Part shown: piece by piece, positions 1-64,000 of the stretch
Numbering within the stretch: the stretch's first letter is position 1
Layout: every line of letters begins with the position of its first letter
Assembly: GCA_044222185.1 (NCBI GenBank)
Contig: JBGANV010000005.1
Location: 96,001 to 160,000 of the forward strand
DNA: 64,000 bases
Reading direction: 5' to 3'
DNA from: Planctomycetota bacterium
GTDB taxonomy: Bacteria > Planctomycetota > GCA-002687715 > CAIWVZ01
The notes under the pieces: model-generated
Databases searched by the model: none
What the model was told of the DNA's origin: nothing
The model's input: only the letters and a program-made list of their open reading frames with translations
Program-made: the position numbers and the translations under genes

Positions 1-62
1 GGTTGCCTCGACCCCCGGGACCCTTGGGACGGCGGACGTGGTAGGTCTGACGGAACCGCGGG

Positions 63-1118
63 TCATGTCACGTGCTCCGCGGTGGTGGCGGCGGGATTGA
101 GCGCGACCTCCTCGACGGGCGACCAGTTGCGTGTGGATTTCGACCAGCGCTCCGGACGTCGAGCCCGGGCGCGCGCGTAGACGTCTGCACGCCGGGCGAG
201 AACCTCGCGATCGTGGCCAGCGTGGCGTTCTGGTGGGGTCACGAAGCGAATGTTGCCGTGAAAGTGCTTGGTGTTGTACCAGTGCACGAAGCGCGTGATG
301 AACGCCTCGGCTTGATCGCGTGACTCGAACGGACGGTCGGGATACTCGGGCCGATACTTGAGCGTCCGAAAGAGGCTCTCGATGAACGGGTTGTCGTCGC
401 TCACGTGAGGCCGGCTGAACGACATCGCGACACCGAGCAACTCGACGAGAGCCTTGAACGTGCCGCACTTCATCGGCGCACCGTTGTCCTGATGGAGGAC
501 AACCTGATCGCGCTGCACGCCCTCGCGGCGGCATGCAGCCGTGATGAGCTCCGCTCCGTGCTCGCCAGACTCCTCGTCGTGCACGGCCCAGCCGACGATC
601 TTCCGGCTATAGACGTCGAGCACGAGATGGAGATAGAAGTAGACGCCCTTCACCAACGAGAGCAGGTAGGTGATGTCCCACGTCCACACCTGGTTCGGCT
701 TCGTGGCCCGAAGCTCGCGCGGCCGCGCGTGTGCAGCCGGGGACGAGCGCTCGCGGTGGTGCACTTGGCTTTCCGCGCGCAGGACGCGGTAAAAGCTCGA
801 CTCGGAGGCGACGTAGCGGCCCTCGTCGGCCAGCTTTGGCACGATCTGCTTGGGAGAGAGGTCGCGGTGCTCGGGGAGGTTCGCGATCTCGACGATCTTC
901 TTCCGCTCTTGCTCCGTGAGCTTGTTCTTTGGCGCCGACTGTGGACCGGTTCGAAGGTCGTCGCCGATTCCCGCCTTCTTCCAACGCTGAAGAGCTCGAG
1001 GGCTGATGTCGAGCTGCTCGCACGCCTTGTCCTGGCGGGCACCGCTCTCGACGGCCTCGTGGACCAGGCCCAAGATCACGTCTCGCTCCGACGCGGAGTG
1101 CTCTCGTCCCCGACCCAC
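63..1118 (-). CDS. IS3-family transposase OrfB (rve integrase core); OrfA largely missing
   Basis: DDE motifs PNQVWTWDITY, LHQDNG, DNPFIESLFRTLKY; FVHWYNTKHFH; N-terminal HTH 'GARQDKACEQLDISPRALQRW'. In the overlapping frame an OrfA-like tail 'RKAEKLLWWVGDE' ends near 1076-1140. Start approximated at in-frame GTG 1118. Confidence 0.9.
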   Translation of the reverse strand: MGRGREHSASERDVILGLVHEAVESGARQDKACEQLDISPRALQRWKKAGIGDDLRTGPQSAPKNKLTEQERKKIVEIANLPEHRDLSPKQIVPKLADEGRYVASESSFYRVLRAESQVHHRERSSPAAHARPRELRATKPNQVWTWDITYLLSLVKGVYFYLHLVLDVYSRKIVGWAVHDEESGEHGAELITAACRREGVQRDQVVLHQDNGAPMKCGTFKALVELLGVAMSFSRPHVSDDNPFIESLFRTLKYRPEYPDRPFESRDQAEAFITRFVHWYNTKHFHGNIRFVTPPERHAGHDREVLARRADVYARARARRPERWSKSTRNWSPVEEVALNPAATTAEHVT

Positions 1119-1416
1119 CAAAGCAGCTTCTCCGCTTTTCGGGCGGACTTCACAACCCGGAGCTCCCGGCCAGAAGTGACGAGTAGCCGAGGATCTGCGG
1201 AGCACGCGGCGCAATGAGACCCGATCGCGGCGCGACATTCGCGATTCTTGGTGTCCCCTCGAGTAGCGCCACGCCAAGCCCCTTGTGTCGTGACCACTGT
1301 CGGGCGCCAGGCGAAGTCGTCTCGCCCCGATAGACGCGTCTCGGCGGAGGACAGCCGTCCGTCCATCGGCACCGAGGCCCACCATGCCTGGAAACAATCA
1401 AGCACTGTCTGGAGCG

Positions 1417-4317
1417 ATGACAATTGTGCACCGCCTTGCGAATCTGCGCATCGGCGTCCGGACGCAACGGCGACCCCACTCGACGGCACTCGCACTCATG
1501 GTCTCGGGGTTGCTGTTGTCGGCATCTGCCGTGGCGCAGTGCCTGGGATCGACATCGGTACTGACGCTCAATCAGGCTCAGGCCATCAGCCCGGCGTCCA
1601 ACGGTGCGCGGTGTTTCACGCTCCAGGCGTACAGTCCGGGGACATGGAACGCGGTCGCCGTCGTCGCGCAGACCGCAAGCTCGCCAACCACCGACTGGGA
1701 TATCGCCGTCGGCCCAGCCACATCAATCATGGGTGGAAGCGCCTGTGATTACGTAATCAGCAACGGCCACTCGTGTGTCCCGCAGACCGTGGACGGCGTT
1801 CTCAGCCGATTTGCAGGTGCTGCTGGCGGCTATGCGCGTCACGTTCACTCCGGTACGTCGCTGACCCTTGGGATGACCAGCTCGCTCACCTGGAGCGGGC
1901 TGGGATCGGGAGGCTCCGCCGCTGGTCAGACAATCCTGCGACTGTTCGAGTTCGACGTCACCCAGGTCGGTCTGTACACGGTGACGATGGGCTCGACGGC
2001 GCCTCTCCGTTGGAGGTTGCACGTGCCTGCGACGAGTGCAGCATGGCAGAGTCGAGACACCGCACACTCCTCCGGAAGCACGGTTACGAACCCGGTCACG
2101 GTGACTCTGGGAACGCTGGGACGGCACGTGATCGCCGTGTTTCAGGACCGTCCGGCAGCGTCGCAGTCGAATGCGGCCTACACTCTCCGCGTCGACCTCG
2201 CCGGATTCATGCCAACGACAGCCACGGGGGTAACGCCCTCGACGAGCACCGCCGGTGCGCCCGACCAGACAATTGTGGTCGCTGGGACCGGGTTTGTCTC
2301 GGGCACGTACCTCGAGTTCAGCATGGGCTCCGCAAGCCTCACCATCGCCGCGACATGTCTGGACCCGATGCACCTCTTGGCGGTGATTCCGGGATCGTCT
2401 CTCGGGACCGCAGGATATGCACTCATCCGCACCGTGAACCCCGGAACGCAGCCCTCAGCATGGCTGTGGCTCACGATCAACAACCCGCCGCCGGTCTTGG
2501 AGGCGATCACGCCGTCGTCTGTAGCGGTCGGCTTTTCGGCCGTGACAGTTCAGCTCACGGGCACCGGTTTCTTGCCCGGTTCGCTCGTTGCGGTCGACGG
2601 CATGCTGCGGCCGAGCGCCTACGTAAGTCCGACGCGGATCGATGTTGTGGTCCCAGCCGCCGTTCGGACCTACGGGCATGTCGTTCCGATCACCGTTTCC
2701 AACCTGGCGCCAGGCGGGGGCGAGAGCGTGGAACTCGACTTCACCGTCCTGAACGCTGCGCCTCAGATCGCGAGCGCGGTGCCGACATGGCTGGTCGCGG
2801 GCTCGAACGATACCTGGGTAACGTTGTTTGGCTGCGGACTCCTCTACGGATCGTCCGTGACCTGTGACGCATCGCCTCGGACCGCCGACTTCATTTCGCT
2901 GAATCAGATGAGCGTGCTACTCATGGCGGCCGACCTGCAAACTGCCGGCGTCAGGACGCTCGCCATCTCAACCCCGGGACCGGGTGGCGGCTCGGCCACC
3001 ATCAACCTCGAAGTTCGCAACCCGCTCCCGAACCCAACCAGCGTCACCCCCTCCTGCGTCACTGCCACCGGGACCGCGACCACCGTGACCGTCAACGGCG
3101 TGGGTTTCGTGCCGACAACCGCAGTCCGCGTGAATGGCCAGCTCGTCCCTTCGGCGATCACGAGCACCGGCCTCCAAGTCACGCTCCCGGGCGCGATGAC
3201 TGGCACCGTCGGAGCGTTGTGGATCGAAGCGACGAATCCGGGCCCGGGCGGAGGCACGGGGTACGACACGGTGCGCGTGGCGGTCACCGCACAACCCACG
3301 GTTGCGGATGCGTCACCCACGTTTGCAACTGCCGGCGACAACACCGTCGTTGTCATCCTCACCGGCACGAACCTGAGTTTCATGACCGTGGTCGATGCGA
3401 TCGACGCGACGGGTACCCGCCCCCTCTTCACCGAGTATTTGTCTCAGAACACGATCCGAGTCACGATCCCCGGGACGTTGCTCGCCGCAGCGGGTTCGCT
3501 GGGCCTGCAGGCCCGACAGGATTCTCCATTCGATTGCGCGACCTCGCCGTCGAGCCCAATCATGTTCGAGGTCCGGGGGCCGCACATCCTGGCGGTTCAG
3601 CCCGCCGCCCACGTTCCGATTTCGGCAGGCCTCGCACCAGTCGATGTGTACCTGCTTGGCTGGGGCTTCCGTCCGGGCGCCGCCGGGTTCGGCATCGCTC
3701 TCGACAGTACACTCGTCACGACGGCCAACCCCGTTCCGGGGGTCGCGATCATCGATGCCCAGCCGACGTTCGTCCACCTGCTGCTCGATGCGGCGTTCGC
3801 CCGGGCAACGCAGGCCGGCGGGCTCCCGCTCGTCATCCTGAATGGCGCGCTGGCCCCGTCCAACAGCGTTGCAATCGCGCTCGAACCGCAGGGGCTGCAC
3901 TTCAGCAATGGCGGGACCGTCCGAAGCGATCCGGTGGTAGCCCCGGCCGGAGCGACTCGGACCGTCGTGATCGAAGGCGTGCCGCCGGGGCAGCCCTTCA
4001 CGCTCATAGCCCTCGCGAATCCGGCGACAGTCCTCGTCCCCGATCCCCTGAATGCCAGCGCGGCCTTCCAGGTGCGTGCGTTCGGTCCGGCCACCGTGCC
4101 ACTCTGCGACGGACTGGGCGTGTTCGGCCCGCCGACACCGAGTTGCGCTACGACCTCCGGCACCTTCGCGACGCCCCCTGGCGGGGTTTGGATGAGCGCT
4201 GAGATGAGCCTGCCGAATCTACCACCCGGTACCGCGGTCGCGTTCCAGGCGTTGGTTCAGGACCCGCTCGCGCCGCTCGGCGTGCGGCTGACTTGGCCCC
4301 TGGACCTGACCTATTGA
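1417..4317 (+). CDS. Large exported protein with tandem IPT/TIG Ig-like repeats and C-terminal putative sorting domain
   Basis: GGAG at 1411-1414 before ATG 1417; hydrophobic signal ending SAVA-QC; about five repeats of type 'P.l..vtP.s..aG....v.l.GtgF.....v..........v.NPgPGGG'; C-terminus 'LPNLPPGTAVAFQALVQDPLAPLGVRLTWPLDLTY'. Confidence 0.85.
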   Translation: MTIVHRLANLRIGVRTQRRPHSTALALMVSGLLLSASAVAQCLGSTSVLTLNQAQAISPASNGARCFTLQAYSPGTWNAVAVVAQTASSPTTDWDIAVGPATSIMGGSACDYVISNGHSCVPQTVDGVLSRFAGAAGGYARHVHSGTSLTLGMTSSLTWSGLGSGGSAAGQTILRLFEFDVTQVGLYTVTMGSTAPLRWRLHVPATSAAWQSRDTAHSSGSTVTNPVTVTLGTLGRHVIAVFQDRPAASQSNAAYTLRVDLAGFMPTTATGVTPSTSTAGAPDQTIVVAGTGFVSGTYLEFSMGSASLTIAATCLDPMHLLAVIPGSSLGTAGYALIRTVNPGTQPSAWLWLTINNPPPVLEAITPSSVAVGFSAVTVQLTGTGFLPGSLVAVDGMLRPSAYVSPTRIDVVVPAAVRTYGHVVPITVSNLAPGGGESVELDFTVLNAAPQIASAVPTWLVAGSNDTWVTLFGCGLLYGSSVTCDASPRTADFISLNQMSVLLMAADLQTAGVRTLAISTPGPGGGSATINLEVRNPLPNPTSVTPSCVTATGTATTVTVNGVGFVPTTAVRVNGQLVPSAITSTGLQVTLPGAMTGTVGALWIEATNPGPGGGTGYDTVRVAVTAQPTVADASPTFATAGDNTVVVILTGTNLSFMTVVDAIDATGTRPLFTEYLSQNTIRVTIPGTLLAAAGSLGLQARQDSPFDCATSPSSPIMFEVRGPHILAVQPAAHVPISAGLAPVDVYLLGWGFRPGAAGFGIALDSTLVTTANPVPGVAIIDAQPTFVHLLLDAAFARATQAGGLPLVILNGALAPSNSVAIALEPQGLHFSNGGTVRSDPVVAPAGATRTVVIEGVPPGQPFTLIALANPATVLVPDPLNASAAFQVRAFGPATVPLCDGLGVFGPPTPSCATTSGTFATPPGGVWMSAEMSLPNLPPGTAVAFQALVQDPLAPLGVRLTWPLDLTY

Positions 4318-4473
4318 TCGACACCTCTGGTCAGACCATGCCGCCGCGGGACATCCCGGCTGCCTACCTCTCCGAAGAGCCGGGCCGCGCCGGCCAGCCT
4401 CTTCCACGCGCCAAGGCCGTCACGGATTATCCGCTGAACCCCTACCGGGCCAGCGACCTTTGAGCCCACCGAC

Positions 4474-5076
4474 ATGCAAGACGACGACGCCATCGCTCAG
4501 CCGCCTAGCTCCGAAACCAACCTCGCCGCCCGAGCGGCGGCAAGCGATCCTTCTCGGTTCGTAGCGCTCTGCTCGCGGGTAACCCCGCGGCTCGCCGTCT
4601 GGGCTGCGCTGCGCACCAAGGGGCTCACGCATTTCACCGCCGACGACCTGGTTCAGGAAGTCTGGTATCGGTGCCTTCAGCTCTTCTCTCGCTGGGACCG
4701 CGAGAGGCCGTTCGTGCCCTGGTTGTTTGGGATTGCGCGCAATGTGCACCTCGAATTGCTGCGTGCCGGCAGGCACCGCGAGTACCGCAGCCTCGAACCC
4801 AGCGACATCGCGCCACAGGTGGTCGCCGAGACCGCGACCAGTCTGGGATCTCGGCTAGCCCGCGACGAGGACCTTCGCCACTTTGCCTCGACGCTCGCTG
4901 AACTGGACCTGGCCGAGGAAGACCGCCGCATTCTTCTCTTCTATCTCGAAGGTCTCGAGGATTCCGAGATCGCCGATCGCATGAACATCAGTAGCGACGC
5001 CGCCAAGAAACGGCGTCAGCGCAACGTGATGCCGCACATCCGCGATGCCGCACGAGGCGTGGATCTGGACCTCTAG
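4474..5076 (+). CDS. ECF-type RNA polymerase sigma-70 factor
   Basis: Region 2 'ADDLVQEVW...FVPWLFGIARN'; region 4 'RILLFYLEGLEDSEIADRMNISSDAAKKRRQR'; 200 aa. Confidence 0.88.
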   Translation: MQDDDAIAQPPSSETNLAARAAASDPSRFVALCSRVTPRLAVWAALRTKGLTHFTADDLVQEVWYRCLQLFSRWDRERPFVPWLFGIARNVHLELLRAGRHREYRSLEPSDIAPQVVAETATSLGSRLARDEDLRHFASTLAELDLAEEDRRILLFYLEGLEDSEIADRMNISSDAAKKRRQRNVMPHIRDAARGVDLDL

Positions 5077-5126
5077 CCAGACTCGACGGCGGCGCGAACC
5101 TGGCGGCATGACCCCAAATTCGTGGG

Positions 5127-6483
5127 GGCATCGCCCTTTCGTGTGGGTAGCGCGTGAATTCGGCTGGCCGCGCGGGTCCCCCGCGGGAGCCAAGGGTGTC
5201 GGCCCCGGCGAGTACTGTTGGAGGCATGCAAGGACGCGACATCTTCAGCCAGATTCTTGGCATCCGCCATCCCTGGATGGTCGTCGACGTGACGACTGAC
5301 CCCTCGAAGCAGGAGGTGACGATCCTCGTCGAACACAAGGAGGACGCCGCTTTCCACTGCATGGCCTGTGGGAAGGAGTGTACGCGCTACGACAGCCGGC
5401 GTCGACGGTGGAGACACCTCGACACGTGCCAGTACAAGACGATCGTGGTCGCCGACGTCCCACGGATCGAGTGCCCTGAGCACGGAGTCCAGCAGGTGCC
5501 GGTTGCCTGGGCCGAGACGAACTCGCGGTTCACGGGCCTCTTCGAGGCGCTCGCGATCAACTGGCTCAAGGAAGGGAGCATCCAGGCGGTCACCCGACTG
5601 ATGCACCTGACCTGGAAGGAAGTCGACGGAATCATGCTGCGCGCCGTCGTCCGGGGACTCGGACGGCGGGAGCTCACAGCCCCCGAGAGAATGGGCGTCG
5701 ACGAGACTTCGTTCCAGAAGCGCCACGAGTACGTCAATGTGGTGACCGACGTCGACGGGTCGAAGGTGCTGTACGTCGCGGACGACCGGAAGGCCGAGAG
5801 CCTGGCTGCTTTCTACAGGCAACTCACGCCGGCGCAGCGAAAGCAGATCTTCGTCGTCGCGATGGACATGCATCAGCCGTACATCTCGGCGACCGAGGAG
5901 GCGATCCCGGACGCGGACCGGAAGATCGCCTTCGACAAGTTCCACGTCGCGAAGCACCTCGGTGACGCCGTGGACAAAGTCCGACGAGAGGAACACGCGA
6001 AGCTCATGGCGGAGGACGACTGGACCCTCAAGCACTCGAAGCACCTGTGGCTCCAGAACCCCGAGAACATGGACGAGACGATGTGGGACTCGACGTTCAA
6101 GATCCTTCGAGAGTCGAGCCTTCAGACATCGCGGGCGTGGGCGATCAAGGAACTCGCGATGTCGCTATGGGGCTACGCGAGCCGAGGCTGGGCGATGAAG
6201 GCGTGGAAGAAGTGGATTGCCTGGGCGAGGCGGTGTCACCTCGAGCCCATGAAGAAGGTGGCAGCGATGGTGCACGACCACCTCAAGGGGATCGTCAACG
6301 CCATCGTCCTCCGCGCCACCAACGCCGCCGCCGAGTCGATCAACTCGAAGATCCAGAAGGTCAAGCGGATGGCCTGCGGCTTCCGCAACCGAGAGCGCTT
6401 CCGCAACGCGATCTACTTCCACCTCGGCGGCCTCGATCTCTACCCTGCCTCAGCCCTGGCTACCCACACGAATGGTTGAAGCC
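5127..6483 (+). mobile_element. ISL3-family insertion sequence
   Basis: Terminal inverted repeats GGCATCGCCCTTTCGTGTGGGTAGC (5127-5151) and the reverse complement of 6459-6483 (GGCTTCAACCATTCGTGTGGGTAGC), 21/25 identical; encloses an ISL3 transposase; flanks show no matching target-site duplication. Confidence 0.88.
5226..6479 (+). CDS. ISL3-family transposase
   Basis: GGAGG before ATG 5226; zinc finger CMAC...CPEH; 'RRRWRHLD', 'GVDETSF', 'VAMDM', 'IAFDKFHV', 'TNAAAESINSKIQKVKRMACGFRN'. Confidence 0.95.
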   Translation: MQGRDIFSQILGIRHPWMVVDVTTDPSKQEVTILVEHKEDAAFHCMACGKECTRYDSRRRRWRHLDTCQYKTIVVADVPRIECPEHGVQQVPVAWAETNSRFTGLFEALAINWLKEGSIQAVTRLMHLTWKEVDGIMLRAVVRGLGRRELTAPERMGVDETSFQKRHEYVNVVTDVDGSKVLYVADDRKAESLAAFYRQLTPAQRKQIFVVAMDMHQPYISATEEAIPDADRKIAFDKFHVAKHLGDAVDKVRREEHAKLMAEDDWTLKHSKHLWLQNPENMDETMWDSTFKILRESSLQTSRAWAIKELAMSLWGYASRGWAMKAWKKWIAWARRCHLEPMKKVAAMVHDHLKGIVNAIVLRATNAAAESINSKIQKVKRMACGFRNRERFRNAIYFHLGGLDLYPASALATHTNG

Positions 6484-7045
6484 CCTTTTTTTGGATTTCG
6501 ATGATCGCCTCGGCCTGGGCGAGCTTCCTCTTGAGTCGCTCGTTCTCGCGCTGCAGTCGCTCGTTCTCACGATCCGCCGCAGTGATCACTGCGGCCTTTG
6601 GGCCGCGCGGCTTCGGCGTGAGCGCGCCCAGGCTGCCTTGATCTCGAGCCTTTCGCCAGCGTGCCAGGCACGAGCTGTAGAGTCCTTCTCGACGAAGCAA
6701 CGCCCCGATCTCGCCAGGTCCGCACGCATCGATGGCTCGCAGCACGCGCAGCTTCTCCGCTGCCGTCCAGGATCGCCGCCGCCGGGTCACCAACACTTCA
6801 GGATCAGGTCGCGAATGGAAAGACGCTTGAACGAGCCCGGCGCCGGTGGGGTCTCCTCCGCTCCGCTCGCCTTCGCTTCGCTCGGCATCGCTCCGCTCCG
6901 GAGACCCCACCGGCGCCGGGCTCCGCGACCCCACCGGCGCCGGGCTCCGCGTTCGATTCCCTACACGCGTTGTCATGGGCTGGTACCTGCCTCGCCCTCT
7001 ACCTTGATCTTCAGGGGGGGCAGCTGTCTCAGCCACATTGGCACA
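6484..7045 (-). pseudogene. Truncated IS3-family element: left end plus OrfA, cut at the frameshift site by the ISL3
   Basis: OrfA motifs 'RRRSWTAAEKLRVLRAIDAC.PGEIGALLRREGLYSS.LARWR' and 'LAQAEAIIEIQKK'; slippery AAAAAAAG on the minus strand at ~6485-6492 abuts the ISL3 end; left end begins TGTGCCAATGTGGCTGAGACA at 7045; probable OrfA ATG at 6976. Confidence 0.85.
6833..6950. repeat. 24-bp perfect inverted repeat plus 24-bp tandem direct repeat in the IS3 OrfA 5' region
   Basis: GAGCCCGGCGCCGGTGGGGTCTCC (6833-6856) is the reverse complement of 6900-6923; GACCCCACCGGCGCCGGGCTCCGC occurs twice in tandem (6903-6926, 6927-6950); the spacer is built of CGCTC/CTTCG-like pentamers. Confidence 0.9.
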
Positions 7046-7117
7046 GAGGGTAGGTGGCCTGTTCGCGTCGCGTCAACTTAGAGTCCTCCACCATCGACAG
7101 GGCTCGCGCGTCGATCG

Positions 7118-10069
7118 TTACGGGAGGATCATCAGACGGAGACCGTTGCTCTGAGTCAGCCACGCGCCAGGAACCGTGCGGGCAGCTTGGAGGAATAGCT
7201 TCTGACCTGCCAGTCCCGGAATGTTGGGAATCGGGAGCGGCAGGTGAAGCAACGAGCTCGCGCCGACCGGCTGCGCCGCCCCGGCTGGGAACGGTACGAC
7301 GATCGAGTCCTCAGGAGGTACGAGAACGAGTAGTCCTGCCACAGCCTGCTCTGTGGCGCGCGATCCGATCACCAGGTACGTGCTTGCCGGGGCTCCAGGC
7401 CATTTCAGATCGAGATGGAAGTTGGCACTCCCAAGCTTCGCAGGTCCGCCCCCGGCAGTGAGCGTCAGGTTGGACCCTGCGCTCGCGCCGGAAGCTCCCG
7501 CGTAGGAGACCACGGAATGGAAGTGGACGTGGATCGGGATTGTGGCGGTCCCATCGAGCCACGTTGCCGTGACGACGGTGTCTCCTTCCCCGACAGCGCG
7601 GACACGATTGCCTGGAACGATCGTCGCGACGCCCGTGTCCGCCGAGACAAGAGTCACGAGACCCGTCAGGTTGGCCGTCAAGCCGCCGGCCTGCGCACCG
7701 GTCCATGTGGGAATTCGCTCCTCGCCCACGAAGGTCAGATCAAGCGAACCGTGCGGTGAATCCACGTTGCCGCCGGTCGGTGTCGACGGAGTGACCTGAA
7801 CGGTCAGCGGGGGCGTGATCGAGATCATCCCATTCGAAGGGTTTTCCCGGACGCAACGAAGGGTGAGTGGCCCCATCGCGTTCTGTGGCACGGAGTACCA
7901 GAGGGTGGTTCCCAGCATCGTCGGGGAAGTCACGCTTCCGTTCGAATCGATGATCGTACGGACTTCATTTGGCCATGCCGCCGGCGCCACCAATTGCGGG
8001 ATACCGATGAAGTCGCCCGGGTGAATTGGATTCGAAGGAGCGCTGAACACAGTGCCGTCGGCCGTCGTGAACGGAGCCGAAACGGAAGGGAACACGGGTG
8101 GACTCAGAATACCGAGGGCAACTTCCGGCGATGGCAACGAAGATGCGAACAAGTCGTTGGCAGTCCCGGTTCCGACGGGTGCGCGGAGGAGTTGCACGAC
8201 GCGGTCACGCACCAGCAAGTTCTGAGTGATTGCCGTGTGGACCGAATCCAGTCCGGTGAATTCCGTGACATGAGGTGGGGTCAGTCCACCGAGCTGACTC
8301 TCACCCAGGACGATGATGTCATGCGTGTGGCCACGGAAGAGACTGTAAACGTTGATTGAAGACGCGGTCCATTTGACGACCTTTGCGAAGGCCGCCAGTT
8401 CCCCGGCCCCGGTTGCCCAGGCCGATAGGCTCGCGGCGACTGACGTTCCAGTCATCACGGCCCCGCCACCCGTGCCAGCGATTGCGTGACACGGAACGTG
8501 TGTCTCGCCGATCCACGTGAGGGCAACGCTGCCTTCTTGAAGATCCTCGATCGCTCCGTCTCCAATTGACAGCCCCGCCATCCGATAGAGGTCGGCGATG
8601 AGAATCGGAAGTGCCGGGCCCTGAAACGAGGCGAAATACTGGTAAGCCATCAAGAAATTGGCCCAAGGGCTACCGAAGTGCGGTGTGTTGATCGTAATGA
8701 GCTTATGAAAATCTCCGCCCATCATGTTGTCGGGGCGGCGGTAGAAACCGTGAGGTGTCAGCCCATCCTTCGACATGCGGACATACGCTCGTGGCAGAAG
8801 GCCACCCATCGAGTGACCGATCCAGTCGACGCGCGAGCAGGCAATGCCACGCGACCTGGGCCCCCGCTTCGCTTCTTCGATCGCGTCGTATACGACTTCA
8901 ACATTCTGGGCGAGGTGTCTCCCGACCGTTTCGCGGTAATCGACGATGCGCGGATCCGTCGGATATCCCGAGGTGATCCCCCCGTAAGCAGGTGTCCAGG
9001 TTTCGGAGTTGGACCAAAGTCCGTGACACAAAATCCACGGCACTCGCTCGATGACAACGCCCGTGTCCAGGTGCTGCTGTTGAGTCGTTCCGCTCATCGT
9101 GTAATCCGCGTCGAATTGGATCGAGGTACAAAGCACCCTGAGTGGCATGTATTCGATGAAGGGAACGTTGACTTCGAAGTCGACGGGCGCTTCATACCAG
9201 AACGCAGCGACGTGTCCGGCCGGAGTCCATGTGGTTGCTGCCGTGATTGAGGACTGGGGTGTCCCCGAGTCCATTGGGATGAGCCTTCCGGCGGTCGCGC
9301 TTTGTAGCCCAAAGGGCTGCTGGAACCCACCACATTGAGATAGCCAGCCGGGGATGGTCGCTTGGATGGTGCCGGGCACGCGCGAGACGACTCGCATGAG
9401 AAGGCGGCTCGCGCCATCGGCCGCGGTTCCCATTCGGACGTCGCCACCGACCGCCAGCCGGCTGATGTCCTTCGTCAGCGTTGCTCCGTCCCAGTAGGAG
9501 TCGCTGCTGCCGTCGACGATGTCGATGTGAGCATGGCCGTTGGTGTTCGTGTCCTCCCACACAAAGCCGAAGTCGGACGCGCCGGTCTTGGCAGGAGGAC
9601 CACACGCCGTTCCGGCACCGTCCTGTCCCCACGCGCCCGGGCCAGCAGGTGGAACGAACGTCGACGGTACGGCTTGATATCCCCAGTAAACCTGGACGTT
9701 GCGCCACGAGACCGCACGTGGTCCCCCGCCACAGGAGACGCGAATCCACACGCGCGCAGCGTGCCCGACCGTCGAAACTGCCGCGGTTGGGACGCGATAT
9801 TCGATCAGCAATGCAGACTGCGCTTGAGTGGGCGCACAGCCAGAGTCGACCGTCCTGGCTTCCAAATGAACTTCGAAGCCCCATGGCGCGGATTGCGATG
9901 TCGTGACGTGATAGGTCCACCCGGCGCCCGGAGTCAGGAGCACGGTTCCAAACTGTGACCACGGCGACCAGGGCTCCGGATCGCTGAATGGCGCCTGACA
10001 CGAGAGAGGAATCGCGCTGAGGGCGAAAATGGCTGCCGACAGCAATCGTTTCGTCAATCCTGCTTTCAC
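7118..10069 (-). CDS. Exported alpha/beta-hydrolase (PGAP1/lipase-like) with Ig-like domain and C-terminal putative sorting domain
   Basis: AAAGGAGA RBS then GTG 10069 (MKAGLTKRLLSAAIFALSAIPLSC-Q); 'ILCHGLWS', nucleophile elbow 'IGHSMGG', 'LITINTPHFGS', 'HDIIV', 'SVHT'; Big_2-like 'SADTGVATIVPGNRVRAVGEGDTVVTATW'; C-terminus 'IPNIPGLAGQKLFLQAA...SNGLRLMILP'. Confidence 0.88.
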   Translation of the reverse strand: MKAGLTKRLLSAAIFALSAIPLSCQAPFSDPEPWSPWSQFGTVLLTPGAGWTYHVTTSQSAPWGFEVHLEARTVDSGCAPTQAQSALLIEYRVPTAAVSTVGHAARVWIRVSCGGGPRAVSWRNVQVYWGYQAVPSTFVPPAGPGAWGQDGAGTACGPPAKTGASDFGFVWEDTNTNGHAHIDIVDGSSDSYWDGATLTKDISRLAVGGDVRMGTAADGASRLLMRVVSRVPGTIQATIPGWLSQCGGFQQPFGLQSATAGRLIPMDSGTPQSSITAATTWTPAGHVAAFWYEAPVDFEVNVPFIEYMPLRVLCTSIQFDADYTMSGTTQQQHLDTGVVIERVPWILCHGLWSNSETWTPAYGGITSGYPTDPRIVDYRETVGRHLAQNVEVVYDAIEEAKRGPRSRGIACSRVDWIGHSMGGLLPRAYVRMSKDGLTPHGFYRRPDNMMGGDFHKLITINTPHFGSPWANFLMAYQYFASFQGPALPILIADLYRMAGLSIGDGAIEDLQEGSVALTWIGETHVPCHAIAGTGGGAVMTGTSVAASLSAWATGAGELAAFAKVVKWTASSINVYSLFRGHTHDIIVLGESQLGGLTPPHVTEFTGLDSVHTAITQNLLVRDRVVQLLRAPVGTGTANDLFASSLPSPEVALGILSPPVFPSVSAPFTTADGTVFSAPSNPIHPGDFIGIPQLVAPAAWPNEVRTIIDSNGSVTSPTMLGTTLWYSVPQNAMGPLTLRCVRENPSNGMISITPPLTVQVTPSTPTGGNVDSPHGSLDLTFVGEERIPTWTGAQAGGLTANLTGLVTLVSADTGVATIVPGNRVRAVGEGDTVVTATWLDGTATIPIHVHFHSVVSYAGASGASAGSNLTLTAGGGPAKLGSANFHLDLKWPGAPASTYLVIGSRATEQAVAGLLVLVPPEDSIVVPFPAGAAQPVGASSLLHLPLPIPNIPGLAGQKLFLQAARTVPGAWLTQSNGLRLMILP

Positions 10070-10395
10070 AATTGGTCTCCTTTCGTCGACCCTCTGCGGC
10101 GAGGCGGAGTCGCACTCGTGAGAGTGGACGGCATTCCGCTCAGGGCAGCGCGTGCGTTTAGAGGCGCCTGTCCGACACTCGTCGGGGAACCGCGGCGTCT
10201 CCGCCTGAACATTGAGCCGAGGCTCTCGTGGGGGACACCTGCGGGCGCGTTTTCGGTATCGACTGGTTCGACGCGGCGCATCGCCACCCGCAACGCCATC
10301 TTCACGACAATGGAGTCGTTCAAGCTCATCACCGTGACCCGAGGCGACGCCCGCCAGCAAGGCCCTCAGGAGTGACATCATTACGTGGAGACTAC

Positions 10396-10872
10396 ATCGG
10401 TGCGGGCGACGCAATCGTGACGGCGAACTGGCTCGGACAGACGGCGACCCGGCCGGTTCATGTCGAGTACGTCACCGTGGCTCAGTTTGCGGGCGCAACG
10501 GGAGCGAGCACCGGTTCCCAGCTCACACTGGCCGCCAGCGGTGGCCAGGCCACTCTTGGCAACGCCACCTTCCGTCTTGAGCTGACGTGGGACGGGCCGC
10601 CGGCCCAGACCTACCTGGTCATGGGTCCGCGCGCCATGGAGCAGCCCACCGCGGGCCTGCTTGTGCTCGTCCCGCCGGAGGAGTCGTTCGTGATCCCGTT
10701 CCCAGCGGCAGCGGCGCAGCCGCTCGGGTCCGGCTCCATCCTTCACATCCCAACGCCAATCCCAAACATCCCTGCTCTTGCCGGGCAGATGGTGTTCCTG
10801 CAAGCGGCACGGATGGTCCCCGGCGCGTTGCTGACGGAGAGCGGCGGTCTTCGCCTGATGATCGTCCCGTAA
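10396..10872 (+). pseudogene. Orphan 3' fragment paralogous to the C-terminal ~160 aa of the 7118-10069 hydrolase
   Basis: 'IGAGDAIVTANW...LLVLVPPEESFVIPFP...IPNIPALAGQMVFLQAARMVPGALLTESGGLRLMIVP' aligns collinearly with the hydrolase C-terminus; no signal peptide or convincing start; the upstream part of the ORF is non-homologous. Confidence 0.8.
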
Positions 10873-11222
10873 CCTGACTCGGCAGACCACAGGTCTCGTT
10901 CCGGCCGGCATGCAACCGCGCGCCGCATGCCGCCGCCCGCAGGGCCGTGGTAATGCCGTGAATCTTGAACGGCCGGAGCGCCGTGGCGGTGTCCAGCGCT
11001 CCGGCGTGCGCCGCATCAAGGCTCTCTGTCATCGCCCTCCCCGCGGTTTTCTGGCATGCCCAGAGGGCCCTTCGAGAGTCCCGCTGGCGGCAGGCGATGT
11101 CGAGTTCGTCCGGCGCCGCGATAGCATCTCCCCTGCCGTGGGCGCCGCGGGTCCGCCAGCACCCCGTCGAGCCGGGCATGCGGCACTTCGCGGCGGCCGC
11201 AACACCCCTGGGTCTACCTGCC

Positions 11223-14200
11223 ATGACGGACCACGACCACACCGATGACGTCCGGATCGAGTTCCTCGAACGATTGCGCCGGGACCAAGCAGCGGGCGTA
11301 GTCCGCGATCTTGCCTATTACCACGCCCTCTTTCCGGGGTTCGAGCGAGTCATCGCCCAGGAATGGGAGGGCGGCGACCGCGCACGCGGCGGGTCGACGT
11401 TCGCCGTGTTCGGTGAACCTCGCCTGCCGCCCGTCGCCGCGCAGACTGCGGGCGCGGTCGAGTTCCACGAGCCGACCGGCCGGGTGTCCCAGGATGGCGG
11501 CCGGGGCTTTGGCCCCTACCGCCTGCTCAAACACCTCGGACGCGGCGGGCAGGGTGACGTGTGGCTTGCGACCGACACACGCCTTCCCGGGCGCCACCTG
11601 GCGATCAAGATCCTGAATCGCCGAGACCCGATCCTTCTCGAGCGGTTCCGGCGGGAAGCACTCGCCGCCTCGCTCATTCGCCACCCTGGGATCTGCACGA
11701 TCTACGAGTTCTCCATCGACGGCGAGACCCCCTTCCTCGCCATGGAGTACATCGCTGGCCAGTCCCTCGGCGATCACATCCGAACGGCGCGCATCCACCG
11801 GACGCCTGGCTCGACTACCTCTGGAATCCGGATGGAGGAGGGCCCTCGCCCGTCGCCCGACGCGGCCGAGGCGCGCGCCAAGACCTCCGATCCCGCGCGC
11901 ACGCTGGCGGATCTCGACCGGGTGTTCCGCATCGTGCACCTCATCGAGCAGGTGGCGCGCGCGATCCATGAGGCGCATGAAAAGAATCTCGTTCACCGCG
12001 ACATCAAGCCGGACAACATCCTGGTTCGCGACGGGACCTTCGAGCCCGTGATCGTCGACTTCGGGCTCGCGCATCACGATGAACTGACTGCGCTGACGGA
12101 GGCGGGGCAATTCCTCGGAAGTCTGCCCTACATGAGTCCCGAGCAGCTTACCTGGAACCTGATCAGGCCCGACAGGCGAGCCGATGTCTGGTCGCTGGGA
12201 GTGACTCTTTATGAGTGCTTGACGACCGAGCGACCTTTCGATCGGGCAGACCAGCCGGGGACGGCCCTCGCGATTCAGGCTGAGCCGCCTCCCGATCCGC
12301 GCCAACTGAACCCAACGATCCCACTGCCGCTCCGAGTCGTGATACAGAAGGCGCTCGCGAAGCATCCGGCCCACCGCTACGCCACAGCAGGCGCGCTTGC
12401 CGAGGACCTGCGCCGCGTCCGGGAGCGGGAGCCGATCCTGGCGAAGCCGCCGGGGCCACTCCTGCGGTTGTGGCTGTGGTCGCACCGAAATCCCGCGCTC
12501 GCGGCGGCGTTGTGCGCGGTGTTCGTCGCGCTCGGTCTCACCTCCTACTTCCTGGTGGAATCCGAGATCGTGCGGGGCGAGAAGGAGATCGCACTCACCG
12601 CGAAGGCCGCTGCCCTGACCGACTACGATCGTCTCGGCGACCTCTCGCGCCTCCAGCAACTGACGGCCGCGGCCGACGACCTCTGGCCTGCGGAGCCTTT
12701 GAAGGCGCAGGCGATGGAGGAGTGGCTGAAGCAGGCACGATCCTTGGAAGCCAACCTTCCGGGCCACCGCGGCGCGTTGGCGCGGCTCCGCGAGGCGCCG
12801 GATCTTCTCCCCTGGTCCGATGCCGATCGTGCGAAGGACCTTGCAGCCCATGCCTCGGAACAGGCCGAGATCATGAAGCTGGCCGCGGAGCGCGACGTAA
12901 GAAGGGCCTCACTGGCCGTTGCCGAGTCCCGCGCGACAACCCGACCAGGCGCGAGTCAACCCGCGGCAGAGTCCGCGCCCAAGTGGAAGCCGACCACCCG
13001 CCCGCTCGCCGCCAGCATCACAGACCTGAAGTCCGACCTCGGGAAGGTAGAGGCCCGTATCGCGGAACTGGATGCGCGCGCACACGAACGCCGGACCTAC
13101 CGGTTCGGATCGAACACCGCGTTGCAGTTCAAACATGACACGACGGCGAAGCTGGTCGAAGGCATGACGGCATTCGTGGACCCGAAGAAGGGTCTGCTTG
13201 CGGACGTTGGCGGGCGCCTCGCCTTCGCCGAGTCCGTCAAGCGCGAGACGATCGAGAAGTACAAGGCGAAGTGGGACGCGGCGATCGCCGCGATCAAGGC
13301 CGAGCCGAAATACGGCGGCCTTGAGATCACCGAGCAGCTTGGGCTGATCCCGATCGAGCCGGATCCGGACTCGGGCCTCTGGGAGTTCGCTCATCTTCAG
13401 ACGACGACGCCGGGCGTTGATCCAATCCCGAAGCGGGACGCGCGGAAGCGGCTGATCATCACGAAGGACACGGGACTGATCTTCGTGCTGCTTCCGGGTG
13501 GGACGTTTCGCATGGGGGCGCAGCGCCGCGACCCAACCGACGACACGATGAGCGACAGCGACCCGAATATTGACCCGGAGGCACAGGACACCGAATCGCC
13601 AGTTCACGAGGTCACACTCGACGCGTTCTTCGTGTCGAAATACGAGATGACACAGGGACAGTGGCTGAGGATCGCGGGCCGGAACCCGAGCAGCTACACA
13701 TCCGACACGTGGTCCGATGTGGGCCTCACGAATCCGGTCGAACAGGTGAGCTGGGAGGATTGCGCGGGGTCGTCGGGATGGCTGACACGTCTCGGTCTGC
13801 GGTTGCCGACGGAAGCGCAGTGGGAGTATGCGGCCCGGGGTGGGACGACGACACGCTGGTGGAGCGGGCGCGATCTGGCCGCGGTGGCTTCTGCGGGGAA
13901 CGTTTGCGACCAGGCATTTCGAATTGCTTCGAGTAACCGCGGAGTCGAGACATGGAACGACAGGTTCGTTGTGCACGCGCCGGTGGACAGCTTCGCTCCA
14001 AACCGATTCGGGCTGCACGATGTGATAGGAAACGTGTGGGAGTGGTGCGAAGACGCCTGGCACAACAACTACAGCGGCGCGCCCGTGGATGGCTCTGCCT
14101 GGACGGTACTGGCCCCCCGCTACCGCGTCGGCCGTGGCGGCAGCTTCAACGACGACGCCTCGTTCGCGCGTTCTGCGTGCCGTTGCTACAATACGCCGGA

Positions 14201-14252
14201 GTACCGCGGCGACCAGCTCGGCGTCCGCCCCGCCAGGGGTGTCACGCCGTAG
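11223..14252 (+). CDS. Membrane Ser/Thr protein kinase fused to a formylglycine-generating-enzyme (FGE/SUMF1)-like domain
   Basis: GRGGQG, AIK, HRDIKPDN, DFG, YMSPE, DVWSLG; TM 'LAAALCAVFVALGLTSYFLV'; FGE motifs 'RLPTEAQWEYAARGG', 'NRFGLHDVIGNVWEW', 'RGGSF', 'GVRPAR'. Start set at ATG 11223 by alignment to the paralog at 47040. Confidence 0.93.
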   Translation: MTDHDHTDDVRIEFLERLRRDQAAGVVRDLAYYHALFPGFERVIAQEWEGGDRARGGSTFAVFGEPRLPPVAAQTAGAVEFHEPTGRVSQDGGRGFGPYRLLKHLGRGGQGDVWLATDTRLPGRHLAIKILNRRDPILLERFRREALAASLIRHPGICTIYEFSIDGETPFLAMEYIAGQSLGDHIRTARIHRTPGSTTSGIRMEEGPRPSPDAAEARAKTSDPARTLADLDRVFRIVHLIEQVARAIHEAHEKNLVHRDIKPDNILVRDGTFEPVIVDFGLAHHDELTALTEAGQFLGSLPYMSPEQLTWNLIRPDRRADVWSLGVTLYECLTTERPFDRADQPGTALAIQAEPPPDPRQLNPTIPLPLRVVIQKALAKHPAHRYATAGALAEDLRRVREREPILAKPPGPLLRLWLWSHRNPALAAALCAVFVALGLTSYFLVESEIVRGEKEIALTAKAAALTDYDRLGDLSRLQQLTAAADDLWPAEPLKAQAMEEWLKQARSLEANLPGHRGALARLREAPDLLPWSDADRAKDLAAHASEQAEIMKLAAERDVRRASLAVAESRATTRPGASQPAAESAPKWKPTTRPLAASITDLKSDLGKVEARIAELDARAHERRTYRFGSNTALQFKHDTTAKLVEGMTAFVDPKKGLLADVGGRLAFAESVKRETIEKYKAKWDAAIAAIKAEPKYGGLEITEQLGLIPIEPDPDSGLWEFAHLQTTTPGVDPIPKRDARKRLIITKDTGLIFVLLPGGTFRMGAQRRDPTDDTMSDSDPNIDPEAQDTESPVHEVTLDAFFVSKYEMTQGQWLRIAGRNPSSYTSDTWSDVGLTNPVEQVSWEDCAGSSGWLTRLGLRLPTEAQWEYAARGGTTTRWWSGRDLAAVASAGNVCDQAFRIASSNRGVETWNDRFVVHAPVDSFAPNRFGLHDVIGNVWEWCEDAWHNNYSGAPVDGSAWTVLAPRYRVGRGGSFNDDASFARSACRCYNTPEYRGDQLGVRPARGVTP

Positions 14253-14869
14253 CGCACACTGCTCCAATTCAGAGTTTAGTCGTAATTCATTTGTTTTCGT
14301 CAAAGAGGCCGCGCTGATCTTTCGGCGATCCCCCCCTTTGGGGACCGCCCTGCTGCTTCGAGCGTGGTGACAAGTTGCTGAACGCGCTCGGAATCGAGCT
14401 CGTTCCTGTGGCGTGATCGGGAGCGAATGATGGCGGTGTAAGTCGAGCGCCCTCCGCCCGCGCGTAGTTGGGCAAACGAACGCGGAGATCGGGACTTCAC
14501 CAGGAGCGTCCTGTGCGTCCAACTTCTAATGGAAGTTCCCGTTACATGGTCGGGTGGTTGGAGGGCCTCGGCCAGCGGGTTGACTCCACGAGCCACGCTT
14601 GGCGCAGCCAGGTTCCACTCCACCGCATCCGCCTGCTCACGCTCCGTCTCAATTCCACGCTTGCCACGCGTCGCGCACTCAGACTCGTCCGCGTGCTCGA
14701 TTCCCGTGTCCGACGAAGAATTTCGCGGCCGCGCACGGTCGACGGCGAACGACCGGGCGATGCCCCGCGTGGTGCAGCCATGGGAGACGGCCAGCGGCTG
14801 GACCGCAGTCCGCACCAGCACGACGAACAGAGTCGCGTCAGCCTCTGATCTTGCGCTACCCTCTCGCCC

Positions 14870-15469
14870 ATGCCCTCCAGCATTACCACCCACTGGGTCG
14901 GCCGCGCGTGTGACGGAGATCAGAGCGCCGTTGCGTGGGTTGTCGAGCGATTCTCGCCGCTCCTGGTCAGCCAGGCGAGCGCGCTCTTGCGGACCGCCGG
15001 GCGGCCGGACCTCGACCCGCACGACATCGTTCAGGAAACGTGGATCGAGACCCTTCCCCAGTTGTCGAAACTCGCCAGGCGTGCGAATCGCATCACGCCC
15101 GTGCTCGTCCGGTTTCTCGGAACGATCCTCCAACGCCGAGTCGCACGGGGGACACGACCGCGGGCCAAGGCGACGGCCGTGGTCCCCTTCTCTCCGGATG
15201 CGTCGGTCTTCGATCGGCTGGCTGTCGGTGAGGGGTCACCCGTCCATACGATCATTCGCAGCGAGTCCGTGGCCCGCGTGCGATCCGCGATCGATCAGCT
15301 CGGCGAGCCCAAGCGGTCGGTCGTCCTGATGCGCGCGGTCGAAGGCCTCGAGCCCGCCGAGGTCGGGGCGCGCCTCAACCTGCCCCGCGCGACCGTGAAC
15401 CTGACGTATCACCGCGCCCTGGAGGACCTGCGCGAAACCCTGCAGGACTCCGTGTTCAACGAACTGTGA
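14870..15469 (+). CDS. ECF-type RNA polymerase sigma-70 factor
   Basis: 'GDQSAVAWVVERFSPLL', 'DPHDIVQETW', region 4 'AIDQLGEPKRSVVLMRAVEGLEPAEVGARLNL...YHRALEDLR'. Confidence 0.9.
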   Translation: MPSSITTHWVGRACDGDQSAVAWVVERFSPLLVSQASALLRTAGRPDLDPHDIVQETWIETLPQLSKLARRANRITPVLVRFLGTILQRRVARGTRPRAKATAVVPFSPDASVFDRLAVGEGSPVHTIIRSESVARVRSAIDQLGEPKRSVVLMRAVEGLEPAEVGARLNLPRATVNLTYHRALEDLRETLQDSVFNEL

Positions 15470-15769
15470 TGCCCGTCCACGTTCTGTGGCCGCGGCGTAC
15501 CGACTTATTGAGAAGGCACTTACGCGCGATCGTCGCTCTCGCCTTCTGACGGCCGGTCGCCTTCCCTGAGAATTTCCTCTCGGCCCTGCAATCGGGCGGC
15601 GCCTCGCGGCATTGCATCCGCGAGAAGGCGACCTGGAGCACACCAATGTCGGCGTGCGGTCGCCAGGAACTGGGACGCCCGAGGTCGGGCGCCCCGAACC
15701 CCGCGCTGTCGTTTTGCACGCTGGCTCGAGACGTCGGAAGACGCCGAGGCGCGTGCGGGAGATCCTGCC

Positions 15770-18595
15770 ATGACCCTCGGACTCGTCACTCGCGCTGCGA
15801 TCGTGACCTCCATTCTCGCGCTGAGCTGCGTGATCAGCTTGAACCAGCGGACGCCGGAGTCGCCTCCGAATGCCACGCCTTCGCGGCGCACGGAGCCTGC
15901 CCTTCCATCCATGACGCCGGAGCGCCTGGACTTGATCAGCCGCCTCCGGGCGATGAGCCCCGCTGAGCGCGCTGGCATCTGCTGCTGTTTCGCGCCCAAC
16001 ACGGATCCATCCGTCGTCGCCATGATCAACGAGATCATCGAGGCGGGAATCGACTTCCGACCGGACATCCGCTGGACCACGACGGCGTCGAACCCCAATG
16101 GCACTGGCCTCCTGAACGAGCCGATCACGATCCGATACAGCGTCGTTCCGGACGGGACTGCCATCTACGGATCTGCCGGTGAGGCCTCTGCACCGAGCAA
16201 CCTGGTGGCAGCGTTCAACGCGCAGTTCGGCTCCCCGGCAGTCTGGATGAACCTCGTTCACCAGGTCATGAACCGGTGGTCGGCGCTGAGCGGCATCACC
16301 TACGTCTACGAGCCCAATGACGACGGCGCCCAGCTCGGAACCGTGCAGGGAGCGGTGGGGATCCGCGGCGACGTGCGCATCAGCGGACACACGATCGACG
16401 GTCCGTTCGGCATCCTCGCCTACAATTTCTTCCCCGAGAACGGCGACATGGTGATCGACACATCCGACGTCGCGCTATTCGGCGATCCGACGTCCAACTT
16501 CCGCTACCTGCGGAACACGCTGGCACACGAGGCCGGCCACGGTCTGGGGCTCCGCCACGTCTGCCCCACCAACAGCACGAAGCTGATGGAGCCGTACATC
16601 ACGACAGCCTTCGATGGTCCCCAGTCCGACGACGTGATGGGCGCCCAGTACCACTACGGCGACGACATGGAGCCGAACCAGACGACGGCGACGGCCCGCG
16701 ATCTGGGCTGGCGCGGAAACGGCGCGTTCTCCGTGAACGACGTTTCCTGTGACGCCTTCGGAGACGTCGACTGCTTCAAGTTCAGCGTCGTCGGTGGAAA
16801 GCGCGCCACCATCTCGGTCCAACCCCAGGGATCCACTTACCTGGAGGGGCCGCAGACCGGTGGAGGCTGCACTCCCGGCACCCTTTTCAACTCGCTGACC
16901 GTCGCAAACCTCGCCATCGACCTCATCGGCCCGAACGGTTCGACCGTCATGGCGACTGCCGACCAGAATCCGGCGGGGCTTGGCGAGGTCCTGACGAACA
17001 TGGCCCTCGGCGCAACGCCCGGAGCCTGGTTCATCCGAGTGCGCACGACCGCGCAGACCGGCCCGCAGGCATACTCGCTCACCGTCTCCATCTCGGACGC
17101 AACAACCCCGCCCACGCCCCCGTGCTTCGTTGGGCCGATCGCGAGGCAGGCGACCGGGACACAGCCTGGAAGTGCCGTGCTCGCGGACGTCAACAACGAC
17201 GGGAAGCTCGACGTGATCTGCTCGAACCGATCGACGGACACGGTGTCGGTCCACCTCGGCAACGGGGCCGGTGGACTGGGGAACGGTACGACGATCCCAG
17301 TCGGGAACTTCCCGCAGGGAATCGCGGTCGCCGACCTCAACGGTGACTCGATCAAGGACATCGTGTGCGTGAACCGCCAGGCCGCTTCGGGTCAGACGAT
17401 CTCGATTCTCCGCGGTCAAGGCTCGAACAGCTTCGGAAACGGAACGTTCATTCCGTGGGGCTCCCGCGACTGCGGGGGCACCTTGCCCCGCGCGGTGGCT
17501 GCTGCCGATCTCGACGGCGACGGCGACCGGGATCTCGTCGTGACCAACGAGGGGACCCACAACATCCAGGTCCGCCGTAATGATGGTGTTGGGACATTCC
17601 TGAACGCGGACACGTTCCTGCTCCCAACGCCTGGCGCGCCAGATCAGGTCGTGATCAAGGACATCGACCACCAGAACGGGGCCGACATCATCGTGTCGAT
17701 CAATTCGGCACCAGGGCAGATCCAGATCTTCCGCAATGCGCACGCGGCGACGCTCTCGGCGTCCTTCCCGACGAGCCTGCGCAGCACGATCCAGATCGGC
17801 TCCAACATCCGGGGCCTTGCGGTCGGCGACGTCAACAACGATGGGAATCAGGACATCGTAGCTGTCAGCTGGGTGCTCCCGGCGGGACAGGTGCACGTGC
17901 TGCTCGGCAATGGTCAAGGAGCGTTCACGCTGGCATCGACGTTCACCATCGGGGCACGACCGCTGGACCTTCAACTGGCGGATTTCAACGTTGACGGGAA
18001 ACTTGACGCTGTGGTCGTCAACGAGAACTCGAACACGATCAGCGTCCTCGAGGGCGACGGGACGGGGCAGTTTGCCCGCGAGTGCTGCCTTGGCACCGGG
18101 CCGGCACCCGTCTCCGTCGCGGTTGGCGACATGAATGGCGACAACCACACGGACATGGCCGTGACTGTGCGCAATGCGAACCAGATCTGGACGTGGGTCA
18201 ATGCCGCCGGCAGCCTCACGGTCCCCCGGACCTACTCCGCGCAAGCATCGCTCCCCCTCGCGTTGCCGATCGTTGCACCCGGCTTGCCCAACCAGCCATA
18301 CGGAGTGCTCCTGAGCGTCAGCCCGCCACACCCGGCGACCACATTTGGAGCTGGGGTCATCGCCCTGACGCCAGACGCCGTGACGGCCGCTGGCATTCAG
18401 TTGGCCATGGCGGATTCGCCGTGGCTGCCCAACGGGATCGGAACGCTTGATTCGACCGGAAACGCGACAGCGTTCTTCGTCCCTCAGGTATCGTTCTCGC
18501 CCACCCTCGTCGGCCTCGTGCTTCGCTTCAACGTGGTCGTTGGGGCCTCGACAGACAAGGCGATAAGCACGGTGCCGATGACGCTCGTACCGTAG
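15770..18595 (+). CDS. Exported matrixin (M10-like) zinc metalloprotease with PPC-like domain, FG-GAP/VCBS repeats and C-terminal putative sorting domain
   Basis: 'HEAGHGLGLRH' (HExxHxxGxxH) with Met-turn 'LMEP'; 'CCCFAP' propeptide; repeats 'ADVNNDGKLD', 'ADLNGDSIKD', 'ADLDGDGDRD', 'GDVNNDGNQD', 'ADFNVDGKLD', 'GDMNGDNHTD'. Confidence 0.92.
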   Translation: MTLGLVTRAAIVTSILALSCVISLNQRTPESPPNATPSRRTEPALPSMTPERLDLISRLRAMSPAERAGICCCFAPNTDPSVVAMINEIIEAGIDFRPDIRWTTTASNPNGTGLLNEPITIRYSVVPDGTAIYGSAGEASAPSNLVAAFNAQFGSPAVWMNLVHQVMNRWSALSGITYVYEPNDDGAQLGTVQGAVGIRGDVRISGHTIDGPFGILAYNFFPENGDMVIDTSDVALFGDPTSNFRYLRNTLAHEAGHGLGLRHVCPTNSTKLMEPYITTAFDGPQSDDVMGAQYHYGDDMEPNQTTATARDLGWRGNGAFSVNDVSCDAFGDVDCFKFSVVGGKRATISVQPQGSTYLEGPQTGGGCTPGTLFNSLTVANLAIDLIGPNGSTVMATADQNPAGLGEVLTNMALGATPGAWFIRVRTTAQTGPQAYSLTVSISDATTPPTPPCFVGPIARQATGTQPGSAVLADVNNDGKLDVICSNRSTDTVSVHLGNGAGGLGNGTTIPVGNFPQGIAVADLNGDSIKDIVCVNRQAASGQTISILRGQGSNSFGNGTFIPWGSRDCGGTLPRAVAAADLDGDGDRDLVVTNEGTHNIQVRRNDGVGTFLNADTFLLPTPGAPDQVVIKDIDHQNGADIIVSINSAPGQIQIFRNAHAATLSASFPTSLRSTIQIGSNIRGLAVGDVNNDGNQDIVAVSWVLPAGQVHVLLGNGQGAFTLASTFTIGARPLDLQLADFNVDGKLDAVVVNENSNTISVLEGDGTGQFARECCLGTGPAPVSVAVGDMNGDNHTDMAVTVRNANQIWTWVNAAGSLTVPRTYSAQASLPLALPIVAPGLPNQPYGVLLSVSPPHPATTFGAGVIALTPDAVTAAGIQLAMADSPWLPNGIGTLDSTGNATAFFVPQVSFSPTLVGLVLRFNVVVGASTDKAISTVPMTLVP

Positions 18596-18631
18596 TCGCA
18601 AGTGTGAATGCTCGTCGTGCGCTCGTCCCCA

Positions 18632-18678
18632 CCGACGGCCGCCGATGATCTCGGACTCGACGGCGGTGCAGCCGTCGG
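18632..18678. terminator. Hairpin between convergent genes (possible bidirectional terminator)
   Basis: CCGACGGC...GCCGTCGG outer stem with inner CGCCG/CGGCG; no clear U-tract. Confidence 0.35.
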
Positions 18679-18713
18679 GCCGCACGAGTTACCGGTGGTG
18701 CTGGCGACATTGG

Positions 18714-20522
18714 TCACCTCCCCAACACCCCCGCCACGATCAGCAGCGCGACGGCGACGCCCATGAGGCTTTCGCCAGCGATCAGCCCGGAAGCGGCGGG
18801 GGTGACGTAGCGCTCGGCGAACGCGGGCTTCAGGCGGCGGAGGATGAGAGCGAGCAGGCCGCCGATGAACATGGAAACGGAGTTGGATCCGGGCACGACC
18901 ATGGCGAGCCCCAGCCCGGACGGCGACGGGACCCAGGCCTTCACGCGCTTGGGCGCGAACTTCTCGAGGAGCGCGAGGGCGACGCCGAGGACGAGCCCCA
19001 CGAGCACGGCCTGACGCGCCTCGCTGCCGAGCGCGCTGATCCCGTCGGCGAAGACCTTCGACACGTTCGCCCACACGACGCAGGACGGAGCGGGCCAGGC
19101 ATCGGAGCCGAGAACCTCGGGATTGGGGATGAGGAGGTTGAATGCCGGCACGATCACCGCGGCGCCGGCGATCACGCCGAAGAGCTGGGCGAAGAACTGG
19201 GCGCGCGGGCTGCCACCGAGCAGCTTGCCCGTCTTCAACGTCGTGAGGAGATCGGCCGCGTGCAGGCCCACTCCCCCGGTCACGTTGGCACTCATGATGT
19301 TGCCGGCGAGGTTGCCGGGCGTGAGCACGCCGTAGAGAAGCTGGGTCACGGGCCCGAGCGCCTTCGTCGGCGTGACGTCCGTGTCACCGGTCACGCGGGC
19401 TGCGACGAATCCCATGAGGACGGAGAGTGGCGCGGCGATCGCCCCGGCCCATACGGGGATGCCGAACAACGTCGTCATGAGAAACACGACGATCGGCGAG
19501 AGCACGATGAACCCCAGCGCGAACCATGCCGGAGGGACTTCCGTGCGCTCGATCGGCTCGTCGCGGCGCCCGAACGCGCCGGTCATGCCGGAGAACGCCC
19601 GTGCCACGCTCCGCCAGTCGAGCAGGAACGACGTCAGTCCCGAGGCCACGAGGATCGCTGCGCCCGGCCAGACCGACCACCCGACGATGAGTTTGTACGA
19701 CGGGCTGGCGATCACGCCGCGGGCGACGAGGTCCGGCGCGAGCACGCCGTAGGTCAGGACGCCTCCGAGCAGGAGCGACCAGGTTGTGCGGAAGCTCATG
19801 AGCGCGCCCGCGCCGACGAGGACGACCTCCGCTTTGATGGCCAACGTCCAGTCGGTCGCGGCCCGGCCGGCGATCTTCAGGGGAACGGGAAGCACACCGG
19901 GAACGTTGAACGGCATCCACGCCGCCTTCGCATCGCGAAACCACGTGAGGATGGCGGCAGCCGCCGCGGCGATCCCGAGCGCCTTCGACTTGGCGCGACC
20001 GTCGGATGCGGCGACGCTGGCGGCGCCGGCCGAGTCCCCCGCGTGAAGCGATCGGATCGTCTCCGCCGTCGCCGTGCCCGTGGGGAACACGAGCGCCTCC
20101 ACGTCGATGAGCTGGCGCTTGATCGGGATCGCGACGAACACGCCCAGCGCCGCGATCGCCCCGAACCACGCGATCATCGCCGTCGAGTCGGGCCGCGCCG
20201 TCGTCACCATGAGGAGCGCGCCGAACGCCGCCATGTTGCCGCCGCCGGTCATGTAACCCGCGCCGGACGCCACGGTCGTGAGCACGTTGTTCTCGAGCGC
20301 GAGCAACGGGCGCTTCGCGATGCCCGCGGCGCGCAATCCGCCGAACAGCGCGAAGGCCAGGATCGCCGCCGTGATCGTCACGCCCATGGACCACCCCGTC
20401 TTGAAGAAGACGTAGAGGTTCGAGAGGCACATGACGACGCCGAGCAACATGCCGGCGATCACGGCGCGAACGGTGAGTTCGGACGGAGATGAAGACGTCG
20501 GATTCGTTGTGCTCGGATTCAT
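18714..20522 (-). CDS. OPT/YSL-family oligopeptide transporter
   Basis: 'ELTVRAVIAGMLLG...SNLY..FKTGW', 'LENN', 'FPTGTATAE', 'TGDTDVTP', 'DLLTTLKTG.LLG.SPRAQF.AQ', 'ASGLIAGESL'; many TM helices; start at ATG 20522. Confidence 0.93.
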   Translation of the reverse strand: MNPSTTNPTSSSPSELTVRAVIAGMLLGVVMCLSNLYVFFKTGWSMGVTITAAILAFALFGGLRAAGIAKRPLLALENNVLTTVASGAGYMTGGGNMAAFGALLMVTTARPDSTAMIAWFGAIAALGVFVAIPIKRQLIDVEALVFPTGTATAETIRSLHAGDSAGAASVAASDGRAKSKALGIAAAAAAILTWFRDAKAAWMPFNVPGVLPVPLKIAGRAATDWTLAIKAEVVLVGAGALMSFRTTWSLLLGGVLTYGVLAPDLVARGVIASPSYKLIVGWSVWPGAAILVASGLTSFLLDWRSVARAFSGMTGAFGRRDEPIERTEVPPAWFALGFIVLSPIVVFLMTTLFGIPVWAGAIAAPLSVLMGFVAARVTGDTDVTPTKALGPVTQLLYGVLTPGNLAGNIMSANVTGGVGLHAADLLTTLKTGKLLGGSPRAQFFAQLFGVIAGAAVIVPAFNLLIPNPEVLGSDAWPAPSCVVWANVSKVFADGISALGSEARQAVLVGLVLGVALALLEKFAPKRVKAWVPSPSGLGLAMVVPGSNSVSMFIGGLLALILRRLKPAFAERYVTPAASGLIAGESLMGVAVALLIVAGVLGR

Positions 20523-20965
20523 CGGGGCCCTTGTGGGGCCGGATCTTATCCGGACCGGACCATTCGGTGCCCGAATGCGGGCGGCAGGCACGGTGCCGGT
20601 CTCGTGCTGACCGTCCTGATCTGCGCCGGTGTGGTGGGAGCGCTCGTGATCGCTCCGCTGCGCGCCGCATCATCAGGGGCCGGCGCGGGGAGGCGGGGAC
20701 GCGGAACCGACGAGTTCAAGCCGCACAGCCCTGGCCGAGATGGTTCGGCGGGGCATGTTGCTCCGCCGCGGAAGGGCCGGCCGTGCGCGCCCCATCGGGC
20801 AACGAAGAGATCGGCCCGTCCCGCCGCAGCGGCTGCGACGCGCGTTCAGCGGGCCGGTCCCCCGTCATCGCCCCGGCCTCGGTGTGCGCGTCGCGCCACG
20901 GCGACGATCTCGCGCGGGATCGCGGCGGTGGCCCCGATCCGGAAGGCACTTCGCGTGACGCCTGC

Positions 20966-22294
20966 TCATCGTCGAGGCGACGTCCCGACCCGATAGGGCG
21001 CCAGCGACCTGACGTCCAGCACCCAGCAGAGGAACTCATCGCGGGCCTGGAGCGTGGCGTTCAAGTCGCCCTTGCCCGCCATCTCGGCGATCCGCCGGAT
21101 GCGACCTGTCATCGCGGCAAGGTCACTGCCCGTCGACCTGTCGATGGGTCGACCTTCGCTCACATGCGACACGATCGCCCCGATCTCCTTCGCTTCCACG
21201 GCCGCGCCCTCTGCCAGGGCGGCAAGAGTCATACCCGTGGCGAACGCCGCGCGAAGCACGCCGCCGTTCGCGAGAACGCTGCGCTCGACGGTCGCGCAGT
21301 CCTTCGCCCCCTGCTCCGCGGCGAGCAGTCGCTCCTCGAGGTCGCCGACCTCCTGGATCCCACCATCCCGTTGACGTCGAATCTCCGCGCGCAGCTCCGC
21401 CGCAACCCTCTCACGCATCTCGCGCTCGGCCTGGAGTGAGCTCCACTGCCGCAGAATCGCAAAACGCATTGCCATGCGCAGCGCTTCGACGGGGCGGCCG
21501 GCCGTCATGAGCTCCGCCTCCCTGTTCGCGAGCTCGTTGAGGCATTCGCCGGTGCACGGATATGACGTGAACGAGAGGAGGTCCTTCGCGATCTCCGTGG
21601 AAGGTCCGCTGGAGTCGGGCACGGGCCTCGATTCGAGGGCGGGAATCGCCACCGCCTCCTGCCAGATCGCATCGCACGTGCTCAACGCAGTCGCCTGGTC
21701 GCCCGCATCGAGCGAAGCGACGATCCCCTCGGTCTTCGTCAATAGCGCCATCGCTCGCTCCTTGGATGGCTCGGACAGGGGCCCGCACCGCTCTCCGGAC
21801 GGCCCAGGAACCTGGTCACCATGAGTGATCCAATGCCGGATGCCGTCGGCCGTGGCCTGAAGCTGCGCTCGAATCTCCTTGGGTTCTTGCGTCGCGGCGT
21901 CGCAGAGGAAGCCACCGTGGACGGCGGTGATGAACCGGACGTCCTCGCCGGTCGTATTCGCGATCTGCCAGGCCGCTCGAATCTTGGCGAACTCCGCGAT
22001 CAGCTTCGCGACCTCGACGGTCCCGCGAGGCGTCGCCTGGTGAGCGGCGAAATCGTAGTAGGCACGACGGCACGCAACCGCCGACGCCGCGACCGGGTCG
22101 TGCAATTCCACCCGCAGTTTCGATTCCTCGTCCTGCCACCGTTTCAGGCGGTCGTCGATCGAGGGCTCGCCCTTGCAGAGCGACGGGACGGGGAGTTCCC
22201 GCGGTTCAGCCGTGGCTTTCGGCCGAGAGTCCTGAGCTACGAGGGCCGTGGCCAGAAACGTGACGGAGATGATGAGCGTCGTGGTGAATTGCAT
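20966..22294 (-). CDS. Hypothetical exported alpha-helical protein
   Basis: Signal peptide 'MQFTTTLIISVTFLATALVA-QDSRP'; protein-like composition; no recognisable family motif. Confidence 0.7.
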   Translation of the reverse strand: MQFTTTLIISVTFLATALVAQDSRPKATAEPRELPVPSLCKGEPSIDDRLKRWQDEESKLRVELHDPVAASAVACRRAYYDFAAHQATPRGTVEVAKLIAEFAKIRAAWQIANTTGEDVRFITAVHGGFLCDAATQEPKEIRAQLQATADGIRHWITHGDQVPGPSGERCGPLSEPSKERAMALLTKTEGIVASLDAGDQATALSTCDAIWQEAVAIPALESRPVPDSSGPSTEIAKDLLSFTSYPCTGECLNELANREAELMTAGRPVEALRMAMRFAILRQWSSLQAEREMRERVAAELRAEIRRQRDGGIQEVGDLEERLLAAEQGAKDCATVERSVLANGGVLRAAFATGMTLAALAEGAAVEAKEIGAIVSHVSEGRPIDRSTGSDLAAMTGRIRRIAEMAGKGDLNATLQARDEFLCWVLDVRSLAPYRVGTSPRR

Positions 22295-22541
22295 GCCTAC
22301 ACCAGCGGAACGGCTCGTTCCCCGTTGCACGGACGATGCGAAATACGGGCGACTCGATCGGGCTCCGGGAGATCGCCGAACGGGGTCCCGCCGCGCCGCC
22401 AACGCCGCCCCGGGGATCGATCGCGGCCCGCGGGTGCACGACTCGATGCGATCGCCGCGGGCGCCGTTCCGCCCCGCGAACGTGATCGCGGGCGCGACGT
22501 CGCGTCGCCCGGGAAACGGCAGTCGGCCTCCTGGCGTCCGG

Positions 22542-23348
22542 TCAGTCGACCCGATGGTCGCGGTCGCCCGCGGCGACGCCTTCGAGCAGCGCCTGCGCGA
22601 CGCAGAGCTGGAGGCTGTCGGACTCGACGGGCACGTCGCAGGTCTGGAACGTCATCTCGACGACTTCCAGGCCGAGCATGCGGCGGAAGAGCTGGAACGC
22701 CTGGTGATGCAGGGCATCCATCACGTCATCGCGGTCCGCGAATTGCCGATCGACGAGGGCGCGACCGAGGCGAACCTTCTCGCGACGACAGCCGTCGACG
22801 ACGCTCTCGAGGTCAGGCCCGGAGATCACCTTCCGGTCGACGAGGATGTCCCCCAGGCGGAGCCCCTTGGGCGTCGCAGTACCGACGGCCGAGGTGATCT
22901 CGCCATTCGACAGCTGGATGTAGAACGTCTCGTTGGGTGTGCGAATCCGAGCCTCGCCGGTCTTCTGGTTCAGCGCCAGGAACTGGAGGATCTCGGCCGG
23001 GGAGAAGTCGCTCGGCGGGAACGTCACCGCAACCCCTGGTTCGCGCTTCACGGCCGGGTTGACGGGCACGGCAGGGCGCGTCGCGGCGGCGCGAGTCAGG
23101 ACGTCCTGGAAGGCCAGGGCCACGGGGCTCGTGCGCGCCGTGCCGTCGCGCGCACCGGCCCGGGCCCGCTTCTCGGCGTATCGGACGATGGCGTCCTCGA
23201 GTGCGGCGAGCAGCGGCCGGATGCGGGCGTACGCGCCGCGCTCCGTGATCGACGTGATCCGGACGTCGTAGTCGCGGACCTTGCGGGACAGCGCCCGGCA
23301 GTCGTCGATGATCTGGTCCAGTTGGCTGTTTCTGGCGGTGGCTGTCAC
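22542..23348 (-). CDS. DUF4388 (PATAN-like) domain protein with MshEN-like repeats
   Basis: 'FSPAEILQFLALNQKTGEARIR...IQLSNGEITSA' followed by 'RLGDILVDRKVIS' and 'RLGRALVDRQF'. Confidence 0.75.
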   Translation of the reverse strand: MTATARNSQLDQIIDDCRALSRKVRDYDVRITSITERGAYARIRPLLAALEDAIVRYAEKRARAGARDGTARTSPVALAFQDVLTRAAATRPAVPVNPAVKREPGVAVTFPPSDFSPAEILQFLALNQKTGEARIRTPNETFYIQLSNGEITSAVGTATPKGLRLGDILVDRKVISGPDLESVVDGCRREKVRLGRALVDRQFADRDDVMDALHHQAFQLFRRMLGLEVVEMTFQTCDVPVESDSLQLCVAQALLEGVAAGDRDHRVD

Positions 23349-23543
23349 GCACCCTCTCCCGAGGGCACCGAGGGAGCGGCGCCCACTCCGTTCAGATATC
23401 GGCGCCCCTCATCCGGGAAATGAAGCTCCCCGCGTTGGATAGGCGGCCTCGCGTCAGGAGGACGCCATCCGGCGACGTCCCACACCCATGCCGCTCGCTT
23501 GCGTTGACGGCGGGCGCCCCGCATCCTCGTGCGGAGAATTCCC

Positions 23544-24797
23544 ATGATTCGCACGTTGCGACCCCATGTGGTCACCGTGGTGTCCGGGCTGGTCCTCGGC
23601 GTCGTGCTCGCGGGACCGACTCACGGTCAGGACAAGAAGCCGGCGGACCCGAAACCCGTCGCGCCGAAGCCTCTCCAGGGGATGCTCTACTACCGCAAGC
23701 ACATAGCGGATGCGGTTGCACTGGGAGGCGCGACGCCGGAATCCGAACGGATGGTGAGCGCGGGCCTCGACTGGCTGAAGCGCCACCAGGAAGACGACGG
23801 GAGCTGGAGTTGCTCCAACTTCCGACGGCGATGCAAGGAGGTGAACGACAACCCCTACCGCTGCGAGAACAAGGGGAACGCACTTTACGACGTCGGTGTC
23901 AGCGCGCTCGCCGTGCTGGCCTTCCTCGGGGCGGGTCGAACGGACGCCGACGGGCCTGACACGGACACCGTGCAGCGGGGGCTGAGCTGGCTCAAATCGC
24001 AGCAGGACGCCCGCGGTCTCATCGGCTCGACCGAGGACCAGCGGTACATGTACGGCCACGTGATCGCCACGAACGTGATGGTCGAGGCTGCCGCCCTGAA
24101 CCCCGCTGGAGGGTGGCGCGCGTGCGCCGACAAGGCCCTGGACTACCTCCTCAAGATGCAGGCGAAGAAGCAGGGTTGGCGGTACGGCGAGAAGTCACAA
24201 GACAGCGACGTCACCGTGACCGCATGGGCCGTCATGGCCCTGAAGACGGCGGACGTCGCGCACATCCGCTCGGCGACGAGCGTCATCGGCGACGCGTCGA
24301 ACTTCGTGAAGTCGGTCACGGACGAGAAGACGTTCCACGTGGGGTATCTGTCGAAGATGGACGGCCCGTTCCGTCTCGACGAGCAGGGTGAGCGCTTCCC
24401 CAAGTCCGAGTCCGAGTCGACGACCGCATGCGGCATGGTGATCAAGATCCTCGGTGGCGAAGAGCCGCGGATCTCCTCCCTCATCCGGGCGCAGAGCAAG
24501 CGCTGCCTCGACAAGCCGCCGGCGTGGAAGCGCGACGAAGGCGTGATCGACATCTACTACTGGCACTTCGCAACGCTCGCGATGTTCCAGCTCGCCGGCG
24601 AGGAATGGATGACGTGGCGCAACGCGATCTTCGATGCCGCCCAGCGCGCGCAGGTCAGCGAGGGGTGCGCGCGCGGCTCCTTCGACCCGCTCGATCCCTG
24701 GACCCGTTTCGGAGGCCGCATCTACTCCACGGCGATGATGACGCTCACGCTGGAGTCCGGCTATCGCTACGGGAGACTCTTCAAGACGTCGAAGTGA
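23544..24797 (+). CDS. Exported prenyltransferase/squalene-oxidase (QW)-repeat protein
   Basis: GGAGA RBS, signal peptide ending THG-QD; 'GLDWLKRHQEDDGSW', 'GLSWLKSQQDARG', 'MYGHVIAT', 'GWRY', 'DVTVTAWAVMALK', 'YYWHFAT', 'GGRIYSTAM..LTLE'. Confidence 0.88.
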   Translation: MIRTLRPHVVTVVSGLVLGVVLAGPTHGQDKKPADPKPVAPKPLQGMLYYRKHIADAVALGGATPESERMVSAGLDWLKRHQEDDGSWSCSNFRRRCKEVNDNPYRCENKGNALYDVGVSALAVLAFLGAGRTDADGPDTDTVQRGLSWLKSQQDARGLIGSTEDQRYMYGHVIATNVMVEAAALNPAGGWRACADKALDYLLKMQAKKQGWRYGEKSQDSDVTVTAWAVMALKTADVAHIRSATSVIGDASNFVKSVTDEKTFHVGYLSKMDGPFRLDEQGERFPKSESESTTACGMVIKILGGEEPRISSLIRAQSKRCLDKPPAWKRDEGVIDIYYWHFATLAMFQLAGEEWMTWRNAIFDAAQRAQVSEGCARGSFDPLDPWTRFGGRIYSTAMMTLTLESGYRYGRLFKTSK

Positions 24798-24832
24798 CGC
24801 GCACGGCCCCCGGCCGAGGACTCACGAACACC

Positions 24833-25732
24833 ATGCACGATCCCGATCTCCGGCAGGCCCGAACGGAAGCCGCCAACGCCGCGACCCACAACCTCGATCT
24901 GCTTCCGACGCGGGAGATGCTGCTGCGCATCAACGACCAGGACCGACTGGTCGCGGAGGCGGTCCGCAAAGAAGTCGACGTCATCGCACAGGTGGTCGAC
25001 ATGGTCGCGGATGCATTCCGCAGTGGCGGTCGACTGCACCTGTTCGGAGCCGGGACCAGTGGACGCCTCGCCGTGCTGGACGCCTCCGAGTGTCCGCCCA
25101 CGTTCGGTGTCCCGGACGATCTTTTTCAGGGTCACATCGCCGGAGGCCGCCGGGCGGTGACGGACGCCGTCGAGGGTGCGGAGGATGACGCGGACCAGGG
25201 CGAGCGGGACGTCGCGATCGCCGGCGTCACGGCACTGGACGTCGTGATCGCGATCACGGCGAGCGGTCGCACGCCCTATTGCCTGGGCGTCGCACGCGCC
25301 GCGCGCCGCGCGGGAGCGCGAACCGTCGGGCTCGTATGCAACCCCGCAACGCCACTCCACACACTCACGTCACCGACGATCACCACGGTCACCGGTGAGG
25401 AGGTCCTGGCCGGGTCGACGCGCCTCAAGGCCGGTACCGCCCAGAAGCTGGTCCTGAACATGATCTCGACCGGCGCCATGATCCGCGTCGGTCGCACGTA
25501 CGGAAACCTGATGGTGGGCGTGCAGGCGAAGAACGTGAAGCTTCGCGAACGAGCCGCCCGCCTCGTCGCCGAGGTGACGGGCGACGAGGAACGCGCCCGG
25601 CCGGCGCTCGAAGCGTGCCGGTGGGACGTCCGCGTGGCGTGCCTCATGATCCGCCACGGCGTCGATGCAGCTGCCGCGGCGGAACGCCTCGAGCGCTCGC
25701 AGGGATCGCTGCGCCGCGCCCTCGAAGCGTGA
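24833..25732 (+). CDS. murQ: N-acetylmuramic acid 6-phosphate etherase
   Basis: 'TEAAN', 'GAGTSGRLAVLDASECPPTFG', 'EGAED', 'ASGRTPY', 'GSTRLKAGTAQKLVLNMISTGAMIRVG..YGNLMV..QAKNVKL'. Confidence 0.95.
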   Translation: MHDPDLRQARTEAANAATHNLDLLPTREMLLRINDQDRLVAEAVRKEVDVIAQVVDMVADAFRSGGRLHLFGAGTSGRLAVLDASECPPTFGVPDDLFQGHIAGGRRAVTDAVEGAEDDADQGERDVAIAGVTALDVVIAITASGRTPYCLGVARAARRAGARTVGLVCNPATPLHTLTSPTITTVTGEEVLAGSTRLKAGTAQKLVLNMISTGAMIRVGRTYGNLMVGVQAKNVKLRERAARLVAEVTGDEERARPALEACRWDVRVACLMIRHGVDAAAAAERLERSQGSLRRALEA

Positions 25733-25759
25733 GGACGGCGTTGCGACCGTCGACGCGGC

Positions 25760-26230
25760 TCACATGTAGGGCATCTTCGGGACACGGCCCAGCATGCGCG
25801 CGTACACCGTGAGCGCGCCGCGATGGTGCGCCAGGTGGTCGGTCATCGCCGAGAGGATCGAGCTTCGCGGCTCGCCGGCCATGAGCGTGCCCTTGATCGG
25901 CTTTCGCCACTCTGCCGCCGAGTGGGTCTCGAACGCCTTCGCGGCCTCGCCGATCGCGCGCGCGAGCCAGGCCTTCGCCTTCTTGAGCGACGTGACCTTC
26001 GCGACGATTGCCGCGTCCTCCTCGAAGTTCATCGACATGCCGTCCGGCGAGAACGCGCCAGCGACGAACCAGTCGATCGCCTGCGCCGAGTGAGCCACGT
26101 GTTGCGCGATGGTCATCATCTCGGGCTTGGGGGCGAAGCCCGAATCCGCTTCCGTCAGGCATGCGGTCGAGCGATCGAAGAACTTCTTGAGCTCCTTGAC
26201 TTGTTCACTATTCGTCGGGGCCTTGGCCAT
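25760..26230 (-). CDS. DinB-family protein
   Basis: 'FAPKPEMMTIAQHVAH' and 'DHLAHHRGALTVYARMLGRVP' metal-binding His pattern. Confidence 0.88.
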   Translation of the reverse strand: MAKAPTNSEQVKELKKFFDRSTACLTEADSGFAPKPEMMTIAQHVAHSAQAIDWFVAGAFSPDGMSMNFEEDAAIVAKVTSLKKAKAWLARAIGEAAKAFETHSAAEWRKPIKGTLMAGEPRSSILSAMTDHLAHHRGALTVYARMLGRVPKMPYM

Positions 26231-26330
26231 GGGATCCTCGGTGCAATGGGATTCTGGGAGGGGTCGGACGGGAGGTCGAACCCTATCGCACCGGGGGGAC
26301 GCCGGCGAGTTTCGCCTGGCGCCCGGGGCC

Positions 26331-26355
26331 GCCGCACCGCGCGGGGCGGTGCGGC
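26331..26355 (-). terminator. GC-rich hairpin just downstream of the collagen/IPT gene pair
   Basis: GCCGCACCGC-GCGGG-GCGGTGCGGC, perfect 10-bp stem; no U-tract. Confidence 0.4.
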
Positions 26356-26365
26356 AAGAGACGCC

Positions 26366-27544
26366 TCAGAAGCCGAGGCGCAAGCGCTGGGCGTTCGAAA
26401 GAACGAGCCCGAGGGCGCTGTTTTCGTCGAACACGAGCCACTGCGACGCCACGAGGAATCCCTCGAGGGCGGGGACGTTCGGCACCTGGAAGACCAGGTT
26501 CGACGTGCCGAAGGCGGACGTCGTCACCGGAAACGAGATGAACGTCAGCGGGTCGATCCAGGCCTGGCACGGTGACACGACGAACGGCGCCGACAGCGGG
26601 GCGGAGATCAGGAGCGCGGCCGATGCGTTGTGTTTGGCGTTCGCCAGGACGGCTGAGAACGGAGCACCACCGATGATCGGCAGGGCGCCGCCCACGAAGC
26701 ACTGAGGCGTTCCGAACGATCCGGGACACCCACCGCCGAGGTTCGTCACCGCGGCGTGCGTCTTGTAGAAGAACGCATTCGGGAGGGACGCCACCCCCAG
26801 CGAGTTCGAGATCACGGGCGTCGCGAAGCCCGCGGCATGGGGCGGCGTTCGGCACGTGAGCGTCTGATCGTTGATCCGGGTCACGTCCGTCGCCGGAACA
26901 CCGCTGAAGGTCACCGTCGTGCCGGTGATCAGTGACAGCCCGCTGATCGTCACGGTGAGGCCGCCGTCGATGTCGCCTTCGCCGGGCGTGATGCTGAACG
27001 CCGTGACGGGCGGCCCGGACGGACACGCGTACTGGTACGCCGACACAGCCGTCTTCGCCCCGAACAGCGTCGTCACCTGGAGGTCGCACCCGCCCGGCGG
27101 TCCCGGTGGCGTGAGCGCGATCATCTCGGTGTTGCTGACCACGGTCGGGTGGAACGGCGGCGCCGTGCCGATCCGCACCAGGGTCGTCGCGCCGGTCCCG
27201 AACTCGTTGAAGTTGAAGCCCAGGATGCGCACCAGTTCGCCGCCTGCGCACGAGCCGCCCGGCGGCGTCACCGCGATGACCTGCGGACCTGTCGGGGTGG
27301 CAATGCCGTACCCACCGAGCTGGCCGATCTCGGCATGGAACCCCGGACTGGACGCAGATTCGGTCACGGGAAGCACGGCGAGGGCGGCGATGGCCGACGT
27401 CGACGCCGCAGCACCGCCCGAGACGACGGTGTCGATGAGTTCGAATCGGAAGTTCGCGCTCGACGGGTCCTGGGCGATCGCGGAGCTCGCGATCGCGCAG
27501 GCCGCCAGCACGCAAATGAGGTGTCGATGACGCATGGGGATCAC
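26366..27544 (-). CDS. Exported IPT/TIG-domain protein with C-terminal putative sorting domain
   Basis: Signal ending SAIA-QD; two IPT repeats ('VTPPGGSCAGGELVRILGFNF', 'ITPGEGDIDGGLTVTISG'); C-terminus 'VPNVPALEGFLVASQWLVFDENSALGLVLSNAQRLRLGF'; starts 1 nt after the collagen gene stop. Confidence 0.85.
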   Translation of the reverse strand: MIPMRHRHLICVLAACAIASSAIAQDPSSANFRFELIDTVVSGGAAASTSAIAALAVLPVTESASSPGFHAEIGQLGGYGIATPTGPQVIAVTPPGGSCAGGELVRILGFNFNEFGTGATTLVRIGTAPPFHPTVVSNTEMIALTPPGPPGGCDLQVTTLFGAKTAVSAYQYACPSGPPVTAFSITPGEGDIDGGLTVTISGLSLITGTTVTFSGVPATDVTRINDQTLTCRTPPHAAGFATPVISNSLGVASLPNAFFYKTHAAVTNLGGGCPGSFGTPQCFVGGALPIIGGAPFSAVLANAKHNASAALLISAPLSAPFVVSPCQAWIDPLTFISFPVTTSAFGTSNLVFQVPNVPALEGFLVASQWLVFDENSALGLVLSNAQRLRLGF

Positions 27545-27545
27545 C

Positions 27546-29354
27546 TCAGTTCGACACGGTGGACGACGTCAGGACTCCGACCCAGCGGCTCGACGACGTC
27601 CCGCGGTGGATCTTCAGGTGCGACCACTCGCTGCCCGAATCGCTACCGAGGAAGATGTCGAGGGACACCGTGTCGGACGTGCAGACGGTCGTCGTGGTGT
27701 TCGACGACTGGTTGGCATTGCTGTCGACGACTGACGACGTCGTGTTCAGGACGCGGTCGAGCCGCGTGTACGACCACTGCCCGTCGCTCGTGAGCGTCCT
27801 GATCTCGAGCCCGCCCGCGGCGTCGACCTTCAGCTGGAACTGTCCGTTGTCCAGGATCGTCGTGCCGCTGGTCGTCGTGGTCGCCATGAACTCGCGAACG
27901 ATGATGCCCCGCGTCGGCCCGCCGTCCGCGCTGGTGCGCGACGTGTTCGAGCCGACGAGGATCTTGCCGGCGACGTTCAGGCCCGTATCCGTGTCCTCGG
28001 CTGACGTGGACGCCGACCCGTTGGCCGGCCGGATGCGCGTCGACGACGACGCGACGATCAGCGTCGACGCGAGCTTGGAGCCGGCGATGTCCGCGGTCGC
28101 GCTGACGTGAGAGTTGGTGATGGAGCCCGCGGCGATCTTCGGCGCCGTGACGGCGTCGTCCTGGATCTTCTGCGTCGAGACGGCGTCGGCGGCGAGGTCG
28201 ACTGCGGCGAGGGTGCCATCGAGGACGGCGCTCGAGGTGATGACGTCGGGATCGATCGTCGTGTTGATGGTGACGGCGTTGGGGCCTGTCGGGCCGATCG
28301 GGCCGGTGTCGCCCGTGGGACCCGTCGGGCCTGCAGGGCCGGCCGCGCCCGTCGCGCCGGCGGCACCATCAGAGCCGGCGGGGCCCGTTGGACCGGTCGG
28401 ACCCGTTGCGCCGGTCGCGCCCGTGGCACCGTCGGCGCCCGCAGGGCCGGTGGGACCGGTGGGGCCAACCGCGCCGGTCGCACCCGTGGCGCCGGTCGCG
28501 CCATCAGCGCCGGCAGGGCCGGTCGGACCCGTCGGGCCAACTGCACCCGTCGCGCCGGTCGGACCCGTCGCGCCGGTCGCACCGGCCGCGCCATCCGCGC
28601 CGGCAGGGCCGGTCGGACCCGTGGGACCCGTCAAGCCGGTGGACCCGGTCGGGCCCGTCGGGCCGACAGCCCCCGTCGCGCCGGTCGGACCCGTCGCGCC
28701 GGTCGCACCGGCCGCGCCATCCGCGCCGGCAGGGCCAGTCGGACCCGTGGGACCCGTCAAGCCGGTGGCGCCAGCCGGACCGGTCGGGCCAACTGCGCCG
28801 GTCGCACCGGTCGCACCCGTCGGGCCTGTGGCACCGGTCGCGCCAGTGGGACCGGTCGGACCCACGAGGCCGGTCGGACTCCCGACCCAGTGCCCCGTGC
28901 CGTCGATCACGACCAGACCGTTGATGGACAGGGCGCTCGGGTTGATCGCCTCCCCCGTGACGTCGGACGCGTGAGTCGCGAACGATGCGCGAGGGACGGT
29001 GGCGAGTTTCATCCGTGGGGCCATCTCCGGGTCGCCGGCAACGGTCAGCCCGAGCCAGCGATCGCTTCCGCTGGAGAAGAGGTTTGCCGGGAATGGAACG
29101 ATCGTCCCGAGATCCGTCGTGAAGAGCCCGCCGACGACGTTCACCGTGCGCGTCTCCGTCCACAGGAGCGTCGACGGATTCGTCGCGGCGTCGTAGATCT
29201 TGAACGTCGTGGACGTAGGTGCATTCAGCGGCGTACCGCCGCCGTTCGTCAGCCTCCCCTGGATGCGCATGGGCGCCTGGGAAAGGAGTGAACCGCACAG
29301 CCCGATGATGGCTGCCATGACGCCAAGCCGTGAAACGAGGGGATGAGTCCGCAT
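27546..29354 (-). CDS. Exported collagen-like fibre protein
   Basis: Signal peptide; N-domain 'QGRLTN..GTPL...TFKIYDA....LWTET..VNV.GGLFT..LG...[21 protein letters not shown]'; 66 consecutive Gly-X-Y triplets; then '[18 protein letters not shown]' fibre-type repeats. Confidence 0.92.
28278..28871 (-). repeat. Collagen (Gly-X-Y)66 coding repeat with internal 126-nt duplication
   Basis: GPT/GAT/GPA/GAD triplets counted from the translation; the 14-triplet block starting [18 protein letters not shown] is duplicated almost exactly. Confidence 0.92.
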
Positions 29355-29482
29355 GTCGAGCTCCTCACGAGCGACGTGGTGATGAAAAAAATCGAGTTGT
29401 TCGAGGGATGTCGAGCTGACGCGACCGGCTCTACGTACTCCGGCCGCGCAGCCTGGCGCTGACCCGGCGGGTCAGCGAGCGA

Positions 29483-31366
29483 TCACGGAAGAACGATCGT
29501 CCGCGGTCCGATGATCGACGCGACGCCGGAGGGCGCCGTCGCATTGAACGTGACCGCTGCGGAGTGACAGGTGAACCCGGTCAACCCCGTCGGGAACCAG
29601 AACGCACCCATTCGCTGCCCGGCGCCGTCGAGCACGCCGAACGGTTGATTGGAGCCGAGCGTGTTGGCAGGCGAAAGGCAGAAGTCCAGCAGCCAGTCGA
29701 ATGCCAGCGGAACCGTGCGGCCGTCACCGAGCGGGATGCCGGGCGACGTCGCCGTCGACAGGGCGATCACGTAGCTCGCCGTCGGCTCGCTGGGAACCGA
29801 CAGCGTCCACGGGAAGTTGCCGGTCGCTTCCTGCCCTCCCATGACCATCGACGGTTCGGTGATCGTGAGTGACTGATCCACCGAGACGTTGGTCAAGGTC
29901 TGAACGACGCCCGACGGCCACGTGACCTCGAGCGAGTTGATCAGAGTGTTCGTGCCGAGTCCGAAGTGGACGATTGGCTCGCAGCTCACGAGGAACCCCT
30001 GCCCTGACTTCATCCAATTCGTACGCGTCGTGCCGTCCGCCGTCGTGGTGACGCGGACGCGCGCGCCGATACCCAGGCGATTCGACACCGTGCCGACGAG
30101 GTGGATCTTGAGCCAGTGGTTTGCGTTGAACCCCGGGTTGATCATCATGCACGACGCACGCCAGAGTTCAGGCTCGAGGATGTCCAGGCATCCATCGTTG
30201 TTGAAATCGCCGAAGCCAGCCGAGACGTCTGGTCCGGCGTACGTGAAGCCGCATGCCGGCCCCATGTTGACCCAGGGCAGCGTCGGCGTGTTCTTCATGA
30301 GGCCACACGGTCCGCCCATGTGCTTGAAGAACGCGTCCTGACGGCCGTCGTTGTCGTAGTCGATGTAGAAGCACGCCCAGCCGATCTCGGTCTGACGCGT
30401 TCCATAGGGGATCTCGACCGAGTCGAACACCTGGGTCGACGGATTCCACAGGAACATGGCGTGCCCGTCCGTCGTCGGGTTGCCCATCATGTTCCCCATG
30501 GCGATGTTCGTGTTGGAGATGATCACGGCCATGCGGCCGTCGTTGTTCACGTCGGCGAAGTCGACGCCCATGGCCTGCATGTGGCGATCCATGCCGAGGG
30601 CGGGCGCGACGTCCGTGAACGTCCCATCGTGGTTGTTGCGGAACACCTTGTTCGGCAGATACGTCGGGACGAACGCGTTGTCCGCCGTGGAGAGGATGTC
30701 CGGCCATCCATCCGAGTCGTAGTCGAAGCTCGTTGCAGCGAAGGTCAGGGAGCCGTGCGCCGTGCCTGACTCCGTCGTCACGTCGGTGAAGGTGCCGTCG
30801 TGGTTGTTGTGGAACAGGTGGTTGTTCGCCGCGGCCTCCGGCATGGGACGCGTGCAGCTGTAGAGGTCCAGATATCCATCGCGGTCGTAGTCGAGCCACA
30901 GTGCCTGGAAGCTGTCGCCCGAGATGGCGACGCCGGCTTGCGGCGCGACGTCCACGAACGCCATGGGGCCGACTCCGCGGAACAGCTGGTTGGGGGTTCC
31001 CTGGTTGCTGACGTAGATGTCGAGATAGCCGTCGTTGTCGAAGTCGCCGACGACCATCGACTTGGCGTGTGAGCATGTGCCCATGCCCGTCGCCACGATG
31101 GGGACGAACCCAATCCCCGGTCCCAGATTCAGGAACGGCATGTAGGGCGTCCCGGGAGCGCCGGGGATGATCACGTCCACGAGGCCGTCACCGTTGAAGT
31201 CGGCGATGGCGGCACCGCGGCCGAGGTTGGTCGTGCCGACGACTGCCGGCATGGACACGCCCCACGACGTCGCTTGATCGACGAACGCCTGGGCGACGGC
31301 GGCGGCATTCCCGACGAGGACGACGGCTGCAACGAGTCGCAGCCACGACGATCCATGCTGTTTCAT
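29483..31366 (-). CDS. CRTAC1-like FG-GAP repeat / ASPIC-UnbV protein with C-terminal putative sorting domain
   Basis: Repeats 'ADFNGDGLVD', 'GDFDNDGYLD', 'LDYDRDGYLD', 'FHNNHDGTFTDV'; ASPIC 'NHWLKIHLVGTVSNRLGIGARVRV...VHFGLG...VTWPSG'. Confidence 0.93.
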   Translation of the reverse strand: MKQHGSSWLRLVAAVVLVGNAAAVAQAFVDQATSWGVSMPAVVGTTNLGRGAAIADFNGDGLVDVIIPGAPGTPYMPFLNLGPGIGFVPIVATGMGTCSHAKSMVVGDFDNDGYLDIYVSNQGTPNQLFRGVGPMAFVDVAPQAGVAISGDSFQALWLDYDRDGYLDLYSCTRPMPEAAANNHLFHNNHDGTFTDVTTESGTAHGSLTFAATSFDYDSDGWPDILSTADNAFVPTYLPNKVFRNNHDGTFTDVAPALGMDRHMQAMGVDFADVNNDGRMAVIISNTNIAMGNMMGNPTTDGHAMFLWNPSTQVFDSVEIPYGTRQTEIGWACFYIDYDNDGRQDAFFKHMGGPCGLMKNTPTLPWVNMGPACGFTYAGPDVSAGFGDFNNDGCLDILEPELWRASCMMINPGFNANHWLKIHLVGTVSNRLGIGARVRVTTTADGTTRTNWMKSGQGFLVSCEPIVHFGLGTNTLINSLEVTWPSGVVQTLTNVSVDQSLTITEPSMVMGGQEATGNFPWTLSVPSEPTASYVIALSTATSPGIPLGDGRTVPLAFDWLLDFCLSPANTLGSNQPFGVLDGAGQRMGAFWFPTGLTGFTCHSAAVTFNATAPSGVASIIGPRTIVLP

Positions 31367-31643
31367 GTGAACGACTCTCGACGGGTCGCGACCTGCCAGT
31401 TCGACGCGCGTTCATGCCGCGGCATGCGGACCTGACTGCAACGCTGGATGACCTGGCTCGACGCGGCCGGAACCTGTGGGAAAAAGCCCGCGCAGTATAC
31501 CGGCGCCTCGTCGGGACTCGACACGTTGTCGGAGAAACGAGCCGGCGGCCTCCGAACACCCCGTTTCACCGTCGTCGGGAGTATGGATGCCGTGAACTCC
31601 GCGCTTACACCTTGGCCTGGAACGGTTTATTCGGACCTGCCGC

Positions 31644-32456
31644 TCAGGTCCGGGAGCCGGGCTTCGCCGCGTATTCACCGCTCCCGCGGAAGAGCCGCGT
31701 CGTGACGGAAAGCACGAGCGCGCGCGGAAGGTTCCGGGCCAGCCAGGAAACGAGGCGGTTTCCCAGCCCGGCGACGACGACCCCCGATCCGTCGAGGACG
31801 GCTCGCATTCCGATGTCCGCGACCTCGTCGGCCGACATGGATGGGAACTTCATCAGGTGCCTGCCGAGACGCGCGACGCCGTGAAACTCAGTGTCCGTCA
31901 TGCCAGGGCAGAGACAGATCACGTTCACCGCCGGTGCCAGCTCCACCCGCAGCGCTTCGCTGAAACTCAGCACGAAGGCCTTCGTGGCGGCGTAGGGACC
32001 GAAGTACGGAACGGGCTGGAACGCGGCCGTCGACGCCACGTTCACGATCGACCCGCCGCCACGCGAAATCATGTCGGTTCCCAATTCCCACGCGAGCGAG
32101 GTCAAGGCCTCGACGTTGAGTCGAACCATGGACCGCAGGGTCGTGAGCGACGTTCCCAGCGTCGTCCCGTATGCGCCGAAGCCGGCGTTGTTGACGAGGA
32201 GGTCCACGGGAATCTCGCGCGAGCGAACGTGCGCGAGGACGCCATCGACGGCCGATGGATCCGCGAGGTCGGCGGCAATCGTCCATGCTCGACGCCCCGA
32301 CGTCACGATCTCGGCCGCGAGCGCATCGAGGCGATCGCGGCGTCGAGCGACGAGGACGACGTCCGTTCCCTGCCGCGCCAGCCGGCGAGCGAACGAAAGC
32401 CCGATCCCCGACGAGGCTCCGGTGACGAGTGCGACGCGTGGTGCGGAACGAGGCAT
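31644..32456 (-). CDS. Short-chain dehydrogenase/reductase (SDR)
   Basis: 'VTGASSGIG', 'LVNNAG', 'NVAS', catalytic 'YAATK'. Confidence 0.95.
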   Translation of the reverse strand: MPRSAPRVALVTGASSGIGLSFARRLARQGTDVVLVARRRDRLDALAAEIVTSGRRAWTIAADLADPSAVDGVLAHVRSREIPVDLLVNNAGFGAYGTTLGTSLTTLRSMVRLNVEALTSLAWELGTDMISRGGGSIVNVASTAAFQPVPYFGPYAATKAFVLSFSEALRVELAPAVNVICLCPGMTDTEFHGVARLGRHLMKFPSMSADEVADIGMRAVLDGSGVVVAGLGNRLVSWLARNLPRALVLSVTTRLFRGSGEYAAKPGSRT

Positions 32457-32620
32457 GCAATCTCCCCTGCGAACCGGCGGTCACTGTAGCTCGCACCCGG
32501 ACGCGACCGAGTCCCGAGTCGCCGCCGCAGTCGTCGTTCACGCCGCCGTGATTGCCCCCCCGCCCGCACCCGGTACTCTTTCCCACCACACACGCCGACA
32601 GAGCTTCGATCCACGCACAC

Positions 32621-33868
32621 ATGCCGATTCCACCGCCGCGCGACCACATCGTCGGTCAACATGCGACCGAGCCTGCCGAGCCCCGCGGCGCGTTCGGCGG
32701 TTACATCGGGCCTCGAACGCTGACAGGTCTCGTCCGCAACACGGCGCCCTACCTCTTCGACGGCTCGTCGGCGCGCTTCCAGGCACCGCCACAGACCACG
32801 GGGACGCGTCTCCACGAGCACGCGGCTCATCCGCTGGGCTGGTGGAGCATCCTCCGCAAGGCCGAGCAGGTCGTCGCCCGCGAGTCCCCCACACCCGAGG
32901 AGTGGACGGACTACTTCGCGCTGTGCGTCGCCGCGCACTTCGCCAGCGTGATGACGTTCGTCCCGACCGACGTCGACACGAAGATCCGCGCCCACCTCTG
33001 GTTCGAACGCCGAGCCGACGAACTCGTCCTGATGCGCCGCTTCGCCCTCGGCCTGAAGGACTGGGACTTGCGCGGAGTCAGCGCGCGCTTCGTGCAGGTG
33101 GACGGGTTCGGACCGGTTTCGGGACATGACGGCGAGGCCTTGTCCGTTCTGTGTGGAGCACTGCTCGGCCACATGGACTCGGGTGACACGGCCGGTGCGG
33201 CCGAGCTCGAGGATGCCGTCGACGCGGAGCTTCACCGAGAAGCCCGCGCGTTCGACGCCGTCGCAGCGACGCCGGGCCGCGAGCGCGATCTCCTCACCAT
33301 GGCCGCAGCGATGACGCACAACGCCGGTGACGTGGACCAGGGGTTCAGTGCACGCGAGGGCAAGCGCGTCGGCGAGAAACAGAAGCTCCGGTTCACGCGA
33401 CTCGCACACGAGCGCTTCGAGCGGTATGGCAAGTCGTTCGGGAAGGCTGCGGCCTTGTACCGAGAGCTCCTCTCGAGCGAGGGGCACCGGCACTACCCCA
33501 TGCGCGAGATCCGCCCGCTGCGACGCGACCCGGACCTGCTCCTCCCCATCGGGCCGTTCTTCGACGACTGGGGGCTACGCCTGGCGAGATACGCGGGGTT
33601 CTCGCCACAGGAGCGCGCCGACGTCTTCGGCGGGATCGTGACCGCATGCTTCCGGGTGAAAGGGCAGATCGGCTACTTCCGCGCGCTCGCCGGCATGGCC
33701 CGAGGCCTGCCGCAAGGGTTGGACTCGGACGGCGTGCTTCGCTACCTCCCGTCGGGAATCCGCCGCGACCTGCGAGACGCCGAGCTTCGCCAGCGCGTGG
33801 CGATCCGCCAGGAGTCTTTCGAGTCCAGCCTGTCCAAGCGGGCGCGAGCGATCCTCGCGACTTGGTGA
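32621..33868 (+). CDS. Hypothetical protein with His/Asp/Glu motifs
   Basis: Protein-like long ORF; motifs 'AAHFASV.TFVPTDVD..IR', 'SGHDGE', 'HNAGDVDQG', 'EGHRHYP'; its stop overlaps the next start (GTGA). Start uncertain (32552 or 32621). Confidence 0.75.
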   Translation: MPIPPPRDHIVGQHATEPAEPRGAFGGYIGPRTLTGLVRNTAPYLFDGSSARFQAPPQTTGTRLHEHAAHPLGWWSILRKAEQVVARESPTPEEWTDYFALCVAAHFASVMTFVPTDVDTKIRAHLWFERRADELVLMRRFALGLKDWDLRGVSARFVQVDGFGPVSGHDGEALSVLCGALLGHMDSGDTAGAAELEDAVDAELHREARAFDAVAATPGRERDLLTMAAAMTHNAGDVDQGFSAREGKRVGEKQKLRFTRLAHERFERYGKSFGKAAALYRELLSSEGHRHYPMREIRPLRRDPDLLLPIGPFFDDWGLRLARYAGFSPQERADVFGGIVTACFRVKGQIGYFRALAGMARGLPQGLDSDGVLRYLPSGIRRDLRDAELRQRVAIRQESFESSLSKRARAILATW

Positions 33869-34707
33869 CGTCCGTGACGACCCGGATCCTCGCCAGGGAC
33901 GACGGATGGAAACTCCTCGAGCGCCTCGCACTCGACCGCGCGGACGCGTGGCCCCGCTTCGCGCAGGGCGAGCCGATCACGGAGACGTCGCGGGGGTTCG
34001 TCCGTCGATTTCGCACCGACGACGGGGCCGGGTTCTACTTCAAGTACTACCGGCCGGGGGCATTCTGGAAGCGGCTCGCGCCCACGATGACGTGGAGTCG
34101 TCCGCTGAACGAGTTCACCGCGCTGACGTTCCTCCGCGAGCACGGCATCGACGCCGTCGAACCCGTGGGCGCAGGATGCTCGCGGCGGTTGGGCCTGCTC
34201 TCGGGAGGCTTCGTCCTCACGCGCGAAGCCGAGGGCATGGAGACGCTGGAGCAGTGGGTGCCACGCCTGGGGCTTTCGCCCGCTGCGGCGGACGTGCTCC
34301 GGCGCCGCAACGCCGCACGCGATCTGGGCGCGCTCGTCGCCCGCATGCACGCGTTGCAGTTCTTCGCCCACGACCTGTACTTTCGCAACGTGCTGGCCGC
34401 TCCCATCGAGTCGCCGAGACCGTCCCTGCGATTCACGTTTCTGGATTTCCCACGGGGCCGATCGGTGGCGGGGATCGGCGCAACGCACGCCCTGCGGCTC
34501 GCGGCGTACGACCTCGCGGCATTGGACAAGCAGGCGCCCGCGTTCCTCTCGCGCACCGATCGTCTCCGCGCGATCGAGGGCTACCTGGGGCGACGACCCG
34601 AGGCGCGCGATCTCACTCTCCTCGACCTGACGGATTCAATCCGAACGCGCCAGCTCGCGAAGCGCGCGGCACGACTCGCGCGCCGCTCGAGGCTCAGCGG
34701 CCGCTAG
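33865..34707 (+). CDS. Lipopolysaccharide kinase (Kdo/WaaP/InaA-like)
   Basis: 'FYFKYY', 'NEFTALTFLREHGI...EPV', 'LTRE', catalytic 'MHALQFFAHDLYFRNVL', 'FLDF', 'SRTDRLR'; GTG 33865 overlaps the upstream TGA. Confidence 0.85.
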   Translation: MTSVTTRILARDDGWKLLERLALDRADAWPRFAQGEPITETSRGFVRRFRTDDGAGFYFKYYRPGAFWKRLAPTMTWSRPLNEFTALTFLREHGIDAVEPVGAGCSRRLGLLSGGFVLTREAEGMETLEQWVPRLGLSPAAADVLRRRNAARDLGALVARMHALQFFAHDLYFRNVLAAPIESPRPSLRFTFLDFPRGRSVAGIGATHALRLAAYDLAALDKQAPAFLSRTDRLRAIEGYLGRRPEARDLTLLDLTDSIRTRQLAKRAARLARRSRLSGR

Positions 34708-36199
34708 CCGCGTCGCCGTCGAGCGCACCCTCCGGCGGCTTCACGCCGAATGCGTCCATGAGCAATCGGTGCGGCCAGCCGCGCAGTCCGACGAGGCCGG
34801 CACGCTCGGCTTGAATCGCCGCATCGCGCGTCCCGTTCCTGTCGCCGATCAACAGCCGCAGGCTCGCGAGATGCGCCCAGAGGTTGGCGCTCTTCGGATC
34901 CGCCTTCGCGGCTTCGTCGAGTGCGGCCGCGAACGGCGCGAGGGGCGCCTTGTCCGCACCCGGACAAAGGTCCGTGTAGAAGGCGTCCGTCGATTTGCCG
35001 GGCTCGACGTCGCGGGCGTAGTTCACGAAGTCAGAGGCAGCCGCCTTGGCATCGCCGGCCTTGAAGCGTGCGCGCGACAGCGTCATGTAGCCGGGCACGA
35101 ACAATGGCGACGAGAGCTTCACGGCCTTCTCCGCCAGCGGCACGGCATCGGCGGGCTTGTCGATCTCGACCATGAGCTCGGCCGCGCGGGCCAACGGCTG
35201 CCAGGACATGGGATTCAGGTCCGTCGCCGCGCGGTAGAGATCCGCGGCCTTCGCGAGCTGCTCTTTGTCCGCCGGCGAGTACGGCGCGACCTGGCTCCGG
35301 TCCTTCCCCGCGTTTCGAGCGGTGATCGGCATCTCCGTCCGGCGGGCGAGCCGGCATTTGATCCCGGCGTGCTTGGGGTTGGCCTCGACCTGCTTTGCGA
35401 GTTCGGCGACATCGTTCCCGGCGAAGGCGCCCGGGAAGTCCGGCTCGGGCTTCTTCTTCGTGAGCGTACTCGCGAATGGATGGCGCCCGCCACTGCTGGC
35501 GTCACAGAGGCCATCCTGCTCCGCTTCGTGGAACTGGAGCCACGCATCCTCGAGGCTTCCGACCTCGAACAGGAATGCAGAGTAGGCCAGGCGGAGGTGA
35601 ACGTGGTGCGGTGTCTCGGCCACGAGCTTCTTGAAGCCGGCGTCGAGGCCGGACTTCACGTTCGGGATCGCGACGAACGCCGTGAGGAGTCCCTGCGTCG
35701 CGCCGAATGCGGGCATGTTGCCGGACTTGAACCAGCCGAGCATGGTCTCGACCGCCTCGGCTTCGCGGCCCAGGCGCAGCAAGGCCTTCACGACGTCCGT
35801 TGCGACGACCATTTCCGTCGGCTCGATGGCGAGCACCCGACGACCGAGCGTGACGGCTTCGTCCAAGCGCTTGGAGTAGTACGCGTCACGAGCGAGCGCC
35901 CGCAGTGGGATGATCGAGTTCGGGTTCTTTTCGAGGATCTTCTTGAAGAGGTCCTGAACGTCGTCGAGGCGCGCGTTCATGCGCTTGGCGCTACGGCTCT
36001 CGGCCTGCGTCTCGATGAGAAGCGCCTGCGCGAGGCGGAGCTGGAGGCCCACGTTTTCGGGTGAGCGCTGGACGGCAGCCTGAAGTCCGGCGGCATCACC
36101 GCGCGCGTAGCTGCCGACCATTTCCTGTGACCACAGCACAGGACAGAACGCTGCAGACAGAAGGAGAGATCGCACACACCGCGCGCGCATCGTCAGCAT
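34694..36199 (-). CDS. Exported tetratricopeptide-repeat protein
   Basis: Signal ending VLWS-QE; multiple TPR-like helix pairs, e.g. 'DEAVTLGRRVLAIEP', 'AADLYRAATDLNP', 'AVPLAEKAVKLS'. Confidence 0.82.
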   Translation of the reverse strand: MLTMRARCVRSLLLSAAFCPVLWSQEMVGSYARGDAAGLQAAVQRSPENVGLQLRLAQALLIETQAESRSAKRMNARLDDVQDLFKKILEKNPNSIIPLRALARDAYYSKRLDEAVTLGRRVLAIEPTEMVVATDVVKALLRLGREAEAVETMLGWFKSGNMPAFGATQGLLTAFVAIPNVKSGLDAGFKKLVAETPHHVHLRLAYSAFLFEVGSLEDAWLQFHEAEQDGLCDASSGGRHPFASTLTKKKPEPDFPGAFAGNDVAELAKQVEANPKHAGIKCRLARRTEMPITARNAGKDRSQVAPYSPADKEQLAKAADLYRAATDLNPMSWQPLARAAELMVEIDKPADAVPLAEKAVKLSSPLFVPGYMTLSRARFKAGDAKAAASDFVNYARDVEPGKSTDAFYTDLCPGADKAPLAPFAAALDEAAKADPKSANLWAHLASLRLLIGDRNGTRDAAIQAERAGLVGLRGWPHRLLMDAFGVKPPEGALDGDAASGR

Positions 36200-36314
36200 G
36201 ACAACCCTCGAAGTGATGGCCGCGGCGTTTTGCGGCCCGGGGATTGTAGGCGGTTCGGATGCGGCAAGAAGGGGCGACGGCGGTCGGTTGCCGCCGTCGG
36301 TCACGCCCCACAGC

Positions 36315-38870
36315 TCAGCGGCTCTCGGGCCGCGACTCGGGCGACGGCGGCACGATGCGGATCAAGGACTCCCCGTCGACGAAGAGGATCTCGGAACCGA
36401 GAGCAAGGACCGGCCCGAGATCGGGCCGCTTGGTCAGCAGGTCGAAGTAGGCCTGCGAGCACATTTCGATTCGCACGAGTCGCGCGCCAAGCGTCGTCGG
36501 GTCGAGGGCCAGTGTCGCCGCGTCGACCTGGACGCCACGGCGCAGGTAGAACGTTCGCGAGCCGACTCGCGTCATCGCGGACGTGGTCGACGTCCCGCCT
36601 TCGCTCTGGGCCTCGCGCAACTCCTTCAGTTGACGCGAGAGCGAGATGGCGTCGCTGAAGTATCCCCGGGCGGCCTTGGCGGCCTCGCCTGCATCCCTGT
36701 CGCGCGAACTCCGACCCGCCTTGTCGGCGCGGGTCTCCTCGCCGAGCAGCGCGTCGGAGTTCCGCGCGTCGGCGCCGGGCTTGCCGTCGGCGGGAGGAAG
36801 GGTCGTCGTCGTGCCCGCGGGCGCCTTCCCGCCAGCCGACATCGTGAGGAAATCGTCCACGGCCTCTTCGGCCTTCTCGAGCTTGCCTTCCGAGTCTCCG
36901 AGACGACGCGCGCTCGGTGCCGCGCTCTTCTTGGCCGGTGTGTTGAAGCGGGCCTGCGGATCCGCGGAGGCCTCGGGCGCCGCCGGTTGGGCACCGCCCC
37001 CCCAGCCGAACGCACCGTTGTCGTCCCTGCCACCTCCGGTCGGCGCAACTCCCCTGTGCGAACGCTCCGCGCCCGTCTCCATCCGCTGTCGCAGCGTGGG
37101 CTGCGGCGTGTCCTCGACGACGAGGAAGGACGTATAGGGCGTCACGATGCCGTACTTCACACCGAGTCGGACGACCTCGTCGCGCAGCTCCTTCTGGACC
37201 CCGTTCAGACGGATTTGATCCAGCAAGTACCCGACCTTGCGCACGGCCCAGAGCCGCGGAAGCTCGGGACGCCGGGCCGAGCCGCCGACCTTCAGCAAGT
37301 ACGTCGCCTCGAACGTCCTGCCGTTCACCTGGCCGGTGAGGCGCACCTTGGCGTCACCCTCGCCGCGGAAGCGACCCGTGAGCATCAGCTGCCCGCCACG
37401 GAAGAGATCGGGGAGCTTCTTTGGGTAGATCTCCTCCGTCTTCACGCCGTCGATCTCCACGCGCACGTCGCTCACGACGGGGTTCGCGACCTTCTCGTAG
37501 AACGACGACACCTTCACCTCGATGTCCTCGCGCTCGTCGACGTAGTCGTGCGCACCGTGGTTCTGCTCGGCGAGCGAATCGAGCAGCGTCGTGTTGACGT
37601 CGTGGCCGACACCGAACACGAAGAGCCTGGTGAGTGCCTGGTTCTTTTCCCGGACGGACCGCAGGATCGAGTCCACGTCGGTGGTCCCGACCGTGGGCTG
37701 GCCATCGGTGAGGAAGATGACGAGGAACGGCCTGGCGCGGTCCTGGCTCATGGCGAGTGCGAGCGTCAGCGAATCGCAGATGTTCGTTCCACCGAGCGCC
37801 TTGATGTCGCGCACGGCCGCCAGCGCCTGATCGATCGACGCCGGCGTCACGTCCGTGAGCTTCTCGCTCCACGGGCGCGGTTCGGTCGAGAACGGGATGA
37901 GTCCGAAGCGGTCACCCTTGTTCAGGCTGCGCAGGCAGAACGACAGCGCGCGCCGCAACTGCTCGATCTTGTCGCCCGCCATGGACCCGGACGTGTCGGC
38001 CACGAACACGACGTCTTTCGCGACGGCTTCGGCGGCCTTCGAGTCGACGGACGGCGATAGGAGAAGCGCAAACGCGCCTTCGGTCCCTTGTTCCACGTGG
38101 GAGAGCATCATGGCGCCGATGGGGTCGTTGCCGAGCCCGATCGTGAGCACGAAGTCGCGGTCGGCAGGGCACGGCTTCTGCTCGAACGAAACCTTGGCTT
38201 CCAGGTCACCCTTCCTCGACACGTCGACCGGATGGGACGGCGAGTACAACGCGCGGAGCGGCGTCTTCGACGTGATCTCGACGAGGACGGATGCCGAGTC
38301 GACGACGGCCGGCACCGGTCCCTGGGTGCGCAGCGGATAGCGATACTCGACGAGCGACCCGGAGCGGGTCAGGGTCTCGGAGTACGAGAGCTCGATGTCC
38401 GTCGTGCCGAGCGCGGGAATGGGGAAGATCTTCGCCTGGAACAGTCGTCGCCCGACGTACTCGAGGAGCGCCGGGTCGAGCGCCCGCGCGACGATGCTGC
38501 GATAGATCCCCGCCGCCTTCTCCCGCTCCAGGACCTCGCCCGGGACCATCTTGCCGCCCATCGACAGTGAGAACCCCGCGATCGCCGCGTCCTCGGGCAG
38601 TGGGAAGAAGTACGTGCCTTCGAGCTGGACCTGGTTCGGATTGCGGAACGTCTGGCGGATCGTCGTCGTCGCGACTCCGTCGTCGATCTTCACGGCCACT
38701 GCGTGGCGCGCGATCACGATGGGCGCGAAGCGGGGTGGTCCGGGGCGCGGGAGGATCGGTCTCGCGACGTCGTCGCGGACGCCGAGATCGTGAATGAACT
38801 GCGCCTGAACGCCGGCCGCGGCCAAGGCCGCGAGCACGACCGAAAGAGAAAGCATCCTGGATGCGCGCAT
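36315..38870 (-). CDS. VIT + von Willebrand factor A domain protein (inter-alpha-trypsin-inhibitor-like)
   Basis: VIT 'VATTTIRQTFRNP...EGTYFFPLP..AAI'; MIDAS 'DTSGSM', 'GGTN', 'FLTDG'; 'RLWAVRKVGYLL', 'YGIVTPYTSFLV'; signal ending VQA-QF; GGGAG RBS. Confidence 0.93.
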   Translation of the reverse strand: MRASRMLSLSVVLAALAAAGVQAQFIHDLGVRDDVARPILPRPGPPRFAPIVIARHAVAVKIDDGVATTTIRQTFRNPNQVQLEGTYFFPLPEDAAIAGFSLSMGGKMVPGEVLEREKAAGIYRSIVARALDPALLEYVGRRLFQAKIFPIPALGTTDIELSYSETLTRSGSLVEYRYPLRTQGPVPAVVDSASVLVEITSKTPLRALYSPSHPVDVSRKGDLEAKVSFEQKPCPADRDFVLTIGLGNDPIGAMMLSHVEQGTEGAFALLLSPSVDSKAAEAVAKDVVFVADTSGSMAGDKIEQLRRALSFCLRSLNKGDRFGLIPFSTEPRPWSEKLTDVTPASIDQALAAVRDIKALGGTNICDSLTLALAMSQDRARPFLVIFLTDGQPTVGTTDVDSILRSVREKNQALTRLFVFGVGHDVNTTLLDSLAEQNHGAHDYVDEREDIEVKVSSFYEKVANPVVSDVRVEIDGVKTEEIYPKKLPDLFRGGQLMLTGRFRGEGDAKVRLTGQVNGRTFEATYLLKVGGSARRPELPRLWAVRKVGYLLDQIRLNGVQKELRDEVVRLGVKYGIVTPYTSFLVVEDTPQPTLRQRMETGAERSHRGVAPTGGGRDDNGAFGWGGGAQPAAPEASADPQARFNTPAKKSAAPSARRLGDSEGKLEKAEEAVDDFLTMSAGGKAPAGTTTTLPPADGKPGADARNSDALLGEETRADKAGRSSRDRDAGEAAKAARGYFSDAISLSRQLKELREAQSEGGTSTTSAMTRVGSRTFYLRRGVQVDAATLALDPTTLGARLVRIEMCSQAYFDLLTKRPDLGPVLALGSEILFVDGESLIRIVPPSPESRPESR

Positions 38871-38908
38871 GGAAACACACTCCCTGAAAGTCGATTCGCG
38901 CCAAGTTG

Positions 38909-38998
38909 GACGCGCATCCGTCGGGAGAGTTCCGATCGCTGCGACCGGGTTCCGGCCGCGATCCGCCCGCTCGAACGAAAGCACCCAGACCTGGTTCA
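38909..38998 (-). promoter_or_regulatory. Two tandem ECF-type promoters upstream of the VIT-VWA gene
   Basis: Minus strand GGAAC(38933-38929)-N16-CGTC(38912-38909) and TGAAC(38998-38994)-N16-CGTT(38977-38974), matching the generic ECF AAC...CGT pattern. Confidence 0.5.
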
Positions 38999-39038
38999 CA
39001 AGCCCGGGTGCGACAGGGTTTTGGTTCGTCGGATCCGC

Positions 39039-40595
39039 TCAGCGACCCGGGCGCGCGGCCGGGCGCGGGGCTCCGGGTGCGGGCGGTGTCGCCCGCGGCG
39101 CCGGGGGCGGCGGAGTCCGGGGCGCGACCAGGTCGGAATCATCCCGACTCGACTCCTGGAGGAGACTCACGACGCGCTGGTAGAGGGCGACGTTGTCGAG
39201 GACCGCGAGCGGCTGGTGCGCCTCGTCGAGCAGGACGAGCCGGACGATGCCCGACCCGATCCGGGTGAGCACGGGAACGACGTTCTTCCCTTGGCAGAAC
39301 TCCTGAACGTTCTCCGGGATCCGCGGAGATGCCGAAGCCGCCCCCGATTCTTCAGGCATGGGCGCCGTCGACAGGTGCGTGCCGGACGTGCTGATCTCGA
39401 GCCTGATGTTCCCGTTGCCCGTGAACGTGAAGCCGTAGAACCGTCCCCACAACCCGGGAAGGGGAACGGACGTCCGGCGGTCCGCGCCTTCGCTCAACAC
39501 GGCGATCTGCGAGAGGCGATCGCCGGGCATGAACGGGAGGCTGGCGAAGTCGCGGTGGAGGTGAGCGAGCACGGACGCGGCATCGGCCACACTGCCCATC
39601 TGAAGCAGCGTTTCCGCCTTGAAGTAGCGAGCCATGGGCGCCACGGGGCCGTCGGCATAACGGGACTCGACGTACCCGTAGCCATTCAGCGCGGAGCGCA
39701 GGCTCCCCTTCAAACGGTCGTGCTTGGCGTTGAGGAAGGCCATCTCGTCGCTGTTCAACCGCGCGAAAAGAGTCTCGACGGACTTCGAGTCCTTCTGGCC
39801 GCGGAATGAAGCACCGCCTGCGAGCGGAGCGACGACCGCGCGCATGGGCTCGAGAGAGTTCAGGAGCGGCGTCGTCTTCGCGAGCATGCGAAGTTGTTGC
39901 ACGGCCTCGACGCCGGCCGAGGGGTCCGACAGCACGTGATCGAATCGCGCGAGGAGATCCTCGCTGTCTCGCAGGTAGCGGCGGATGTCCTCCGCGGAGT
40001 CGCCGGCCGCCCTCTCGAACGACGCCCCGCGGATCCGCTTGGTGAGGCCCGCGAAGTCGACGCGCGCCAGGTCAGCGCGCATCAGATCGACGCCGTGCTC
40101 GCCCATGGAGTCGGGAATCTGCCCCGCGGTCCGGACGAGGAGGTCGCTGGCATCGACGTGATCACGCAGCTCGGACGGAAGGGAGAACATGGACGCGGCG
40201 GTCGCCAGTGTGTTCTCGTTGGATGGAACGTGCGGGTGCACGATGTCGCCGCCTGCCGACTCCTGCCCGGCACGGAAGAGGAGGACGTTGGAGCTGACGA
40301 ATCCCAGGGTGATGATGACGGCGGCCGCGACGCGGCCCAGGCGCCAGCCCCGACGGGCGGCGATCGACGGCGGGGAATCCATCCCCGGCGGCTCGATCGG
40401 AAGGGGGAACCGCGGCGGGACCGTCGTGGGCGGAGCCGCGCGGAGCGCCGAGAACACCCGGTCATAAAGCTGCTGCTCCGCCGCGCACCCTGGGCACGCT
40501 GCGACGTGCGCGTCGACGGCAACCTGCGCCTCGAGGTCGAGACGTCCGTCGAGCGCTTCCGAAAACTGGGATCGGCACGAGGTGCAATCCATCAC
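39039..40595 (-). CDS. Membrane-anchored zinc-finger (zf-HC2) anti-sigma factor with large extracytoplasmic domain
   Basis: 'MDC...ALDGRL...AHVAACPGC' (HxxxCxxC), one TM, TPR-like 'MARYFKAETLLQMG'; overlaps the ECF stop. Confidence 0.88.
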   Translation of the reverse strand: MMDCTSCRSQFSEALDGRLDLEAQVAVDAHVAACPGCAAEQQLYDRVFSALRAAPPTTVPPRFPLPIEPPGMDSPPSIAARRGWRLGRVAAAVIITLGFVSSNVLLFRAGQESAGGDIVHPHVPSNENTLATAASMFSLPSELRDHVDASDLLVRTAGQIPDSMGEHGVDLMRADLARVDFAGLTKRIRGASFERAAGDSAEDIRRYLRDSEDLLARFDHVLSDPSAGVEAVQQLRMLAKTTPLLNSLEPMRAVVAPLAGGASFRGQKDSKSVETLFARLNSDEMAFLNAKHDRLKGSLRSALNGYGYVESRYADGPVAPMARYFKAETLLQMGSVADAASVLAHLHRDFASLPFMPGDRLSQIAVLSEGADRRTSVPLPGLWGRFYGFTFTGNGNIRLEISTSGTHLSTAPMPEESGAASASPRIPENVQEFCQGKNVVPVLTRIGSGIVRLVLLDEAHQPLAVLDNVALYQRVVSLLQESSRDDSDLVAPRTPPPPAPRATPPAPGAPRPAARPGR

Positions 40596-41242
40596 GACCC
40601 TCGCTTCAACTCAGCGGCGAACGGCATGTCGCCGAGGAACTTCTTGAACCGCTCCAGGAACCGGTCGCGCGCCCGCGACAACCGCGAGGACACCGTCTTC
40701 ACGGGGCATCCGATGATCTCGGCGGCGTCCTCGTAGGACAGTCCCTGGATCGCGCACAACACGAACACTTCGCGGAGCTTGACCGACAAGGTCGAGAGGA
40801 CCTCGTGGACCCGCGACTCGAATTCCGACCGCAAGGCCTCGGCCTCGGGTCCGTGATGCTCGATGGCCGCCGGCTCGGCCACCGCGTCGCCCTGGTCCTT
40901 GCCCGACCCGCCGATGGGAACCGACGGGATGCGCTTCAGTCTCAGGAAGTCGATGCAGGCGTTTCGGGCCACGGCATAGATCCAGGTCAGGAAACGCCCA
41001 CGCGGGTCGAACGCACGAGGGTTCCGGTAGACCTTCAGGAACACCTCCTGCGTCAGGTCGTCCGCCGAATCCCGGTTGCCCACGAATCGTTGGATGAAGA
41101 CGTGGATCCGACCGGCATGGCGCTCATACAGCTGCTCGAAAGCGGCAACGCTGCCATCCATGAGACGGACCATCAGAGTCTCGTCCGACTCGGCTTTGGA
41201 CAACGCGGTGTCGTTCAAGGCAAACCGTTTCAGCGCAAGCAT
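40592..41242 (-). CDS. ECF-type RNA polymerase sigma factor
   Basis: 'AFEQLYERH', 'ADDLTQEVFLKVY', 'FLTWIYAVARNACID', 'GLSYEDAAEIIGCPVKTVSSRLSRAR'. Confidence 0.95.
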   Translation of the reverse strand: MLALKRFALNDTALSKAESDETLMVRLMDGSVAAFEQLYERHAGRIHVFIQRFVGNRDSADDLTQEVFLKVYRNPRAFDPRGRFLTWIYAVARNACIDFLRLKRIPSVPIGGSGKDQGDAVAEPAAIEHHGPEAEALRSEFESRVHEVLSTLSVKLREVFVLCAIQGLSYEDAAEIIGCPVKTVSSRLSRARDRFLERFKKFLGDMPFAAELKRGS

Positions 41243-41373
41243 TTATTCGGCAACGAGGCCTGCGTGGGAGTCTCGTACCGCACTTAGGTACGAGCGCGCA
41301 ACCGTTGCGCTCCATCGGCGACGGCCGAACCCGGAGAGAACCCGGCGACGCGACGATGTTACGGTCCGCGCCC

Positions 41374-42300
41374 ATGACGACCGAGTCACCCACCGGCGAG
41401 ACGCCGGCAGCTTCGCCCTCCCCCCTCGGCCAGGACCGGCTGCTGACGCTGATCCTGCCAGAGGTCGGGGTGCGCCTCGTCCTCGTGGACGCCTCCGCCA
41501 CGGCCTTCGAAGCCGAGTTCCGTCACCTTTGCGGACGCTGCTCCGCCGAGGTGACTGCGCGGGCGATCGTCGGCAACGTGCTCCTTGGCGCCGATCTGAA
41601 GGGCGACGAGCGGCTGAGCATCCAGCTCACCTCGAATGGCCCGGTCGGCGGGTTCCTCACGGAGGTGGACGCAGACCTTCGCGTCCGGGGCTACCCCACC
41701 CGCAAGGTCATGCGGAAACTGGACGTGGGGACCATGAAGTACTCCGAGGCCCTGGGCACCGAGGGACGAATGGTCCTGCTGCGAAGCACGGCCGCGGGCG
41801 TCGTGTACCAGGGCGTGACCGAGCTCGCGGAACGTGACATCGCGACGGACCTCGAGCGCCACCTGCGCGAGTCCCAGCAAATCCCGTCCGTCCTGTGCAT
41901 CGACCACGGCTATGGCCGGCAGCTGACTCACGCCGTCGGTTTCCTCATGCAGGCGCTTCCCGGAGTCGAGGAGGTGGCATTCGACGAGCTCGCGCGTCAG
42001 ATCCGAGGCCGCGTGGGCGCGGCGCGCCCCTTCGACCGCACCCTCGAGAGACTGGTCGAGAAGGTCCTGCCCCCCGACGTCACATATCAGGTCCTCGGGG
42101 AGCGCGCGCCGAGGTTCCAATGCCGCTGTTCGCGGGAGCGCGTCGTCAGCACCCTGCGCTCGATCGGTCCGCCGGATGACGGCCAGGGCTACCCGGAGAT
42201 CAGCCGGGTGACGTGCGCGTTCTGCAACGACACCTACGAGATCCCGTCGGCCGAGATCGATGCCGCCGGCGGAGCCGGCAGGCCGGCTTCGTCAGGCTGA
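41374..42300 (+). CDS. hslO: Hsp33-family redox-regulated chaperone
   Basis: 'LSIQLTSNGPVGG...VRGY', 'YQGVTEL', 'ESQQIPS', 'GFLMQALPG', zinc-switch 'FQCRCSRER...TCAFCNDTY'. Confidence 0.92.
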   Translation: MTTESPTGETPAASPSPLGQDRLLTLILPEVGVRLVLVDASATAFEAEFRHLCGRCSAEVTARAIVGNVLLGADLKGDERLSIQLTSNGPVGGFLTEVDADLRVRGYPTRKVMRKLDVGTMKYSEALGTEGRMVLLRSTAAGVVYQGVTELAERDIATDLERHLRESQQIPSVLCIDHGYGRQLTHAVGFLMQALPGVEEVAFDELARQIRGRVGAARPFDRTLERLVEKVLPPDVTYQVLGERAPRFQCRCSRERVVSTLRSIGPPDDGQGYPEISRVTCAFCNDTYEIPSAEIDAAGGAGRPASSG

Positions 42301-42579
42301 CGCCAGGGCGCGACTGATCAGCCAGGCCGTCAGCGCGAGCGCGGCCACGACGCAGAACACGAGGATTCCGCGGCCGACACGCAACGCCCCCGGAGTCGCC
42401 ATCGGTGCCCCGAACGGGTGCATCCCGTGCTCGAGGGCGCGGAACTGTTCCAGCTTGGCTCGGCACGGCTCGCAACGCTCCAGGTGAACCTCGACGCGCA
42501 TGGGGGTCTCCGGCGCGAATCGCGTGGTTCGCGTTCGGACCCACTCGAGGAACGCGACGTCCGAGAGGTGCGAGGACAT
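42292..42579 (-). CDS. Small zf-HC2 anti-sigma-like membrane protein (95 aa)
   Basis: 'MSSHLSD...VEVHLERCEPCRAKL' (HxxxCxxC) plus a C-terminal TM; extended -10-like TGTTAGAAC 7 nt before the ATG. Confidence 0.65.
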   Translation of the reverse strand: MSSHLSDVAFLEWVRTRTTRFAPETPMRVEVHLERCEPCRAKLEQFRALEHGMHPFGAPMATPGALRVGRGILVFCVVAALALTAWLISRALASA

Positions 42580-43141
42580 GGCCGGCGTTCTAACAGCGGG
42601 ATGCGGACGACCTGAAACCTTCCGGACGGAGCGGCCGTACGATGCCCCGGAACCGACGGAGCCCGCAATCGCCTCAACCTTCGATGGATTCGTCGAGCAG
42701 CACGGCCGCCGCATCCTCTCGCTGCTGCAGGGAATCCTGCAGAACCGAGCGGACGCCGACGACGCCTGTCAGGAGACGCTGCATGCCCTTTGGCTCGCGC
42801 ATCGCCGACTCGAACCCGGGAGAGATCCCTGGCCTTTCATCCGGCGGACCGCCGTTCGGAAGGCCATCGACCTCCGCCGAGCCCGTCCCGTCGCGGTGCA
42901 GCTCCCACCCGAGGGTCCGGCCGGCTCCGCACCGACCGCCGGCGATGACGGCATCCGCCTCGAGTTGGCAGCCCTCGCGCCGAGTTGGCGGACCGCCATC
43001 GTCCTCTTCTTCTGGGAGGGGCTCACCGTGCGCGAAGTTGCCACCGAGATGGGTGCCACCGAGGGCGCCGTCAAGACGTGGCTGTTCCGCGGACGCGAGC
43101 GGCTCCGAGCTCAACTCGCCGTTCGAAAGGAGGCGCCATGA
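42578..43141 (+). CDS. ECF-type RNA polymerase sigma factor (start uncertain: ATG 42578 or ATC 42668)
   Basis: 'DADDACQETL', 'PWPFIRRTAVRKAID', 'IVLFFWEGLTVREVATEMGATEGAVKTWLFRGRERLR'. Confidence 0.88.
   Translation: MAGVLTAGCGRPETFRTERPYDAPEPTEPAIASTFDGFVEQHGRRILSLLQGILQNRADADDACQETLHALWLAHRRLEPGRDPWPFIRRTAVRKAIDLRRARPVAVQLPPEGPAGSAPTAGDDGIRLELAALAPSWRTAIVLFFWEGLTVREVATEMGATEGAVKTWLFRGRERLRAQLAVRKEAP
42613..42639 (+). promoter_or_regulatory. Putative ECF autoregulatory promoter
   Basis: TGAAAC(42613-42618)-N17-CGTA(42636-42639), similar to the SigW-type TGAAAC-N16-CGTA consensus. Confidence 0.45.
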
Positions 43142-43599
43142 ACTGTGACACCCTGCGCCGCCGTCTCCTCTTGGACGATCCGGACGCCCGGTTCGACGAG
43201 TCCGCCCGGGAGCATCTGGCTGGTTGTCGCCAGTGCCGTGAGGCGCTCCCCGAGGTCGTCTGGCTGACGACGGCGTCTGCCGAGATCCCTGACCCGCTTC
43301 GCACGTTCGTCGCGCCGAGGCCCCGCCGGTCCGCGCCCCGCACGCTGACGGCCGCAGCAGCCGTGCTGTTCGCCGTCGCCATCGTCGTCTTCGACCGTGC
43401 CTGCGAACCCCCGGCGACGGCGCCGCCGCCGGCAGCCACGCCAGCGGTGCAAGACACGCTGCCCGAGGGGCGCCGGCAGCCTCTCGCTTCGCTCCACCCC
43501 AGCTTCGAACGCACACGCGTGCTCGTCCGCGACGGCGTCCGCATCGAGTCACGACTCGACCTGCGCCGACTCTCTCCACTGACTCGAACAGGAGACTGA
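43138..43599 (+). CDS. zf-HC2 anti-sigma factor
   Basis: AAGGAGG RBS, ATGA overlap with the ECF stop; 'MNC...EHLAGCRQC'; TM 'LTAAAAVLFAVAIVVF'. Confidence 0.85.
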   Translation: MNCDTLRRRLLLDDPDARFDESAREHLAGCRQCREALPEVVWLTTASAEIPDPLRTFVAPRPRRSAPRTLTAAAAVLFAVAIVVFDRACEPPATAPPPAATPAVQDTLPEGRRQPLASLHPSFERTRVLVRDGVRIESRLDLRRLSPLTRTGD

Positions 43600-43603
43600 C
43601 CCC

Positions 43604-44935
43604 GTGACCTTCAAACGCACCCAGTGGCTGATTGCCATCGCGCTGGCGACGGCACTTGCAGCGAGCCTTCAGGCCCAGACGCCGACGGGAGAACGACCGG
43701 CGGGCGGACCCACGGAACCCAAGTCCGAGAAAGTCCCATTCCTCGGCGAACTTCCCCTGCTCTCGACCCTCTTCACGAAGGCGGGCGGCCACAATGGGCT
43801 CGCGGGGGGCGACCCGCTCTGGTTCGTCCTCGAAGACCAGGATCTCGGAACCGTGGATCCGTCGGTGAACCTGACCGCAGCCACGCTCCCCTTCGCGCGC
43901 CGTTGGCTGCTCGCGAGCCTTCGCCGCGAGGTGCCGGAACTCCAGTCTGCGACGCTCGTCGAGAACATCACGACGCGCTACCTGGACGGGGCCCGCCGAG
44001 TCCAGGTGCGCCGCGGCATCGACGTGGCCGGCCCCCCGACCGCAGTGACCCGGGCGCGCGAGTACCTCACGCGATGCGACGCCGTGCGCAAGCGCCGGGT
44101 GTCTTTCGAGCTCTACGCATTGACCGCGCCTTCGACCTCCGACGCCGGCGCGCAACACGACGGAGGCGTGGCACTCGTCGACCGTTCGGCGTTCGAGAAA
44201 CGCCGGCGCCAACTGAAGGCGATGCCCGGCGGCACGGAGGTCGCGCTGCCGCGACTCACGCTCGTCAACGGAGTGGAAGGCAACGTCTTCGCCGGGGATC
44301 GCGTCGCCTACGTGAAGGACTTCAAGGTCGAAGTCGTTGCGTCCGCGGCCATCGCCGACCCGGTCATCGCGACGGTGAACGACGGGATCACGGTGACGCT
44401 GGCGCCTGCAGTCCACCCCGATGGGAAGACCGTCTCCCTGGAAGCGGCCGTCGTCGCCGAGAGTCTGCGCCGCCCCATCGAGGACGCCGAGCTGACGACG
44501 CTCGGCTCGCGCAAGGTGACGATCCAGACCCCCGACACGGCGGTGTCGCGGTGGAGTTCGTCGGACCTCCTCATCGGCGAAGGCTTCGAGGGGTTCGTCG
44601 TCGAGGGGCTCGGCTATTACCTGTCGAACGAAGCCTGGGGGAAAGAGGGGCCGCGCCGACTCGAGGTCTGGGTCCTGTTGAAGGTGGAGCCCGATGCCGC
44701 CGCGGACGTGCCGCCGACTGGCTCGGTCCTCGGCGTCGACAGCGGGCGCGTGATCGTCCGATGGCCGGACGCGACGGCCGAACGCCCCCGCGGAGGAGTT
44801 CCGACACAGGACAAGTTCTCGATCGTCCGGGACGAAATGGTCGTCGGCGAAGCGATGCTCGTCGAGCAGATCGGAACCGTCACCGTGCTGACGCTCCAGA
44901 AGGGCGAGGCCCGCATCGGCGACGGCGTCCGCTGA
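43604..44935 (+). CDS. Short secretin-like (GspD/PilQ-related) outer-membrane protein
   Basis: Signal ending LQA-QT; 'KVPFLGELPLLSTLF'; core 'PRLTLVNG.EG.VF.G..VAYVKDF.VEV....IADPVIATVNDGITVTLAPAVHPDGKTVSLE'; ACAGGAGA RBS. Confidence 0.7.
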   Translation: MTFKRTQWLIAIALATALAASLQAQTPTGERPAGGPTEPKSEKVPFLGELPLLSTLFTKAGGHNGLAGGDPLWFVLEDQDLGTVDPSVNLTAATLPFARRWLLASLRREVPELQSATLVENITTRYLDGARRVQVRRGIDVAGPPTAVTRAREYLTRCDAVRKRRVSFELYALTAPSTSDAGAQHDGGVALVDRSAFEKRRRQLKAMPGGTEVALPRLTLVNGVEGNVFAGDRVAYVKDFKVEVVASAAIADPVIATVNDGITVTLAPAVHPDGKTVSLEAAVVAESLRRPIEDAELTTLGSRKVTIQTPDTAVSRWSSSDLLIGEGFEGFVVEGLGYYLSNEAWGKEGPRRLEVWVLLKVEPDAAADVPPTGSVLGVDSGRVIVRWPDATAERPRGGVPTQDKFSIVRDEMVVGEAMLVEQIGTVTVLTLQKGEARIGDGVR

Positions 44936-44941
44936 ATCCGC

Positions 44942-45343
44942 TCACTCGTCGCCACGGAAACCGCGATCACGTTTTCGCGCCGAGCTGCGCTTCTTGTCCT
45001 CGAGCCGCCGGCGCTCGGATCCCCGCGTCGGCTTGGTCGCGACCCGCGGGATTACGCGGCGCGACGCGTGGCGAAGCATGTCCTCGATCTTGGCCACGCA
45101 CTCGTCGAGGTTCTGCGACCGCGTCCTGTGACGGCTCGACGTCACGACGAGCTCCCCCCCGCTCGTGATCCGAGTTCGCTGGTCTTGCAGGAGGCGGAGA
45201 CGCGCGGCGTCGGGGATCCAATCCGCGTCCCGAACGACGAAGCGGATCTCCACCTTCGTCTCCACCTTGTTGACGTTCTGCCCGCCCGGTCCGCCGGATC
45301 GGGCGTAGCTGATGGTGAGGCGGTCGAGCGGAATGGGGTTCAA
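44942..45343 (-). CDS. arfB: Alternative ribosome rescue aminoacyl-tRNA hydrolase ArfB (YaeJ)
   Basis: 'ARSGGPGGQNVNKVETKVEIRF', 'SSRHRTRSQN', basic tail 'RVATKPTRGSERRRLEDKK'. Confidence 0.93.
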   Translation of the reverse strand: MNPIPLDRLTISYARSGGPGGQNVNKVETKVEIRFVVRDADWIPDAARLRLLQDQRTRITSGGELVVTSSRHRTRSQNLDECVAKIEDMLRHASRRVIPRVATKPTRGSERRRLEDKKRSSARKRDRGFRGDE

Positions 45344-45365
45344 AGGACCTCGTCTTTCGCGAACG

Positions 45366-46922
45366 TCACTCGTTGGTGAGCGTCAGGAACGTGTTCGCGT
45401 TGATGGGGAGCGTCACACCGAACCCGGGCGGCGTCGCAGGGTCCGTTCCGAACGGCACGACGGTGTTGGTGGTCGCGACGACGTAGGCCTTGCGCATCGT
45501 GGCCGAGCGAATCGGCACGAGAACGTTCTGCAGCGTTCCGGCGAAACTCGCGACCACCGTCGGCGTGAACGACAGGGGGCTCACGACCTCGAGCGATGCC
45601 TGGCCCGGCGCCGAGCATCCCGCAAATGGGCACATGAGCAGCCACTCCGAACCGCCAGGCGACAGCTCCATCTGCGAGAGCCCGCTGCCGATCGCCAGGG
45701 AGTTCTGCAAGAGGAACGTGGCCGCGTCGTATCGGAACATCGTCGCCGCGCCCGCCGAGTACACGTAGACCGAGGTCCCGAAGGCTCCGGGCCCGACGCG
45801 GATCATCTGTGCCGGCAACGCCGTGGCGATCGTCGTGGGGCCGGGAAATACGAGGCCGTGGGTCGCCACGTTCACGGCATTCATCGCGGCGGGCGTGCCT
45901 CCGCCGAAGATGCCGGTCGTGCCGCCGAGCAGGCAATAGAGAACGCCGTTGTCGAGAACCCAATCGGCGATCACGCCGCTGCCGGTCCCGATCGTGATCG
46001 AAGGCAACGTGAGGCCCAGTGCCGAGTCGAACGGGATCACGGTGTTGCCCGCGCGCAGATACACGAACGACGACCCGGGAATGCGGATCATCGCATCGGG
46101 GTTCCCGTTGTTCGCGGTCGTGGTCGAAAGCAGCGAGAGCGTCGCCGCCGAATACACACGGACCGTCCCCGGGACGCCGCCTGAAAACGGGCTCGGCGGT
46201 GTGCCTGGCCAGCTGACGACGATCCGATCGTCGACGGAGACGACTCGCGTCGGCGTCCCAGCAGACGTGGGGAAGGTGATCGTCCCCACCGTCGTGCCGT
46301 TGGCATCGTCGATGAGCCTCAGGGTGTTGTTTGCGAGAAGGACGGCGATCGCGTCCCTGGACGGGATGCGCGCGACGTCGAACACGTACGCGGGAAATTG
46401 CACGGTGACGCCGAACACGTCCGTCATGGCGTCGTAGGCCGTCATCGCGCCGGGGGTCGAGCCGAACGGGCTGATCACGCCCTGGTTCACGAAGTAGATC
46501 CGTGGCGGACGAAAACGCACGCTCACTCCGTTGCTCAAGGCGAATCCCGACGTCTGAGCGGTGTCCGCGACGGCGGCCGCCAGGAACAGCCTCAGGTCCG
46601 TGAGCGACGTGGAGAGGGGCAGGACCCCGGACAGCGTGAACGAACCGCCCGAGTCGAGAGCGATCGGTACGAGCTGAAGCGCAGGCGAGAGCCCGACGCA
46701 TACGGTTCCGATCGGCGTCACGACCGGTCCCCCGACCGCATCCAAGGCCAGCACGCCTTGCGCGTAGGCCGTGCCGAAGATCCCCATGGCCCAAGGGTCG
46801 CCCAGCCGGCCTCCGTCGAGCGCAAGCGAGAGCCCCTGCGGCGGACACGACGTCTGGCCGACCAGGACCGCCGACACGAGGAGCAAGATCGACACCGGGT
46901 GACGCAGGGTGGATGGAGACAT
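45366..46922 (-). CDS. Exported beta-propeller (YncE-like) protein with the putative sorting-type domain at its N-terminus
   Basis: Signal ending LVG-QT; N-domain ending 'LPLSTSLTDLRLFLAAAVADTAQTSGFALSNGVSVRF'; then beta-strand-rich repeats ('RIYFVNQG', 'FVYLRAG', 'KAYVV'). Confidence 0.78.
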   Translation of the reverse strand: MSPSTLRHPVSILLLVSAVLVGQTSCPPQGLSLALDGGRLGDPWAMGIFGTAYAQGVLALDAVGGPVVTPIGTVCVGLSPALQLVPIALDSGGSFTLSGVLPLSTSLTDLRLFLAAAVADTAQTSGFALSNGVSVRFRPPRIYFVNQGVISPFGSTPGAMTAYDAMTDVFGVTVQFPAYVFDVARIPSRDAIAVLLANNTLRLIDDANGTTVGTITFPTSAGTPTRVVSVDDRIVVSWPGTPPSPFSGGVPGTVRVYSAATLSLLSTTTANNGNPDAMIRIPGSSFVYLRAGNTVIPFDSALGLTLPSITIGTGSGVIADWVLDNGVLYCLLGGTTGIFGGGTPAAMNAVNVATHGLVFPGPTTIATALPAQMIRVGPGAFGTSVYVYSAGAATMFRYDAATFLLQNSLAIGSGLSQMELSPGGSEWLLMCPFAGCSAPGQASLEVVSPLSFTPTVVASFAGTLQNVLVPIRSATMRKAYVVATTNTVVPFGTDPATPPGFGVTLPINANTFLTLTNE

Positions 46923-47039
46923 GGTGGCGGGAATCTCGCGGAATGATGGAAGGTTGTCGTCAGACGCTGGGCGATGTCGCCGGTATTGTAGTCAGCCCGC
47001 GCCGGGGTTCGCCGCCCGGGCTGACGCGCGAACCGCGCA

Positions 47040-49784
47040 ATGAACGACCCGACCTTCGATCCACCAGCCGCAATCCTCGAACGATTCCTCCAGAGATTCT
47101 GGGCGGATCACGACACCGGGACCGTCCTCGGGCTCGCGGAATACCTGCGACTGTTCCCGGGCGCGGACCTGGCGATCGCGCGCGAGTACCTGGCAGTCCA
47201 ATGCGACGACTCGCTCCCGGCGCGGTCCCAGGTGCCCGGGTCGCCGGCCACGGCATCCACTCCGGACGAGACCCGTATCGCCCACTATCGCGTCATCACC
47301 GAGCTGGGGCGCGGCGGGCAGGGGTCGGTGATGCTCTGCGAGGACACCCGGCTGGGCCGCCGCGTCGCATTGAAGATCCTGGACGGGCGGCGCTTGACGA
47401 ACGATGCCCTCGCCCGCTTCCTCCGCGAGTCGGCCGTCGTCGCGCGCCTCGACCACCCGAACATCTGCACGGTGTTCGACGCCGGGATCGACGGCGGAAC
47501 GCCGTACATCGCCATGCGCTACGTGGAGGGCGAGACGCTCATGCGGCTGCTGTGTGGTCCCGGGGATGTGCCCAGCACGATCCGCGTGCCGAGCCCGAAT
47601 GCCTCCCGCGACGACGACGAGCTCCGCGCCGGCCCGCCCCAACTCCAGCCGTATCGACCGCCGCGCGCCCGTCCTGAATTCGACCGGATCCTCACGATCA
47701 TCGAGAAACTCGCCCGCGCCCTGCACGTCGCTCACGAGGCCGGCGTGGTGCATCGCGACGTGAAGCCGGGCAACGTCATGGTCACGACCGAGGACGAGCC
47801 CGTCCTTCTGGACTTCGGCCTCGCGGCGACGATCGATGCAGAGCAGGCCACGCTCACGCGAATGGGTGACACGGTCGGAACGCCGGCTTATATGTCGCCC
47901 GAGCGGCTCCAGGGCGGCTCGTCGAGGCTGGATCGTCGCACCGACGTCTATTCGCTCGGCGTCACCCTCTTCGAAGCGCTGACGCACAGGCGGCCGTTCG
48001 AGGCACCGACGATCGAGTCCCTCACCCGCCTGATCGTGGACGCCGACCTCCCGGATCCGCGGACCCTCAACCCCGCGATCGGCGCCGATCTCGCGGTGGT
48101 GATCGCGACCGCGCTCGAACGCGATCTCGGGCGCCGCTACCAGACCGCACTCGAGTTCGCGGAGGAGCTGCGTCGCGTGCGCCAGTTCGAGCCGATCCAC
48201 GCGCGCCCTGCCGGCGCGTGGTTGAGGCTGAAGCGCCTCGCTCAGCGCCATCCGGGCATCGCCATCGCCGCCGCGGTGACGTTCCTGTCGATCTCGGTGA
48301 GCCTCGTCGTCTCGCTCGCAGCGCTGGCCGACGCCAACCGCGCGCGCGACGCGGAACGTGAGGGTCGGGCCGAAGCCCAGCGCGAGCGCAACGCGAAGGG
48401 CGCGGCGCTCGCCGAGTACGAACGACTCGCGGACGTCAAACGCCTTCAATCCCTGATCGCGGAAGCGGACTCGCTGTTTCCCGCGGTGCCCGCCACGGCT
48501 CCCGCGATCCGCAAGTGGCTCGCACGGGCGGACGATCTCGCCGCTGCGCGACCGCGTCACGAGGCCGCACTCTGGGCGCTGAGGGCTCGCGCCCCGCATG
48601 CGGACCCGGCGCAGAACCGCTGGCGTTTCGACGATGACGCGGACCAGTTCCGCCACGACACGCTGGAAGCGCTGGTCCGTGAGCTGGGTGAATTCCTGGC
48701 CGACGGGCCGGCGAAGGGGTTGGCCGCACGGATGAAGGCGCGCCTGGAATTCGCGGAGGCCATCGAGACCCGGTCGCTCGTCGATGCGCGCGCGGCCTGG
48801 ACGTCCGCGATCAACGCCATCGGCGACCGGGACCGGCATCCGGCCTACGGCGGTCTCCACATCGAGCCCCAGCTCGGACTCGTCCCGATCGGCGCCGACC
48901 CCGCGTCCGGCCTGTGGGAGTTCGCTCACCTTCAAAGCGGCACCGCACCGGCACGGGGGTCCGACGGGCGTCTGTCGATCACGCCCGAGTGTGGGATCGT
49001 CCTCGTGCTCATTCCGGGCGGGACGTTCACCATGGGCGCAGTCCGCGAGCGTCGCGCGGAATCCGGGAACGACGCGGCCGTGGACCCTTCGTCGCGTGCC
49101 AACGAACGTCCGGTGAACGTGGTGCGGCTCGATCCGTACTTCATCGGCAAATACGAAGTGACGCAGGCCCAGTGGACGCGTGCCGCCGGAAACAACCCCA
49201 GCAACTTCGCGAGCGGGACGCGTGCGGGCGACGAGGCGATCACCGATCTCAACCCCGTCGAACAAGTGACGTGGAGCGCCTGCGAGCGATTCCTCGGAGA
49301 GATGGCACTTTCGCTACCGACGGAGGCGCAGTGGGAATTCGCCGCCCGCGGCGGCCGGCAATCGCCCTGGTGGTTTGGTGACAAGGCCGAGGCGTTGAAG
49401 CTCACGGGAAACGTCGCCGATGCCGTCGCCAAGGCCCACGGAGGCCCGGAGTACCTCGTGTTCGAAGCCTGGGAGGACGGGCACGCGTGCCACGCTGCGG
49501 TCGGGTCGTTCGCTCCGAACCCGTTCGGGCTCCACGACACGTGCGGGAACATCCTCGAATGGTGTCGCGATTGGTACGCGCCCTACGACCAGCCGGTCAC
49601 CGCTGGCGCTGGCGAGCGGCGCGCATTGAACCCCACCATGCGTGTCGTCCGGGGCGGCAGCTTCCTCAGCGTCGCGTCGCTCTCGCGCAGCGCGTGGCGC
49701 GACGCCTACGAACCCGAGGTGCGAACGCACTTTCTCGGACTGCGTGCGGCGCGCGCGGTCACGAGGACGTCGTCGGGGCGATGA
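47040..49784 (+). CDS. Membrane Ser/Thr protein kinase fused to an FGE/SUMF1-like domain (paralog of 11223-14252)
   Basis: GRGGQG, VALK, HRDVKPGN, DFG, GTPAYMSPE, DVYSLG; TM; 'LPTEAQWEFAARGG', 'NPFGLHDTCGNILEW', 'RGGSF', 'GLRAAR'. Confidence 0.94.
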   Translation: MNDPTFDPPAAILERFLQRFWADHDTGTVLGLAEYLRLFPGADLAIAREYLAVQCDDSLPARSQVPGSPATASTPDETRIAHYRVITELGRGGQGSVMLCEDTRLGRRVALKILDGRRLTNDALARFLRESAVVARLDHPNICTVFDAGIDGGTPYIAMRYVEGETLMRLLCGPGDVPSTIRVPSPNASRDDDELRAGPPQLQPYRPPRARPEFDRILTIIEKLARALHVAHEAGVVHRDVKPGNVMVTTEDEPVLLDFGLAATIDAEQATLTRMGDTVGTPAYMSPERLQGGSSRLDRRTDVYSLGVTLFEALTHRRPFEAPTIESLTRLIVDADLPDPRTLNPAIGADLAVVIATALERDLGRRYQTALEFAEELRRVRQFEPIHARPAGAWLRLKRLAQRHPGIAIAAAVTFLSISVSLVVSLAALADANRARDAEREGRAEAQRERNAKGAALAEYERLADVKRLQSLIAEADSLFPAVPATAPAIRKWLARADDLAAARPRHEAALWALRARAPHADPAQNRWRFDDDADQFRHDTLEALVRELGEFLADGPAKGLAARMKARLEFAEAIETRSLVDARAAWTSAINAIGDRDRHPAYGGLHIEPQLGLVPIGADPASGLWEFAHLQSGTAPARGSDGRLSITPECGIVLVLIPGGTFTMGAVRERRAESGNDAAVDPSSRANERPVNVVRLDPYFIGKYEVTQAQWTRAAGNNPSNFASGTRAGDEAITDLNPVEQVTWSACERFLGEMALSLPTEAQWEFAARGGRQSPWWFGDKAEALKLTGNVADAVAKAHGGPEYLVFEAWEDGHACHAAVGSFAPNPFGLHDTCGNILEWCRDWYAPYDQPVTAGAGERRALNPTMRVVRGGSFLSVASLSRSAWRDAYEPEVRTHFLGLRAARAVTRTSSGR

Positions 49785-49790
49785 CGCCGG

Positions 49791-50561
49791 TCAGCCGTGG
49801 AAAACGTGCGACGAGTGGATGCGTCCGCCCTCGCACCGCAGCACCTCGGCGATCAGCATGGTTTCCTCACCGGGATTGACGCGCTCGTACTCCATGAACA
49901 CGCGCGCGTCGTTCGCGGTCAACGCCCGTTCGACGTAGCGCAGCCCCGGCAGCCTGTCGAAACAGTCCTTCCACCAGGCTCCAAGTTCCGCATGACCGCG
50001 GACCTCCCCGCGCGTTTCCGGCCGCCTCGCCCTGAGCTTGGGACTGACGTGGATCGCCTCCGGTGCGTAAAGAGCGAGGATGCCATCGAGGTCGCGCGCG
50101 TTGAAACGTGCGATCCACGTGCGGGCGAGCGCGATCAGATCGTGTCGGCCACTCGCCAACGCCAAGGCCACGAGTTCATGGACGTTCTTCGGACATTCGA
50201 GCGCGGACGTCCCGGTCACCCACTGGAACCGCTCGAACTCCGCGTTCGGCGCGACCTGGTCCGTCGGGACGTCGGCGACGAACGCGAAGTTCATGTGCAG
50301 TCCCTTCGACCCGGCCATGTGTTCCTCGTAGCCGAGGAGGCCGGGGGGCGATCCGTCGATGGCACCGCACGCGGTGAAGACGCCACGAAGGCCGGTCTCT
50401 TCGAGTAGTTCGCGCGCTGCCGCTTCGAGCGGCGTTTCGCCCGGCTCGATCTCGCCGCCGACCGGCAGCCAGGTCCCGAGACGCTTGTGGTGGATGAGGA
50501 GGACTCTTCCACCGTGGCGGGCGAAGATCGCGACGGAGAACGCGCGGCGAGGCGGCTGCAT
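49791..50561 (-). CDS. NUDIX hydrolase fused to a SnoaL/NTF2-like domain
   Basis: Nudix box 'GGEIEPGETPLEAAARELLEETGL'; C-domain 'WIARFNARDLDGILALYA...SPKL...WWKDCFDRLP.LRY...VFMEY...SHVFHG'. Start 50561 or 50579. Confidence 0.9.
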   Translation of the reverse strand: MQPPRRAFSVAIFARHGGRVLLIHHKRLGTWLPVGGEIEPGETPLEAAARELLEETGLRGVFTACGAIDGSPPGLLGYEEHMAGSKGLHMNFAFVADVPTDQVAPNAEFERFQWVTGTSALECPKNVHELVALALASGRHDLIALARTWIARFNARDLDGILALYAPEAIHVSPKLRARRPETRGEVRGHAELGAWWKDCFDRLPGLRYVERALTANDARVFMEYERVNPGEETMLIAEVLRCEGGRIHSSHVFHG

Positions 50562-50595
50562 GGTGCGCGGTTCTATCACCGTCGACGGAAACGAA

Positions 50596-50627
50596 GCGAC
50601 CCCGCAAGGGATCTCCCGCGGGGTCGC
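50596..50627 (-). terminator. Probable rho-independent terminator of the 50664-51905 gene
   Basis: GCGACCCCGC/GCGGGGTCGC 10-bp stem with inner GGGA/TCCC pairing, followed on the minus strand by TTCGTTT. Confidence 0.65.
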
Positions 50628-50663
50628 GACGATCGATTCGGGGCAAGGTCGCCCGCGATCAGA

Positions 50664-51905
50664 TCAGAATCGAACCGTGCACATCGTCGACAGGTTGCCG
50701 ATGAACGTGTTCGGGTCGTAGGTGAACGCCTGGCCGTAGACGTTCAGCCCCTGAAGTCCTGCGCCCGCGCCGGCGGGGAGCAGACCGAACAGCTGGGTGA
50801 AGACGGCCTCCGACGTGGTGGTCGGCTCGCCGGGGAACGGCGCCGGGCTGTTGACGTTCGTGCCAACGGCCTGCGTCGTCGACGAGAGCAACGCGAGCGA
50901 CGTCGGGATGTCGAAGACGAGCGCGTTCAGGTCGATGCAGAGGCTGCCACCGACTCCGGCGAGCTGGAACGGCGGGAGGCTGCCAAGCGAGAGCAGCAGC
51001 ACCGACGAGTATCCAGCGGGAGCCGTCGCACGAACGCGCCAGCCGATGTTGTCCGGGATCGGGAGGCTGTTTGCGTCGACGCGGTCGATCATGGGCCAGA
51101 TGCCCGCGAGACCGTAGTTCGCCGTGAGGCCGCTGTTCGTTCCCGTGAACGCCGTCGCGTTCTGGGCGAACGACTGGCAGACGTCCTCGACGATACGGAC
51201 AGACGAGAGGTAGACGCGGTTCGGAGCCGACTGAGAAACGGCGCCCGTCGCGAGCGTCGCATCCTGCTGCCATGCGATGCCCGACTGGCCGGCGAGGAGA
51301 CGGTAGGTGTTGAGCGTGTTCGGGTTCATCTGCTCGCCGGGATTCACGGTCCCGCTCGACGTGCTGATGTGCTCGGAAACGCCGTCATTCGGCCACGCCG
51401 TGTTCGCCGGAACGCGGACCGACATGTAGTAGTCGCCCGCCGGCGTGCCGTTTCCGAGCGGGATCGGCAGCGCGGAGAGGACGATGGCCGGGTTGAACGT
51501 GATCGTCCAACCGGCGGCCGAGATGACGCCGCTCGCCGGCGTCGGGAACGTGAGGGCGAACGGGCCCGCAGTCGCGAACGTCCCGATGCCACCCGACGCC
51601 GTCGGGTTGATGTCCGGCGCGCCGCCCGCGGCGACCTGGGTCGGATCGCTGGCGATGAGCTCGAACGTGACGTTCTCGACCGTCGTGATGTTCTGGTCCT
51701 GGAGGATCGCGACGAACTGGTTGATGGTGTTCGATCCGCAGATCTGATCACCGGGCTGACGCTGCATGAGGCGAGCGTCCGACGACGTGATGACGCCGCC
51801 ACGTGACGTGAACTCGGTCGTCCCGTCGTACAGGTAGTAGCGGTTCTGCGCGACCGCAGAGACCGTCAAGACCGCGCACAGCGAGACCATGGTCAAGGCT
51901 CTCAT
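50664..51905 (-). CDS. Exported protein with C-terminal putative sorting domain
   Basis: AAGGAG RBS; signal ending SAVA-QN; Thr/Asn/Gly-rich; C-terminus 'GLQGLNVYGQAFTYDPNTFIGNLSTMCTVRF'. Confidence 0.85.
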   Translation of the reverse strand: MRALTMVSLCAVLTVSAVAQNRYYLYDGTTEFTSRGGVITSSDARLMQRQPGDQICGSNTINQFVAILQDQNITTVENVTFELIASDPTQVAAGGAPDINPTASGGIGTFATAGPFALTFPTPASGVISAAGWTITFNPAIVLSALPIPLGNGTPAGDYYMSVRVPANTAWPNDGVSEHISTSSGTVNPGEQMNPNTLNTYRLLAGQSGIAWQQDATLATGAVSQSAPNRVYLSSVRIVEDVCQSFAQNATAFTGTNSGLTANYGLAGIWPMIDRVDANSLPIPDNIGWRVRATAPAGYSSVLLLSLGSLPPFQLAGVGGSLCIDLNALVFDIPTSLALLSSTTQAVGTNVNSPAPFPGEPTTTSEAVFTQLFGLLPAGAGAGLQGLNVYGQAFTYDPNTFIGNLSTMCTVRF

Positions 51906-51924
51906 CTTCTCCGCTCCTTGCTGG

Positions 51925-52347
51925 TTAACGATCCTCGGGGGCGATCGGAGCGGGCTGCATCGGGTTGACTCTGATGGAACAGGTCTGTTCCTTCATCGTT
52001 CCGTCCGCCTGCTTCACCTTGCAGGGCATGTTCTCATACACCTGCGTACCGTCCGCGAGAATCTCGACAGGCACGTAACCCTGGATGTACGGCCTCAAAA
52101 AACGTGGTGGCGTGCCAGGGGCCACCCTAGTCACGGGGCGTGACTCGGTCGAACGCGGAGCAGGAGGTGGTTCGCTCGGTCGGGTCGCGGGTCCGACTGA
52201 CCCCAGCGACACGGGCGACAACACGAGCGGCGACGGAGGATCGACGACCGGTTTGGTGGAAGACTCCACCGTTCGGTCACGGAACATCATCCACGCGATG
52301 GTTGCCAGGACGGCGACCACGCCAACGCTTGCTACGGCTCGGGCCAT
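51925..52347 (-). CDS. Small membrane-anchored hypothetical protein
   Basis: N-terminal TM, Pro/Ser/Thr linker (ATRP, ESRP), small Cys-pair domain; TACGCT 8 nt before the ATG; 19 nt from the next gene. Confidence 0.65.
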   Translation of the reverse strand: MARAVASVGVVAVLATIAWMMFRDRTVESSTKPVVDPPSPLVLSPVSLGSVGPATRPSEPPPAPRSTESRPVTRVAPGTPPRFLRPYIQGYVPVEILADGTQVYENMPCKVKQADGTMKEQTCSIRVNPMQPAPIAPEDR

Positions 52348-52546
52348 TGGGGCGAAGCGTAGAAGACGCGCCGGCGGTCCGTCAAGGTCAGGTGCGAGCG
52401 GGCTTCAGATTGGCAAGCCGCTGGGTCACAGCCGCTTGCGTCGGAAGCTGGGGCAAACCGCACGTTTTTGCCGCCCAGCGCCGGTCGAGGAGCCGCACGA
52501 AGGTCGGCCCGGCCGCTCGACTCGCACCGGGGTATTCTCCTGCGCC

Positions 52547-52849
52547 ATGCCCGGATCAGAACCACAACCAGTCGTCGATCGCACCGAGAATCTCCTTGCG
52601 GAACTCAAATGCCGGTTCGGCATCGATGAGCCGTTCGCGCAGAGGCTCCGGCCGACGGTCAAACGCATACTCGATCCCGCCCTCCCCGACTCGGCGCGCC
52701 TTCAGCTCCTCGAGTTGCTCGCCGAGACCTGCGAGCGCGAGTCCACTCTGCGCCGCGAGACGACGCGGACGCAGGCGGCGCTATCCGCGTTCAGTGCACA
52801 GATCGACCTGCTCCTGCGCAGCTTGAAGGAGATCCGCCCGCCGGTGTGA
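52547..52849 (+). CDS. Small helical hypothetical protein (100 aa)
   Basis: TATTCT (52533-52538) 8 nt before the ATG; amphipathic/coiled-coil-like translation. Confidence 0.6.
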   Translation: MPGSEPQPVVDRTENLLAELKCRFGIDEPFAQRLRPTVKRILDPALPDSARLQLLELLAETCERESTLRRETTRTQAALSAFSAQIDLLLRSLKEIRPPV

Positions 52850-52869
52850 GGCGCGGCGATGCAAGGCCT

Positions 52870-54297
52870 TCAGTCCTTCGTGAACAGTTCGGGGTGCGCC
52901 TGTCGCAGCGCCTCCGTTTGGGCTGCAGTGATCCGCCGCGCGGCCTCGCGCCCTTCCTGCTCGACGTTCCGCCGGGATTCGACGAGTGCTCGCAGCTTCG
53001 CGAGCCCTTCGGGTTTCACGCCAGGCGGTGGCGCCGCAAGCGCGCGCTCGATCTGAGACAGGAGGTCGTCGTAGCGACGCGCGAGGAACGCGCCATCGAT
53101 CCCTTTCGCGAGGTCGGACGCGTCCTTCAGCCCGTTGCGCGCGAACTTGTCGACGGCCGGACCGATGGCGCGCTCGTGCTGCGCCGCCCGGGAGCGCAGG
53201 TCCTTCATCGCATCGTTCCACGGCGCGAAGCCCTCGAGGGAACGGTTGACGACGCGGAACTGGACGAGCGGCGCAGTCAGGCCCGCATCGCTCTTTCGAC
53301 TGTCCGCACGTTCTGCGATCGCCTTCGCGTGAGCACCTGCGACGCCTGACAACCACGTCGAGAGTGTCGCCAGCTGCGCCGACAGCACGTCACGGTCGGG
53401 CACCTTCGTCGAGCTCTTGAGGAGCTTCTCCGTCCGTGCGAGCCCTTCGACGACGACCGAAAGATCCGGCTCCTCGTGCGCGAGGACCGAGCACACGCTC
53501 CGCAGCGTCTCCAGGGGTGAATCCGTCGACACCGAGTCGAGCCAGTCGATCATCTCACCGACCTGCTTCGGGAGCGGCCAGTGTCCGGTCTGCTCGTTCA
53601 GGCCCTCGACGATCTGGAGCTTCAGTTTCTTGTATCCCAAGTCGCGGTAGACCTTCTCCGTGCTGATCGCGCACTCGACCGGCACGACGGCGTCGGCGCG
53701 GCCATGAAGAATGCCCACCGCGATCTTCTCCTTGGCGATCTGGGAATGCTTGACGTTGCCGAGAACGTTCCCCGCGTGCGCGACGAATCCGTCGACGAGC
53801 TCCGGATGCTCGCCCGCGAACCAGTACGCGAAGAAAGCGCCCTGGCTGTGTCCATAGAGGTACACGCGATCGATGGGAAACCGCTTCTTGAAGTCGCCGA
53901 TCAACTCGGCGATGTGATCCCCGTCGGCCTTGCCCTGGACGAAGTTGAACGTCCCGCCCTGGCCGTCCGTCATCCCCTCCGGCGCGACGACGATGTCCGA
54001 TTTGCGAAAGGCACCGTTTGCGATGGGGTAGTTCCAGAACGCCCAGCCCCATTTCATGCCGGTGCCGTGCAGCATGATGAGGAGGTGCACCGGCTTCCCG
54101 GGAGCGAGCCCCTTCGGCAGGAGATACCACAGCGGTTTTCCGCGGGCGTCTGTCCACTCGAGGACGTCGCCTTTCGGCGCCGACATCGTGGGCTCCGCGC
54201 GCGCCGGCTCCTTGGCCTTCTGCTGCGCGAGGGTTTGTACTGCGACGAAGCAGGCGAGCGCGATCACCACGAACCCTCGACGTCTACGGACTTCCAT
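52870..54297 (-). CDS. Exported alpha/beta-hydrolase (phospholipase/carboxylesterase-like) with helical C-terminal extension
   Basis: 'IMLHGTG', 'YLYGHSQGA' (GxSxG), 'HGRADAVVP', 'GHWP'; signal ending TLA-QQ; GGGGAGA RBS. Confidence 0.88.
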   Translation of the reverse strand: MEVRRRRGFVVIALACFVAVQTLAQQKAKEPARAEPTMSAPKGDVLEWTDARGKPLWYLLPKGLAPGKPVHLLIMLHGTGMKWGWAFWNYPIANGAFRKSDIVVAPEGMTDGQGGTFNFVQGKADGDHIAELIGDFKKRFPIDRVYLYGHSQGAFFAYWFAGEHPELVDGFVAHAGNVLGNVKHSQIAKEKIAVGILHGRADAVVPVECAISTEKVYRDLGYKKLKLQIVEGLNEQTGHWPLPKQVGEMIDWLDSVSTDSPLETLRSVCSVLAHEEPDLSVVVEGLARTEKLLKSSTKVPDRDVLSAQLATLSTWLSGVAGAHAKAIAERADSRKSDAGLTAPLVQFRVVNRSLEGFAPWNDAMKDLRSRAAQHERAIGPAVDKFARNGLKDASDLAKGIDGAFLARRYDDLLSQIERALAAPPPGVKPEGLAKLRALVESRRNVEQEGREAARRITAAQTEALRQAHPELFTKD

Positions 54298-54383
54298 GCG
54301 GGTCTCCCCGCGCCGGCGCGCGGCGCGGCCGGATGACAGTATGCCGCAGGACGAGTCCCCGTTTCAGTCCCACGGCGCCGCGC

Positions 54384-54617
54384 GAGTCATCCTTGGTGTG
54401 CCGTGGCCCGCCCTGACCCGAGTTCCTCAGACGCGTCTCCGAGACGCGAACAGGAGTCCGCGCGGTGACGCATCGGGATGTGCCCACGGGGCCGCGGTCC
54501 ACACGAGACGAACGCATGAGGATTCGGGGGGAGCCGCAGCCGGAAGGCGAAGCGCGGGACACGCACGAAGTCGGGCTCGATCACTCCGACCTCGCGCGTG
54601 TTTCGCGGCGTTAGGAT
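54384..54617 (+). ncRNA. Candidate structured RNA upstream of senB (identity unresolved; some 6S-like motifs)
   Basis: Nested helices by eye: 54384-54391/54579-54586, 54392-54409/54489-54507, CGCGTCT-CCG-AGACGCG (54432-54448), GCC-GGAA-GGC (54539-54548); GGGAG...GGACACGCAC resembles 6S internal motifs. Confidence 0.3.
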
Positions 54618-54624
54618 CGGCGCC

Positions 54625-55614
54625 ATGAATCCGCTGGCCCTCGATCGTCGCCGCGTGTGAGTCGTCACGCCGGCCCCGCCGCGGTCGCGGACGGGCAACC
54701 GCGTGACGGCCCTGCGATGGACCCGAATCCTCCGCGCCCTGGGAGCGCATGTTCACGTGCGGCATGAAGGCTGCCCATGTGCTTCGGACGTCCTCGTCGC
54801 GCTCCACGCCACGAAGAGCGGAGCGGCGGTGCTGAAGCGCCACGAGCAGGCCCCGGATCGACCGATCGTCGTCGTGATGACGGGCACGGACCTCCACCCG
54901 GAGGGCGCGCCGTCGATGGATCCGCGGGCGCTCCCCGCACTCGAGTGCGCGCGGAGGATCGTCGTGCTGCATGCGGGCGCCGTCGCCGTCCTGCCCGCGG
55001 GTTTTCGGGCGAAGACGCGCGTGATCCTCCAGTCCGCCGTGCCACCGCGAACGATCATCCCTTCGGTCGATGACGCCATCGCAATCTGCGTCGTCGGTCA
55101 CCTGCGACCCGTGAAGGACCCGTTTCGCGCGGCCGAGGCCGCAGCGCGACTACCGTTCGACTCGCGGGTCCGGATCCTCCAGATCGGAGCCGCTCTCGAC
55201 GACTCGATGCGCGACCGTGCCCTCGCGGAGATGCGAACCAACGCGCGGTACGCCTGGATCGGTGAGTTGTCGTGGGAGAAGGCGCGCGCTCGGATGGCCG
55301 GCTGCGCGGCGATGCTGCTCACGTCGTTCTCCGAAGGCGGTGCGAGCGTCATCGGCGAAGCCGCGGTATGTGGGATCCCGATCCTCAGCACCCGCATCGA
55401 CGCCGCGGAAAGCCAGTTGGGCGCCGACCACCCGGGCCTCTTCGACGTGGGCGACACGGCGGCACTGACGCGGCTGCTCTCGCGGTTCGAACGAGATCCG
55501 GAGTTCCGCAGCGATCTCGCCGCGCGATCGAGGCGGGCGGCGCCCCAGTTTGCCCCCGAGCGCGAGGCGGCGGCAATCGCTGCGCTCATGGACGAGGTCT
55601 TCCTCGGCGACTGA
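54625..55614 (+). CDS. senB: Selenosugar synthase SenB (TIGR04348-like GT-B glycosyltransferase), candidate selenoprotein with in-frame TGA at codon 12
   Basis: Reads MNPLALDRRRV*VVTPAPPRSRTGNRVTALRW; family motifs 'GNRVTA.RW', 'VALHA.KS', 'TGTD', 'GHLRPVKDPF', 'SEGGA'; TAGGAT 7 nt before ATG 54625; the ORF-track start at 54703 would delete the conserved first strand and GN motif. Confidence 0.85.
54658..54696 (+). promoter_or_regulatory. In-frame UGA plus putative bacterial SECIS element
   Basis: TGA 54658-54660; stem GCCCCGCCGC (54673-54682) / GCGGACGGGC (54687-54696) with apical loop GGTC (54683-54686), starting 12 nt after the UGA. Confidence 0.6.
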
Positions 55615-55618
55615 CGCG

Positions 55619-57301
55619 CTACTTCAGGCCCGCCTGGATCCACTGCGAGAACTGGGCATCCAGTCGTTTCCAGTCCTCCGCCGTCCAATCGCCGAAGGTC
55701 CGCGACGCGACCTCCGCCAACCTCTCGCGCTCGTGCTTCTTCATCTCCTCCTGGAACTTCTTCGCGTCGCGCTGGCGCCGCTTGAACTCCTCCTCCTCTT
55801 CTTCCTCGGTGAGGGGATCCTTCGACGTGCGATGCTCCAGGAGGTCCTTCCATTGCTTCTTGTCGGCGGCCTCGAGCACCTCGAGAGAGCGCGCCATGCA
55901 CTCCTGGATCAAGCCCTTGGACTTGCCCTTCGCCCCGGGGCCGTCGAGCAGGAAACGCACGAAGAGCACGGCCTGCGCGCCGTAGATGTCGCCCTTCTCC
56001 CCGGCTGCCGCGAGATCCTCCCGCGGCTTCGAAACGAAGTCCGCCAACGGGATGAGTTGCTTCTTGCTGGCCGCGACCGCAGCTTCCCGGAGAGCCCAGA
56101 TCGGCGGAGTGAAGATCAGCCCGGCCTGCTTCTTCGAAATCCGCGCCTCGCTCAGATGAGAGATCAGCCCCGTCATCACCCAGCCGGGGAGAGCGAACCC
56201 AAGCGCCGGGTTCTTGTCGTTGAGGTACTGCGACAAGAGGGCCATCGCGATCGTCGAGAAGTCCGACAACACGCTCCCGCCGCGCTCCGCGCAAACGACT
56301 TCGCCAGTGTCGCCCACGTAGGAGTCGCCCGAACCCGACTGGTATGCGGACGCGACGTCCGGCGACGAACAGACGCGGAGGATCGACCGCATCACCTCGC
56401 CCTGGCCCACGTCCTTGAATCTCGCTTCCAGCCATTGCCGGACTTCCACCGCCTGCCACACCAGGAGCTCGGTGTATTTGGCGCTGGCGTTTCCGACGAC
56501 GACGAGGTTCTTCTCGTTCTTGACGGTCCATCCCTTGGGGAGGTCCTGCGTGACCTGTTTCAGCACGCGCTCCCGCCATTGACGACGGTGGGCCGCCTGC
56601 TCCTTCGCGAACTCCTTGTCGTCGGTGAGGAACCAGAGCCGGCTCACGCGGACGGCCTTCGATTCCGCGGCACCCGGGGCGGCCGTGCCTACGGTCAACG
56701 ATTTCAGGACCCGCTGCATCGGTCCTTTCACGTCCTCGTACTGCGCCTCGGCGACGTCGATTTCGACGGCCACGTCCTCCTCGGGGAGGTGGTAGATGCA
56801 CACGAGCAGACGCCGCGGGATCGCGGCCATCTTCTCGATCGTGACTTCGCGCTGGGTCACCGGGATCGCGCCGACCTCCCCGTTCGTCTCTGCACTGACG
56901 AAGTACCCGCCACCCTGGAAATTCCGCTTCAGGTAGTCGTCGTAGTTGCGGTATGGGCGGGAAACGTCGATCACGGTCACAGTGCGCGTGTCCGTCTTCT
57001 CGACCTCCACCGACACGCCGCCGTCCTTGACCTTCGGGAACGACAAAACGCGCATCGACGGCCGATGCGTCAGGGTTCCCGATGTGTCCTTGCCGCGGAT
57101 CGTGACCTCCCGATCGCCGATGAACTTGGCGAGGATCCACTGTTCGCCGGGCTTGATGGGGATCGTCTGCCACCCCGTCGGGAAACTCACCGAGAGGCCC
57201 TTGGCTGGGATCTTGTGAACGCTCTGCGACAGACCCGCGGACGAGGCGAGCGCGCCGACGAAACCCACGATCACGAGGAACCCGCACGCCGTTCGCGACA
57301 T
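55619..57301 (-). CDS. Exported hypothetical protein, DUF1570/peptidase-MA-like region with degenerate zinc motif
   Basis: AAGGAGA RBS; signal ending GLS-QS; 'LSQYL...LPGWVMTGL' and 'IYGAQAVLFVRFLL' resemble the 'HE..HQ...P.W..EGLA...Y.QSW..V.FL' pattern without the metal ligands. Confidence 0.7.
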   Translation of the reverse strand: MSRTACGFLVIVGFVGALASSAGLSQSVHKIPAKGLSVSFPTGWQTIPIKPGEQWILAKFIGDREVTIRGKDTSGTLTHRPSMRVLSFPKVKDGGVSVEVEKTDTRTVTVIDVSRPYRNYDDYLKRNFQGGGYFVSAETNGEVGAIPVTQREVTIEKMAAIPRRLLVCIYHLPEEDVAVEIDVAEAQYEDVKGPMQRVLKSLTVGTAAPGAAESKAVRVSRLWFLTDDKEFAKEQAAHRRQWRERVLKQVTQDLPKGWTVKNEKNLVVVGNASAKYTELLVWQAVEVRQWLEARFKDVGQGEVMRSILRVCSSPDVASAYQSGSGDSYVGDTGEVVCAERGGSVLSDFSTIAMALLSQYLNDKNPALGFALPGWVMTGLISHLSEARISKKQAGLIFTPPIWALREAAVAASKKQLIPLADFVSKPREDLAAAGEKGDIYGAQAVLFVRFLLDGPGAKGKSKGLIQECMARSLEVLEAADKKQWKDLLEHRTSKDPLTEEEEEEEFKRRQRDAKKFQEEMKKHERERLAEVASRTFGDWTAEDWKRLDAQFSQWIQAGLK

Positions 57302-57372
57302 GGTCGTCTCCTTCGAAGCGGACGGCGGGATTCTATGCGCGCGAGGCGGAACTCCAGCGAGAAAGTGGGCCG

Positions 57373-60216
57373 TCAGGTGTCCCGTGCCCGCTTCAGCCCG
57401 ATCAGGTTCGCGAGCAGGCGATAGGCGCCCGGAGTTCCCGACGGCAGTTGACGCCACAGATTCAGTCCCACGTAGACCCAGCGTCCCGTTCCCACCTTCG
57501 CTTCGACGAGCGCGCCCCTCTTCGCTCCCGCGTTGTAGGGAAACGGATCGGCCATCTCGACGAGGTCGACGTAACGGGGATCGCGCTCGCCGAGGAAGTA
57601 CGTCCCGCGCTCCTGCACCCAACCGTCCCATGTCTCCGGGCCGATTGCGTTGGGCGACCGGAACACGGGGTGGCCGGGCTGGAGCACGGTGACCGGCGCC
57701 ATCTCGTCGGTCACGCGATTCGTCGTGACCTTGGCCGGGTAGGGTCCGTACTGCGCGTCGTTGAACTCCGTCTTGTTGTACTGGACGAGGACGACTCCGC
57801 CGGCGCTCGCGTAGTCGAGGAGTCGCTGGTTGAAGGATCGCAGATCCGGGCGGCGCTCGTAGGCGCGGACGCCGGTCATGATGACGTCGAAGCGCGAGAG
57901 ATCACCGCCCGCGAGTTCCTCCTCCCCGATGAGTGTGACGCGCGCGCCGATCTGCTCGAGGGCGGTCGGAACGTCATCGCCGACACCCATGACGTAGCCG
58001 ACGCGCAGCCCTTCCTCGAACTTCGCATCGAGCAAGGCGAACGTCACGGCTGCGTCGTGGAAGACGTGCCGCCGCGTCGTGTGCGGATACTCGACGATCT
58101 GGAAGCCGCGGGTGAACGTCGCTGGCGTCTCGGACGCGTCGGTCGGCGCCGGGCGGAAGACCGCCTGGACGACCGCACGCCCCGGTGCCGTGCCCTCGGG
58201 GACGCGCACGTCGAACGTGACCGCCATCGATTCGTCTTCACGCTGGAGCGTGAGCGGAACCTGGACGGGATCCGACGACCATCCTGGCGGCAGGTCCAAG
58301 GAGACTGCGCCCCGGGCCGGACCCGGACGGCAGTTCGTCACGGTCACGCGCACGCTGCGCGAGACGGGAGCGGACGTCATCGCGGGCACCGCAGCGATCT
58401 CGGGCGTCACTCGCACGGAGTATGCCGGCACGACGAGGATCTCGTGGCGCTTCTCGCCGCTGAAGATGTTGCCGGGATGGCGAAACTCGATCGGCCGCAC
58501 GATTTCGATGCGGCGCCCGCCGACCTCGATCCCGAGCTGCGCGAGGAACGGCGTTGGCCGAAACGCGGCGCCGAACGGCGCATCGAACTCGAACTCATAG
58601 CGGTCGACGTCGGCGCGACGTCGCCAATGCGGCGCGGTGAATCGCGCGTCCGCCGGAATCCCGCCGACGATCGTGCACGTCCACGGGATGCCCGGCTTCA
58701 GTTCCGCGCTTGGCCTGGACTCGGGCAACGTCTTCTCGGTCGAGAAGCCGACCAAACGGATGAAGTCCAGACGGATCGGGTCGGCGCCGTGTTGTACGGC
58801 GTGGATGCCGACCTTGACCTCCTGGCCGGGAATGACGACGCCATCATCGGCGAGCACGTCGAGACGCCACCCGCGCGACGCGAGGATCGCATCCACCGCC
58901 GCATCCTCGGCGCGCGCCACGAGCCGCTCGGCATCGGGTGTCCACTCGCGCGGCGGGACGCGGTCGTGCAGGCGCGCCCTCAATCCGGCGAGGCGATCCT
59001 TCAGCTGGAGCAGGCCCGTGCCGGCGCGACCTCGCTCTCCCGACTGGAACTGCCGGCGGATCTCGTCCTGGAGATCGTCGATTGCCACGGCGTCCGCGAG
59101 GTTCTCGATGTCCGCGTCGTCGGGAATACGATCGGGACTGCCCTCGGGAATCCGCGGCGAGATGGCGCCTACGACCCCCATGCGGATCCCGTCGAGGATC
59201 GACACGCGGGGGTGACGCGGCTCCGTCGGCTCCGCGGTCGCCCACCCATCGCTCCAGACTTCGCGGAAGCGTGAGCTCGATCGGCTCGGCAGCGCCAGGA
59301 GCTGCGCCATCCCCTGGCATTTGTGCATGGAGCGCGCTTCGAGCCCGATCTCGGCGAACGTCGCTCCGAGGACCGGGTCGAACACCGACGTCTCGACGGT
59401 GAAGACCCGGGTGGCCTTCGTAGGCCATGTCTCGGGACGCGATTGCGGACGAGACTCGCCTGGTCCATCCGCACGTGAGTCCGTCGTCCGCGCGGCGCGC
59501 CCGCGGCCGCGACGAGATTCGGCGGATCGCGAGTCGGTCGGTTGGGACTCGGCGCCGAGTCCGAAGTTCGTGGACGCGAGGACGCGCCCCACGTGCCACG
59601 GGCGCAGCCCCTCGCCCAACTGTTCGGGAAACGCCTCGGATGAACCCGCCAGCCGCGCCGCCTCGGCGGCGAGCTTCGCGGACGTCTGATGGTGCTGGCC
59701 TCCGCCGTCACCGATCGGGTGCATCGTCAGGACGACGTCCGGGCGATGGATCCGCATCTGCCGGACGAAGTCGCCGAGGATCTCATCGCGACCCCACCGC
59801 GACAGTGTCTCCTCCACGCTGAACGAATAGCCGAAGTCGACCGCCCGCGTGAACCACTGCTCGGCTCCGTCGAGGCGATGCACGGCCGCCAGTTCCTCCG
59901 TCCGCAGCACTGCGAGGGCATCGAAGATCTCGGGACCGATTTCGTTCTGACCGCCGTCACCACGGGTTGCCGTCACGACGACGACGCGGGATCCCTCACC
60001 CAACGCGAGCCGTGCGATCAGCGCGCTGTTCTCGTCGTCGGGGTGCGCCGTACAGATCATCACGGTCGCCGGATTCCCGATCCTGCGAAGCGCGAGCGTG
60101 AGCGCCGCGTCGCCCGAGTCCTGCCGCGGATGCACCCGCAGCTGAGCCCAGGAACACGCCGCCAGCGCACAGACCGCGATCGCCATCCGAACGCGAATGC
60201 CGGTCGTAAGGAGCAT
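57373..60216 (-). CDS. PIG-L/LmbE-family deacetylase with NEW3-like and C-terminal glutamine-amidotransferase-like domains
   Basis: 'TAHPDDEN', 'TRGDGGQNEIG', 'LRTEEL', 'DFGYS', 'HHQ', 'RSMHKCQG'; 'LDLPPGWSSDP'; 'VGYVMGVGDDVP', 'GVRAY', 'WVQERG'. Confidence 0.92.
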   Translation of the reverse strand: MLLTTGIRVRMAIAVCALAACSWAQLRVHPRQDSGDAALTLALRRIGNPATVMICTAHPDDENSALIARLALGEGSRVVVVTATRGDGGQNEIGPEIFDALAVLRTEELAAVHRLDGAEQWFTRAVDFGYSFSVEETLSRWGRDEILGDFVRQMRIHRPDVVLTMHPIGDGGGQHHQTSAKLAAEAARLAGSSEAFPEQLGEGLRPWHVGRVLASTNFGLGAESQPTDSRSAESRRGRGRAARTTDSRADGPGESRPQSRPETWPTKATRVFTVETSVFDPVLGATFAEIGLEARSMHKCQGMAQLLALPSRSSSRFREVWSDGWATAEPTEPRHPRVSILDGIRMGVVGAISPRIPEGSPDRIPDDADIENLADAVAIDDLQDEIRRQFQSGERGRAGTGLLQLKDRLAGLRARLHDRVPPREWTPDAERLVARAEDAAVDAILASRGWRLDVLADDGVVIPGQEVKVGIHAVQHGADPIRLDFIRLVGFSTEKTLPESRPSAELKPGIPWTCTIVGGIPADARFTAPHWRRRADVDRYEFEFDAPFGAAFRPTPFLAQLGIEVGGRRIEIVRPIEFRHPGNIFSGEKRHEILVVPAYSVRVTPEIAAVPAMTSAPVSRSVRVTVTNCRPGPARGAVSLDLPPGWSSDPVQVPLTLQREDESMAVTFDVRVPEGTAPGRAVVQAVFRPAPTDASETPATFTRGFQIVEYPHTTRRHVFHDAAVTFALLDAKFEEGLRVGYVMGVGDDVPTALEQIGARVTLIGEEELAGGDLSRFDVIMTGVRAYERRPDLRSFNQRLLDYASAGGVVLVQYNKTEFNDAQYGPYPAKVTTNRVTDEMAPVTVLQPGHPVFRSPNAIGPETWDGWVQERGTYFLGERDPRYVDLVEMADPFPYNAGAKRGALVEAKVGTGRWVYVGLNLWRQLPSGTPGAYRLLANLIGLKRARDT

Positions 60217-60355
60217 GGCGAGGTTCTACCACCGAGCCCCCGCTCACGTGCGGGGATCGCCCCAGGACCGCCGCAGCATTGATTCCAACCTCGGCCCCTC
60301 TTAAACCGACGTCCATTCCGCGCTCCCACGCGCACTCGCGCCGTCTCCCACGACA

Positions 60356-61315
60356 ATGAATGCCACTCCAGCATCGACCGGCTCCCATCTCATGCAGTGC
60401 ATGGAGGTCTGGGGCGGGAACCACGCATTCGACAACAAGGTCGCAATGCCGGGACTCGACGTGTGGGTGCTGAGCGTCCCGCACGAAGGGTCCGACAGCG
60501 GCGGTGACATCCACTACGTTTCGAGCTGCGCGACGGGGCGCATCGCACGTTTCGTCGTCGCGGACGTGTCGGGACACGGCCCACAGGTCTCGGACGTGGC
60601 CGTCCGGTTGCGCGGCCTCATGCGGCGGTTCGTGAACCACGTCGATCAGTCGCGCGTCGTCCAACGGGTGAACGAGAGTTTCGCCGAGCAGCCGGGAGAC
60701 GACGCGTACTTCGCGACGGCGATCCTCGGCACGTATTGGGCACCGACGAGTTTCCTCACGCTTTGCAACGCGGGCCATCCCAGACCCATCCTCTACCGCG
60801 CCGCAACCGGAACGTGGGATCTCGTGACGACTCACGTGCCGCAATCCGGGCTGGCGAACATCCCTCTCGGGATCGACGCCGGCGTCCGCTACGACCAGGC
60901 GTCTCTCACGCTGGAGAAAGGCGATCTCGTCCTCGTCTACACGGATTCACTGATCGAGGCCAAGGGCCACGACGGCTCACGCGTCGGCGAGCTCGGTCTC
61001 CTCGAGATGTTGCGGAAGGTGGACGTTTCGCGCCCGGACGGCGTCGTCCGCTCGCTCCTGTCGCGCGTCGAGTCGTTCCGCGGTGGAGTGCCCTCGGACG
61101 ATGACGTCACGGTCTTGTTGTTGCGGCACACGGGAGAGCGTCCCCGCGCGACGTTCGCGACGTTCCTGCGCGCGCTGCGCGGGTTCGGTCAGGCGATCGG
61201 CGACCGCTTCCGGGGTCGCGCCCGCCAGTTTCCCTGGCCCGAGATCTCCCTCGCCACGATCGGCGGCGTGTTGATCTCCGCGCTCAATCGCCGGATCGGG
61301 TCGCGCCGCGGCTGA
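60356..61315 (+). CDS. PP2C/SpoIIE-family Ser/Thr phosphatase
   Basis: 'MQCMEVWGGN', 'SGGD', 'VADVSGHG', 'FATA', 'NAGHP', 'YTDSLIE', 'DDVT'. Confidence 0.93.
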   Translation: MNATPASTGSHLMQCMEVWGGNHAFDNKVAMPGLDVWVLSVPHEGSDSGGDIHYVSSCATGRIARFVVADVSGHGPQVSDVAVRLRGLMRRFVNHVDQSRVVQRVNESFAEQPGDDAYFATAILGTYWAPTSFLTLCNAGHPRPILYRAATGTWDLVTTHVPQSGLANIPLGIDAGVRYDQASLTLEKGDLVLVYTDSLIEAKGHDGSRVGELGLLEMLRKVDVSRPDGVVRSLLSRVESFRGGVPSDDDVTVLLLRHTGERPRATFATFLRALRGFGQAIGDRFRGRARQFPWPEISLATIGGVLISALNRRIGSRRG

Positions 61316-61338
61316 ACGCCGCGACGCGGAGGGTCACC

Positions 61339-63015
61339 TCACGGAAACTGTGAGCAGGCGCCGTTCCAGTCGATCGGGTTGCCCTGATCGTCGATGGCCG
61401 TGGCATAGGCGAGGCGGCCGGCCTTCGTGCGCTTCGTGGCGGCAGCGCGCATGTCGGCACTCGTCACGCGCAGGCTCTTCAGGAACTCGATGACGCCCGC
61501 CTGCTCCGCTGCGGAGAGCGCGAGGAAGGCCGCGCGAGAGGCCGTCGCCTCGCCGAAGTGGTGCTCGATGGCCTCGCGAAGTGTCGTCAGCTTGCCGTCA
61601 TGGAAGTACGGCGGCTCGCTCGCGCAGCCCCAAAGCCTGCGGGTGATGAACGCCTTGTTCCCGGCGAAGAAGCCCGTGGATCCAGGCGCCTGGTGCATGT
61701 CGAGCTGCTCGGGACGCTGATCGGGATCGCCCGTCATCACGTCGTGCAGCTTGAAGTCCGAGAACACTGGAACGCGGATCGCGTTGTTCTGCGGCAAGAG
61801 CCGCGGCCACGGCAGGTCGGTATTCGACAGGTCGACGGCATACGTGCCGTGAGCCGTCGTGTAGGTGTCGCCCGGCTGCAGGTTGCCCGTGGGGTTGAAG
61901 GGGTTGGGCTCGGTGAAGACCCATCCCTTCCCCTGGCCCGCAGTGCCCTGGTCGCCGGCAAGCGTCACGTTCGGTTTGTGGCACGAGGCGCATCCGAGCG
62001 TCTGCGAGCAGAAGAGCTGCTCGCCGAGCGCGATCGCGTTTCTCGTGGCGCCATCCCGCGGGATGACGCGACACGGGACCGCGAGCGTCGCCTGGTAGAC
62101 CGAGAGCGCCGTCACATCGGCCGTCGTCACTTCGTTCGGGAGCACGTCGTTCGGGCCTGGAATTCCGTCGCCGTCGGTGTCGCCGAGGCCGAACCGCTCG
62201 GGGCTCTGGATGCCGTGGTGGTGATTCAGTGCGTTGTTGGTGAACTGGCGCAGCGAGATCACGGCGGCGGCCTGGTGGAACGGCCGGATGATGAGACTCG
62301 GCGGGCTCGTCGGCCCCGCCGAAGCGAGACTCTCGGCCGGGATGCCGACCACGCCCGAGGTGTCCCACGACCCATCGCCGCCACGGGCGAGAGTCCCGAA
62401 GCTGATCCCCTTGCTCGTCAAGGCCGCGTTGGAGCCGGCAGCGATGCCGCTGCGGATCGCCTGCAGATCGAAGGTGATCTGGCGTGCGAGCATCTCGACG
62501 TAGCCGGAACCGAACATGCCCACGGTCCCGCGGGAGTTGGCGGCCTCGTCGATCGTGGCGAGGCGGCTCATCTCGTCCGTCGTGCCCTTCGTCGTGAAGC
62601 CGTCGGCGTTGGGCCCGAACGTGAGGAAGTCGAAGCGCTGCCCAAGCACGAACACGTTCGCGACGATGTCGCCGCCTCCTCCGGAGAAAGGCGCGTTGTG
62701 GCAGCCGGCGCAGGAGTTCGCGTCCGGCGCCGACACCCGGTTGAATCCGCGGAACCCGGTGAGCGGATCACTCGGGTCGGACAGCGGGTTTCCGTTCCCC
62801 TTGCGGAGCGGGCGCCCCTGACCGTCCTGCTTCGTCCAGTTCGCGACGAACAGCGCCCGGCCGTGGGCCACAACCTGCTTGGGATTCGTCGTAAACTCCG
62901 ATCCATCCGCAAGATGGATCGGGATGGCCTTCTCGGAACCGACCTGCCCCGGCGAAGCCGCAACCAGGACCATCAGGCATGCCAGCAGCGTGTGTGCTCT
63001 AATCCCGCTCCCCAT
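61339..63015 (-). CDS. Exported di-heme oxidoreductase (DHOR / cytochrome c peroxidase-like)
   Basis: Two CxxCH motifs (CAGCH, CASCH); 'GRALF', 'FGSGYVEMLA', 'PFHQ', 'FSDFKLHD', 'TRRLWG...PYFHDG..TL.EAI..H.GEA', 'FLKSL'. Confidence 0.88.
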   Translation of the reverse strand: MGSGIRAHTLLACLMVLVAASPGQVGSEKAIPIHLADGSEFTTNPKQVVAHGRALFVANWTKQDGQGRPLRKGNGNPLSDPSDPLTGFRGFNRVSAPDANSCAGCHNAPFSGGGGDIVANVFVLGQRFDFLTFGPNADGFTTKGTTDEMSRLATIDEAANSRGTVGMFGSGYVEMLARQITFDLQAIRSGIAAGSNAALTSKGISFGTLARGGDGSWDTSGVVGIPAESLASAGPTSPPSLIIRPFHQAAAVISLRQFTNNALNHHHGIQSPERFGLGDTDGDGIPGPNDVLPNEVTTADVTALSVYQATLAVPCRVIPRDGATRNAIALGEQLFCSQTLGCASCHKPNVTLAGDQGTAGQGKGWVFTEPNPFNPTGNLQPGDTYTTAHGTYAVDLSNTDLPWPRLLPQNNAIRVPVFSDFKLHDVMTGDPDQRPEQLDMHQAPGSTGFFAGNKAFITRRLWGCASEPPYFHDGKLTTLREAIEHHFGEATASRAAFLALSAAEQAGVIEFLKSLRVTSADMRAAATKRTKAGRLAYATAIDDQGNPIDWNGACSQFP

Positions 63016-63221
63016 TTCCGTTCCCTCGTCCTCGATGAAGTGGAAGCCCGCGTTCCACGGCCGCGGTTCTGTCGACCTGACCGAACGAAGGGAGTCATCG
63101 ACCCGACCTGAGGTCGAAGCTGAGGAAAGAAAGCGGCCGGCTCGAGCGCCAATGCCGCTCCATCGGAGTGCGGGTGCGGGTCCGCGAGGCCGTTTCGCCG
63201 CGAAAAAGTCGCCGAGGCGAC

Positions 63222-63313
63222 AATGAATTCAGAATGAACTCAGGTTTGAACCGACAGGTCAAACTTACCTTCATAGAAAAGGATCTGGATTATTTCGCAG
63301 CCACCTCTAGAAT
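63222..63313. promoter_or_regulatory. AT-rich divergent promoter region with 11-bp tandem repeat and a palindrome
   Basis: AATGAATTCAG/AATGAACTCAG (63222-63243); GTTTGA-N9-TCAAAC (63244-63264); TAGAAT at 63308-63313. Confidence 0.5.
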
Positions 63314-63369
63314 CTCGGCCCTGGAGCGACTCGCTAGAGAGCCCAACTTCCTTCGGAGTGTCCCAGAAC

Positions 63370-64000
63370 ATGCAACGCAACAATGACGCGCGCCCCGCCG
63401 GGCGTGACGGTGGCTTTACGCTCGTTGAACTCGTGGTCGTCATGGCGGTCCTCGCCGTCCTTTCGGGTCTCATCCTCCCGAAGCTGGACGTGTTCAAGCT
63501 GAAGGCAAACAAGTCGGCCGATGCGGCCAACATCCACGGGGTCGACCGCTACATCACCCAGTACAAGGTCCAGAAGGACCTGTTCCCGGACGGCTGGGAT
63601 TCCCTGATGGACGCTGCCAGCACGGCGACCTTGTTCACCGCGCTCGCGCCCGAACTCACGGGATCGACCCCGGGTTCACCGGTCCGCCTCACGACGACCA
63701 CCATCACCGACCAGAACGAGCTGCGCTCCCTGCAGCGCGTGGGAATCACGACGGTCTTCGATCACAACACCGGTGGGTTCCCGCCTGACAGCGCGAACGG
63801 CGCGGCCCGCGTCCTCCAGGTCGGCGACACGGTTGCCACGATCAACCAGGCGGACCCGGACGGCCAGAACATCATCGCGCGCATGTACGCCTCGAACGGC
63901 GGCGTGGTTCCCGCTGGTCGCAAGGTCATCGTCGTCGGCCTCGGCCCGCGCAACCAGATCGTCGGGGACACCCTCCACGAGGCCCCCATCTCGGCCGGTG
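63370..64000 (+). CDS. Type IV pilin / T2SS pseudopilin-like protein (runs off the window; absent from the ORF track)
   Basis: ATG 63370: MQRNNDARPAGRDGG-FTLVELVVVMAVLAVLSGLILP, a class III signal (G/FTLVE); frame open to the window end. Confidence 0.9.
   Translation, partial: MQRNNDARPAGRDGGFTLVELVVVMAVLAVLSGLILPKLDVFKLKANKSADAANIHGVDRYITQYKVQKDLFPDGWDSLMDAASTATLFTALAPELTGSTPGSPVRLTTTTITDQNELRSLQRVGITTVFDHNTGGFPPDSANGAARVLQVGDTVATINQADPDGQNIIARMYASNGGVVPAGRKVIVVGLGPRNQIVGDTLHEAPISAG

Follow-up and report, generated by a model that had tools for sequence, protein, structure and literature searches.

SenB (TIGR04348) makes selenosugars from selenophosphate and a UDP-sugar in the biosynthesis of selenoneine. 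The family is represented by solved structures from Variovorax paradoxus and its relatives (8jjn, 8jjq, 8fbx and 8k5u), and mutagenesis of the V. paradoxus enzyme marks N20, T23, K158, E231 and E239 as residues that matter, together with H58, D86, R155 and V157 (PMC10891094, in the portions available to us). The characterised genes are located in senA-senB-senC clusters, according to the accessible parts of this literature. The SenB papers, as far as their text was accessible, do not mention UGA in senB, and no Sec-containing SenB was found in the literature searched.

Sec-containing SelD is likewise both an enzyme of the selenium pathway and a selenoprotein with Sec near its N-terminus; its Sec/Cys is a catalytic residue in the N-terminal loop (PMC13188914, excerpts). 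Bacterial SECIS elements are stem-loops inside the coding sequence, placed right after the UGA and closed by a small apical loop that contains G (PMC1088965, in part). In Treponema primitia, decoding of the Sec UGA ties expression of fdhF(Sec) to the selenium supply (PMC3892789, from the available sections).

Here we describe a senB gene with an in-frame TGA in a stretch of 64,000 nucleotides (the window) from a member of the Planctomycetota (contig JBGANV010000005.1, positions 96,001 to 160,000 of the forward strand). The organism occurs in activated-sludge or bioreactor communities. An earlier note, made from the letters of the window, had put forward this TGA as a selenocysteine codon. The protein belongs to the same family as the solved enzymes and conserves all of their important residues, while at the column where these have Val7 or Ala7 (alignment to 8jjn/8k5u) the window has TGA. 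The gene also differs from those described in being solitary.

The senB frame and its product

The features of the locus are as follows.

52870 to 54297, minus strand: alpha/beta hydrolase (Pfam Abhydrolase_2/1), the upstream divergent neighbour, outside any sen cluster
54612 to 54617, plus strand: Shine-Dalgarno-like AGGA within TAGGAT, read directly; AGGA is 8 nt and TAGGAT itself 7 nt 5′ of ATG 54625
54625 to 54627, plus strand: ATG, the most likely start, which puts the TGA at codon 12
54625 to 55614, plus strand: coding sequence of SenB (TIGR04348), with 329 codons if the in-frame TGA is counted, followed by the stop at 55612-55614; assigned by profile, structure and residue matches
54658 to 54660, plus strand: in-frame TGA, the proposed Sec codon (residue 12), in the middle of strand beta-1 and aligned with Val7/Ala7 of solved SenB
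54703 to 54705, plus strand: GTG, the first ATG/GTG/TTG 3′ of the TGA (from the ORF list); a product from here would be without beta-1 and Asn25
55619 to 57631, minus strand: ORF without family (no Pfam or NCBIfam match), the downstream convergent neighbour, outside any sen cluster

The sequence bears out each element of the frame that the earlier note had described, from TAGGAT over the 7-nt spacer, the ATG and the in-frame TGA to the stop codon. Translation from ATG 54625 gives MNPLALDRRRV-TGA-VVTPAPPRSRTGNRVTALRW and then remains open until 55614. This ATG is most likely the start codon: upstream of the TGA it is the sole ATG, GTG or TTG with a Shine-Dalgarno-like motif, except for GTG 54655, which abuts the TGA. 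An ATG or TTG stands three codons 5′ of the TGA in five of the seven other TGA-type senB genes described below; ATG CGG ATA directly precedes it in both G407 and G533, and L067 has ATA in place of the ATG of its relatives. The gene call of the protein collection at the window locus (P0002) has 261 amino acids and starts at GTG 54829, as calculated from its N-terminus. A promoter/terminator scan of 54250-55750 found no sigma-70 consensus promoter and no terminator. The stop codon of an upstream ORF, 54056-54628, overlaps ATG 54625 (ATGA). This ORF was rejected as a gene, since its translation resembles that of GC-rich DNA read off frame and since the genuine minus-strand gene at 52870-54297 overlaps it.

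Scored with C in place of U, the window protein matches the SenB profile over positions 1-309 of 310 with 301.5 bits, only just above the cut-off of 300; profile position 1 aligns with V11 and position 2 with the TGA. Against the four solved SenB chains the E values range from 3e-44 to 9e-39. An AlphaFold2 model (pLDDT 93.6, pTM 0.90) has alternating strands and helices in two halves, in agreement with a predicted GT-B fold of two Rossmann-like domains, and its strand at residues 10-14 places the TGA in the first beta-strand, as had been proposed. Residues N25, T28, H61, D89, R161, V163, K164, E237 and E245 align with the important V. paradoxus residues listed above, and the EGGAHV motif of characterised SenB reads EGGASV in the window. 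On these alignments the gene is predicted to encode an intact, catalytically competent enzyme in which every catalytic residue is retained. The protein is divergent for its family, forming the longest branch of a 35-row tree and deviating at 18 of 114 well-conserved columns (median 4.5), more than any other copy. Its nearest relative, P0003, is 53% identical and intact; the gene call for P0003 begins at MTP, and the gene is probably of the TGA type as well. A scan of related-genome contigs with the window protein returned only one match, which was unrelated (32%).

Neither senA nor selD adjoins the window senB, both neighbours being unrelated, as had been read earlier; moreover, SenA was not found anywhere in the window genome (93.8% complete; best match 95 bits against a cut-off of 420), and tblastn gave no match to EgtD. 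The genome does contain selD, unlinked to senB. The association with senA and senC/selD seen in described systems is thus lacking at the window gene and present at four other TGA-type genes: four of the eight adjoin SenA-type and/or EgtD-type genes, the window copy not among them.

Recurrence of the TGA and the residues at its column

The earlier note had looked to homologs for a TGA at this position, and exactly this column carries TGA in seven other senB genes (L061, L064-L067, L071 and L072), three of them in genomes belonging to two phyla and four on metagenome contigs. With the window gene they represent about five lineages that are 43-61% identical to one another, and none of the eight has a second stop. 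Among 401 genomes of the window's phylum there are 60 SenB matches, four with one in-frame stop, in each case TGA; the window gene and G217 carry it at this column, G251 and G397 elsewhere. A sample of 401 genomes from a second phylum gave 35 match rows in 33 genomes (a tally that includes G450, a SenB match without a stop), two of which, G407 and G533, have TGA, both at the column. The stop in the senB of G495, from the same sample, is TAA; a motif search of L073 for an N-terminal match by which to place it found none. Of six loci returned by a pattern scan of metagenomes, four are senB with TGA at the column. With TGA read as U, six of the seven other genes score 345-422 bits over the whole TIGR04348 profile (cut-off 300), the seventh (G217) being cut by a contig end.

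In a 156-row tree all TGA genes fall within one Cys-rich clade of 72 rows (support 90), and at least four changes to TGA are required. Conservation was judged downstream of the TGA, the stretch upstream being only 3-11 codons long. For L061 against L066, dN/dS is 0.28 (dS = 0.56) over 150 codons past the TGA, so that selection at the protein level continues beyond it; over the first 16 codons after the TGA, where no start is possible, dN is 0 and dS is 0.15.

In 113 close homologs the column holds Leu in 36 cases and Cys in 27, in line with the remark in the earlier note that homologs often have Cys or a hydrophobic residue here. Other residues include T, R, E, G and A, and Trp occurs once (P0017); among the phylum-sample homologs 2 of 33 have Cys. 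Common Cys, Arg and Gly codons differ from TGA by a single mutation. Residue 12 is probably not catalytic, because its column is variable and because it lies in beta-1, 13 residues before Asn25, where it aligns with Val7/Ala7; this is in line with the remark in the earlier note that the position is not an obvious catalytic one. The Sec of known selenoenzymes is catalytic and conserved, and the different behaviour of the SenB column is a point against Sec. SelD shows the same contrast, its Sec/Cys being catalytic in the part of the literature available and the SenB column variable and probably non-catalytic.

It is unlikely that the TGA is a nonsense mutation in a dead or dying senB, whether in the window genome alone or in all TGA copies. 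The window gene by itself invites such a reading: its genome is without SenA or EgtD, its score barely exceeds the cut-off, its branch is the longest in the tree and its departures at conserved columns are the most numerous, stops do occur elsewhere in other SenB genes (TGA in G251 and G397, TAA in G495), and a single mutation of the common Cys, Arg or Gly codons would suffice. Against this, the TGA occupies the same column in about five lineages and in eight genes without any other stop; by our own arithmetic, the expectation for three independent genome lineages to share one column is about 2e-4 when stops are placed randomly along some 310 codons. Past the TGA dN/dS is 0.28, the window copy retains all catalytic residues, and its sister P0003 is also intact. 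The TGA copies furthermore include the best-scoring SenB of its phylum sample (G407, 421 bits) and are found inside intact senA-senB-egtD clusters.

The hairpin after the TGA and the Sec machinery

Directly after the TGA the message can fold as follows.

54661 to 54710, plus strand: SECIS-like hairpin inside the coding sequence, with outer stem 54661-54670/54701-54710 and inner stem 54675-54682/54687-54695
54683 to 54686, plus strand: apical loop GGUC, at nt 26-29 when counting begins with the U of UGA

The outer stem starts 1 nt past the TGA and the pairs of G15/G16 start 12 nt past it, so the hairpin with a GGUC loop that the earlier note had drawn at 12 nt is reproduced by folding (MFE -35.3 kcal/mol across 54658-54717). 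It is moderately unusual: z is -2.10, 5 of 200 dinucleotide shuffles reach the same stability, and equal stability is seen in 0.4% of 4000 random 60-mers of the genome and in 4.9% of 245 GC-matched ones. Resampling of synonymous codons gives z = -2.54 (p = 0.003) for the window, with inconsistent values across six TGA genes (-2.54, -1.53, -0.92, -0.57, +0.03 and +1.13), and the stability of the whole hairpin is largely accounted for by the peptide and the GC content.

A comparison of local hairpins with non-TGA homologs was therefore used in place of resampling of the 60-nt MFE. A hairpin was scored when nt 10-51 past the column held a stem of at least 4 bp with a loop of 3-10 nt containing GU, 16-37 nt from the codon. 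The limits on distance and loop size are those customary for bacterial SECIS elements. Six of the 8 TGA genes have such a hairpin, against 2 of the 33 SenB genes without TGA (p = 1.6e-4), or, counted by lineage, in 4 of 5 against 2 of 33 (p = 1e-3); L061 and L066 lack it in the MFE fold. Local folding energy is lower in the TGA genes (Mann-Whitney p = 7e-5), and GGU is present at nt 22-31 in all 8 TGA-type genes against 5 of 33 others. All of these statistics ignore phylogeny, and the GGU motif was picked out after the data had been viewed. L041 and L055 encode the same APPRSR peptide with different codons and have neither TGA nor hairpin. The conservation of the hairpin that the earlier note had asked for is seen in the concentration of the GU-loop hairpin in TGA genes. 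RNAalifold on six TGA sequences gave a weak consensus of -10.2 kcal/mol with no covariation term in its favour, and no compensatory changes are claimed. A search of Rfam at permissive thresholds with the window region and five loci returned no SECIS family, only chance-level matches.

The position of the window hairpin and its small loop with G are like those of bacterial SECIS elements (PMC1088965, in the part consulted). It differs from SECIS elements of the fdhF type in that the stem register varies among SenB lineages, covariation was not found and the Rfam models are unmatched. The hairpin of the window-genome selD has the apical loop GUC between a G and a C, which again allows GGUC to be read; its loop is about 36 nt from the UGA, that of senB 26 nt. 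The GGUC loop is presumably shared with the SECIS of E. coli fdhF, from which the window loop would differ in lying a few nt farther from the UGA.

The genes for selenocysteine decoding that the earlier note wished to see, selA, selB, selC and selD, are all present in the window genome. SelA scores 487 bits and SelB 330 bits, and tRNA-Sec lies 80 nt downstream of selA. The selD is of the Sec type, with an in-frame TGA (SPGGG-TGA-ACKIG), and two UxxC redoxin genes also have an in-frame TGA. G217, G407 and G533 each have tRNA-Sec, together with selB (G217) or selA (G407 and G533). This co-occurrence is not discriminating, because the base rate is high: of the 401 genomes sampled from the window's phylum, 288 carry selA, and all 40 SenB genomes tested carry selD.

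It is quite improbable that the UGA is simply leaky, with low-level near-cognate insertion of Trp or Cys without SelB acting as a constitutive attenuator that keeps SenB low. A follows the UGA in 6 of the 8 genes, and UGA followed by A is a leaky context in bacteria; the column also tolerates many residues, including the one Trp, and RNAalifold gives a weak consensus for the hairpin. A GU-loop hairpin at a SECIS-like distance would be superfluous for a stop that is simply leaky, yet it accompanies TGA genes specifically (6 of 8, against 2 of 33 others). Sec decoding is present in every host examined, and the column is strongly enriched in Cys, which is chemically analogous to Sec.

It is very unlikely that the TGA is the end of a leader peptide of 3-11 codons, after which SenB would be re-initiated at the next codon or downstream (GTG 54703 or later) without its N-terminus. 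The start three codons 5′ of the TGA in most copies gives M-x-(I/V)-stop, which resembles a mini-ORF, and gene callers do report shortened products (P0002; P0003 from MTP). The next codon, however, is ATC in six genes, GTC in one and CTG in one, inefficient starts that merely encode the hydrophobic beta-1 residue of all homologs, and the six TGA genes tabulated are free of ATG, GTG and TTG from the TGA up to the GN motif. This stretch is conserved as protein (dN = 0 for L061 against L066), and a start at 54703 would cost the enzyme beta-1 as well as Asn25, which corresponds to N20.

A sequencing or assembly error, which the earlier note had named as a refutation, can practically be dismissed: the assembly is of metagenome type in 16 contigs and the Logan contigs are shallow at the site (depth 6 in run X2, with no coverage of the codon in runs X5, X8 and X9), but the X2 contig, from an independent study and spanning 54300-55014, has the same TGA with its single difference in 715 bases at 54550, and TGA stands at this column in seven further sequences.

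The proposed selenocysteine codon and its possible role

We consider it likely that TGA 54658-54660 is a selenocysteine codon, as first suggested in the earlier note, and that full-length SenB is made by Sec insertion; SenB would then most likely be a selenoprotein in a minority of lineages. We infer the insertion itself from in silico evidence, namely the recurrence of the TGA, the Cys at its column, the GU-loop hairpin, the sel genes, the intact enzyme and the second, independent contig. For a Sec codon, a UGA at codon 4 whose hairpin is so near the start would be, to our knowledge, unusually early, and this counts against the proposal.

Translation of the window gene would begin at ATG 54625 and reach the UGA at codon 12, where the hairpin, with its GGUC loop at nt 26-29, would recruit SelB carrying Sec-tRNA(Sec). 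Sec would be placed in strand beta-1 and full-length SenB selenosugar synthase would result. The likely consequence is that no SenB is made unless Sec-tRNA(Sec) is charged, which requires selenophosphate; without selenium, translation would stop after 3-11 codons. Such a translational selenium gate, an idea of the earlier note, fits the variable and probably non-catalytic column and the placement of the UGA, which is codon 4 in most copies. The fdhF(Sec) of T. primitia follows the same principle, as far as the available part of that study goes. There, formate dehydrogenase uses the Sec for catalysis and transcription was the quantity measured, whereas in SenB the Sec is predicted to be non-catalytic and to lie at codon 4-12 of a selenophosphate-consuming enzyme.

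More tentatively, and with some doubt on our part, the UGA may be a selenium sensor built into the message and not serve catalysis at all, with selenoprotein synthesis served first and selenosugar or selenoneine made only in surplus. SenB consumes selenophosphate and would nevertheless need Sec-tRNA(Sec), itself derived from selenophosphate; without selenium the ribosome would halt after a peptide of 3-11 residues, at near-zero cost. The recruitment of the same column at least four times, and the frequency there of Cys, whose codon is one base from TGA, would on this sensor reading arise because the coding sequence for TPAPP(R/G)SR readily forms a SECIS-like hairpin. The enrichment of Cys is equally compatible with a chemical role of the thiol or selenol, and an alternative is that the Cys/Sec side chain has a redox or selenium-handling function. 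A search for a partner Cys co-varying with the column gave best uncorrected p values of 0.017 and 0.03, and no disulfide or selenosulfide partner is proposed.

A classical selenoprotein pipeline demands a TGA/Cys share of 50% (PMC1088965, in the sections available), and the share at the SenB column is under this requirement. Classical screens of this kind, which retain a candidate only when TGA is paired with Cys in the majority of homologs, discard such a site. Annotation has a blind spot of its own, since gene callers shorten the protein, as in the 261-residue call at the window locus; TGA-type senB genes are mis-annotated, and their heterologous expression would succeed only with a Sec system or after a change of TGA to TGC.

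If Sec insertion is confirmed, SenB would be a new family of bacterial selenoproteins, and an unusual one, a glycosyltransferase and not a redox enzyme, with Sec at a variable, non-catalytic site a few codons from the start. It would join Sec decoding with the biosynthesis of selenoneine and selenosugars, two selenium traits hitherto kept separate, and would be a case in which Sec serves chiefly as a translational selenium checkpoint.

The senB gene of the window

The senB gene (54625-55614; TIGR04348, selenosugar synthase) and its surroundings comprise the following features.

52870-54297, minus strand: alpha/beta hydrolase, upstream neighbour of senB
54612-54617, plus strand: TAGGAT, read from the sequence
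54625, plus strand: ATG start, read from the sequence
54658-54660, plus strand: in-frame TGA; the translated frame has no other stop before 55612-55614
54661-54710, plus strand: long stem in the window fold
54683-54686, plus strand: apical loop GGUC in the window fold
55619-57631, minus strand: ORF without family, downstream neighbour of senB

The earlier note had described the same TAGGAT, ATG, TGA and open frame and had remarked that no senA or selD/senC adjoins the gene; both descriptions hold, senB being solitary between two minus-strand genes. A plus-strand ORF at 54056-54628, the stop of which overlaps the ATG, resembles off-frame sequence and was discarded. Read through the TGA, the product has 329 residues and matches TIGR04348 (profile positions 1-309) with 301.5 bits, the cut-off being 300; the profile starts at V11, which makes the TGA profile position 2. 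The Pfam match is Glycos_transf_1. The first ATG, GTG or TTG 3′ of the TGA is GTG 54703, and the gene call for this locus in the protein collection (P0002) is a 261-residue truncation. The usual start of the family lies three codons 5′ of the alignment position of the TGA, here called the column (M-x-I-X-I-V-T-P), which makes the TGA the fourth codon in most copies. The window has CGC at that position, and its start must therefore be ATG 54625, with the TGA as codon 12; GTG 54655 is the less likely option.

An assembly error at 54658 is contradicted by a second data set. Logan contigs of four sequencing runs were mapped over 54300-55700; the only run covering the TGA codon, X2, comes from a study other than that of the probable source sample, and its contig (54300-55014) has the same TGA and a single difference, at 54550.

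The window SenB is the most divergent copy: it has the longest branch of a 35-row tree, shares no more than 53% identity with any protein-collection entry and deviates at 18 of 114 well-conserved columns (median 4.5). The closest relative, P0003, is its sister (support 98); P0003 starts at MTPAPP, a single codon ahead of the TP motif, suggesting a blocked N-terminus in that protein as well. No SenA was found in the window genome (93.8% complete), the best match reaching 95 bits (cut-off 420) and covering an FGE-sulfatase domain only, and EgtD gave no match; judging from this gene content, the final product in the organism is probably not selenoneine. The FGE-sulfatase domain is greatly expanded in this genome, where the SenA profile matches it at 43 places, many in ORFs of 850-1250 residues. 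A 914-residue ORF in the window (47040-49784, plus strand) reads like a Ser/Thr kinase with an FGE-sulfatase-type C-terminal domain, and the profile matches the latter only.

Recurrence of the TGA and integrity of the genes

Among 401 genomes of the window's phylum, SenB occurs in 59 (60 matches), and four matches have one internal stop, always TGA. Genome G217 (locus L061) has it at the window's column (TTG CGA ATC TGA ATC GTC ACG); G251 and G397 have it elsewhere, in the interdomain linker (L059, G251:C7:86298-87224) and in helix alpha-1 (L060, G397:C1:2535249-2536187). In a second phylum, entered via the genome of L062 (Acidobacteriaceae bacterium), 33 of 401 genomes have SenB, a tally that is the only one to count the unpublished genome G450; TGA is present in two (G407, G533) and TAA in one. 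Both TGAs are at the window's column, directly preceded by ATG CGG ATA, and the G407 protein is the top-scoring match of that sample (421 bits). SenB locus L073 (G495:C283:8951-9898) contains a single in-frame TAA. The stop-bearing copies of G251, G397 and G495 have the look of pseudogenes or errors; selA and tRNA-Sec are present in each of these genomes. By rough arithmetic, with stops random over about 310 codons, the chance that three of six stop-bearing genome lineages, independent of one another, share one column is near 2e-4.

Metagenomes were scanned with TGA plus degenerate codons of (I/V/L)(V/I/A)TP, 21 free bases and GN(R/G)xT, and the loci were left out of the chance estimate because this pattern required TGA. 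Two of the six loci found are chance matches; the other four are SenB genes without another stop up to the end of the SenB domain.

Metagenome SenB genes with TGA at the column
L064: ATG AGG ATC TGA
L065: ATG AAG ATC TGA
L066: ATG CAC GTG TGA
L067: ATA CGG ATA TGA

L067 thus starts with ATA where G407 and G533 have ATG. Besides the window's gene, the six full-length TGA genes (these four, G407 and G533), read with U, score 345-422 bits with TIGR04348. The eight TGA genes represent about five lineages (identity 43-61% between, 79-88% within). A FastTree tree built from 156 SenB sequences with the column itself excluded requires no fewer than four changes to TGA and places every TGA gene within one 72-row clade (support 90).

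The TGA-type genes are alive, as indicated by selection past the TGA, sen-type clusters, retained key residues and a confident model. L061 and L066 differ with dS = 0.56 and dN/dS = 0.28 over 150 codons 3′ of the TGA; in the first 16 of the codons after it, which include no possible start, dN = 0 and dS = 0.15. Half of the eight genes are in sen-type clusters.

L067: SenA (NF041186, 524 bits), SenB, EgtD-type methyltransferase
G533: SenA, SenB, EgtD-type methyltransferase
G407: SenA-type gene, SenB
L064: SenB, SenA fragment

In L067 (1597-3474) no stop separates SenB from the methyltransferase, leaving 523 residues open past the TGA; the two may form a SenB-EgtD fusion. Three in-frame TGAs follow far towards the 3′ end of the contig. 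Residues N20, T23, H58, D86, R155, V157, K158, E231 and E239 of Variovorax paradoxus SenB, described as important in the Nat Commun 2024 paper (PMC10891094), align with N25, T28, H61, D89, R161, V163, K164, E237 and E245 of the window protein, for which AlphaFold2 gave a confident model from 44 sequences (pLDDT 93.6, pTM 0.90).

Residues at the column, the hairpin and the Sec machinery

The phylum sample provides 33 further SenB genes, in which the column is occupied by L (7), A (6), E (4), G, Q and R (3 each), C and V (2 each), and I, T and S (1 each). The earlier note had described Cys or a hydrophobic residue as frequent here; in 113 readable sequences of the best 120 of 2769 database homologs we find L 36, C 27 (several of them near-duplicates), T 9, R 9, E 6, G 6, A 5 and others. 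The G217 gene is sister to a Cys-bearing gene in the 35-row tree (support 93), and the G217/L066 pair lies in a small group with two Cys genes in the 156-sequence tree. The column shows a Sec/Cys relationship, yet without conservation. One close homolog (P0017), whose tree sister has Cys, has Trp, and TGG is one base from TGA. In solved SenB structures the column corresponds to Val7 (8jjn) or Ala7 (8k5u); the AlphaFold2 model puts it halfway along strand beta-1 (E10-14), 13 residues N-terminal of Asn25. No convincing case of a co-varying partner Cys was found among the other SenB columns.

The segment 54658-54717 folds at -35.3 kcal/mol (z = -2.10 against dinucleotide shuffles). Of 60-mers drawn at random from the genome 0.4% are as stable, and of those matched for GC 4.9%. 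Under synonymous-codon resampling z was -2.54 for the window and -1.53 to +1.13 in five other TGA genes; peptide and GC content account for part of the whole-segment stability. Over nucleotides 10-51 after the column, folding is more stable in TGA genes than in non-TGA homologs (Mann-Whitney p = 7e-5, phylogeny ignored). A hairpin placed 16-37 nt from the codon, with a stem of four or more stacked pairs and GU in a loop of 3-10 nt (numerical limits as in the bacterial SECIS literature), is present in 6/8 TGA genes against 2/33 others (p = 1.6e-4, again ignoring phylogeny), or 4/5 against 2/33 per lineage (p = 1e-3); L061 and L066 have it in an alternative fold only. GGU at nucleotides 22-31, a motif picked post hoc from the same data, occurs in 8/8 against 5/33. 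Two loci, L041 and L055, encode the APPRSR peptide and have no TGA; their Pro, Arg and Ser codons differ, and the hairpin is absent from both. RNAalifold detected no covariation among the TGA-type sequences, and no Rfam model matches the hairpin. The genome's own selD has, about 36 nt past the UGA, a hairpin loop GUC with a G on one side and a C on the other, and GGUC is read there as in SenB.

The Sec genes looked for in the window genome (7.08 Mb, 16 contigs) are all present: selA (487 bits) with tRNA-Sec 80 nt downstream (L069, G000:C1:1620001-1634000), selB (330 bits) and one selD with an in-frame TGA (SPGGG-TGA-ACKIG). About 5 kb upstream in L069 are an FGE-sulfatase protein without DinB_2, a DUF1801 protein and an ORF of 1111 residues whose middle domain is hydrazine-synthase-alpha. 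The 100 in-frame-TGA candidates from a codon-position GC scan include two plain UxxC redoxin genes of thioredoxin fold: FFMYW-TGA-PPCGEE (G000:C1, minus strand, scan offset 574252 of the reverse complement) and YFAYW-TGA-GPCKAA (G000:C4, plus strand, near base 240737). Both are likely selenoproteins of this organism, and their hairpins 3′ of the TGA are shaped unlike that of SenB. As 288 of the 401 genomes sampled from the window's phylum carry selA, and 40/40 SenB genomes tested from the two phyla carry selD (39/40 with a TGA-bearing copy, 36/40 with a single selD), the Sec machinery is useless as discriminating evidence. Since selD adjoins senB in only about 2/40 (G719, G757), the senA-senB-senC cassette of the literature is not the rule in these phyla.

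Reading of the UGA

Recurrence, selection past the codon, Cys homologs, the TGA-specific hairpin and Sec-decoding hosts together make it quite probable that the SenB UGA is read as Sec via the SelB/SECIS route, as the earlier note had proposed. No Sec-containing SenB or glycosyltransferase was found in the main texts of the papers on SenB, selenoneine and selenocysteine identified by full-text search, in papers naming TIGR04348, or in the available parts of the Kayrouz 2022 preprint and the Nat Commun 2024 SenB paper. The main text of a 2026 prokaryotic selenoproteome review contains 'SenB' and 'glycosyl' 0 times each, and the deep-Sep paper gave 0 occurrences. The classical selenoprotein pipeline requires TGA/Cys in more than half of a candidate's homolog pairs (PMC1088965), a rule by which the SenB site would be discarded.

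Because the column is variable, Sec in SenB is probably not catalytic. A thiol or selenol at this position may have a chemical role, which would explain the Cys enrichment. The UGA may also be a translational selenium gate: without charged Sec-tRNA(Sec), translation of SenB would abort after 3-11 codons. Selenium control through UGA translation is reported for Treponema primitia fdhF(Sec) (PMC3892789).
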